Of a stretch of 23,329 nt of DNA, positions 1-23,329 are shown piece by piece. The DNA is taken from IMG/VR virus record IMGVR_UViG_3300044653_000122. One strand, written 5' to 3'. Numbering within the stretch: position 1 is the first letter of the stretch; each line of letters begins with the position of its first letter. The notes below the pieces were generated by a model that saw nothing but the letters and a program-made list of their open reading frames with translations, was not told where the DNA came from and did no database searches. This DNA is from an uncultured virus (IMG/VR IMGVR_UViG_3300044653_000122). Taxonomy: Duplodnaviria; Heunggongvirae; Uroviricota; Caudoviricetes. Made by a program: the position numbers and the translations under genes.

Positions 1-11
1 AAGGATTCCCA

Positions 12-173
12 ATGCGACACCATCCGAAGCGAAAGCACCCGGCCAAAGAGAAACGCCACGAGGAGGCCGTTTACGAAGCCGAACGCAAGGCCTTGGAAGG
101 CCTCGACTTCACGAAACCCTCCAAGCCCGTTCCCTCCAAGTTCAAGCGTCTCCCGGGGCGCCCCAAGAAGTGA
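12..173 (+). CDS. small basic hypothetical protein (53 aa, MRHHPKRK...)
   Basis: Manually translated ORF, AAGGA at 1-5, stop 8 nt before the next ATG. Confidence 0.5.
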   Translation: MRHHPKRKHPAKEKRHEEAVYEAERKALEGLDFTKPSKPVPSKFKRLPGRPKK

Positions 174-181
174 GTAACTAG

Positions 182-712
182 ATGAAGTTCTCCTACCGCA
201 AGCAAGGCCCTTCCGGCCGAGGGAAAGGCCGTATCCGCTACCTCGTCGACGCCGAAGAGAACGGAAGCATCCGCTTCTACATCGGTACCCTCGAAGGCTT
301 CGGCGACTCCTGGACCCATGACACCGGCGACAAGAACGCCCGGATCTTCAAGTCCCGAAAGGAAGCCGCCGACGACCTCGCCTGGCTCTATGACAACAAG
401 GGCCGGGGCTGGATCTTCGTCCTCGCCATCGTCAAGGGGCTCATCGAGCACGAGGACGCGGCGAGCTACTTCGGATCGACCATGGGCCTCGCCGCCCACA
501 CGGACGAAGCGATCCGAAAGGGACTCCTTCTCGATGAGACCCCGGAGGGGAAGCACCGGCTCTCCTCCTACCTCAAGGTCACCAACCTCGGACGCAAGCT
601 CTACACGGAGTTGGGGCTCGACAAACTCCCGCAAAAGAAGCTCTCCCGCGCGTACATGTGGGACTGGAACCAGACCCTCGGGATCACCTGGATCAGCAAA
701 CTCCCCACCTGA
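182..712 (+). CDS. hypothetical protein (176 aa)
   Basis: ORF track; protein-like composition, co-oriented with neighbours. Confidence 0.75.
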   Translation: MKFSYRKQGPSGRGKGRIRYLVDAEENGSIRFYIGTLEGFGDSWTHDTGDKNARIFKSRKEAADDLAWLYDNKGRGWIFVLAIVKGLIEHEDAASYFGSTMGLAAHTDEAIRKGLLLDETPEGKHRLSSYLKVTNLGRKLYTELGLDKLPQKKLSRAYMWDWNQTLGITWISKLPT

Positions 713-722
713 GAGATCGAAG

Positions 723-920
723 ATGCCCTACGTCCCTCCGTTCTACCAAGACGTCACCTTCACCTACGAAGACGGTCGACCCTTCGTCCGCCCCATCCGG
801 GCTGACTTCAAGACCGAGACCGACTGGCTCGCGGCCATTCACAAGTTCAACACGGAGGTCACGAACGAAGCCAACCGGGCCTTCGCTGACCAGTTCCGCA
901 AATCTCTGCGCTCCGCTTGA
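723..920 (+). CDS. hypothetical protein (65 aa, MPYVPPFY...)
   Basis: Internal ATG of ORF 318..920 placed just after the previous stop; its TGA lies inside the TTGATC motif. Confidence 0.7.
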   Translation: MPYVPPFYQDVTFTYEDGRPFVRPIRADFKTETDWLAAIHKFNTEVTNEANRAFADQFRKSLRSA

Positions 921-942
921 TCCAACCCAAGGTCGATCGTAG
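917..942 (+). promoter_or_regulatory. TTGATC-N14-TCGTAG motif copy
   Basis: Variant copy, ATG 8 nt downstream. Confidence 0.6.
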
Positions 943-950
943 GCGGACAC

Positions 951-1484
951 ATGAACATCACCTTCCACTCCCTCCAGGCCCTCGACATCACCTACGACGA
1001 CGTACACAGCGCTGTCGACTGGGTCCAGAGGTCCGTCACCGTCTACGGCAAAACCCACCCGCAGCCCCGCCTCACCAAGTGGTACGGCGAGGTCCCCTAC
1101 CTCTACTCGGGCCTGACCTGGGAACCGGCTGCAATGCCCCAGGTCATTCAGACTATCCGGACTATCGTCGAGGTTCTCACCCGAACCAACTTCAACTCCG
1201 TCCTCTGCAACCTCTACCGGGACGGATCCGATTGCGTCGGCTGGCACGCCGATGACGAACCCATCTTCGGCGGAGACCCCGTCGTCGCCTCTGTCAGCTT
1301 CGGCGCCACCCGCACCTTCAAGCTCCGCCACAACACGACCAAAGAGGTCCAGAGCTTCGAGCTGACCGACAAGTCCCTGTTCGTCATGGGCAAGGGCATC
1401 CAGACCGACTGGAAGCACACGATTCCCAAGACCACCCGCCCCGTCGGCCCCCGCATCAACCTCACTTTCCGCCAGACCGTTTGA
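951..1484 (+). CDS. alkB: AlkB-family 2OG-Fe(II) dioxygenase (ALKBH2/3-like)
   Basis: NLYRDG, HxD (WHADDE), ASVSFGATR, distal His (WKHTIPK) and RINLTFR motifs. Confidence 0.93.
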   Translation: MNITFHSLQALDITYDDVHSAVDWVQRSVTVYGKTHPQPRLTKWYGEVPYLYSGLTWEPAAMPQVIQTIRTIVEVLTRTNFNSVLCNLYRDGSDCVGWHADDEPIFGGDPVVASVSFGATRTFKLRHNTTKEVQSFELTDKSLFVMGKGIQTDWKHTIPKTTRPVGPRINLTFRQTV

Positions 1485-1506
1485 TCCGGCCCACCCGGAG
1501 CTGTAG
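1481..1506 (+). promoter_or_regulatory. TTGATC-N14-CTGTAG motif copy
   Basis: ATG 7 nt downstream; contains the alkB stop codon. Confidence 0.75.
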
Positions 1507-1513
1507 AACCCCC

Positions 1514-1900
1514 ATGCACTACAACCTCAAGCTCAGCCTCCGTCAAGTCGTCATCGTCATCAAGGCCCTGGAGTTTTACTCCCGGACCCAGATCGGCCAG
1601 TTCGAGGAGGTTCTCACGGTCGCCGACCCCGCTGCCCGCAAAGACCCGGACCTTCGGGATCGGTGCCGACGGTACCTTCAGGGCGCCAAGGCCGTCCTGC
1701 TCGGCTTCGGCCGCGATCAGTCCTACGGGATCACGAGTGAGGAGGTTCCCGACTCCGCCCGGGTCGCCCGCGACATCCACGATGTCCTCCAGCAGAAGAT
1801 CGCCTTCGCCGAGAAGCCGGAAGGCGGCCCCGAGTGGTGGTTCCGCCCCATCGAGCAGCTCGGCAAGGAGCCCCTTCCGACTGTGACGGAGACCAAATGA
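1514..1900 (+). CDS. hypothetical protein
   Basis: ORF track; start re-assigned to the ATG after the motif. Confidence 0.75.
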   Translation: MHYNLKLSLRQVVIVIKALEFYSRTQIGQFEEVLTVADPAARKDPDLRDRCRRYLQGAKAVLLGFGRDQSYGITSEEVPDSARVARDIHDVLQQKIAFAEKPEGGPEWWFRPIEQLGKEPLPTVTETK

Positions 1901-2235
1901 TTACCACGATCTTCGCAAACCCGCTGGACCTCTTCGCTGCCCATTGCGGCGTCGTCAAGAAGTGGGGCCTCATGATCAGCTTCCCCCTCCCCCAGACGGA
2001 CGAGGAGTGGTCGGGCTTCCACCTGGCGTGCCCCTACCACGAAGAGCTGCCCAGCCAGGCCATCTTCGACGGCCGCGCCTTCCTCCTCTTCGACACCAAG
2101 ACGGAGATGCTGTGCTACTTCAACCAGACCGTGGGCGATGACGGACCCACCAAGGTCAACCCCTACAACGGGGACTTCACGGTCTTTGCCGTGACATGCT
2201 CCCCCGAGGGGAAGCTCCTCAGCGAGAACACTTAG
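1897..2235 (+). CDS. hypothetical protein (MITTIFAN...)
   Basis: ATGA overlap with the upstream stop. Confidence 0.75.
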   Translation: MITTIFANPLDLFAAHCGVVKKWGLMISFPLPQTDEEWSGFHLACPYHEELPSQAIFDGRAFLLFDTKTEMLCYFNQTVGDDGPTKVNPYNGDFTVFAVTCSPEGKLLSENT

Positions 2236-2241
2236 CTGGGA

Positions 2242-2517
2242 TCAAAACGAAAACGGGATCATCTTCCCGTGCTTGCTGGTGCGTAGTACTTCAGCCGCCC
2301 GCGTCAGCCACTCGGCAAGACGCTCGAACGCCTCTGGAGCCGTGTCGCACTCGGGGGCCTCGACGTTGAGGCTGGCGACCATCTTCCCCGTCTGGTCCAC
2401 CGTCAGCCCCACCTCCAGGTCGAGGATGGTCTTGCTGTTCGAGTGCTCCAGTTGATAGAGCACCTTCGTCTTCCGAAGTGCCTCGTCCTTCGTCACGCCC
2501 ACGATCTGAAGACCCAT
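2242..2517 (-). CDS. hypothetical protein (91 aa)
   Basis: ORF track; last gene of a tightly packed minus-strand run. Confidence 0.7.
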   Translation of the reverse strand: MGLQIVGVTKDEALRKTKVLYQLEHSNSKTILDLEVGLTVDQTGKMVASLNVEAPECDTAPEAFERLAEWLTRAAEVLRTSKHGKMIPFSF

Positions 2518-2520
2518 CCC

Positions 2521-2832
2521 TTACTCCCGCTTCCTCGACAGCTCATCACACCACCGGGTAAACCAGTGGCCCATGATGAGCGCCGTCACCGTCGCCACAC
2601 TCAGATAGACCGGCCACGGGATCAACGCGACCGCTCGGCCCAACGCCGCCCCGAGAAACAACATCGTGAACTGCGCCAGGAGCCGCACCTTCGACCCCGT
2701 GTCGAAGAGCTTCAACTTCGTCGGCCCCAGCGGAGGATCTTGCTCGCAGTTGTCGCACGGGTAAGACTTGAACCCGTCCTCCTCAAACCCCGTACCCTCA
2801 CACTCACGGCACTCCGAACGCTTGACCTTCAT
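2521..2832 (-). CDS. membrane protein with N-terminal CxxCxGxG zinc-finger-like motif
   Basis: CRECEGTG...CDNC then two hydrophobic stretches; ATG overlaps the upstream stop. Confidence 0.65.
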   Translation of the reverse strand: MKVKRSECRECEGTGFEEDGFKSYPCDNCEQDPPLGPTKLKLFDTGSKVRLLAQFTMLFLGAALGRAVALIPWPVYLSVATVTALIMGHWFTRWCDELSRKRE

Positions 2833-3167
2833 GACGGCTCCCGGTGAAACCACGCGTGGGCCGCCCGACGAAATCGCTTCCGGTCCCTCGTCTCCGCCCA
2901 CGCCACCCTCTCCCCCCTCTCCCCCCACGCCACCCTCTCCCCCCACTGCGGGTCTTCTTGAATCCCCAGGATCTCAGGCCCTCTCAGAGGATTGGCCGAC
3001 TCCCAGAGAACCCAAAAAGTCTTCATACCTGTGAGTTCATTCCGTAGCTCACAGCGCCACGAAATCCCCATAACCCCAGGAGGGGTGAAGACTGGCTTCG
3101 TCAGTTCTTTGGACAATACTTCGTACTTGTCCAAACCCATTCGGAAAGTCCACCCAACATCAAACAT
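2829..3167 (-). CDS. hypothetical protein
   Basis: ORF 2829..3251 trimmed to internal ATG (MFDVGW); contains a short tandem duplication (WGERVA). Confidence 0.5.
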   Translation of the reverse strand: MFDVGWTFRMGLDKYEVLSKELTKPVFTPPGVMGISWRCELRNELTGMKTFWVLWESANPLRGPEILGIQEDPQWGERVAWGERGERVAWAETRDRKRFRRAAHAWFHREPS

Positions 3168-3174
3168 AGAACCC

Positions 3175-3447
3175 TCACAACGGGAAAAGTGGGCAATCCG
3201 CCTTGTGACTCTCCAGCCGGCCAAGATACCGACCCCCAAGATCACCCCCACACTCGCGACACTTCGGATGAGGATCTACCCACTCCTCCAGAGTGAGGTT
3301 CACTTTCTTCCCCACCCACTCAGGACCGAGCCCAAGCGCTCCCACACTCACCCGCTCCCCACCCTCCAAGATGAGAGTAAGATCCTCCTCATCTCCGAAG
3401 GGGCCGGCCACCGTTACTCGCTCCACCGTCCCTGTGAGATACAACAT
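3175..3447 (-). CDS. hypothetical protein with C-terminal CxxC...HxxxC
   Basis: ORF track; start overlaps the upstream stop. Confidence 0.65.
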   Translation of the reverse strand: MLYLTGTVERVTVAGPFGDEEDLTLILEGGERVSVGALGLGPEWVGKKVNLTLEEWVDPHPKCRECGGDLGGRYLGRLESHKADCPLFPL

Positions 3448-3788
3448 CAGACTCTCCCCACGAGGACGCGATAGGCCCGCTCCACCCTGAAGTGTTCCGC
3501 GTCACCACGGCGAAGTAGCTCCTGGCCCTGCTGGAGAAGCCACTCCTCGAAATTTCTCCCCGCCCGCTGAACAGCTTCCTCCAACCCAGGCGCCCCGCCG
3601 AGCACGACCCCCTCGCCCGACTGCATCACGAACGCCACATAGTCCCGCCCGAACTTGTCGAGCTGCACGTGGGCGTCCACGATCCCCGCCGCATGCACCA
3701 ATCGGCTCAACGAAATCGGATCCCTCTCAGGAGTCGCCAGGCCCCACCCAGGACTCAACTTCGACCGGACGATCTCTAGCCAGTGCAC
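3447..3788 (-). CDS. hypothetical protein
   Basis: ORF 3447..3908 trimmed to GTG 10 nt downstream of a CGGTGTAA motif. Confidence 0.6.
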   Translation of the reverse strand: MHWLEIVRSKLSPGWGLATPERDPISLSRLVHAAGIVDAHVQLDKFGRDYVAFVMQSGEGVVLGGAPGLEEAVQRAGRNFEEWLLQQGQELLRRGDAEHFRVERAYRVLVGRV

Positions 3789-3847
3789 GGGAGAAGTATT
3801 ACACCGATGCTGGACGCCCACAGCTCTTCCGTGGTAGGCAAATCCCC

Positions 3848-4306
3848 ATGATGACCAAAATCGTCCTGGAGTCCGCCTACTTCCACATTCACAACGGGGG
3901 CCTCTCACTCTCCGTCCGAGAGGAAACCGGAGACCACTCCTCTCGGTACTTTCTCGAAGCCGATTGTGACAACTTCGGCGGAGGCATCTCCGTCAATATC
4001 CCCCTCGGCAACCTCGAAGTCGTCTCCTGGCTCCACACAGCCATGGGCCGAGTTCTCTCCCGCATGATCGAGAAGCAACCGAAAAACCTGCCCCCTTACC
4101 TTCGACCGTGGGAACCCTTCACCGCTGAGGCCCGTGCCTGCATCGAAGATGGAACCCCCGCTGATTACTACTTCCGCGTCAAAGACGGTGTCCAGCAAAA
4201 GGTCTCCCGGAACTGGGAGCAGGCCGGACAACAGGCCGCACCAACCGAGGACGGTCCCGCTCGTCCAGAAGACCCAACGCCCGCGCCCGAAGCACCCGAT
4301 CCCTGA
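3848..4306 (+). CDS. hypothetical protein (152 aa)
   Basis: ORF track; divergent from the 3788 gene; tail overlaps the next minus-strand ORF. Confidence 0.65.
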   Translation: MMTKIVLESAYFHIHNGGLSLSVREETGDHSSRYFLEADCDNFGGGISVNIPLGNLEVVSWLHTAMGRVLSRMIEKQPKNLPPYLRPWEPFTAEARACIEDGTPADYYFRVKDGVQQKVSRNWEQAGQQAAPTEDGPARPEDPTPAPEAPDP

Positions 4307-4787
4307 ACAACACTTGAATCTGCTGGTCCGTGCACTGACCAACTTCACACGCCCAGAGATCCTGAACCGACTCATCCATACCCCAAAGCCCGTAGTCGCG
4401 GTGCCCCTCCCGCCACGCCGGCCACGGAAGACCCACCCGCTGCGCAACGACCATCTCCCACCCGAGAAAGTCGAACTCGTACAGCCGATCCGCGTCCTCC
4501 CGAACCGCCGGGTCCAACCTCGTCGCAAAGGTGTGCCCCATCTCGTGGATGACCTCCGCCACCTTGAGACGACTCACCGGAGATACCAGAACGACCTCCC
4601 GCCTCCGATGGTGAACCCCTAGCCCATCGAAAAATGGAGCCCGCGAAAATCCCGCCTGGTACCGAAGTTCCCGGAACTCTGGCTCTCGGACCACCCGCAG
4701 GGCCCCTCCCCAAGGGGCCACCAGCCTACGAAGACGCCCAAGCGCCCGACCGTCCATGAAAATCCCAAGCTCCGCCCGCATCGGCAT
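4179..4787 (-). CDS. putative HExxH zinc metallopeptidase (ImmA/IrrE-like)
   Basis: VIHEMGH motif with downstream Glu residues; family assignment rests on the motif only. Confidence 0.55.
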   Translation of the reverse strand: MPMRAELGIFMDGRALGRLRRLVAPWGGALRVVREPEFRELRYQAGFSRAPFFDGLGVHHRRREVVLVSPVSRLKVAEVIHEMGHTFATRLDPAVREDADRLYEFDFLGWEMVVAQRVGLPWPAWREGHRDYGLWGMDESVQDLWACEVGQCTDQQIQVLFRDRVLRARALGLLDERDRPRLVRPVVRPAPSSGRPFAGHRL

Positions 4788-4802
4788 ACCCTGACTTGAA
4801 AC

Positions 4803-5372
4803 CTAATCCCGCACCCGCAGACTGATCCCCTCGGCCCGCAACTTCTCGATGAGGAACTTGAGCATGTCCCCCTCATCCGAGAACGGGTGGAAGTCGAGCC
4901 CCTGCCCCACACACCGAGCCGCAAGCTCCGTCCGGATCCGTGCCGCAGACTCCTTGTGGACCTCCGCTGCCCGCCGAAGAGACAGAAAATACTCCTCCTC
5001 GAACTCGACCTGGTTGAAGGAATGATCCGCAGTCTTCCTCGACTCCCCGAGAATCTCGTCCACCATGGAAGCGATCGGATCCGCCAATGCCCTCGTCGAA
5101 AGAAGGGGCCCCCTCTGTGGATCCCTCAGAAGATATTGGTAGGCATCCCCACACCCGTAGACATGCCCCCTCCCCCAGAGAATCCCCGGCTCCTGAATCC
5201 AGTGAACCTCCATCGCCAAACAAATCGGGGAGATCAAAAGAACCCCCGCCTTCGTGGCACCACTGTGTACCCCCAGAACAAACACGTCCCGGTGCAGCAC
5301 GTGCGCCGTCATCGGGATGGGCTGAGGAGCCGCATGCTTCGTAAGATCGTTGAGCCTGTCGCGTAGAGTCAT
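4803..5372 (-). CDS. hypothetical protein (189 aa)
   Basis: ORF track; operon-like spacing. Confidence 0.7.
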   Translation of the reverse strand: MTLRDRLNDLTKHAAPQPIPMTAHVLHRDVFVLGVHSGATKAGVLLISPICLAMEVHWIQEPGILWGRGHVYGCGDAYQYLLRDPQRGPLLSTRALADPIASMVDEILGESRKTADHSFNQVEFEEEYFLSLRRAAEVHKESAARIRTELAARCVGQGLDFHPFSDEGDMLKFLIEKLRAEGISLRVRD

Positions 5373-5381
5373 GTCCCGTAC

Positions 5382-5711
5382 CTACACCGAATCCTTCGTC
5401 ATCAGCTCGCTCACACACTGAACGCAACAAACCTTCGGCTTCTTGTCGAGCTGCACGTACTTCCCGTAGGCATCGTTCGACATCGCCATCGGGCTCTGAC
5501 ACCCGATGCACAACACCTCGGGCCGTACCGCACTCCGGTTCGCCTCCAACTCCCAAAGCACGTTGTCCGCCGGATCAAAATCGGCCGCCCGCGTGCATAC
5601 CAACATCACGCTCTGATCGACCTCATGCGTCTGCACCCCCAGACGCCCAACCATCTCCGCCAACTGCCGCCGAAACTCCGGCCGGTCCGCCGCCGTAGGC
5701 CTCCGCCTCAT
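5382..5711 (-). CDS. hypothetical Cys-rich protein (CxxC...CCxxC)
   Basis: ORF track; GGAGG upstream of the ATG. Confidence 0.7.
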   Translation of the reverse strand: MRRRPTAADRPEFRRQLAEMVGRLGVQTHEVDQSVMLVCTRAADFDPADNVLWELEANRSAVRPEVLCIGCQSPMAMSNDAYGKYVQLDKKPKVCCVQCVSELMTKDSV

Positions 5712-5746
5712 CCAATTACCCTCCGCTCCCCGTGTACTACACCGAT

Positions 5747-6298
5747 TTAGCTAGCGTGATCAGGAAGCGCCGGAACGGCCCGGGCCGCCGGCAGGGCAGC
5801 AAACGTCTCCACAACCCCGCGGATGTGCTTGCACTGGTGGCGGCGGTAGATCCAGTCCTTGCACGAACAGGCACACTTACGCCCATCCTCACTCTGGAAG
5901 GAAACAACGTAGGGGGCCGACTCCCCGTCATCCTTCGTAACCTCGAAACGGCGGATATCCTGGCGACGCTTCGGCTTCGTCTCCTCGACGAGGTAGCTCT
6001 GGCCCTTGAGAAGCAGGGTCGTCTGGGCCGGCGTCTGGCGGACCATGGGGATGACGACGGCGTTCCGGCCGATCCGGACCGCGTAGTACTCGCCCCCGCG
6101 CTTGGCATGGAAAACTTCCAGGCCTAGCTCCGTGATTTTCAACACGCCGTTGGGGGAGGCGTGGACGAGAGCGAAAGGACCCTTGACCTCCACCACGTGG
6201 CAGAAGGGCTCCATGGCCCGGATGTTCTCGTCGGCCGACCTCGTGGAAGGAAAGTAGACCGGGAAGAGCGACTGCGTCGTGGTGAGATCCGTTCCCAT
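5747..6298 (-). CDS. SWIM zinc-finger domain protein
   Basis: CSCKDWIYRRHQCKHI matches the SWIM CxC-xn-CxH pattern. Confidence 0.8.
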   Translation of the reverse strand: MGTDLTTTQSLFPVYFPSTRSADENIRAMEPFCHVVEVKGPFALVHASPNGVLKITELGLEVFHAKRGGEYYAVRIGRNAVVIPMVRQTPAQTTLLLKGQSYLVEETKPKRRQDIRRFEVTKDDGESAPYVVSFQSEDGRKCACSCKDWIYRRHQCKHIRGVVETFAALPAARAVPALPDHAS

Positions 6299-6365
6299 GC
6301 GCCTTCTACAGGCGGACCAGGGAGAGATCAAAGTTATGGGTACATCTCTCCCCAGTCCTCGACGC

Positions 6366-6560
6366 TCATCGTCTCTCCTGGACGCACGCCAAGGCGTGCG
6401 GGTTGAACGTCACGTGCCACCACGCAGCAAGCACAGCGTGCCACCTCCACCTGAACTCGCCCAGCACAAGCGGCGCCCGGAACACGCTCGGCGAGACGAC
6501 GACCCGCCAAGGCATCCTTCGATGAGCCCAGCCGAGATCAGCTCGGCGGTAGACGCTCAC
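6366..6560 (-). CDS. hypothetical protein (64 aa)
   Basis: ORF track; start overlaps the upstream stop. Confidence 0.5.
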   Translation of the reverse strand: MSVYRRADLGWAHRRMPWRVVVSPSVFRAPLVLGEFRWRWHAVLAAWWHVTFNPHALACVQERR

Positions 6561-6778
6561 GGGACCCTAGGCGCGGCGCTCGCCTCCTCGGCCTCTTCCT
6601 CCGCCGGCTGGTCATACCGTCGAGCCACTCCGTCCCCGATCTCACGACCCCACCTGGCAGCCCACTGCTCCGCTTCCTGCCGGGTGCCCACCCAGTCGCC
6701 GTCATCCCCTAGCAACCAATGGGGCGGGACCTTGCCCCCATTGCCCTGAAACCACACGCCCCACCTCTCGTCGCTCAT
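6557..6778 (-). CDS. hypothetical protein (MSDERWG..., 73 aa)
   Basis: Internal ATG of ORF 6557..7159 with GAGGGTGAG upstream. Confidence 0.6.
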   Translation of the reverse strand: MSDERWGVWFQGNGGKVPPHWLLGDDGDWVGTRQEAEQWAARWGREIGDGVARRYDQPAEEEAEEASAAPRVP

Positions 6779-6875
6779 CTCACCCTCACTACCCTGAATT
6801 ACACCGCACCGAAACACCCGGAGCAAACTAAATCCCAGGTTTTTTTTGAGACCGGCTCCGGTGTAGCCCTCCTCC

Positions 6876-7664
6876 GTGCAACCCGGGGAACACGTCGCCA
6901 TCTTCGCCGCCGACGCCGAAGCCGGCCTCGAAGGTCGCCGCCTCGGTCTTGAGCTGCGAGACACGATCCTCGTGCTTTCGCACGGCCCCAAGTTGAGCTT
7001 CGTGTTCCTCTTCCGCAAACCACTGGATGGGACCGTGGCCGAGCAGATGGTTAAGACGGGGACGGGCGGCTTGAATGTGGACGCGTGCAGGATCGGCACG
7101 GCCGCCGCCGACGCCAAGGCCATGGAAAGGGCCAACACGCCGGGAAGCGGCCAACTCAAGGCGCACGATGCCGGGTTCCGAGGGGCATGGTCGGGCTCGA
7201 CGCCCTACGACACAACGGCCGGGCGCTGGCCACCGAACGTCGTCCTCGTGCACGGGCTGGGGTGCAGGATGATGGGAAATCGGCGCATCCTGACTGGAGG
7301 GAGCGGGGTAGCCGCGACCGTGCACGCATCGGCTGGCTATCAAGGCTCTTCTTTGGGGAGGGACTCCCGTGAGGACGGGAATTGCCACCGAAACGACGAT
7401 GGCACTGAGACCGTAGCCGCGTGGGAGTGCTCCCCAGGGTGCCCGGTGCCGTTGCTCGATGAGCAGAGCGGGGATCGACCCTCGACCGGCCCCCATCCGT
7501 CAAGCGTCCGTGGGGAAAGCATCCTCCGGCCAGGGCAAGGGGCATATCAACGACAGGGCCAGCTTTACGCCGACTCGGGTGGCGCCTCCCGGTTCTTCCC
7601 ACAGTTCAGGGACGAAGCGGAGCTACGCGCCTGGATTGAGCGCTTGATCTCGCCGATCCAGTAA
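6876..7664 (+). CDS. truncated phage-type N6/N4 DNA methyltransferase homolog (catalytic motifs absent)
   Basis: RKPLDGTVAE, GTGGLNVDACRI, GRWPPNV and DSGGASRFF resemble phage MTase inserts; no DPPY or FxGxG motif. Confidence 0.7.
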   Translation: MQPGEHVAIFAADAEAGLEGRRLGLELRDTILVLSHGPKLSFVFLFRKPLDGTVAEQMVKTGTGGLNVDACRIGTAAADAKAMERANTPGSGQLKAHDAGFRGAWSGSTPYDTTAGRWPPNVVLVHGLGCRMMGNRRILTGGSGVAATVHASAGYQGSSLGRDSREDGNCHRNDDGTETVAAWECSPGCPVPLLDEQSGDRPSTGPHPSSVRGESILRPGQGAYQRQGQLYADSGGASRFFPQFRDEAELRAWIERLISPIQ

Positions 7665-8055
7665 CAAAGGATCTCGGTCCTCCACTCCACGGGACCAAAA
7701 TTTCCATGCCCCCACCCCGAAATTCGGCCGTAAAAAAAATCGGACCCCCACCCCCGGATACGGCCTCCACAAAAAAGGGACCCCCTCGAAACAAAATCCG
7801 GGGGAAATTCAGGAGCCTAGGCCGCTTCCTCCGGAAGGGAGCGGAAAGAAACCCTCAAAACCAGAAGGCAGGGGGGACCAGGAAACAACAGGAAGGGGGA
7901 CCAGGGGCAATTACCGCTGTACTGGAACTCACCGTGCGAGGTGTCCGTGTATACTGGATGGGCCAAATTTGCTCCGTCGGGCCGGCCTGAAAGTTAATCG
8001 AGCGGTTTCATGCCAACTCGATCATGACGCGTCGAGTTGAAGCACCGCATCAACT

Positions 8056-8081
8056 TTGATCTTCAGACCCCTCGGATGTAT
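8056..8081 (+). promoter_or_regulatory. TTGATC-N14-ATGTAT motif copy (degenerate)
   Basis: ATG 10 nt downstream. Confidence 0.5.
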
Positions 8082-8091
8082 TCATGCCAAC

Positions 8092-8322
8092 ATGAGCACT
8101 CGGGCCCGGAAGCGTCGCAGAGCCCGACGGAAGCTTAACCGGCTCACCCTTGATGAGGCCATCCGAGATGTGGGCTACGGATTCCTCATGGGGTGCGAGG
8201 AGTCCGACGTTCGGGCCGAGCTGGTGAGGCGTGGGTTCGTAAGGGCGGATGCTTTTCTTCTCACGATCGCTGGACAGCTCTTGGCCCGATGGATCGAGGA
8301 AATCCCGGGGGAGGGTCCTTGA
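8092..8322 (+). CDS. hypothetical protein with Arg-rich N-terminus (76 aa)
   Basis: ATG after the motif; stop inside the next motif. Confidence 0.65.
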   Translation: MSTRARKRRRARRKLNRLTLDEAIRDVGYGFLMGCEESDVRAELVRRGFVRADAFLLTIAGQLLARWIEEIPGEGP

Positions 8323-8344
8323 TCGGGGGCCGTGCCAAGTGTAG
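8319..8344 (+). promoter_or_regulatory. TTGATC-N14-GTGTAG motif copy
   Basis: ATG 7 nt downstream. Confidence 0.75.
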
Positions 8345-8351
8345 GGGGATC

Positions 8352-8765
8352 ATGAAGACCATGGACGGGCAGACCCTCAAGATCGGCGACACCATCCTGA
8401 CGAGCTACCACGACATTCCCGTCGTCGGCGTCATCAATGGGTACGACGGCTCCGGCTGCATCTACCTGAGCTTCCCCGGCGCCCTCCCCCAGCCCGTCGT
8501 CTATGGCATCCCCCGCGACGGCATCTGCCTCCACTACTACGACGTGCCCCACACGGTCGCCCACCTGGTCAGCCGCCCCACCGAGCTGCCCGAACTCTTC
8601 GAGCTGCCCGCGACGTGCGTCGGCGGCTGCCACGCCCGCAAGCCGCAGGGTCCCTCGCTCACCGAGGTCGAGACCGCCGGCAAGGCCGCTGTGGCCCGAA
8701 GGGATCAGAAGGGGGCAGCAGCCCTCCGCACTGTGTATCGGGCCCTCCGGAGCGCCCAGGCGTGA
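8352..8765 (+). CDS. hypothetical protein (MKTMDGQT..., 137 aa)
   Basis: Internal ATG of ORF 8193..8765 following the motif. Confidence 0.75.
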   Translation: MKTMDGQTLKIGDTILTSYHDIPVVGVINGYDGSGCIYLSFPGALPQPVVYGIPRDGICLHYYDVPHTVAHLVSRPTELPELFELPATCVGGCHARKPQGPSLTEVETAGKAAVARRDQKGAAALRTVYRALRSAQA

Positions 8766-8770
8766 CCTCC

Positions 8771-8983
8771 ATGAAGAAAATTGCACTTTCCCCAGGAACG
8801 ATGGGCCTCTGCGCCCTTGCAATCGACTTGGTGGGCGTCGACAATGTGGACCCCGGGCACTGGCTTTCTCCCGTCTACATTCTCACAGAGAGGCTCTCCC
8901 AAGAGGATCTCCAGGCTGCCATCGAGCTGATCCAGGAGCGTGGCCGTGAGGTCAACATGCCGATTTCGGTGACCCGGCTTTGA
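8771..8983 (+). CDS. hypothetical protein (70 aa)
   Basis: ATG 5 nt after the upstream stop; stop inside the next motif. Confidence 0.65.
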   Translation: MKKIALSPGTMGLCALAIDLVGVDNVDPGHWLSPVYILTERLSQEDLQAAIELIQERGREVNMPISVTRL

Positions 8984-9005
8984 TCTTCTCCTAGCTCGAT
9001 TGTAG
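8980..9005 (+). promoter_or_regulatory. TTGATC-N14-TTGTAG motif copy
   Basis: ATG 7 nt downstream. Confidence 0.75.
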
Positions 9006-9012
9006 AGCCTCC

Positions 9013-9156
9013 ATGAAGACGAAGAAGCTCCCGGCCCGCCCCGCCCTTGTCATCCGCGACATGATCATCAACGGGCACGGGAACACCACGATGAAGCACA
9101 AGAACGACCGCCGGGCCAAGGACGCCCGCAAGTCCTGGAAGAACGAGGCTTGGTGA
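9013..9156 (+). CDS. small basic protein (47 aa, MKTKKLPARP...), not in the ORF track
   Basis: Manually translated from the ATG 7 nt after the motif. Confidence 0.7.
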   Translation: MKTKKLPARPALVIRDMIINGHGNTTMKHKNDRRAKDARKSWKNEAW

Positions 9157-9188
9157 TCCCCATGACCCTCCACCGGATGTACCAGAAC

Positions 9189-9428
9189 ATGACGGGGGAG
9201 GTCGAGGAGGCTAAGGAGGCCCTGAGGGTGTCCACCTTGGTGAAGGGGGCTCTTGAGGCCCTTCCTGGGAGCCAACTACTCCTCTCCGATGTGGCCTTCC
9301 TGACGGGCCTCTCTAAGGCAGAGATCCAGGGAGCCCTCGATGACGAGACCCTCGTTCACGCCCTCGGTGTGGCCTCTATCGAATACAGCCCAGAGACGGG
9401 CATCATCACGATTGGCCCCGAGGAGTAG
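9189..9428 (+). CDS. hypothetical protein, possible helix-turn-helix
   Basis: LSDVAFLTGLSKAEIQGAL is HTH-like; start uncertain (9162, 9177 or 9189). Confidence 0.55.
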   Translation: MTGEVEEAKEALRVSTLVKGALEALPGSQLLLSDVAFLTGLSKAEIQGALDDETLVHALGVASIEYSPETGIITIGPEE

Positions 9429-9568
9429 GCCTCTTACTCTTCGATCTTCACCCCAGGACCGAAGAGGAGAACCAGAACCGCTGCTCTCAAGAACTCGCCC
9501 ACACGCCTCATCGTGCCCATGGTGACAAGATAGCGGCGTCGAGGTGTCACGCAAGTTACACCTTTACC

Positions 9569-9594
9569 TTGATCGGGAGCCCCCTCGGCTGTAG
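9569..9594 (+). promoter_or_regulatory. TTGATC-N14-CTGTAG motif copy with no ORF downstream
   Basis: Identical over 26 bp to the copy at 10039-10064 (reverse strand). Confidence 0.7.
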
Positions 9595-9760
9595 GGGGTA
9601 CAAGCGTTGAGCTGACTCCACGGGGGCTCCAGCCAGCGAGAGAAGGCACGCTTCGGGGGAATCTACCCAGGGGGTCGGGTTGAGAACGGATCTCCCCGAA
9701 GCGCCCCTACTCCGTCCGGCTCCGCCCGTCTGTCGGGCCCCACCGCCCGCTTCACCTCTC

Positions 9761-9786
9761 CTACAGTCGAGGGGGCTCCCGATCAA
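9761..9786 (-). promoter_or_regulatory. TTGATC-N14-CTGTAG motif copy with no ATG downstream
   Basis: 25/26 match to the 9569 copy, inverted. Confidence 0.7.
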
Positions 9787-10031
9787 ACCGGGGCCACCCA
9801 AACCTTGTCCCCGTCGATCATCGAGGGGACCAGCCCGAGCTTCGCGAGTTTCTTGGCGCAGGTCTTACAGGTCGGGCCCACGTGGGAGGCCTCGCACATG
9901 TCGTCCAGGACGTGCTCCGGCTTGACCCGGCACTGGGGAACCGTTCCCTCAATGGCGACCAGGTGCGTGAGGCACGAGGTCAGGGTCTTGTAAGAGCTGG
10001 CAGCGAGGGGGAGCACAGCGTAGGTCGTCAT
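9783..10031 (-). CDS. hypothetical Cys/His-rich protein (82 aa)
   Basis: ATG 7 nt after the motif; CKTC; stop inside the next motif. Confidence 0.7.
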   Translation of the reverse strand: MTTYAVLPLAASSYKTLTSCLTHLVAIEGTVPQCRVKPEHVLDDMCEASHVGPTCKTCAKKLAKLGLVPSMIDGDKVWVAPV

Positions 10032-10038
10032 GCTTTTC

Positions 10039-10064
10039 CTACAGCCGAGGGGGCTCCCGATCAA
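10039..10064 (-). promoter_or_regulatory. TTGATC-N14-CTGTAG motif copy
   Basis: ATG 7 nt downstream. Confidence 0.75.
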
Positions 10065-10369
10065 ATAAAGTCTGCCTACGCCGCGCCTTGATGGTCGTCC
10101 CCTGCCCAGGTGGGACCCCGTCAACTGTCCGTCAACGCACAGCTTCCGGCTCATGCCCCGGAATTGACCGGGCGTTGACGGCCTTTGCTCCCAGGTGGCC
10201 CACGGGTGGCCTGGCAACCCGGGAGTAAGACCCTTTCGAACGAACGACAGGTCCCGAACCAGAACCGCAGCCCGGTGTAACGCGATCCTAGAAGGCAAGA
10301 TCGTGGTAGGTACACCGAGGAGGACAGGAGAGCCCTCGCATCACGGTTGCACCAGAATCAGCGGGCCGG

Positions 10370-10717
10370 TCAGTACCCCATCTTCCGCTCTTCGCGGCAG
10401 CTCTGGCACTCGCCGTTCCGAACCCAGTCTCCCACGAGGAAGCCACGGGCGTTCCGGCGCTCGACGGTGCCACAGACCCGGCACTTCTTGTCCGCCCCGA
10501 AGCACTTGTAGCACGTGGCGAAACCGGGTTTGCAGGGGCCGCCGCACTTCCCGCAGGTGCCCTCCGTGCGAGGGGCCGCAGCGGGGGCGTCAGCCGAGAC
10601 CGCAGAGCAGTCGACGTGCGACGCCTTCTCCCCCTTGTTCCACTCCACCTTGGAACCGACTGCGATCGGCTTGCTGCACTTGGGGCACGTCGAGGGAAAC
10701 TTGGCAGTGATGATCAT
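10370..10717 (-). CDS. multi-CxxC zinc-ribbon protein (115 aa)
   Basis: CPKC, HVDC, CGKC, CYKC, CRVC, CQSC. Confidence 0.75.
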   Translation of the reverse strand: MIITAKFPSTCPKCSKPIAVGSKVEWNKGEKASHVDCSAVSADAPAAAPRTEGTCGKCGGPCKPGFATCYKCFGADKKCRVCGTVERRNARGFLVGDWVRNGECQSCREERKMGY

Positions 10718-10724
10718 GGTCCCC

Positions 10725-10750
10725 CTACAGCCCTGGGGGCTCACGATCAA
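10725..10750 (-). promoter_or_regulatory. TTGATC-N14-CTGTAG motif copy
   Basis: ATG 7 nt downstream. Confidence 0.75.
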
Positions 10751-10772
10751 AGCTCATCTGTGCATTGAGACC

Positions 10773-10813
10773 AAAAAACAAGAGGGGCCCCCAGGCACAC
10801 CTAGGGACCCCTC
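10773..10813 (-). terminator. intrinsic terminator
   Basis: Minus strand GAGGGGTCCCTAGG-TGTG-CCTGGGGGCCCCTC followed by TTGTTTTTT. Confidence 0.75.
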
Positions 10814-10843
10814 GGTGCTGCTGAGGGAGTTCAGGCTGGGGCC

Positions 10844-11155
10844 TCAGTCGGCCACTGCGTCCGAGTAGGCCCGGAGCCCGTGCTTGGTCAGCTCCGTCGC
10901 GATGACCTCGGCCCGAGCGAGAGCTTTCCCATCGGCGTTGTCGTAGCCCACGTAGAGGGCGTTGCCTGACGTTCCGTATGCCTTCTTGAGGAACATGAGG
11001 CCCTGGGCCTTGCACGCCTCTGCGAAGGCCTTGATCTCCTCGCGGGTGCCGCTCACGCACACGTAGGCCCGACCACAGCCAGACGAGCGCTGGGGAGTGT
11101 ACGGGGCAGCCATGGCGGTCCTGAGAGCGTCGGCGATCTGAGTCTTGGTGGGCAT
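10844..11155 (-). CDS. hypothetical protein (103 aa)
   Basis: ORF track; motif upstream, terminator downstream. Confidence 0.8.
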   Translation of the reverse strand: MPTKTQIADALRTAMAAPYTPQRSSGCGRAYVCVSGTREEIKAFAEACKAQGLMFLKKAYGTSGNALYVGYDNADGKALARAEVIATELTKHGLRAYSDAVAD

Positions 11156-11162
11156 GGGCCCC

Positions 11163-11188
11163 CTACAGCTCGGCTAGGCGAAGATCAA
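11163..11188 (-). promoter_or_regulatory. TTGATC-N14-CTGTAG motif copy
   Basis: ATG 7 nt downstream; divergent from the 11282 copy. Confidence 0.75.
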
Positions 11189-11281
11189 AACCGGCCCTCA
11201 AGGACGTACCAAGGCGCCCCTCCGAAAATGGCACTTTGCGGGGGTGGCCCCCGCGAAACGAGCCCTCCCACCCCTTTCTTT

Positions 11282-11307
11282 TTGATCGTGAGCCCCGCCG
11301 GCTGTAG
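11282..11307 (+). promoter_or_regulatory. TTGATC-N14-CTGTAG motif copy
   Basis: ATG 7 nt downstream. Confidence 0.75.
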
Positions 11308-11314
11308 GGGAGAC

Positions 11315-11449
11315 ATGAACAACATCAAGAAGGCGCTCAAGGCGGTTCGTGCGAACCGCGCCCACAACGGCCGTAAGGCTGAGATGAAGAAGTTCCTCGT
11401 TCGTGCTGAGCGTCGTCTCAGCCGCGCTCTCAGCCGCGTTCAGAGCTGA
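11315..11449 (+). CDS. small basic protein (44 aa)
   Basis: MNNIKKALK... starting at the motif-linked ATG. Confidence 0.7.
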   Translation: MNNIKKALKAVRANRAHNGRKAEMKKFLVRAERRLSRALSRVQS

Positions 11450-11472
11450 ACCAAGAAAAGCGCTGTCCCGGT

Positions 11473-11498
11473 TTGATCGTGAGGCCTCTCACCTGTAG
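11473..11498 (+). promoter_or_regulatory. TTGATC-N14-CTGTAG motif copy
   Basis: ATG 7 nt downstream. Confidence 0.75.
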
Positions 11499-11505
11499 GA
11501 GAGAC

Positions 11506-11763
11506 ATGAACACGGCGACTGACTTCGAGCCCCTCTTCGCTCGCGTCGAGGAGATGATCAAGACCCACGGCAAGTTCGCGGTGGCCCCGGGTCATACCCT
11601 CAGATTCACGGTGAACCGCTACGGGTGGAGCGTGGACATCCTCGTGAAGCTCGTGGGAAGCCGCAAGCGGGCGACCGAAATTTGTGGGCGGGGGGATACG
11701 GCTGAGGAGGCCGTCGAGAAGCTGGGGCAGTCGCTCGACCACTGGGCGACCGTCTGTCGTTAA
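11506..11763 (+). CDS. hypothetical protein (85 aa)
   Basis: Motif-linked ATG; GRGDTAEEAVEKL resembles the HicB-like GxTxEEA motif. Confidence 0.75.
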   Translation: MNTATDFEPLFARVEEMIKTHGKFAVAPGHTLRFTVNRYGWSVDILVKLVGSRKRATEICGRGDTAEEAVEKLGQSLDHWATVCR

Positions 11764-11786
11764 AAAGGGAGCGCCCGATTTTCTTT

Positions 11787-11812
11787 TTGATCGAGAGCCT
11801 CCTCGGTTGTAG
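11787..11812 (+). promoter_or_regulatory. TTGATC-N14-TTGTAG motif copy
   Basis: ATG 7 nt downstream. Confidence 0.75.
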
Positions 11813-11819
11813 AGGGAAC

Positions 11820-12098
11820 ATGAAGACGATTGCTGCTCCCGCCACGATGACCGCCGAAATGCTCTCCAAGGTCAACGGCTCGGCCACAGTGAAGGCGTAC
11901 GTCGAGAGCTTCAACAACGTCTCGTACATCCAGCGCGCGGTCTTCCAGGGCTTCAAGACCGGCTACATCGTCCGGGCAACCTCGTTCGCGATGCAGCACA
12001 TCTGCAAAAATGCGGGCTTCCAGGCCGACCCCATCGAGGTCCACGACGAGACCTTCGGCGACGCCACCTGGCACATCTACCGTCCTGTTGCTGCTTGA
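11820..12098 (+). CDS. hypothetical protein (92 aa)
   Basis: Motif-linked ATG; stop inside the next motif. Confidence 0.75.
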   Translation: MKTIAAPATMTAEMLSKVNGSATVKAYVESFNNVSYIQRAVFQGFKTGYIVRATSFAMQHICKNAGFQADPIEVHDETFGDATWHIYRPVAA

Positions 12099-12120
12099 TC
12101 GGAAGGAGCCCCTGTTGTAG
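12095..12120 (+). promoter_or_regulatory. TTGATC-N14-TTGTAG motif copy upstream of the tRNA-like RNA
   Basis: No ATG follows; tRNA-like 5' end is 18 nt downstream. Confidence 0.7.
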
Positions 12121-12138
12121 AAGGGGCACATCCGATAC

Positions 12139-12241
12139 GGGGTCGTAAGTCTCAATGGCGGGCCAAGGTGGCCAACGTAACCCGCAAGGCAGAGCTGGTG
12201 TCCGAAAGGCCCGGTTGCCGGTTCGATTCCGGTCGACTCCA
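12139..12241 (+). ncRNA. tRNA-like RNA with Ala-type acceptor stem and T arm, non-canonical D and anticodon regions
   Basis: GGGGTCG pairs with CGACTCC (G3-U70), discriminator A; T arm GCCGG-TTCGATT-CCGGT. Confidence 0.65.
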
Positions 12242-12242
12242 C

Positions 12243-12401
12243 AAGTCTCGATCACGCCACCCGCAAACGGCGTACGGCCCCCTTGGCTGGGGGCATGGGT
12301 GAGAGCGGCCCAGCGGGGACATGGATTTGGTCAGCGCGTATAAAACTCCGGGAAGAGCGCGTACCCCGGGACCTCCCCATGCCAGGCGTGCTTCGAGACT
12401 T
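12243..12401. ncRNA. candidate structured RNA
   Basis: Closing stem AAGTCTCGA/TCGAGACTT plus CACGCC/GGCGTG enclosing several GC hairpins. Confidence 0.45.
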
Positions 12402-12406
12402 CTCTT

Positions 12407-12432
12407 TTGATCGGGCCGCACACAGGCTGTAA
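12407..12432 (+). promoter_or_regulatory. TTGATC-N14-CTGTAA motif copy
   Basis: ATG of an 11-codon ORF 7 nt downstream. Confidence 0.7.
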
Positions 12433-12495
12433 AGAAGACATGCAAAGGAGGACGGACATGAAGCTCGCCAGCTAAGACATCTGACTTTCGACGGC

Positions 12496-12540
12496 GAAGG
12501 CCCCCACGGGATGAGTACAAACCTGGGGGCCTTTCTTTTT
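12496..12540 (+). terminator. probable intrinsic terminator
   Basis: GAAGGCCCCCA...TGGGGGCCTTTC followed by TTTTT; long loop. Confidence 0.55.
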
Positions 12541-12564
12541 GATCGGCAGCCTCCTGAACTGTAG
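12539..12564 (+). promoter_or_regulatory. TTGATC-N14-CTGTAG motif copy
   Basis: ATG 7 nt downstream. Confidence 0.75.
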
Positions 12565-12571
12565 AGAAGGC

Positions 12572-12751
12572 ATGAGCACAACGATCGTTCGACTGGAAGA
12601 CGCGGATCGCTGGGTGACCTTCGAGATGAACACGCGCTTCGCCACGATGCGTAACTCGCTCGGAGAGAAGGTGCTCCTCTGTCGGGACGACGCGGAAAAT
12701 AGGATCAAAACCCTCCGCAACGCAGGATGGCAAGAGACCAAGACCTCCTAG
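12572..12751 (+). CDS. hypothetical protein (59 aa)
   Basis: Motif-linked ATG. Confidence 0.7.
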   Translation: MSTTIVRLEDADRWVTFEMNTRFATMRNSLGEKVLLCRDDAENRIKTLRNAGWQETKTS

Positions 12752-12759
12752 GAGTTACC

Positions 12760-13122
12760 ATGAGCCACGAACATAGCGTCCCGGGCACCCTCGGCCTGAG
12801 TGACTGGCACAAGGCTGATTCCAAGACTGCCCACATCTCCTACTACGGACGTACTGCCAAGGAAACGGATGTCGTCCTTGTGCGTGACTGGGAGCTTCGT
12901 GTAGGAGATCGGAAGGTCGTCGTCGGTCGCGCCATCGAGGTGATGACGTGGCGGGACTACGGGGATGTCTACTTCGAGGCTGCGTTCATGCTGCCAGGAC
13001 AGACCTCCGATGAAGGGGCCCCCATTCCCGGTGCCCAACGAAGCTCAAGGGAAACCCTGGATGACGTGAAGCGTCAGGTCGACCTCATGGTTCCTTGGCT
13101 CATCCAAAAGGTCGCCCCATGA
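12760..13122 (+). CDS. hypothetical protein (120 aa)
   Basis: AGGAG upstream of ATG 12760. Confidence 0.7.
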   Translation: MSHEHSVPGTLGLSDWHKADSKTAHISYYGRTAKETDVVLVRDWELRVGDRKVVVGRAIEVMTWRDYGDVYFEAAFMLPGQTSDEGAPIPGAQRSSRETLDDVKRQVDLMVPWLIQKVAP

Positions 13123-13624
13123 ACACCATTCACCAACACCGCATGAAGTGGTACGTCGACGGGTGCCGCGTCCTCCACGAAGACCCAGGGAGCATCGCCC
13201 CCTGCCACTGGAAACTCTCCCCGAAGCCCAGCCCGGCTGCCATCCAGAAGGACGGTTGTCGGGCGTTCGCCTTTCAAATCCTCGACCCCGACGAGGCTAT
13301 CGACTACCTGCGTCAAAGGCATTGCTGCGGCATCCTCTTCACGAGCCAACCCATCCAGTTCGGAGCGTTCCCCTCCGGTTGGGCCTGGATCAACAACGAT
13401 GCTCTGCCCCCGGTGAGGTCTCTTGGGCCGCCCGCTTCGCCTTCCCCTTCGAGCGCCGGGGCGTCACACGCGTTCTCGGGAAGGGCATTGAGCAAGACGG
13501 AGCCAAGCTCTCCTCCAGCACCGGCATCGGCGTGCCGTACGGAACTCCACGCCATGTGGTTATCCGACGCAATCACGCTGACAGAATCGCTGAAGCGTTG
13601 GGTGCCTACAAAGCATGGATCTAA
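13119..13624 (+). pseudogene. hypothetical gene apparently frameshifted at the C5 run 13407-13411
   Basis: Protein-like reading switches from the 13119 frame to the frame ending at 13624. Confidence 0.5.
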
Positions 13625-13788
13625 CACAACGAACTTGAGCGGGTCACGCTCCCATTCGTTGTGTTGCATAGCGTATACGTAGTGTATGCGCCGAATGGCT
13701 GAACCGTATGGCTGGCCATTCCTATACACTACTGAACGCGAGCTTGAGCGGGTCACGTTTCTGAACAGTATACGAGAACAGTATTCCT

Positions 13789-13974
13789 ATGCGCCTTCGA
13801 CTGCCCCCTGAGGACGAGAGAAACGCTCGAAACGAGCCCTTCGGCGAGTGGTTGGCCCAGATGACGGAGGGCGGAGGCCCCATCACTCTCACGCCTTCTG
13901 TCATCAACCGTGCGGTCGATGTGTGGCGTTCCAATGGTGACCCGAAAGCATTCCGTAGGAGCCTAGGCAACTGA
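13789..13974 (+). CDS. hypothetical protein (61 aa) between repeat copies 2 and 3
   Basis: ORF track; fills the gap between repeats. Confidence 0.55.
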   Translation: MRLRLPPEDERNARNEPFGEWLAQMTEGGGPITLTPSVINRAVDVWRSNGDPKAFRRSLGN

Positions 13975-14128
13975 ACACAACACAATCGAACTTGACCGAG
14001 TCACGTTTCTGAACAGTGGTCTAGGATTCTATTACACGCCCGAGCTTGACCGAGTCACGTTCTTGCTCAGTAGTGTAAGCCCCCGAGTTCCTCTCGTCAG
14101 ATCCATCCCCGTCAGACGTGGTGAGGGT

Positions 14129-14365
14129 ATGAGCCACCTCCCCCGTATCCCGCGACCCTCTGTCCTCCCCCGGGTCATCATGGACTTCTGCGTAGCCGAG
14201 GTGGACGCCGGCCAGGACCCCCTCACGTCATGGGACACCGATTCGACCGACCCCACCGACCTCATCCGCGTCCGCTACTCCGACCGAGAGGACGTGTGGA
14301 TTCGCGTGCTCGCCGCCAACCCCCGTGGCTACACCTGGGTCCGCTCCGCAGGTCTCTCCCGCTGA
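14129..14365 (+). CDS. hypothetical protein (78 aa)
   Basis: Internal ATG (MSHLPRIP) of ORF 14063..14365. Confidence 0.6.
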   Translation: MSHLPRIPRPSVLPRVIMDFCVAEVDAGQDPLTSWDTDSTDPTDLIRVRYSDREDVWIRVLAANPRGYTWVRSAGLSR

Positions 14366-14375
14366 CTATCCCCTC

Positions 14376-14401
14376 TTGATCGAGAGGTCCCCCGGTTGTA
14401 A
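14376..14401 (+). promoter_or_regulatory. TTGATC-N14-TTGTAA motif copy
   Basis: ATG 7 nt downstream. Confidence 0.7.
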
Positions 14402-14408
14402 AGGGGGC

Positions 14409-14609
14409 ATGGTTACCAGCACGCTCATCCAGGGGACCCCGACCGAGACCCGCCACGCCCGCCTCTACGCCTGCGCCCTCTCGGAAGTGGCCCGCCTCGA
14501 AGCCGCCCAGGCCGCCGGCTGGGATGTGGCTGCGGACCTCTCCCGTGAGCGCGCCCGGGTGAAGGCGTTCGCCCCCAAGACAAACGCGAGCTTGACCGAC
14601 TCACGTTAG
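14409..14609 (+). CDS. hypothetical protein (66 aa)
   Basis: Motif-linked ATG. Confidence 0.65.
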   Translation: MVTSTLIQGTPTETRHARLYACALSEVARLEAAQAAGWDVAADLSRERARVKAFAPKTNASLTDSR

Positions 14610-14854
14610 AAACAACTACCCCCTGACCCCCACAAGAAAGGGGCCCGGGGTTCTTCCACACGGTTGTCTTGAAGCCCTCGCTCTCTCCCGTCTGGTCTGC
14701 TGTCCCGCTATTGGCTCCACGCGAGGGGCTCCACAAGGGACGCCCGGGAACCGGAGAAGCTCGCCTCTGATCGAGAACGCGGCCTTCAACCTAGGGCTCT
14801 ACCATCAAAGCTCTATGACTCCATAGAACCCTTTGAACTTGAGCGAGTCATGTC

Positions 14855-14880
14855 TTGATCCTCTGCCCCCTGGACTGTAG
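14855..14880 (+). promoter_or_regulatory. TTGATC-N14-CTGTAG motif copy heading the recombinase operon
   Basis: ATG 7 nt downstream; 2 bp after the last 18-bp repeat. Confidence 0.75.
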
Positions 14881-14887
14881 AGGACGC

Positions 14888-15040
14888 ATGGACCTCGCTG
14901 CCCTCAAAGCCCGCGCTAAGGAACTCTCTCGCACCCTGGGCCGGATGCCTGAGTCCAAGGCCAGCGAGTCAGACAGAGCCGCCGTGCGTCATGAGCTGGC
15001 GAAGGTCGAGGCGAAGATCCGTGAGCTGGAGGCCAAGTGA
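14888..15040 (+). CDS. small helical/coiled-coil protein (50 aa)
   Basis: Motif-linked ATG; GTGA overlap with the recombinase start. Confidence 0.7.
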   Translation: MDLAALKARAKELSRTLGRMPESKASESDRAAVRHELAKVEAKIRELEAK

Positions 15041-15873
15041 CCGCCCCCGACCTCTCGGGCGCCCAGAACGATGTCCACCTCGTCCAGCTCTGGCTCGCCC
15101 AGCGGCCCGAAACGACCCGGCGGGTCTATGCCCCCGTAGCAGAGGAGTTCCTCAAGGGGCTGACCATCCGAGAGCTTGACGCAGCGCAGCTCATCGCATG
15201 GTCCGAGGCTCTCCAGGGGGAGCCGTCCACCCGATCCCGCAAGGTGAGCACCATCAAGAGCCTCCTGACCTTCGCGTGGAGGACCGGCTACACGCTCCAC
15301 AACGTCGGCCGCGTCCTCCGCTGCGTCCCCATCCCTTCCAAGGTCGCAGAGCGCATCCTGGAGGAGCCCGAGATGGCCCTGCTCTTCGCAGGGGCCCCCG
15401 AGGGACGGGACCGGACCTTCCTCCGCCTCATGTACGCTACGGGAGCCCGCGTCTCCGAGCTGTGCAAGCTCCGCTGGGTGGACTTCGCTCAGCCTGGCAG
15501 GATGACCGTCCTCGGCAAGGGGGCCAAGAAGCGCACCCTCCTGGTCCCCCAGGCCATCCTCACCGAGGTCCAGAGACTCAAGCCGGCGGGAACGCTCCCC
15601 ACGGCCTTCGTCTTCGTGTCCAAGCGCAACCCCACCAAACCCCTCGACCCCAGGGATGCCAGGGAGATCGTTTACCAAGCCAAGCGGCGGTCTAAACTCG
15701 ACCGCAAGGCTTCCCCTCATGTACTTCGCCATTCACACGCGACGCACAGTCTCGACCATGGATGCCCCATCCACATCCTTCAGCAGTCTATGGGCCATGC
15801 ATCCGTCGCTACGACCTCTGTCTACCTTCACGTTCGCCCGAACAAGGGGTCTTCCACCTACATCAAAATCTGA
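15037..15873 (+). CDS. tyrosine recombinase/integrase, XerC/D-like (278 aa)
   Basis: Complete catalytic set: TGARVSE (R), GKG (K), HVLRH (HxxR), MGH, SVY (Y). Confidence 0.95.
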   Translation: MTAPDLSGAQNDVHLVQLWLAQRPETTRRVYAPVAEEFLKGLTIRELDAAQLIAWSEALQGEPSTRSRKVSTIKSLLTFAWRTGYTLHNVGRVLRCVPIPSKVAERILEEPEMALLFAGAPEGRDRTFLRLMYATGARVSELCKLRWVDFAQPGRMTVLGKGAKKRTLLVPQAILTEVQRLKPAGTLPTAFVFVSKRNPTKPLDPRDAREIVYQAKRRSKLDRKASPHVLRHSHATHSLDHGCPIHILQQSMGHASVATTSVYLHVRPNKGSSTYIKI

Positions 15874-16364
15874 CGCAAAAGCTCCGCGGATAACTCCGAG
15901 GGGGCTTTGGCACGGGAATTTCCCTTACCTGGACGGAAATACCGTGCCCAATTTGCGTGCCAGAATTTCGCGTCGATGATCGAGCGGGGGCTTGGCATCT
16001 GACCATCAGCGAGCGTCCCATCACCCGGTTATTGGGAGGGCCCCCTGCCCCTTTGCTCGGTTTGTCTGCTTGCTGTTTGCTGTGGTTGGGAGGGAGGGCG
16101 TGAGGGACGGGGCCCCCTGGGGGGCTGTCCTTGCTTGCTGTTGAAGACGGTGCATTCCCGGAGAGGCGCTCTCCGTGGTCTTGCTAGCCTGGGGGCTTAC
16201 GGCACGGCTTGTCCCCAGGGGAGGCCCGTTGAGCTTTGGAGGGTCCTGCCCCCTTGGTTTGGCGGTTGTGGTTTGGCCTGTAGGGGAGGATGAGCTGTTG
16301 ACGGGTGTCCCCCGGTCCCTCGGGCCCCCTGTGGGCCTTTCCTGTCTTCCCTGCCTGGATGGTT

Positions 16365-16390
16365 TTGATCGGCCGTCCTCTTGGTTGTAG
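16365..16390 (+). promoter_or_regulatory. TTGATC-N14-TTGTAG motif copy
   Basis: ATG 7 nt downstream. Confidence 0.75.
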
Positions 16391-16397
16391 GAGGGTT

Positions 16398-16631
16398 ATG
16401 GCTACGGACCGTATCGAGTACCAAGCGAAGCTTGCCCACAAGAATGCCAAGGCCAAGTGGGGTGATGGCTGGCGGTTTCTCTCCAGGGAGCAGCGGGAGG
16501 GGGCTGTAGCGCTCCAGATCGTGGCTCTTTTGGTGGGTCAGGACGAGGAGAGCGCTTCTCCGGGAGTGCGTCGTCTTCAGCGGATTGCCGAGAGTGCGAT
16601 GGGGCTTGTCGCTTCGCCGAGCGAGGTTTGA
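16398..16631 (+). CDS. hypothetical protein (77 aa)
   Basis: Motif-linked ATG. Confidence 0.7.
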   Translation: MATDRIEYQAKLAHKNAKAKWGDGWRFLSREQREGAVALQIVALLVGQDEESASPGVRRLQRIAESAMGLVASPSEV

Positions 16632-16812
16632 GCTAAGGGGTCTGAGCCCTTTGTTTCCGGCTCTTCACCTGGTCTGTGGGTTCCCTGGGCCCGGGGTTGA
16701 GCTGTTTGTTTGGCTTTCCTGGGTGGAGGTTGGGAGGGCCCCATCTGTGGGCTTTTCTTCTGCTTCTGCTTAGAGCAGAGACGCTGCCCCCGCCCTGGTG
16801 TAGAAGCCCATC

Positions 16813-17010
16813 GTGGACCCGTGGGATGATACCGAGGACGAGTGGACCGAGCGGATCAAAGCAGCTCATCCGTCGAGGAGCGGCTCCCACGAGGAGTACG
16901 CCACGGCTATGCGCATGGTCGGCAACAGGCGGTCGAAGGGGGCGCTGGTTGAACTCGTGAACTGGCTCCTCGTCGAGAACAAGAAAAGGCCCTCAGCTCC
17001 TCGAACCTAG
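16813..17010 (+). CDS. hypothetical protein (65 aa)
   Basis: ORF track; TGGTGTAG 9 nt upstream. Confidence 0.65.
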   Translation: MDPWDDTEDEWTERIKAAHPSRSGSHEEYATAMRMVGNRRSKGALVELVNWLLVENKKRPSAPRT

Positions 17011-17062
17011 CTTCTAGCCTCCATGGGCTGGTGGGCCGGTGGCCGGTGGTGTAATCTCAGCC

Positions 17063-17236
17063 ATGGCAACCGAGACCGTGCTTCTGGCCCGCCGCATGTC
17101 CGAGATTAGCGCCAAGCTTCCGCCGGAGGATAGGGCTGTGCTGGAGGAGGTGTGGGTTCGGATGGAGCACGGCGAGACGGACGCGGGCTTTTGGAAGGCG
17201 AAGTACAACGGGACCTGGCCTGAAGCTCAGCGATGA
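17063..17236 (+). CDS. hypothetical protein (57 aa)
   Basis: ATG 8 nt after TGGTGTAA. Confidence 0.6.
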   Translation: MATETVLLARRMSEISAKLPPEDRAVLEEVWVRMEHGETDAGFWKAKYNGTWPEAQR

Positions 17237-17400
17237 CCTCTTCGGGCCGATTCGAGCAATGAGGTTCTGGGCTGCCCCCGTCCTTGTTTTTTTGGGGCTT
17301 GTGGGTTCCCTGGGGGATTCGTGACGATGGAGCCTGTCGTCCATTCCACAGCTACCCGAAGGGGTACAGCCGGCATCGTCACGAACGGGGCGGGGGTGGC

Positions 17401-17754
17401 CTACAGGTCGGGTTGTCGGAGGCGGTTCCAGACGGAGGGGGCGGGTGGGGATTCGGAGAGGGTGGTTTGGGTCTTCAGGGCATCTGGGACGAGGTCGAGC
17501 AATTCGGCTACGAGCTGGAGGGCGAGTTTTTCGGCGGCGTGTTGGGCAGCTTGGTAGGTGGTGAAGCTGGAGCGGCTGGAGCGGCCTGGGGTGCTGGTGG
17601 AGCCGATGTCGACGTAGAAGGTCCAGAGTTCGTAGCGGTAGACGACGGAGAGGTGGATATTTTCGCCGAAGGAGGCGACCCATTGGGAGAGGCCGGGGCG
17701 TTCTTCGTTGGAGATCCAGGGGGCGCGGAGGGCCCACCGAGGGCGCCATCGCAC
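17401..17754 (-). CDS. hypothetical protein; start uncertain
   Basis: Distal part of ORF 17401..17877 is protein-like. Confidence 0.5.
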   Translation of the reverse strand: MRWRPRWALRAPWISNEERPGLSQWVASFGENIHLSVVYRYELWTFYVDIGSTSTPGRSSRSSFTTYQAAQHAAEKLALQLVAELLDLVPDALKTQTTLSESPPAPSVWNRLRQPDL

Positions 17755-17842
17755 TCGGCGTCGAGGACCCCATGAAACCCGGGCCCGTCGTTGCCCCCCG
17801 CCACAGGTGAACCGGCGCCGGGTGCCGGTGTAGACGCCGGGC

Positions 17843-18055
17843 ATGAGCAACCGAATCGAGCTGCACGAGTTCTTCAAGTTGGTGGCGCACTACTACCCGC
17901 ACTCGTCCCCCTGGACGAAGACGTACGACGAGATGGTGAGCTGCGTGCTCCAGGCGTCTGGATGCGCGACCCTTCTGGACGCCATCGAGAAGGCGAAGAT
18001 CGACCGGGCGACCGCCAACATCGCCGTCGTGGTGGTGGCGCCGGTTACGTGGTAG
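17843..18055 (+). CDS. hypothetical protein (70 aa)
   Basis: ORF track; CGGTGTAG 9 nt upstream. Confidence 0.65.
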   Translation: MSNRIELHEFFKLVAHYYPHSSPWTKTYDEMVSCVLQASGCATLLDAIEKAKIDRATANIAVVVVAPVTW

Positions 18056-18074
18056 TGGGGCTTCATGGTAGGGC

Positions 18075-18350
18075 TCATGCGATTTGGTCGCCAGTTTCGG
18101 GGTCGTAGCACGTCAAGTAGGCAGGTGAGTCGCCATCCGTTGAGACTCGACAGCGCATCCCACACTCAGGGCAGGTGTCCTCGTCCCCGTCGTACCAGAG
18201 GGGTTCAGGTTCCTCGGTGCACTCACCCGTAGTTTTTCGTTCTTCGTGGCAACCGTCTTCGCAGGCAACGCAGTCAAAGCCAGACGACTTTACGGCTGGG
18301 GTGTTGCAGTTCGGGCACTCAAGGAAGGCTTCGTACGATTTGTCGACCAT
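18075..18350 (-). CDS. acidic Cys-rich zinc-ribbon protein (91 aa)
   Basis: CPNC, CVAC, CPEC. Confidence 0.7.
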   Translation of the reverse strand: MVDKSYEAFLECPNCNTPAVKSSGFDCVACEDGCHEERKTTGECTEEPEPLWYDGDEDTCPECGMRCRVSTDGDSPAYLTCYDPETGDQIA

Positions 18351-18446
18351 CAGGGCCCCTTGTTTTGTGGGAGACTACACCGAAGCTCGAAAGTCCTTGT
18401 GGGCCGCGGTGTGATGGTTCCTGTGCCTGTGGAAAGAGTTGGTCCT

Positions 18447-18662
18447 ATGAAGTTTTCCGAGCTGGAGGCGGTGGTGGTACCTGAGGAGGGCGGGTACGTG
18501 GCCGTCTGGTTGGAGCGGGACGTAGTGGGGCAGGGGAAGACGCCGGAGCGGGCGTTGGAGAACCTGTGGGTAGCGGTGCTCATTCACGAGGCGGTGGATT
18601 TGGAGGAGGGGCGAGTGCCGTTCTCGGAGCTGCCGTTGCCGCCTGAGGGTTTCCGGGCTTGA
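18447..18662 (+). CDS. HicB-like antitoxin domain protein (71 aa), no adjacent HicA
   Basis: EEGGYVA...QGKTPERALENL matches the HicB N-terminal pattern. Confidence 0.65.
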   Translation: MKFSELEAVVVPEEGGYVAVWLERDVVGQGKTPERALENLWVAVLIHEAVDLEEGRVPFSELPLPPEGFRA

Positions 18663-18823
18663 AAAGGCGAAGGCCCCCACGTCCTTTTGGGAGAAGGAGC
18701 CTTCGAAGGCAACATCACCTACGTTTGTCGGACGGTGCCGTTGTTCACGGTTCACGGTCGGTTCCGGCAGGGCCTCGACATCTTTGTGGTGGGGTCAAGC
18801 CCCCTGGTGTGGGTTTCGAAAGC

Positions 18824-18852
18824 AAAAAAGGGGCGCATTAAGGCGCCCCTTT
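18824..18852 (-). terminator. intrinsic terminator, possibly bidirectional
   Basis: AAAAAAGGGGCGC-ATTAAG-GCGCCCCTTT. Confidence 0.75.
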
Positions 18853-19106
18853 GAGCAAATCTCCGAACTCCAGGTGCCGAATCATCTGATTCGGGCAAGC
18901 CACACCGGACATCCTCCGCTGAACGGGCTAGTCCGGGGACCGCAAACTTGCGGCCGAGTTGCGGCGCACTTTTCAGTACGGCGTCGTGCCAACGTGATGT
19001 TGGATTCGCTAGATTTTAGGAAGCCTTAGCAACGGGTTTACACCTTGTCAACGCTGGCTGGTGTCTGTCCACCCTCATCTATGTTGTGGTGGGCGGAGCT
19101 GGGGAT

Positions 19107-19778
19107 TCAGACGGTCTCTTCTGGCTCCCAGGCCTCCGAGAACTCCCGGTCAGCGAAAAGCGCAGCGAGTCCAGTGATTTGCTTGAGTCGCAGCACCTCG
19201 TCCGGTTGCATCCCCAGCTCCGCTTGGATTTGTTCATCGGTCCATCCAGCGACATAGAGCATTCTCACCAGGTCGCTCATCACGTCGACTGCATGTTCGC
19301 CACGGGCCCGGTTGTACTCGATGGTCGCAGCGATTCTTCCCTTGAGGTCCGCTCGATCGACGGGGAGGCGAGTGACGGGGAGGTATCCATGGAGGCGCTC
19401 ACAAAGCTCGGGGTGGGAGGCCCCCAGTCTTCGTCGATGCATCCCGTCGACAACGATATCGACCTCGTGCCCCTCTTCATCCGTTGTGGCGTGGGTGACG
19501 ACGGGCATCCCGACGCCGTTCTTGAGCATGGAGTGCTCCAAGAGCCCCATTTCCGGCTTGGCAACGAAGTTGGGGTTACGGTAGTCATCGTACCCTTGCA
19601 CCCGTTCCTTGGGGATCCAGAGGACGAGATCCACAGGTTCCTGGAACGGGGACACACTGTGCAGGGCAACTCGCACCGAGTTCAGAGCGTCGACGCGATT
19701 CTCTAGAGGCAAGCTCCCGATGATTTCGGTGAGCTGTGCGGTCAGGGCCTCCAGGGGTGTGGGCTTGGTTGAACTCAT
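19107..19778 (-). CDS. ibrB: IbrB/YbdM-like ParB-domain protein (223 aa)
   Basis: EPVDLVLW, NPN, IVVDGMHR, GYLPV, NRARGEH, ELGMQPDEVLRLKQITGL, FSEAW. Confidence 0.9.
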   Translation of the reverse strand: MSSTKPTPLEALTAQLTEIIGSLPLENRVDALNSVRVALHSVSPFQEPVDLVLWIPKERVQGYDDYRNPNFVAKPEMGLLEHSMLKNGVGMPVVTHATTDEEGHEVDIVVDGMHRRRLGASHPELCERLHGYLPVTRLPVDRADLKGRIAATIEYNRARGEHAVDVMSDLVRMLYVAGWTDEQIQAELGMQPDEVLRLKQITGLAALFADREFSEAWEPEETV

Positions 19779-20147
19779 GAACGTGTCTCCCGCCGCATAT
19801 ACCATCCTCCGGGGCCGCGTTTCCAGTTGGCGAAGCCAGCCTTTTCGTGGGTTTTCCTTGATGCGTCGTTCGTGTCTGGAATGAACGCGACGCACACCCG
19901 CTCTGGGTGAGAGGCGTAGTAGGCTTCGACGAGGCCCTTTCCGCGGTAGTCCGGCAGGACGAAGATGGGGCCGTGGCGCCAGCCCATCTTCGTTTCATGG
20001 GGCGTCACGAAGCCCACGACCTTCCCCCCTATGAAGGAGGGCTTCCCGCCGTTTGCTACACAGGAAGACCCGTCCTCGGAGGCCAGGCTCCTGCATCGCG
20101 AGACGAACGATCTCCTCCGGGATCTCCGGCGACTTTACAGACCCCAT
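19775..20147 (-). pseudogene. GNAT-family acetyltransferase, split by a frameshift at the C6 run 20024-20029
   Basis: IFVLPDYRGKGL (motif A) and NDASRKTHEKAGF (motif B); N-terminal part lies in another frame. Confidence 0.65.
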
Positions 20148-21382
20148 TTGGCCCTTCGTTTCCTCATGATTTTCCGATAGTTTTCGTACGAGGTTTCGGA
20201 ACTCCTCTGTTGGGAGAAGCCCAACCTTCGGCACATCCGGTCATTGAGAAGGATCGTCTTCGCTACGCGTCTCCACGTGGGGGCTTTTCGTTTAGCCTCG
20301 ACGTCGTAAGGCGCCTCGTCGATCATCTCCATCCCGCGTTTCTCCCGCCACCACTGGCGGTGGACCGCGATCTTGTTCTCAAAGTGTTCCCGTTCTCCAG
20401 CCGGGAGCGAGTCGAGCAAGAACCGGACATAGCTTTCCCAGGTCGGGTGGCTCTTGGGGAGCGTGACATGGCCGTTACCGAGGATATTCCCCCGCTTCCC
20501 CGCGTAGATCGCCCCGTAGTTTGCACCCACGACACGAGCGACGACTTTGTTCCAGGTCTCTGGCTCGATCACGTGCCACATGGCGAGCCCACGCCGCTGG
20601 TCGTCCCCGTACGGTTGGCAGATGCGCATGAGGTGGATGGAGAGGCCCGCCTTGTACATCGCGTCGTAGAGAGGGGGGTAAGGGAGCTTCGTCTTCCCGT
20701 AGTACGTCCAAACGTCCTCTGTCGCCCAGTCGAAGATGGGGTAGACGTTGAAGAGCCCTCCGCCCTTCCAGGCGGTCCACGCCTTTCCCTCCAGGCGACT
20801 CTTCCGATCTCGGGCGATGGCCCGCCAGCGATTGAGGCTCTCTCCGGTGCGAATCCCGACGAGGCAAGCCGTTGCTTCGTCTCCCCCATACCAGTGACCG
20901 AAGAACTCCACGAATTCCTCGAATTCCTGTGCACAGCGCTTGCCTTCCTTGTTGGTCCAGGGGGGGACGTAGAAGGGGTAGCGTGTTCCGTCGACGGTGG
21001 CTACGGGGGGAGGTTCCCGGATCCACTGTTCCCGGGCCTCGGGATCCCAACAGACCCAATAGGGTTGGGCCATGGATACGGCGTTCCGGAGGTGCAGCGG
21101 AAGGGCTACCCAGTGTGGATCGATCACATCCGCATAGAGTCGGAACATTTCTTGGACGAATGCGATCGTCGAAGCGTACTGCCCCTCAAGATCGACATAG
21201 AGGACGCCCACCTTCCGGCCCCGCCGTCTCGCCTCTTGGCAGGTGAGGTGCATCATCACGCCGGAGTCTTTCCCCGACGGTCCAGAGAGGTAGACCTTCG
21301 GGAAGGTGTCAAACGTCCAGGCGATGCGCTCCTTGGCGGCTTGGAGGACATCGATTCCGAGGGAATGCTTGGCGACCTTCAC
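20135..21382 (-). CDS. ibrA: IbrA/YbdN-like PAPS-reductase-fold protein (DUF3440), 415 aa
   Basis: SGKDS loop, YVDLEGQY, LVGIRTGESLNRW, YPIFDW, MRICQPYG, APTWRR. Confidence 0.92.
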   Translation of the reverse strand: MKVAKHSLGIDVLQAAKERIAWTFDTFPKVYLSGPSGKDSGVMMHLTCQEARRRGRKVGVLYVDLEGQYASTIAFVQEMFRLYADVIDPHWVALPLHLRNAVSMAQPYWVCWDPEAREQWIREPPPVATVDGTRYPFYVPPWTNKEGKRCAQEFEEFVEFFGHWYGGDEATACLVGIRTGESLNRWRAIARDRKSRLEGKAWTAWKGGGLFNVYPIFDWATEDVWTYYGKTKLPYPPLYDAMYKAGLSIHLMRICQPYGDDQRRGLAMWHVIEPETWNKVVARVVGANYGAIYAGKRGNILGNGHVTLPKSHPTWESYVRFLLDSLPAGEREHFENKIAVHRQWWREKRGMEMIDEAPYDVEAKRKAPTWRRVAKTILLNDRMCRRLGFSQQRSSETSYENYRKIMRKRRAKWGL

Positions 21383-22002
21383 GGCTCCATCTCCGAGAGC
21401 GTTGGAGGAGACTCAGGATCAAACAACCGGAGCGCTTCTTTCTGCGTCAGCCGCACGATCCGATCCCCCTCGACAGTGAGAAGTTTGCGGTCGCCCTTCT
21501 CCCCCACCTCGTACACCCGGCCCGGCCAGAGACGGTAGTGACGTTTGCCATCGACGACGACCCAGCCGAGTCGACGGGGCGTTCCGAGACCAGCAACTTC
21601 GGCGACCCAGGGACGATCATCGGGATCATCCCGTACTTCGAGGACTCTTGCCGGTCCGGCGGCACCTTCGGCGATAGCAAGCGCTTCGTCGGGAGTTCTC
21701 TCAATCATCCGACCCCCGATCAGGGAGTAAAACTCGCGAGCGACGTATCGTTTGCTCGATTTTCCACGGCATCGACTCACCTCGTAGAGGTTACCGTCGT
21801 GGAGGGGGAAGGTTGCGACGACACCGTACAGGTTACCGCTCCATGCCGCGTGGGCGTTCTTCCAGTCGTTCATCGCCTTGACGAATTCTCGTCGGAGCCC
21901 GAACCGTTCCGGATCGACACCGACGATCTTGGCCACCCACGGCTTTGGGGGCGGCCCGCCGTGGAAGTGGCCGTCGATCTCGATCTTGTACATCTTGAGC
22001 AT
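21379..22002 (-). CDS. hypothetical protein with duplicated PWVA..G motif, first gene of the ibr operon
   Basis: KPWVAKIVG and RPWVAEVAG; stop overlaps the ibrA start. Confidence 0.8.
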   Translation of the reverse strand: MLKMYKIEIDGHFHGGPPPKPWVAKIVGVDPERFGLRREFVKAMNDWKNAHAAWSGNLYGVVATFPLHDGNLYEVSRCRGKSSKRYVAREFYSLIGGRMIERTPDEALAIAEGAAGPARVLEVRDDPDDRPWVAEVAGLGTPRRLGWVVVDGKRHYRLWPGRVYEVGEKGDRKLLTVEGDRIVRLTQKEALRLFDPESPPTLSEMEP

Positions 22003-22095
22003 AGTCTACGACTCGCACCCCTCTTACCGCCGGGCGTATCCAGGATCAAATCGTATATACACCCGTGGGAGCCGTGGGAGAGGGCTTTGCCCCTG

Positions 22096-22470
22096 CTAGT
22101 AGATCGCCTTGCTCGCATCCTCGGGAGTGAAGGAGCCGGGGTTGGCTTCCCACTTGTGTCGGATGTCCCAGGGGGACATGACCTGATCGCAGCGGGCGAC
22201 GTTGTTGATCTCGATGACGAACCGGCCCTTCTTCGTAGTGACGATGCCCCTCACGAAGGCGTGGGCGATTCTCTGGACCCCGAACTGGACGGACGTGTTG
22301 CTCGGGCAGGCGCCGAGCTTGGTCGAGGACCAGGGGAGGTCGGGCATCCAGCGGTACTGGGAGCGTGCGCCGCCTTTGGGGCCTTGGTCGACCTTGATTT
22401 CGGCTCCGCAGCGGGAGCACCGGCCCATGTTTTCGGGGTACGTCTCGGGGAAAACCCAGTGGTGCTTCAT
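22096..22470 (-). CDS. hypothetical protein (124 aa)
   Basis: ORF track; variant TTGATC motif at 22476-22502. Confidence 0.7.
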   Translation of the reverse strand: MKHHWVFPETYPENMGRCSRCGAEIKVDQGPKGGARSQYRWMPDLPWSSTKLGACPSNTSVQFGVQRIAHAFVRGIVTTKKGRFVIEINNVARCDQVMSPWDIRHKWEANPGSFTPEDASKAIY

Positions 22471-22506
22471 GCTCTCTATACCGTCGAGGCCCCGGGGATC
22501 AAATTT

Positions 22507-22872
22507 TCAAGGGCATCGAGAGCTGTGCTCCTGCGAGCCGCATGTGCCAGAGGGGGATCTCTGGTTCCAGTACAAGCAGCAGCGAGTTACCATGGTGTCG
22601 GTTGAACTCGCGTTGATTTGCGTTACGGATGAGCGTACTGGGGGGGGGGGGACTTCCAACCTGGTCTCCGCCACCCAGTAGGTCATGTTTCCCCGCACGA
22701 TCTTGGTGCCTACGGGGATCCGGTCGTGTTGAACAAGCCAGACGGGCATTGGACCTCCTCCCGGGTCAATCCACCACGAGCATCGGGATTCCAGCTCTTC
22801 GTCCGAAGGTCGGAATTCTCCAGCCTCCAGCCTCCAGGTGCGAGCTGAGGGGTTCGTACCCCTCCCCCACAT
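22507..22872 (-). CDS. hypothetical protein containing a 12-nt homopolymer tract
   Basis: ORF track; G12 at 22640-22651 encodes VPPPP on the minus strand. Confidence 0.5.
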   Translation of the reverse strand: MWGRGTNPSARTWRLEAGEFRPSDEELESRCSWWIDPGGGPMPVWLVQHDRIPVGTKIVRGNMTYWVAETRLEVPPPPVRSSVTQINASSTDTMVTRCCLYWNQRSPSGTCGSQEHSSRCP

Positions 22873-22994
22873 TCATATCTCCAGGCTAAGTTGGCCACGC
22901 TCAGCCCTGAACAGCTCGCCTCTGAGGTGCGCTGGTGCGGGGATGGGCGGGGCGGAGTCGTCTTCTGACTCGATTTCCTCGAAGAAGACTATGT

Positions 22995-23323
22995 GTGGCG
23001 ACCCAGTCTCGATCGATCATGGTTTGCCACGATCCGGCAGATCGACACCTCGGTGTATCTACAGCTGTGGCGACCCAGTTCCGATCGATCATGGTTTGCC
23101 ACCCCTCGTGTGGCTCGGTGACGAACTCGCACACCCAATAGTGGCGACCCAGTTCCGATCGATCATGGTTTGCCACCTCCTGAGATGGCTCCCGTGATCG
23201 TCCCTGAGTTGACGGTGGCGACCCAGTTCCGATCGATCATGGTTTGCCACGGGTGATGACCTTGCGGCTCCTCGAAGGAGACGCTGAGTGGCGACCCAGT
23301 TCCGATCGATCATGGTTTGCCAC
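22995..23323. CRISPR. CRISPR array, 36-bp repeat GTGGCGACCCAGTTCCGATCGATCATGGTTTGCCAC, 5 repeats and 4 spacers, truncated by the window end
   Basis: Repeats at 22995, 23067, 23141, 23215, 23288; unique spacers of 36, 38, 38, 37 nt; first repeat has 2 substitutions. Confidence 0.95.
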
Positions 23324-23329
23324 CGCCCA

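Follow-up and report, generated by a model that had tools for sequence, protein, structure and literature searches.

A tRNA-Ala-Like Element Lacking an Anticodon Arm in a Phage Sequence from Soil

Genomic Context and Anatomy of the Element

The window, which is the whole stretch of DNA analysed here (23,329 nt), is a phage or prophage-like sequence of 62% GC from a soil metagenome. It encodes a tyrosine integrase and an IbrA/IbrB-like pair, consisting of a ParB-like and a PAPS-reductase-like gene, together with an AlkB-like oxygenase, and many of its ORFs are orphans. For the host, the integrase yields only "commonest Pseudomonadota" as a guess. No tRNA- or tmRNA-related protein, SmpB-like proteins included, was identified among the 34 to 36 ORFs compared with PHROGs, PADLOC and NCBIfam or among the 26 compared with Pfam. 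The proteins next to the element are orphans as well: against 5.8 billion proteins, a neighboring 120-aa protein matched only itself, and a 195-aa ORF gave no match.

A tRNA-Ala-like element of 103 nt is located on the plus strand at 12139–12241 of the window (element positions 1–103). It is preceded by a copy of a repeated motif and followed by a structured non-coding trailer. The features of the locus and of its surroundings are the following:

12095–12127, plus strand: motif copy TTGATC-N15-TGTAGA-N6 (promoter-like or 5'-UTR hairpin), with ACA where other copies have ATG
12128–12138, plus strand: putative 11-nt 5' leader ACATCCGATAC, placed by the motif register if the start corresponds to the ATG position of the other copies
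12139–12145, plus strand: 5' strand of the acceptor stem, GGGGTCG, with G3 at 12141; pair probabilities 0.92–0.997
12146–12159, plus strand: U8, A9, 5' strand of the D stem and start of the D loop, read against the tRNA-Ala alignment A1
12160–12189, plus strand: D-loop insert of 30 nt after position 20, in the variable part of the D loop
12190–12196, plus strand: C, A21 equivalent, 3' strand of the D stem GAGC (12192–12195) and U as the position-26 equivalent, read against alignment A1
12197–12212, plus strand: stub GGUGUCC-GAAA-GGCCC replacing the anticodon arm, a 5-bp stem with two U bulges, capped by a GNRA tetraloop (12204–12207)
12213–12216, plus strand: linker GGUU, the 4-nt equivalent of the variable loop
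12217–12233, plus strand: T arm GCCGG-UUCGAUU-CCGGU, abutting the 3' strand of the acceptor
12234–12240, plus strand: 3' strand of the acceptor stem, CGACTCC (CGACUCC in RNA), 7 bp with 12139–12145; U70 at 12238, opposite G3
12241, plus strand: discriminator A
12242–12408, plus strand: structured non-coding trailer, with a 9-bp closing helix (12243–12251/12393–12401) and then CUCUUUU
15037–15873: tyrosine integrase
19107–19895, minus strand: ParB-like gene
20135–21382, minus strand: PAPS-reductase-like gene

The 7-bp acceptor stem with G3-U70, the discriminator A and the canonical T arm (12139–12145 and 12217–12241) were read exactly as in the original prediction. The same is true of the missing CCA, as the A73 at 12241 is followed by CAA. 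The alanine identity set is present in the sequence: G3-U70 and A73, as had been pointed out, and also the pairs G1–G4/C69–C72.

The inner part of the element is less regular. The 5' strand of the D stem, G-(U)-CUC at 12149–12153, contains one extra A and one bulged U. The D loop starts with AAUGGC, in which 12157–12158 are the equivalents of G18–G19, and direct reading of the element gives 36 bases between the AAUGG-C side of the D loop and the CA-GAGC region. Two pairings are available to the insert: GGCC-AAGGU-GGCC, or GCGGG/CCCGC with two flanking bases. At the place of the anticodon arm, the core of the stub, CC-GAAA-GG, stands at 12202–12209 as had been described before; a 7-nt loop with U33 is missing, and ARAGORN, at default settings or in intron mode, finds no anticodon arm. 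The D stem and the T stem are separated by 21 nt only. The U at 12216 is the equivalent of position 48, in register with the A15 equivalent at 12155, and we take this A15/U48 combination to be an alternative Levitt pair.

A check of ORFs and codon bias across the window revealed no ORF with gene-like codon bias over the element. The longest plus-strand ORF covering it (12155–12343) has a GC3 of ~0.61, compared with 0.73–0.88 in the neighboring genes.

Cassette Motif, Leader and Trailer

The motif ahead of the element belongs to a family, TTGATC-N15-TGTAGR-N6, that precedes most small genes in the window. Seventeen copies with an exact TTGATC are found on both strands (repeat families D1, D3, D6 and D7), and in 14 of them an ATG stands exactly 6 nt after TGTAGR. 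The copy at 12095–12127 overlaps the stop codon of the upstream ORF (12096–12098). The position occupied by the A of the ATG in the other copies corresponds to 12128, and the element starts 11 nt later; as in the original prediction, this register would leave an 11-nt leader.

Hairpins and T-runs resembling intrinsic terminators abut some of the copies, for example at 12497–12541 before the copy at 12539, which favors a promoter as the putative nature of the motif. Covariation between the C-rich spacer and the purine tract upstream of the ATG, on the other hand, hints at a hairpin in the RNA.

The structured part of the trailer, 160 nt long (12242–12401), has a minimum free energy of -72.3 kcal/mol (z = -1.76), and 12 of 200 shuffled sequences are as stable. 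No Rfam family was recognized in it, and no similar DNA was found in phages or plasmids. On its 3' side, another motif copy with an 11-codon ORF (12440–12475) is followed by a strong terminator.

Comparison with tRNA and tmRNA Models

Standard tRNA and tmRNA finders miss the element completely. ARAGORN, run in tRNA and tmRNA modes on the whole window, returned no gene at default settings, and neither permitting introns nor lowering the threshold to 95% or 80% (-ps, -ps80) brought up a tRNA or tmRNA. Rfam gave no match at gathering thresholds. In E-value mode, the best match within the tRNA clan was tRNA-Sec, at 18.1 bits (cut-off 47, E 0.92), with only the acceptor and the T arm aligned. The tmRNA_permuted model reached 13.1 bits (E 2.4) on the element, and the Rfam tmRNA model (RF00023) gave no match above the tRNA-Sec score. 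The tRNA-Ala model R1, based on an alignment (A1) of 32 such genes from the collected loci, matched only 12197–12241, the T-arm end, with 20.9 bits and a rough E-value of 8.5e-4.

The controls all scored higher. Intron-bearing tRNA-Ala-like genes collected by the same pattern search obtained 38–58 bits on the Rfam tRNA model. On the Rfam tmRNA model, two mini tmRNA heads (L018 and L099) obtained 69.9 and 59.0 bits, and the tRNA-like-domain-only tmRNA of Mycobacterium phage DS6A obtained 43.2 bits (E 6.5e-14). Since the detectors fail on the element and the controls score higher, it is neither an ordinary or intron-bearing tRNA, an outcome that would have refuted the original prediction, nor a recognizable tmRNA.

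The individual hallmarks give the same picture. Those of a tRNA that are present are the 7-bp acceptor stem, the 5-bp T stem and the T-loop consensus. The anticodon arm as defined by RF00005 (5-bp stem, 7-nt loop, U33 and anticodon) is absent, and the usual D arm, of 3–4 bp with a loop of 7–11 nt, is replaced by a bulged stem with the 30-nt insert. G3-U70 and A73, expected in both alanine-type tRNA and tmRNA, are found in the sequence. A tmRNA would in addition lack a D stem, carry the motif ..AAUGGU..UCGAC in its D-loop analogue and reach the T stem through a GAC linker; where this motif and this linker would stand, the element carries UAAGUCUCAAUGGC and GGUU. In alignment A3, made of DS6A, L018 and L099, both AATGGT..TCGAC and G.AC are invariant. 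The label "minimal tmRNA-like" proposed at first is not supported for the element, which is without the ..GGU..UCGAC motif and the GAC linker and has no tmRNA score above 18.1 bits, and whose GCUC/GAGC and AAUGG point to a tRNA instead.

Chance Controls and Predicted Fold

First-order Markov simulations of the window were used as a chance control. The relaxed geometry (7-bp acceptor, adjacent 5-bp T stem, loop TTCRANN) appeared in 68 of 1000 simulated windows, and geometry alone is therefore weak evidence. With G53, TTCGAWT and C61 required in the acceptor and T arm, only 4 of 6000 simulated windows remained, and none of 6000 when G3-T70 and A73 were added to this strict set. The element therefore derives from a tRNA-type gene.

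The fold of the element is thermodynamically ordinary: its minimum free energy of -39.4 kcal/mol (z = -0.62) is matched by 45 of 200 shuffles. Fixing only the acceptor and the T arm costs almost nothing (-39.3 kcal/mol). The model first put forward, which combines the D stem with the GAAA hairpin, is at -35.3 kcal/mol. Of its D-arm-like CTC-AATGG...GAGC with an insert of ~30 nt, the sequence is present as described, but the GCUC/GAGC stem has a pair probability of 0.001. The GCGGG/CCCGC hairpin proposed within the insert can likewise be located (12158–12162/12181–12185), but its pair probability is ~0.15, compared with ~0.7 for GGCC/GGCC (12161–12164/12170–12173). An alternative stem, GGGCC (12160–12164) with GGCCC (12208–12212), gives -39.0 kcal/mol and a pair probability of 0.146. 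The inner part is, hence, ambiguous, with three different inner folds within 0.4 kcal/mol. The same GGGCC/GGCCC stem is a candidate for the inner helix (P2) that closes the domain of a tmRNA in place of the anticodon stem, at -39.0 vs. -39.3 kcal/mol.

Descent from a tRNA-Ala-Like Gene

Of the 25 tRNA-Ala positions that do not vary among the 32 genes of alignment A1, 22 are intact in the element, although 13 of these 25 columns were fixed by the collecting pattern, so that their invariance is by construction. The three lost positions are T33, G35 and C36, in other words U33 and the anticodon. By our arithmetic, the chance that three random losses all hit the four invariant loop positions is ~0.002. 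Among the nearly invariant positions, 10 of 12 are kept, and the change of C48 to U is matched by that of G15 to A. All seven acceptor pairs, all five T-stem pairs and the T-loop consensus are retained, together with U8, the equivalents of A14, G18–G19 and A21, and the D-stem sequence GCUC/GAGC.

From the presence of this D-stem sequence and of the AAUGG loop, and the absence of the tmRNA motifs (AAUGGU..UCGAC and the G.AC linker), we conclude that the element in all likelihood descends from a tRNA-Ala-like gene, not from a tmRNA. Retention and loss are strongly uneven: the predicted contacts for processing and charging are kept, and removal or capping is limited to the part that decodes. A D-loop insert and a GNRA-capped stub look like remodeling and not like scattered substitutions.

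Distribution of the Element

Contigs of four other sequencing runs were aligned to 11000–13500 of the window. A 3,509-nt contig of run X2 covers 12079–13500 with four substitutions and three gaps in 1,422 nt, none of them inside the element; because the contig has only these four substitutions per 1,422 nt, the absence of changes in 103 nt is uninformative about selection. A 2-nt deletion is found at 12127, just upstream of the element. In X2 and X5, position 11448 is joined to 12079, a 630-nt indel that leaves these sequences without two small upstream ORFs. The known relatives of the element are near-identical soil contigs, too close to show selection. Over most of the element, the runs X4 and X7 provide no coverage, and no RNA run is listed among the sequencing runs with this sequence.

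Beyond these contigs, no diverged homologue was identified in the viral, genome, phage and plasmid collections or, among the matches listed, in metagenome contigs. For phages, megablast and blastn gave either no match or T-arm-only matches to phage tRNAs, and for plasmids, no match. Among viral contigs, an exact 29-mer, the stub-plus-T-arm pattern and the cassette motif were each without a match, and the 5' pattern had a single match, a chance one that falls on the ribosome-binding site of a baseplate-like gene. With three neighboring proteins, only weak, short matches to viral contigs were obtained; the loci L001 and L002 are without a tRNA-like element (L003 was left out).

A general architecture pattern retrieved 15 viral loci and at least 118 metagenome stretches; the element of the window itself was not among the matches listed, which therefore do not demonstrate absence from that collection. 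By BLAST against 141 fetched loci, no likeness to the element beyond the T arm and the 3' strand of the acceptor was found among the matches listed. Eight look-alikes (L008, L040, L041, L095, L112, L133, L135 and L139) were considered as a related anticodon-less class and rejected, with 38–58 bits on the Rfam tRNA model. We read these long-arm look-alikes as tRNA genes with an insert in the anticodon arm, probably an intron; they are not relatives of the element.

Among the genomes of 185,579 species, the exact 3' 22-mer occurs in only two stretches: a coincidental match within coding sequence, and the 3' end of a tRNA at a contig edge in a low-GC Chitinophagales MAG, where the 3' 24 nt are identical.

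Putative Function and Alternative Explanations

Our leading explanation, held tentatively, is that the RNA made from this locus is matured, can probably be charged with alanine, does not decode, and works as a competitor or a decoy. The element would be the gene of a temperate soil phage for a small RNA derived from tRNA-Ala, transcribed from its own cassette. Host RNase P would cut off its 11-nt leader at 12138/12139, the trailer would be lost through cleavage of the tRNase Z type behind A73 (12241), and the CCA would be supplied by the host CCA-adding enzyme. Alanyl-tRNA synthetase (AlaRS) charges minihelices, and the acceptor/T-arm minihelix with G3-U70 and A73 would be a substrate of the host enzyme. 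Passages of a study of allo-tRNAs (PMC7609411, section 7) give G3:U70 as the main identity element for AlaRS. Because the anticodon arm is reduced to a GNRA-capped stub and a hairpin sits on the outer D loop, the RNA would be unable to decode.

In trans, such an RNA could draw off, by competition or as a decoy, a host factor whose binding site is the top half or the elbow of tRNAs. Candidate targets are the tmRNA-SmpB pathway, as proposed for the tRNA-like-domain-only tmRNA of DS6A, or a tRNA-directed defense or toxin. This final action is the least certain step of the proposed mechanism. The D stem and the stub of the element presumably occupy the space that SmpB fills on tmRNA, which makes the version with SmpB titration doubtful. 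A decoy for anticodon nucleases, which the original prediction had considered, is unlikely, since the element has no anticodon loop to cut. For the decoy reading count the chance controls, the uneven pattern of retention and loss, the remodeling-like changes, the motif copy in register, the lack of a credible ORF over the element, the DS6A precedent and the unchanged element in a contig with a 630-nt indel and a 2-nt deletion upstream. Against it count the failure to find diverged homologues in the collections searched (for the metagenome, among the matches listed), the near-identity of the relatives, the bulged D stem, the two bulges in the stub, the lack of an encoded CCA, the ordinary fold energy with its competing inner folds, the two possible natures of the motif and the lack of tRNA- or tmRNA-related proteins among the scanned ORFs.

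A young tRNA-Ala pseudogene, that is, a captured tRNA gene disabled by a few indels (the D-loop insert and the replaced anticodon arm) and functionless, appears somewhat unlikely. It would account for an element that goes undetected by ARAGORN and Rfam, has no conserved homologues in the collections searched (for the metagenome, among the matches listed), folds no better than its shuffles, shows an irregular D stem and stub and has no CCA. Moreover, the lineage is young and near-clonal among the runs compared, so that intact stems need not mean selection. However, decay would have to combine at least four separate indel or replacement events with zero substitutions at 21 conserved positions outside the anticodon loop, and G15/C48 would have changed together to A15/U48. 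The stable GNRA loop that caps the stub and the cassette motif that stands upstream in register also speak against decay. Finally, phage genomes are compact, yet this non-coding stretch is retained across variants with an adjacent 630-nt indel. A remodeled functional non-decoding RNA would fit better than neutral decay, in view of the pattern of parts kept and lost, the indels together with the GNRA cap, and the cassette motif of its own.

A role as a tRNA-like processing signal, releasing a downstream structured RNA, is a serious rival, even if we consider it unlikely. Cuts by RNase P and tRNase Z would either separate upstream and downstream messages or free the 160-nt RNA at 12242–12401 with a defined 5' end, and the alanine identity would be an inherited by-product. 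The position of the element agrees with such a role: it lies between genes of the same strand, and immediately downstream of it is a structured domain, closed by a helix (9 bp, z = -1.76 for the domain), that ends in a U-rich tract. The enzymes need only the top half and the elbow, which are the parts kept. If the motif is a promoter, however, the element already lies at the 5' end of its own short transcript, which leaves no message upstream from which it could be separated. The trailer also belongs to no known family and has no homologues in the phages and plasmids searched, its structure score is modest, and the cleavage is purely predicted.

It is highly improbable that the element is an attP site or a recombination scar holding part of a host tRNA gene. 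The window does encode a tyrosine integrase, a 542-nt contig of run X7 shares only 12213–12244 with it (two differences) and then diverges, and the 3' end matches that of the tRNA in the Chitinophagales MAG. But an attP needs only the 3' part of a tRNA, whereas the element also has the 5' acceptor strand, the D stem and the elbow bases, and the 22-mer is confined to the two genome stretches mentioned above, one of them coincidental. The element is separated from the integrase by 2.8 kb, six repeats of the operator or arm type (13630–14852) stand much closer to that gene, and a second copy of the T arm is absent from the window.

An intron-interrupted decoding tRNA, either a tRNA-Ser with a 36-nt insert or a tRNA with a D-loop intron, is the least credible of these alternatives. 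It derives from a call that ARAGORN makes at 70% of the threshold with introns allowed, a tRNA-Ser(cga) at 12139–12242 with a perfect stem GGGCC/GGCCC and the loop UCCGAAA, in a fold 0.3–0.4 kcal/mol above the best one. Against this, no call is made at the default, -ps or -ps80 settings, with or without introns, and the 70% setting also produces two "tRNAs" on the opposite strand within the same 600 nt. The 36-nt insert would fall between positions 31 and 32, and a C would take the place of U33. Intron-bearing controls score far above the ≤18.1 bits of the element, and removal of the D-loop insert still leaves no anticodon arm.

Further readings were discarded. A tmRNA with a downstream tag, or a permuted tmRNA, finds no second 5' strand of an acceptor and no ARAGORN call at default, and the sole call at 70% is an implausible "permuted" model on the opposite strand. 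A tRNA mimic of the Y-RNA/YrlA type would have a long terminal stem, which is missing, and no Ro-like gene is present among the scanned ORFs. A likeness of the D-loop insert GGGCC-AAGGUGGCCAAC to the 5' end of the DS6A tRNA-like domain (MAFFT, ~10 of 13 bases) was judged to be chance (roughly 0.1 by estimate).

Relation to Known RNAs

Phages are known to carry tRNAs, and one is known with a tmRNA head minus the message. Mycobacterium phage DS6A encodes this tRNA-like-domain-only tmRNA, and passages of the corresponding studies report that a similar molecule inhibits tmRNA (PMC4131195, PMC11915505). The isolated tRNA-like domain has reportedly been assayed with a tmRNA-tagging reporter (Mao et al. 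2009, cited in PMC4131195). We located the DS6A RNA, which lacks a coding sequence, at 28478–28560 of JN698994.1. It resembles the present element in being phage-encoded and ~80–100 nt long, with a 7-bp acceptor stem, G3-U70, a discriminator A and a canonical T arm, and in having no anticodon, tag-coding part or encoded CCA. The order of its parts (acceptor, 14-nt single strand, inner helix, 4-nt linker, T arm) fits the element only if the GGGCC/GGCCC fold is real. In contrast, DS6A bears the tmRNA signature AAUGGUGGUCGAC and the 43.2-bit score given above, whereas the element is without UCGAC, has GGUU as linker and obtains its 18.1 bits on tRNA-Sec. The element also retains the tRNA D stem GCUC/GAGC, with an apparent tRNA descent; DS6A is of the tmRNA type. 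Non-decoding, alanine-type look-alikes of tRNA are, hence, already known from phages, but the anatomy here differs, by tRNA descent, D-loop insert and GNRA-capped stub.

With a canonical bacterial tRNA-Ala, the element has in common the acceptor GGGG.../...CUCC, G3-U70, A73, the D-stem sequence, the equivalents of G18–G19, A21 and the T arm. It differs by the missing anticodon arm, the 30-nt D-loop insert, two extra bases on the 5' side of the D arm and a variable loop of 4 nt. If it is merely a fresh pseudogene, it represents an ordinary by-product of tRNA capture. If tRNA-Ala was indeed remodeled independently, phages would have come to anticodon-less aminoacyl-RNA decoys repeatedly and from separate origins, and the 103-nt element would be an easily tested object for finding the targeted host factor (AlaRS, EF-Tu, SmpB or tRNA-directed toxins). 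That standard tRNA and tmRNA finders overlook it matters for the annotation of soil viromes.

The most far-reaching version of the decoy reading, which we regard as quite doubtful, would make the element the representative of a new, independently evolved class of non-decoding aminoacyl-RNA. Such a class would combine an AlaRS-chargeable chassis, a GNRA-capped anticodon arm and a displayed D-loop hairpin. Host tRNA-processing enzymes would co-release it with a 160-nt structured partner RNA, and it would act as an anti-host decoy, against ribosome rescue or tRNA-directed defense. Its resemblance to the tRNA-like domain of tmRNA would be due to convergence and not to descent.

Elements with tRNA-like processing are found in other systems: the t-elements of plant mitochondria, MALAT1-mascRNA and the tRNA-like/pre-miRNA units of a herpesvirus (MHV68). 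Like the present element, they place a non-decoding tRNA top half beside another RNA, and recognition by RNase P and tRNase Z is expected. These units are, however, eukaryotic or organellar, whereas in the element the alanine identity set is complete and the elbow is preserved, and its cleavage is predicted.

Irregular allo-tRNA-like sequences have been described from soil metagenomes; passages of that study mention extra stems (five-stem junctions), G3:U70 in some of them and an architecture unusable for translation (PMC7609411). As far as these passages go, they share with the element the soil origin, the tRNA-like nature and the extra stems. Their acceptor/T geometry is given there as 8/4 or 9/3, with long variable arms, whereas the element has a 7/5 geometry and no long variable arm.

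tRNA-Like Genes at Other Loci

The general search for tRNA-like architectures returned, among the viral and metagenomic loci, at least two tmRNA heads devoid of a tag-coding part:

L018, 601-678 (-): tmRNA head without tag-coding part, 78 nt (L075 has the identical sequence)
L099, 40-117 (+): tmRNA head without tag-coding part, 78 nt

An acceptor stem carrying G3-U70, the sequence AAUGGU..UCGAC, a GAC linker and a T arm are present in both. Both also encode CCA and possess a short inner helix, whose cap in L099 is GCAA. The Rfam tmRNA model scores them at 69.9 bits (L018) and 59.0 bits (L099). The L018 head lies on a viral contig of 94 kb, next to four clustered tRNA genes. Both fall into the class of the DS6A RNA, the published tmRNA of Mycobacterium phage DS6A that consists of the tRNA-like domain only.

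A second group resembles tRNA-Ala and is formed by L008 (identical in sequence to L052), L040, L041, L095, L112, L133, L135 and L139. Their acceptor, D and T arms are canonical, the anticodon stem-loop is replaced by an irregular rod of 30-60 nt, and CCA is not encoded. ARAGORN made no call on these genes; the Rfam tRNA model gives them 38-58 bits. The D arms of L008, L133 and L139 are identical, and the changes in their acceptor stems are compensatory. These genes are probably intron-bearing tRNAs, perhaps originating from archaea or archaeal viruses.

In the window itself, a second, weak fold resembling an acceptor and T arm is located at 22840-22918 (-). It consists of an 8-bp stem (GCGAGCUG/CAGCUCGC) adjoining AGGGG-UACGAA-CCCCU. 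The tRNA-Ala model R1, built from 32 tRNA-Ala genes in the collected loci, scores it at 13.4 bits (rough E 0.09), and the fold may be due to chance.

Cassette Motif and Small Genes

Most small genes of the window are preceded by the motif TTGATC-N15-TGTAGR-N6-ATG, present at 17 sites on both strands. Examples are:

9569, 11282, 11473, 11787, 12095, 12407, 12539, 14376 (+): cassette motif
11188, 10750, 10064, 9786, 6331 (-): cassette motif

Within the spacer, the C-rich half and the purine tract preceding the ATG show covariation (CCCCC/GGGGG, CUCUC/GAGAG, CCUC/GAGG). The motif is a phage promoter that gives leaderless mRNAs, or else it forms an RNA hairpin masking the ribosome-binding site. 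A search of viral_contigs yielded no copies of it.

Comparison with contigs of other runs revealed a 630-nt presence/absence polymorphism at 11449-12078: in contigs from two other runs, 11448 is joined straight to 12079, and two small motif-led ORFs are missing. Because the break lies immediately upstream of motif copies, the sequences suggest cassette exchange through recombination at the motif.

The region 12440-12541 holds an 11-codon ORF (MQRRTDMKLAS), within which AAGGAGG-N7-ATG specifies a shorter product, MKLAS. A strong intrinsic terminator follows at 12497-12541, 3' of this ORF. The arrangement resembles a leader peptide/attenuator.

Repeats and an AlkB-Like Oxygenase

At 22995-23323, a 36-nt repeat (GTGGCGACCCAGTTCCGATCGATCATGGTTTGCCAC) occurs five times, once every 72-74 nt; the spacers between copies are unique and ~37 nt long, and the array continues past the window end. 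It could represent either a CRISPR-like mini-array or GATC-rich replication iterons; an Rfam search at the gathering threshold assigned no CRISPR repeat family to these repeats. At 7709-7780, a pair of 36-nt units stands in tandem (CCCCCACCCC...AAAAAAAA).

Directly upstream of the tyrosine integrase gene, a 19-nt site (CGAACTTGAGCGGGTCACG, with variants) occurs six times over 13630-14852, in part as inverted pairs. These are candidate operators or candidate arm-type sites for the integrase, and the real attP region may lie here.

One further gene has matches in PHROG and PADLOC:

951-1484 (+): AlkB-like 2OG-Fe(II) oxygenase, 177 aa

The protein matches the PHROG 'alkylated DNA repair' (1.5e-28). 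In the PADLOC CARF_2OG model, it matches the oxygenase part at the C terminus (2e-33).

Follow-up and report, generated by a model that had tools for sequence, protein, structure and literature searches.

Multi-copy operator sets serve global regulators of phages and plasmids (e.g. lambda OR/OL and the KorA/KorB operators of RK2). Operators in phages and plasmids are commonly imperfect dyads whose arms are conserved and whose centre varies, and activators that overlap a -35 box are positioned about 41.5 nt 5' of the point where transcription begins. Iterons, as found in lambda, P1 and F, are direct, roughly 19-bp and partly palindromic; an iteron origin consists of phased direct-repeat arrays together with an adjoining initiator gene and AT-rich region. 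Genes for multimer-resolving recombinases are often located near replication or partition modules. The sites of Xer, Cre and Flp typically span 28–34 bp, and direct repeats with palindromic arms around a 5–7-bp centre broadly resemble Xer-type sites. In integron cassette arrays, each cassette has one attC site, an imperfect inverted repeat that forms a hairpin. In the shufflon, Rci is associated with 19-bp sfx repeats whose inverted orientation bounds invertible coding segments. In the TnpI/IRS system of Tn4430, the core motifs are just 4 bp apart and extra direct motifs bind more recombinase subunits (PMC2847244). The PeSL promoter/stem-loop cassettes of T4-type phages flank small ORFan genes and are positions at which insertions and deletions occur (PMC2839356).

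Six oriented repeats occupy three successive intergenic gaps

A repeat search of the window (i.e. the whole 23,329-nt stretch analysed) identified a 19-nt motif, CGARCTTGASCGRSTCAYG, in six + strand copies starting at 13630, 13739, 13987, 14041, 14587 and 14834, with spacings between successive starts of 109, 248, 54, 546 and 247. The sequence CTTGASCGRSTCAYG was found exactly at 13634, 13743, 13991, 14045, 14591 and 14838 on the + strand. Allowing up to 2 mismatches to this sequence gave seven matches in the window as compared to a mean of 0.97 in 100 dinucleotide-preserving shuffles, none of which reached seven; the additional match, which lies at 8134 and has 2 mismatches, is what chance would produce. 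A weight matrix derived from the six copies scored these at 32–39 bits and the runner-up on either strand at 12 bits, with peaks of 6–18 bits in 20 shuffled sequences. The first-pass annotation had described six semi-palindromic repeats of one orientation and proposed a scan for more: the repeats were confirmed, at 19 nt and all on the + strand, and the scan of the 23-kb window returned the same six alone, the family being confined to 13.6–14.9 kb.

Alignment of the six copies revealed an imperfect 7-5-7 palindrome, conserved in its arms and variable at its centre, which extends the correctly annotated dyad core, TGA(S)-CGR-(S)TCA. The site is nevertheless asymmetric and oriented, its own reverse strand scoring just 12 bits with the weight matrix. 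Thirteen of the 19 positions are invariant and the flanks have diverged. The central 5 bases are GCGGG in copies 1 and 2, CCGAG in copies 3 and 4, CCGAC in copy 5 and GCGAG in copy 6. The flanks form a mosaic, with left flanks common to copies 1 and 3 and to copies 2 and 5, and right flanks common to copies 2 and 3; the latter two copies have in common an exact 18-nt stretch, GTCACGTTTCTGAACAGT. The 71-nt windows of the copies lack a common RNA fold, a strong hairpin being present in one of the six (z-scores of +0.5 to -3.6).

The copies are arranged as one pair per gap, (1,2), (3,4) and (5,6), with each pair preceding a small predicted transcription unit and each copy in a non-coding or gene-end position. 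Copy 1 (13630..13648, + strand, core GAGCGGG) follows gene 13119-13624, starting 5 nt past its stop, and lies within the loop of a hairpin that has an 11-bp stem (13623-13665; z = -3.57). Copy 2 (13739..13757, + strand, core GAGCGGG) has its dyad centre 39 nt 5' of the ATG of a 61-aa ORFan (13789-13974, + strand), which is followed 12 nt past its stop at 13974 by copy 3 (13987..14005, + strand, core GACCGAG in the window). Copy 4 (14041..14059, + strand, core GACCGAG) is upstream of ORF 14129/14180-14365, and copy 5 (14587..14605, + strand, core GACCGAC) falls within the final codons of ORF 14409-14609. Copy 6 (14834..14852, + strand, core GAGCGAG) has its dyad centre 43 nt 5' of the ATG at 14888 and ends 2 nt before the -35-like TTGATC of a gene-start motif. 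The gap at 14366-14408 contains no repeat and the standard start cassette alone. These positions agree with the earlier description, in which copies 1, 3 and 5 were assigned to gene ends, copies 2 and 3 were said to have extended identity and to bracket the 61-aa ORF, and copy 6 was said to abut the motif of a 50-aa gene coupled to the recombinase.

The cassette next to copy 6, TTGATC-N15-TGTAG-N7-ATG (14855..14887, + strand), heads the recombinase operon, whose first gene is a coiled-coil-like 50-aa ORF (14888-15040, + strand). The stop of this ORF overlaps the recombinase GTG start at 15037 (i.e. GTGA), predicting translational coupling. In the window, the TTGATC-N15-TGTAG cassette comes after a terminator hairpin.

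One reading of this layout, which we regard as unlikely, is that the repeats are oriented promoter elements of a second class, which a sigma factor, activator or RNA polymerase encoded by the element would recognise. All six copies of the asymmetric site point along transcription. The 5' half, CTTGASC, is similar to the TTGATC box in the standard TTGATC-N15-TGTAG cassette, and this cassette is missing at the genes that follow copies 2 and 4. For promoters, however, an arrangement of two copies per gap, with one directly at the end of the preceding gene, would be unusual; a conserved downstream element is absent, the distances to start codons vary (39, 77 or 128, and 43 nt), copy 6 is upstream of a complete standard cassette, and a scan for the sigma-70 consensus found none. 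The motif was also compared by eye with sigma-70, ECF-type, CRP/FNR-type and LexA-type sites, and these readings were dropped because spacing or downstream elements do not fit.

The small ORFs upstream of the recombinase produced nothing in searches of Pfam, PHROGs or the Atlas (with no usable Atlas match for the 61-aa ORF). The 61-aa ORF had no relatives among 1.84 billion representatives, save weak repeat-like matches. Its single-sequence model is all-helical at low confidence (pLDDT 65) and had no Foldseek match in PDB at E <= 0.001. A guess that this protein is a ribbon-helix-helix protein was dropped as unsupported because the predicted model is all-helical.

The recombinase and its relatives

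The operon encodes a putative Xer-like tyrosine recombinase of 278 aa (15037..15873, + strand), which was placed in the tyrosine recombinase superfamily by a match to PF00589 at 2.3e-32 and carries the full catalytic set (R, K, H-x-x-R, H, Y). The stretches ARVSEL, GKGAKKR, HVLRHSHATH and GHASVATTSVYLH align with the catalytic motifs of XerD, and R138, K161, H228, R231, H254 and Y263 are invariant in 27 aligned sequences. Scores were below the Xer cut-offs (XerA, 131.7 bits vs 220; XerC, 128.7 vs 335; XerD, 124.8 vs 330) and below those of the IntI models (TIGR02249, 78.7 bits vs 265; NF011946, 58.5 vs 435), the curated integron-integrase model, which takes in the IntI-specific insertion, matching in two short stretches only.

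A scan of the window for dif-like sites (11-nt inverted arms matching at >=10/11 positions, with a 6–8-nt spacer) detected a single site, at 18826, and none near the recombinase gene; shuffles gave 0–2. An inverted repeat (15 nt, 11 nt between, 14 nt; 15909..15948, + strand) begins 36 nt past the recombinase stop. This element is most simply an operon terminator and, less probably, may be a core site.

Relatives of the recombinase exist at 60–74% identity and were represented in the comparison by one 1-kb locus, L081. The repeat motif was absent from every compared locus with a recombinase relative, a set in which close orthologues were represented by the 1-kb L081 alone. In L081 (71% identical), an unrelated small ORF stands in place of the 50-aa ORF, which speaks against the suggestion that the 50-aa protein is a directionality factor. 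In a distant relative, L170, a different, private motif occurs in 7 copies within 3 kb around the recombinase, and the remainder of its 286 kb contains one match only, with 2 mismatches. Such an analogous cluster was present in one of the seven recombinase relatives examined, and it hints at a connection of the repeats with the recombinase and not with a regulator.

The window motif gave 8 single matches in viral contigs, taken as chance, and the gene-start pattern gave single chance matches alone among the matches listed. Five large IMG/VR relatives matched neither Terminase_6N nor the gene-start pattern of the window. A blastn search of 13000-16000 against phages and plasmids returned no matches, and Rfam (gathering threshold) and tRNA scans of the window returned nothing.

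The first-pass annotation had offered operators or iterons as a fallback, of which the operator part is the one favoured here. A role for the repeats as replication iterons or as centromere-like partition sites is improbable. In being direct, partly palindromic and of ~19 bp they are like the iterons of lambda ori, P1 and F, the minimum of cumulative GC skew is at ~16 kb, 1–2 kb right of the repeats, and the nearest plasmid relatives are on small plasmids. Unlike an iteron array, the repeats are not phased, with spacings of 54–546 bp and intervening genes; the window has no recognisable initiator gene and gave no match to Rep, ParA or ParB families, and no AT-rich unwinding stretch was seen beside the repeats.

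Signs of exchange between copies and of gene gain or loss in variant genomes

Variants were compared using contigs of four public runs, including X2 and X5. All six copies were in place in a 98–99% identical variant, in which the non-coding stretch from copy 5 to copy 6 had 5 substitutions and 2 indels. Copy 3 of runs X2 and X5 had the core of copies 1 and 2, unlike the window. Copy 3 of X2 was an exact chimera, in which 26 nt correspond to the left side and core of copy 1 and 27 nt to the core and right side of copy 2. The 61-aa ORF differed from that of the X2 variant at two positions, both third codon positions.

These patterns are relevant to a reading in which the repeats are functionless leftovers of local duplications that occasionally mediate gene conversion or shuffling. 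The mosaic flanks (copies 1/3, 2/3 and 2/5), the toggling of the copy-3 core between near-identical genomes and the location of the flanked genes, which are ORFans, in a plastic region all agree with it. The 13 invariant positions amid diverged flanks do not, and the regular placement of two copies per gap suggests selection. We regard this reading as decidedly improbable.

None of the copies had a deletion, circle or inversion joint in contigs of the four runs. The earlier proposal of deletion or circle junctions between copies thus gained no support, the absence being weak evidence because contigs drop rare forms. The sole joint in these contigs was from 16348 to 16516, and the flipped-form protein of gene 16398-16631 was absent among 2 database matches. 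Recent gene gain or loss is seen at terminator-promoter cassettes and not at the six repeats. The TTGATC-N15-TGTAG cassette is similar to PeSL in being a repeated regulatory cassette with indels at small ORFan genes; the six 19-bp repeats differ from PeSL in being another motif with no shared stem-loop and no observed indel (PMC2839356).

The signs of sequence exchange between copies and the L170 cluster make a link of the repeats to the recombinase module possible. A specific form of this link, which we consider quite unlikely, is that the repeats are core or accessory sites of the Xer-like recombinase, with exchange between direct copies excising or inserting small cassettes. In its favour are the direct orientation beside the recombinase gene, the short palindromic inner arms around a 5–7-bp centre, the exact copy-1/copy-2 chimera in X2, the private motif cluster of L170 and the lack of a rival site with 11-nt arms and a 6–8-nt spacer near the recombinase gene. 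The locus is like Tn4430 in having a tyrosine recombinase gene beside several copies of a short motif, some of which in Tn4430 are direct accessory repeats, and core motifs there are 4 bp apart, so that a short spacer is not disqualifying (PMC2847244). The IRS is a compact 116 bp with an inverted core pair, whereas the window has six direct copies over 1.2 kb with genes between and no inverted pair (PMC2847244). All six copies being on the + strand also distinguishes the locus from a shufflon.

Several observations count against recombination sites. The conserved length is just 19–21 bp. In the window genome, unlike centres leave only exchange between copies 1 and 2 (109 bp) or 3 and 4 (54 bp), both of which would release non-coding circles. 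Joints at the copies were not found in the contigs of the four runs, the motif is absent at the compared relatives' loci and the 50-aa ORF is not conserved. The integron-like crossover sites originally proposed fare poorly on the same evidence and on the enzyme, which is not IntI-like. The locus does resemble an integron in that small genes are separated by repeated sites with a tyrosine recombinase gene adjoining; it is unlike one in that the sites are 19–21 bp, lack attC-type folding and occur two per junction, with centres that differ between most copies, and in that the recombinase is co-directional and at the downstream end. We would give little credence to a more ambitious proposal, that the six sites and the Xer-like enzyme serve a huge-phage-like or megaplasmid-like element as a platform for inserting and excising cassettes, with integron-like logic on 19–21-bp double-stranded sites, the X2 chimera as an exchange fossil and L170 as the same system with other sites.

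Discussion

Our tentatively preferred reading, at somewhat less than an even chance, is that the repeats are putative paired operator or activator sites of one DNA-binding protein. The motif is real and clustered, the copies are placed as a pair per gap, copy 6 touches the -35-like TTGATC, the copies stay in place in the variant, and there is no common RNA fold. Like multi-copy operator sets, the repeats are short imperfect palindromes in which the arms are conserved and the centre varies, and they recur in several intergenic regions of one element. Unlike these sets, they are in one orientation, one pair member is at the end of the preceding gene, within-pair spacings are 54–247 bp, and a cognate repressor was not found among the neighbouring small ORFs, in which Pfam, PHROGs, Atlas and fold searches found no DNA-binding protein. 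A -10-like element at a constant distance from the copies was not found either, and the shared orientation and asymmetry suit promoters, iterons or excision sites no less well.

For paired regulatory sites, one sequence-specific protein would bind all six repeats, probably as a dimer reading the TGA-N5-TCA dyad within an oriented 19–21-bp site. Binding would control transcription, with the members of a pair presumably acting together, and the controlled units would be the 61-aa ORF, the ORFs at 14129-14609, and the 50-aa ORF with the recombinase. The gene for the binder may lie elsewhere on the 147-kb contig; alternatively, the recombinase itself may be the binder, acting as an autoregulator.

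If the repeats are operators, they would constitute a local regulon of an ordinary kind on a large soil element that is otherwise uncharacterised, and their main use would be in annotating this element and finding its regulator. If the platform reading were true, the locus would show a simple Xer-type enzyme capturing gene cassettes outside integrons and would bear on the turnover of small ORFans in huge phages and megaplasmids. The clearer lesson concerns gene gain or loss, of which recent cases are seen at terminator-promoter cassettes, much as in T4-type phages, and not at the repeats.

A clustered family of oriented repeats

The repeats preceding the recombinase operon constitute a real, locally clustered family of cis-elements that is probably regulatory. 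The degenerate 15-mer CTTGASCGRSTCAYG has exact + strand matches at 13634, 13743, 13991, 14045, 14591 and 14838. With up to two mismatches allowed, seven matches were obtained in the window as compared to a mean of 0.97 in 100 shuffled sequences, none of which reached seven. A repeat finder returned a 19-nt family extending from 13630 to 14852 (i.e. copies 1–6 at 13630, 13739, 13987, 14041, 14587 and 14834; spacings of 109, 248, 54, 546 and 247). A weight matrix made from these six copies scored them at 32–39 bits, and the scan for further copies proposed in the first-pass annotation, run on both strands of the 23 kb, gave no other score above 12 bits, which is the level of shuffled sequence. 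Exact matches, shuffles and weight matrix thus bear out the six clustered, same-orientation copies described in that annotation. The extension common to copies 2 and 3, which is identical over 18 nt, was also correctly noted there.

Thirteen of the 19 positions were invariant across the copies. The core is TGA-S-CGR-S-TCA, or in a wider view an imperfect 7-5-7 palindrome; despite this palindrome the repeat is oriented, as the reverse strand of a copy scored only 12 bits. The five central bases were GCGGG in copies 1 and 2, CCGAG in copies 3 and 4, CCGAC in copy 5 and GCGAG in copy 6. No RNA structure common to the six copies was found. Another family of short words, consisting of GTAGTGTA(T) and its complement, lies on either side of the repeats (13679–13687, 13724–13735 and 14067–14077), with an exact 11-nt inverted pair (13725–13735 and 14067–14077) just outside copies 2 and 4.

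The recombinase and its coupled ORF

The 278-aa recombinase (15037–15873, +) carries PF00589 and, on alignment to XerD and an archaeal Xer-like structure, all catalytic residues, which are invariant in 27 relatives. Scored against the curated XerA, XerC, XerD and integron-integrase models, the protein stayed far short of every cut-off; its architecture is that of a simple Xer-like enzyme with two domains and no arm-binding domain. The coupled 50-aa ORF (14888–15040) had been put forward as a directionality factor. A locus with a 71% identical recombinase (L081) encodes an unrelated 53-aa ORF in its place, so that a conserved directionality factor is unlikely. This 53-aa ORF retains both the overlap with the recombinase start and CTGTAGGAG-N4-ATG, the end of the start cassette (i.e. 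the gene-start motif TTGATC-N15-TGTAG-N7-ATG, which is distinct from the repeats).

Recombination at the repeats

The enzyme could act on the repeats themselves, a reading that we consider unlikely. Contigs of four sequencing runs, one of which may be the window's own source, were compared over 12500–17000. One run (X2) contained a variant 98–99% identical to the window (16 differing letters in 1913 and 37 in 1960, plus some gaps) and collinear with it across all six copies. The predicted deletion or circle junctions between copies were absent from the contigs of the four runs, in which the only joint connected 16348 with 16516 through 20 intervening letters. Since contigs hide rare forms, this absence counts only weakly against recombination. 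The motif was absent from every locus retrieved by recombinase similarity; of 314 loci compared, the eight bearing the motif had all been picked by the motif scan itself. Tyrosine recombinases require matching central regions, and since the central bases otherwise differ, compatible partners in this genome would be limited to the pairs with spacings of 109 bp and 54 bp. As the enzyme misses the integron-integrase cut-off and the locus does not conform to an integron, the integron-like logic proposed initially is unsupported and unlikely. The short spacer of the repeats is not decisive, since the TnpI site has two core motifs just 4 bp apart, with extra direct motifs binding regulatory subunits (PMC2847244).

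Two observations keep the recombination reading alive, namely an exact match of copy 3 in X2 and a private repeat cluster in a relative. In X2 and a further run (X5), copy 3 carried C13996G and A13999G, producing the core of copies 1 and 2. X2 also had a 1-nt deletion at 13986, making copy 3 identical to copy 1 over 26 nt (left flank plus core), and its copy 3 was identical to copy 2 over 27 nt (core plus right flank); copy 3 of the window had 17 nt in common with copy 4 instead. This change of resemblance indicates that sequence has apparently passed between the copies recently, by short-homology conversion or otherwise. The locus of a recombinase with 46% identity (L170) contained seven copies of a different motif, AAATGAGRGGTTTCC, in both orientations within 3 kb around the recombinase (4616–7550, i.e. 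record positions 274766–277692 of 286005), and the rest of this 286-kb record had a single match, with 2 mismatches. No private cluster was present in six of the seven relatives examined.

Other candidate substrates and apparent gene turnover at start cassettes

An inverted repeat (15-11-14) located 36 nt past the recombinase stop is most simply a terminator. A 33-nt inverted repeat (16142–16174 and 16547–16579; 29 of 33 positions matching, 372 nt between arms) starts ~270 nt 3' of the recombinase; between its arms lie a start cassette and the 5' ~50 codons of gene 16398–16631. Following an in-silico flip of the enclosed segment, the frame stayed open into a 44-codon alternative end. This layout is similar to that of promoter-inversion switches set beside their recombinase, which makes the segment a candidate for an invertible switch. 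The flipped form was found neither in the contigs of the four runs nor in the protein database, where the sole relative of the gene product (P0137, 74% identity) had the unflipped C-terminus. About 160 nt of the segment were missing from X2.

The strict start cassette heads many small ORFs on both strands between 917 and 16390 (e.g. 11282–11317, 12539–12574, 14376–14411, 14855–14890 and 16365–16400). A permissive regular expression gave 22 matches, 15 of which, located on both strands from 1.4 to 16.4 kb, had the ATG exactly 7 nt past the second box. At least one cassette was directly 3' of a strong terminator hairpin with a T-run (12495–12545, z = −4.24). Two X2 contigs both stopped matching within the cassette at 14389–14412: one diverged after the shared ATGG into another coding sequence, and the other came in from unlike sequence by way of a further copy of this cassette. 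These ends would be expected from an extra gene between two cassette copies, or could reflect two strains in one run. Shuffling of promoter/stem-loop (PeSL) cassettes has been described in T4-type phages, and the X2 breaks match this process (PMC2839356).

The element

The recombinase protein was recorded on a 147-kb metagenome contig, and runs containing this stretch include soil metagenomes. The window has a G+C content of 59–65% and is rich in small ORFs without family matches. Relatives of the recombinase at 40–51% identity occur on IMG/VR records of 286–452 kb, one with terminal repeats. As these records differ from the window in their neighbouring genes and lack its start cassette, the element is best described as large and phage-like or plasmid-like. 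GC skew changed sign near 16000 (−0.13 at 15–16 kb; +0.16 to +0.20 at 16–18 kb; cumulative minimum), within a ~500-nt non-coding stretch 3' of the recombinase that is also variable in X2; this switch may be a replication landmark. A CRISPR-like array (22994–23329) runs past the window end, with five 36-nt repeats (GTGGCGACCCAGTTCCGATCGATCATGGTTTGCCAC) and spacers of 36–38 nt. Its spacers had no match in the rest of the window (best 21–24 of 36–38 positions), and no gene in the window was identified as cas. Another relative's locus (L186) also has a long CRISPR array, ~5 kb from its recombinase. Other genes encode a PAPS-reductase plus DUF3440 protein (20135–21382, −; PHROG 2302, 3e-83) followed by a 207-aa ORF of no known family (21379–22002, −), a pair similar to the IbrA/IbrB type that phages and mobile elements often carry. 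Further genes encode an AlkB-like 2OG-Fe(II) oxygenase (951–1484) and a SWIM zinc-finger protein (5747–6298, −).

Placement and role of the repeats

Both the gene-end placement of copies and the abutment of copy 6 to a gene-start motif were correctly annotated. Gene 13119–13624 stops 5 nt before copy 1. This gene appears frameshifted relative to X2 and X5, in which the C-run ending at 13406 is one C longer, so that frame 0 (from 13095/13119) continues into frame 2 (which stops at 13624); assembly error, pseudogene or slippage could account for this difference. Copy 1 is followed by a 90-nt spacer, copy 2 and the 61-aa ORF (13789–13974, +), and then by copy 3, 35 nt and copy 4. Next are ORF 14129–14365 (14180 being the start in the database call), a standard start cassette and ORF 14409–14609, whose last codons contain copy 5. 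A 228-nt non-coding stretch separates copies 5 and 6, and the locus closes with a start cassette, the 50-aa ORF and the recombinase. The copies are thus distributed as exactly one pair per gap over three intergenic gaps, and the gap with only a standard cassette has none.

Putative protein-binding control sites are the reading that agrees best with four features: the dyad, arms conserved around a variable centre, the pairing of copies within intergenic gaps, and copy 6 abutting the cassette at the head of the recombinase operon. We hold this reading tentatively. Confidence is limited by the uniform orientation of all copies, the asymmetry of the site and a search for a binding protein that found none. 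These limits lend weight to rival readings, recombination sites included. An oriented promoter class, the likeliest of the rivals, is still unlikely, iterons or a centromere are more doubtful than either of these, and relic homology patches are the least probable. The regulatory part of the original recombinase-site or operator proposal stands as probable, from dyad and placement. As control sites, the repeats would act in pairs in the three gaps, with copy 6 next to the cassette that starts the recombinase operon, and we judge this finding on the repeat family to be of modest interest.

Follow-up and report, generated by a model that had tools for sequence, protein, structure and literature searches.

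A small CRISPR array with an unclassified repeat in the terminal part of an uncultured virus sequence

Gene content and replicon

The stretch of DNA analysed here, hereafter the window, is 23,329 nt long (62% G+C) and carries an integrase, an AlkB-type dioxygenase, a ParB-like protein and many small ORFans to the left of a short CRISPR array. Logan contigs of four public runs (X1–X4) were aligned to positions 20000–23329, with run X4 covering a small share, in the PAPS-reductase gene only. The features of the window are as follows.

Throughout the window: many small ORFans
951–1481, + strand: AlkB-type dioxygenase
5747–6328, − strand: SWIM-finger protein
6876–7661, + strand: methyltransferase-like ORF
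15037–15870, + strand: tyrosine recombinase (integrase)
19107–19892, − strand: ParB-like protein
20135–21379, − strand: IbrA-like PAPS-reductase/DUF3440 protein
22096–22470, − strand: 124-aa ORFan with a CxxC motif and a GC3 of 0.89, the nearest gene to the array
22471–22994: 524-b flank on the left, non-coding and probably on the trailer side, with indels in run X2
22995–23030: repeat 1, degenerate copy, with changes in the predicted loop; the same variant and the same left flank occur in run X2
23031–23066: spacer 1, 36 nt, without a match
23067–23102: repeat 2, consensus
23103–23140: spacer 2, 38 nt, with a near-match on a 41,747-b contig of X2 and a 5,048-b contig of X3, − strand
23141–23176: repeat 3
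23177–23214: spacer 3, 38 nt, with a near-match on the same X2 and X3 contigs as spacer 2, + strand
23215–23250: repeat 4
23251–23287: spacer 4, 37 nt
23288–23323: repeat 5
23324–23329: spacer 5, first 6 nt only, cut by the end of the window (probably of the contig)

Protein families were sought in 100 ORFs, namely 97 of the 198 ORFs of at least 50 aa, picked by a GC3 above 0.66, and three long ones. Pfam families above the cut-off were present in four of these 100 ORFs and PHROG matches in eight of the 61 compared; neither collection gave virion or packaging genes in the 23-kb window, and the window held no tRNAs and no Rfam family (0 matches at the gathering score). The 124-aa ORFan matched only itself among 5.8 billion clustered proteins, and had no family and no PDB relative. 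We regard the 524 b between this gene and the array as non-coding because the X2 strain differs there by indels of −5, +1 and −7 nt, the sum of which is not a multiple of 3. This stretch contains a G12 tract (22640–22651) and a CTCCAGC repeat of 2.9 copies (22818–22837), which are 5 nt and 7 nt shorter, respectively, in the X2 strain.

The integrase, the AlkB-type protein and the array's neighbouring gene all have their record on a single JGI contig of 147,329 b. As the difference between 147,329 and 23,329 is exactly 124,000, the window is most likely the last piece of this contig, and the array probably ends the assembly, at the end of a 147,329-b soil metagenome contig. Relatives of the integrase and the AlkB-type protein (60–74% identical) occur together on contigs of 123,354, 452,726 and 548,821 b, and their co-occurrence extends overall to contigs of 7–549 kb. 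This pattern suggests a conserved lineage of large elements, such that the window may belong to this lineage or may be an island within large replicons. No arrays were detected at 24 metagenome loci of integrase relatives, and the integrase of the window was not detected at 1e-60 in 401 genomes from the phylum of G001. The closest phage integrases are less than 37% identical, and a near-mode comparison of the whole window with phages and plasmids produced no relevant match.

A module of three genes of the IbrA/IbrB type on the − strand (19107–21999) encodes the ParB-like protein, the IbrA-like PAPS-reductase/DUF3440 protein and a 206-aa unknown protein. It recurs at 48–77% identity on two IMG/VR contigs (L001 and L002), which share only these three genes with the window and are without the array. 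Beyond these contigs, the ParB/PAPS-reductase module is common among phages that infect many hosts.

Array architecture and repeat family

A 36-nt repeat, GTGGCGACCCAGTTCCGATCGATCATGGTTTGCCAC, is present in five direct copies with starts at positions 22995, 23067, 23141, 23215 and 23288, giving a start-to-start spacing of 72, 74, 74 and 73 nt (TRF period 74). Repeats 2–5 are mutually identical, and repeat 1 has CT for TC at repeat positions 14–15 (23008–23009). The four complete spacers measure 36, 38, 38 and 37 nt and are mutually unrelated, with pairwise alignments falling within shuffled controls (p 0.26–0.85); none matches elsewhere in the window at up to eight differences. The locus thus has the generic features of CRISPR, namely near-identical direct repeats within the 23–55-nt range, regular spacing and unique spacers of like size, and we conclude that 22995–23329 is a genuine small CRISPR array. 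An earlier reading of the letters alone (the sequence-only reading) had described spacers of 36–38 nt, a leftmost degenerate copy, a central GATCGATC palindrome and the lack of a GAAA(C/G) terminus; each of these was recovered on measurement, with repeat 1 carrying both changed bases and neither strand ending in GAAA(C/G).

Two further likenesses were observed in the window. The 19 nt to the left of repeat 1 (22976–22994) are identical at 15 of 19 positions to the end of spacer 4 (23269–23287), with TCCTCGAAG common to both; this likeness is unexplained, at p ~0.001 against shuffles and ~0.01 after 10 comparisons. Partial repeat-like stretches at 459–485 and 21103–21126 on the + strand, identical at 21 of 26 and 19 of 23 positions to the first two-thirds of the repeat, lie inside coding regions, score marginally above shuffled repeats and are probably due to chance.

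RNA folding agreed with the proposal that the repeat ends pair with each other, followed by CCA/UGG. In the + strand repeat, the ends close in a 7-bp stem, with one G-U pair and A-U pairs among the seven, and the CCA/UGG pairing follows, at −13.2 kcal/mol (z −2.29; equalled by 6 of 200 shuffles). The − strand fold is weaker (−11.9 kcal/mol, z −1.71) because the G-U pair becomes an A-C mismatch. The repeat ends in ...GCCAC on both strands and is without a local 3′ hairpin.

Searches for relatives of the repeat were negative across several collections. Neither the exact repeat nor its form with NN at positions 14–15 had a match in viral (IMG/VR), genome (GTDB representative) or JGI metagenome contigs. 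A loosened pattern, GTGGCGANCCAN{12,16}TGGNTTGCCAC, gave two single chance matches in IMG/VR, and the 16-nt repeat ends gave 17 and 8 loci there, every one a single match. BLAST of the array against samples of three phyla (1,193 genomes) yielded only chance-level matches in 401 genomes from the phylum of G003 (best per-genome E, 0.001) and none at 1e-4 in 401 genomes from the phylum of G002 or 391 from that of G005, so that the absence of the repeat holds for the genomes searched. The Rfam CRISPR-DR models gave no family on 22700–23329 at E up to 10, and full-text literature searches with 11–12-nt fragments from the repeat, and from a dispersed hairpin described below, returned unrelated primer matches only. 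Judged by these comparisons, the repeat family appears to be unclassified, with no relative, from a well-characterised subtype or otherwise, in any collection searched or in Rfam.

A dispersed hairpin family resembling the repeat arms

The loosened pattern matched at least 120 loci in genome contigs, as single dispersed hairpins and no array. This REPIN/MITE-like hairpin is ~110 nt long, with an outer stem GTCATCGCGAG.../...CTCGCAATGAC, an inner stem GTGGCGATCCA/TGGATTGCCAC and a variable loop (for example L016:87–124, L046:12423–12458 and L047:10001–10164, among loci L005–L124). Among the matches listed, 115 of 124 read GTGGCGATCCA-loop-TGGATTGCCAC, and 101 of 124 have a CGCAATGAC-type outer stem within the next 60 nt. 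Genomes of Beta- and Alphaproteobacteria, Opitutaceae and CPR MAGs contain many copies each, and Rfam has no entry for the family.

The inner stem differs by one base per arm from the arms of the CRISPR repeat and has a G-T wobble at the same position. The CRISPR repeat's C/T pair is found in 0 of the 124 hairpin matches listed; unlike the hairpins, which are single and have variable loops, the CRISPR repeats are without outer stems, regularly spaced and accompanied by spacers. Since 20 of the 22 inner-stem bases were set by the search pattern itself, only the existence of the hairpin family is informative, and as the arms are also complementary, the independent information amounts to ~10 bases. 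A resemblance of this degree would arise by chance with a probability of roughly 1e-3, and is at most suggestive.

The hairpin family raises the question of whether the locus could be a REP/REPIN-like hairpin cluster or a decaying tandem repeat instead of a CRISPR array. Identity of both repeat arms to the inner stem of a widespread dispersed family at 10 of 11 positions speaks for such a cluster. Against this stand the uniform 72–74-nt spacing, the four identical copies all in direct orientation, the lack of the outer stems, and spacers that are unique, two of them matching a foreign contig; we consider this explanation very improbable.

Strain variation and spacer targets

Assembly of run X1, which is 100% identical to the window and possibly its own sample and so not independent, also breaks inside the array, at 23096. 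A 313-nt contig of X1 leads out of a consensus repeat into 283 nt without a further one, and these are near-identical to the sequence found to the right of repeat 1 in run X2, which belongs to another study (26 of the first 30 nt identical). The X2 element is ~98% identical to the window (depth 6.4) and passes from the left flank through repeat 1 directly into this same sequence, continuing for 1,130 nt. Since the sequence after the repeat is conserved and repeat-free in X1 and X2, it represents the right-hand flank of the array, and the X2 strain has a solo repeat. Its letters are absent from the window and from IMG/VR. Spacer content therefore differs between close strains, all spacers having been lost or gained between them, with the proviso that Logan contigs show presence, not absence. 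The 36-nt repeat contig of X1 has a depth of 90 against 14.2 for the flank, which corresponds to ~6 consensus copies, four of them within the window, and leads to an estimate of ~7 repeats for the whole array.

Near-matches to two spacers were detected on a contig of 41,747 b in X2 (depth 18.3) and a contig of 5,048 b in X3, both of which carry both sites. X2 and X3 derive from one sample, and the protospacers are thus seen in one sample only. Spacer 2 aligns over 35 nt with three differences, with two of the last three nt also matching, and spacer 3 over 38 nt with two differences, such that both protospacers differ from their spacers by 2–4 bases. The two sites are ~750 b apart on opposite strands and are flanked by non-repeat sequence. 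By our own arithmetic, ~4e-10 chance matches of a 38-mer with at most two differences are expected in a data set of this size. Thus two of the four complete spacers match one contig of X2/X3, as expected for spacers originating from foreign DNA. The array produced one match each, at a chance-level E of 0.09, in phage and plasmid records, the spacers had 0 matches in 179 fetched loci, and the letters flanking the targets were absent from IMG/VR. The identification of the locus as CRISPR in the sequence-only reading is strengthened by the protospacers and by the variation in spacers between strains.

Orientation and protospacer flanks

A leader on the right, as the sequence-only reading had proposed, and transcription of the − strand are favoured because the degenerate repeat is leftmost and common to both strains and repeats 2–5 are identical; being degenerate and shared, repeat 1 was not the copy duplicated at acquisition. 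The conserved right flank is in keeping with this orientation. Two observations stand against it: the G-U pair in the terminal stem favours a + strand RNA, and the 524-b non-coding stretch on the left could equally be a leader. We consider a leader on the right side to be plausible. No promoter- or terminator-like sites were detected in 22000–23329, and no decayed repeat was detected to the left of repeat 1.

On the + strand, the two protospacers are followed by TAAGGGG and AAAGGAG, identical at five of seven positions. Such identity has a chance probability of ~1.5% by our own arithmetic, for two sites and one side, in a 7-nt frame selected once the letters had been seen. On the − strand, these flanks precede the protospacers as 5′-CCTTA and 5′-CCTTT; on the + strand, they correspond to a 3′ NAAGG motif. 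If the − strand is transcribed, the flanks would fit a 5′ CCTTN/TTN motif, and so would suit the TTN-type motifs of many Cas12 enzymes.

Cas genes and CRISPR type

The 23 kb on the left of the array yielded no cas family, among 100 ORFs compared with Pfam, 61 with PHROGs and 62 each with NCBIfam and PADLOC; the claim that no cas genes are in view holds for the window ORFs tested against these four collections. Specifically, there was no Cas13b/HEPN, Cas9 or RuvC effector among the window ORFs. The 23 kb likewise showed no tracrRNA anti-repeat, with the top-scoring alignments and duplexes lying within the range of shuffled repeats. As to the CRISPR type, a type V-like system may be considered on the strength of the ...GCCAC end, the pairing of the repeat ends and the possible T-rich 5′ motif.

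A class 1 array, of type III or a type I variant, with a multi-gene cas operon beyond the contig end would be consistent with the dimensions of the array, as repeats of 36 nt with spacers of 36–38 nt are usual for type III and I-A/B/D/G arrays. The derivation of two spacers from opposite strands of one 750-b stretch would also fit primed acquisition. The 3′ end of type I and III repeats typically provides an 8-nt handle of the ...GAAA(C/G) kind, whereas here both strands end otherwise, the stem takes in the outermost bases of the repeat and leaves no free 8-nt handle, and Rfam offers no CRISPR-DR family. We regard a class 1 system as improbable.

Alternatively, the array may be an orphan (cas-less) mini-array on a mobile element, whose crRNAs would be used by the Cas proteins of a host locus with the same repeat, or of a distant locus on the element, and would serve in conflicts with competing elements. 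The lack of a cas gene in 23 kb and the small size of the array, with ~6 consensus repeats by depth, are consistent with this explanation, as is a 262-nt contig of X1 (depth 4.8) in which 232 nt of unrelated sequence are joined to the consensus repeat. This contig indicates that the repeat occurs at a second junction or locus in that community, and its letters are absent from the window; it could, against the orphan explanation, be a strain variant of the same element. The view is, moreover, limited to 23 of 147 kb, with nothing to the right, and the repeat was not found in any genome searched. Passages of a survey of plasmids report 207 orphan arrays versus 338 complete loci and describe orphan arrays as common and shorter (Pinilla-Redondo et al. 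2021, PMC9071438). Because orphan arrays are, by these passages, frequent and short on plasmids, we treat the supply of Cas proteins in trans as a serious rival, while judging an orphan mini-array to be the unlikelier account of the locus.

Discussion

Here we have characterized a small CRISPR array, together with a strain variant of its element and two protospacer matches. The explanation that we favour on balance is that of a recently active array of an unclassified repeat family, located on an integrase-bearing, mobile-element or phage-like soil replicon of at least 147 kb, with transcription of the − strand and a motif 5′ of the protospacer. The array would be transcribed leftwards from a leader on the right side, and repeat 1 would be an old trailer copy. 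The crRNAs would guide a DNA-targeting effector that reads a 5′-side protospacer motif (CCTTA and CCTTT, possibly TTN-like). That this effector lies a short way past the right-hand end of the contig, in the simplest case as a type V-like single effector, has a little less than an even chance in our estimation; provision of Cas proteins in trans is rather less probable, and other arrangements account for the remainder. A bolder proposal, which we hold to be a long shot, is that the array belongs to an undescribed compact type V-like single-effector system of very large soil elements or phages, and that its repeat derives from a REPIN/MITE-like element or shares with it a hairpin recognized by protein.

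These data capture a CRISPR array in use in soil, as samples differ in whether the same element has its spacers. Where the spacers are lacking, the strain occurs together with an abundant contig that they would target. As the repeat family is new to every collection searched, the partner Cas protein could also be new. If the repeat does derive from, or share a hairpin with, a REPIN/MITE-like element, then CRISPR repeats and transposon-end hairpins would be connected here by a living link.

The array was compared with several groups of known systems. With type VI-B (Cas13b) and type II systems it shares a 36-nt repeat with paired ends, a likeness that had led to the suggestion of a class 2 system resembling these types. 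Spacers of type II and VI-B arrays are ~30 nt, unlike the 36–38 nt observed here, and with no HEPN, Cas9 or anti-repeat in view in the 23 kb, this assignment was not sustained. An atypical class 2 system borne by a phage, as put forward in the sequence-only reading, may exist here; the visible 23 kb include an integrase and no virion gene.

Mini-arrays have reportedly been found on viruses by Medvedeva et al. in 2019, and arrays on huge phages by Al-Shayeb et al. in 2020. The present array resembles orphan and mini-arrays in being short, in residing on an integrase-bearing, mobile-looking replicon with no cas gene on the visible side, and in having spacers that match a co-occurring element. 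It is unlike them in having ~7 repeats versus 1–2 spacers, with the cas-less state judged on the visible 23 kb, and in the lack of a host array with the same repeat among the collections searched.

Finally, type V systems (for example V-B and V-F) have repeats of 36–37 nt that end in ...GCAC or ...GCAAC, and 5′ T-rich PAMs. Differences from these systems are the absence of a RuvC effector and of a tracrRNA anti-repeat in the 23 kb, the lack of a repeat sequence relative and, in comparison with the repeats of single-RNA Cas12 enzymes, the missing local 3′ hairpin. The likenesses lie in the 36-nt repeat with its ...GCCAC end on both strands, in the flanks CCTTA and CCTTT, which at two sites with one flank each would fit a 5′ TTN motif if the − strand is that of the crRNA, and in the end-to-end pairing, which recalls the GTTGCA...TGCAAC repeat of Cas12f.
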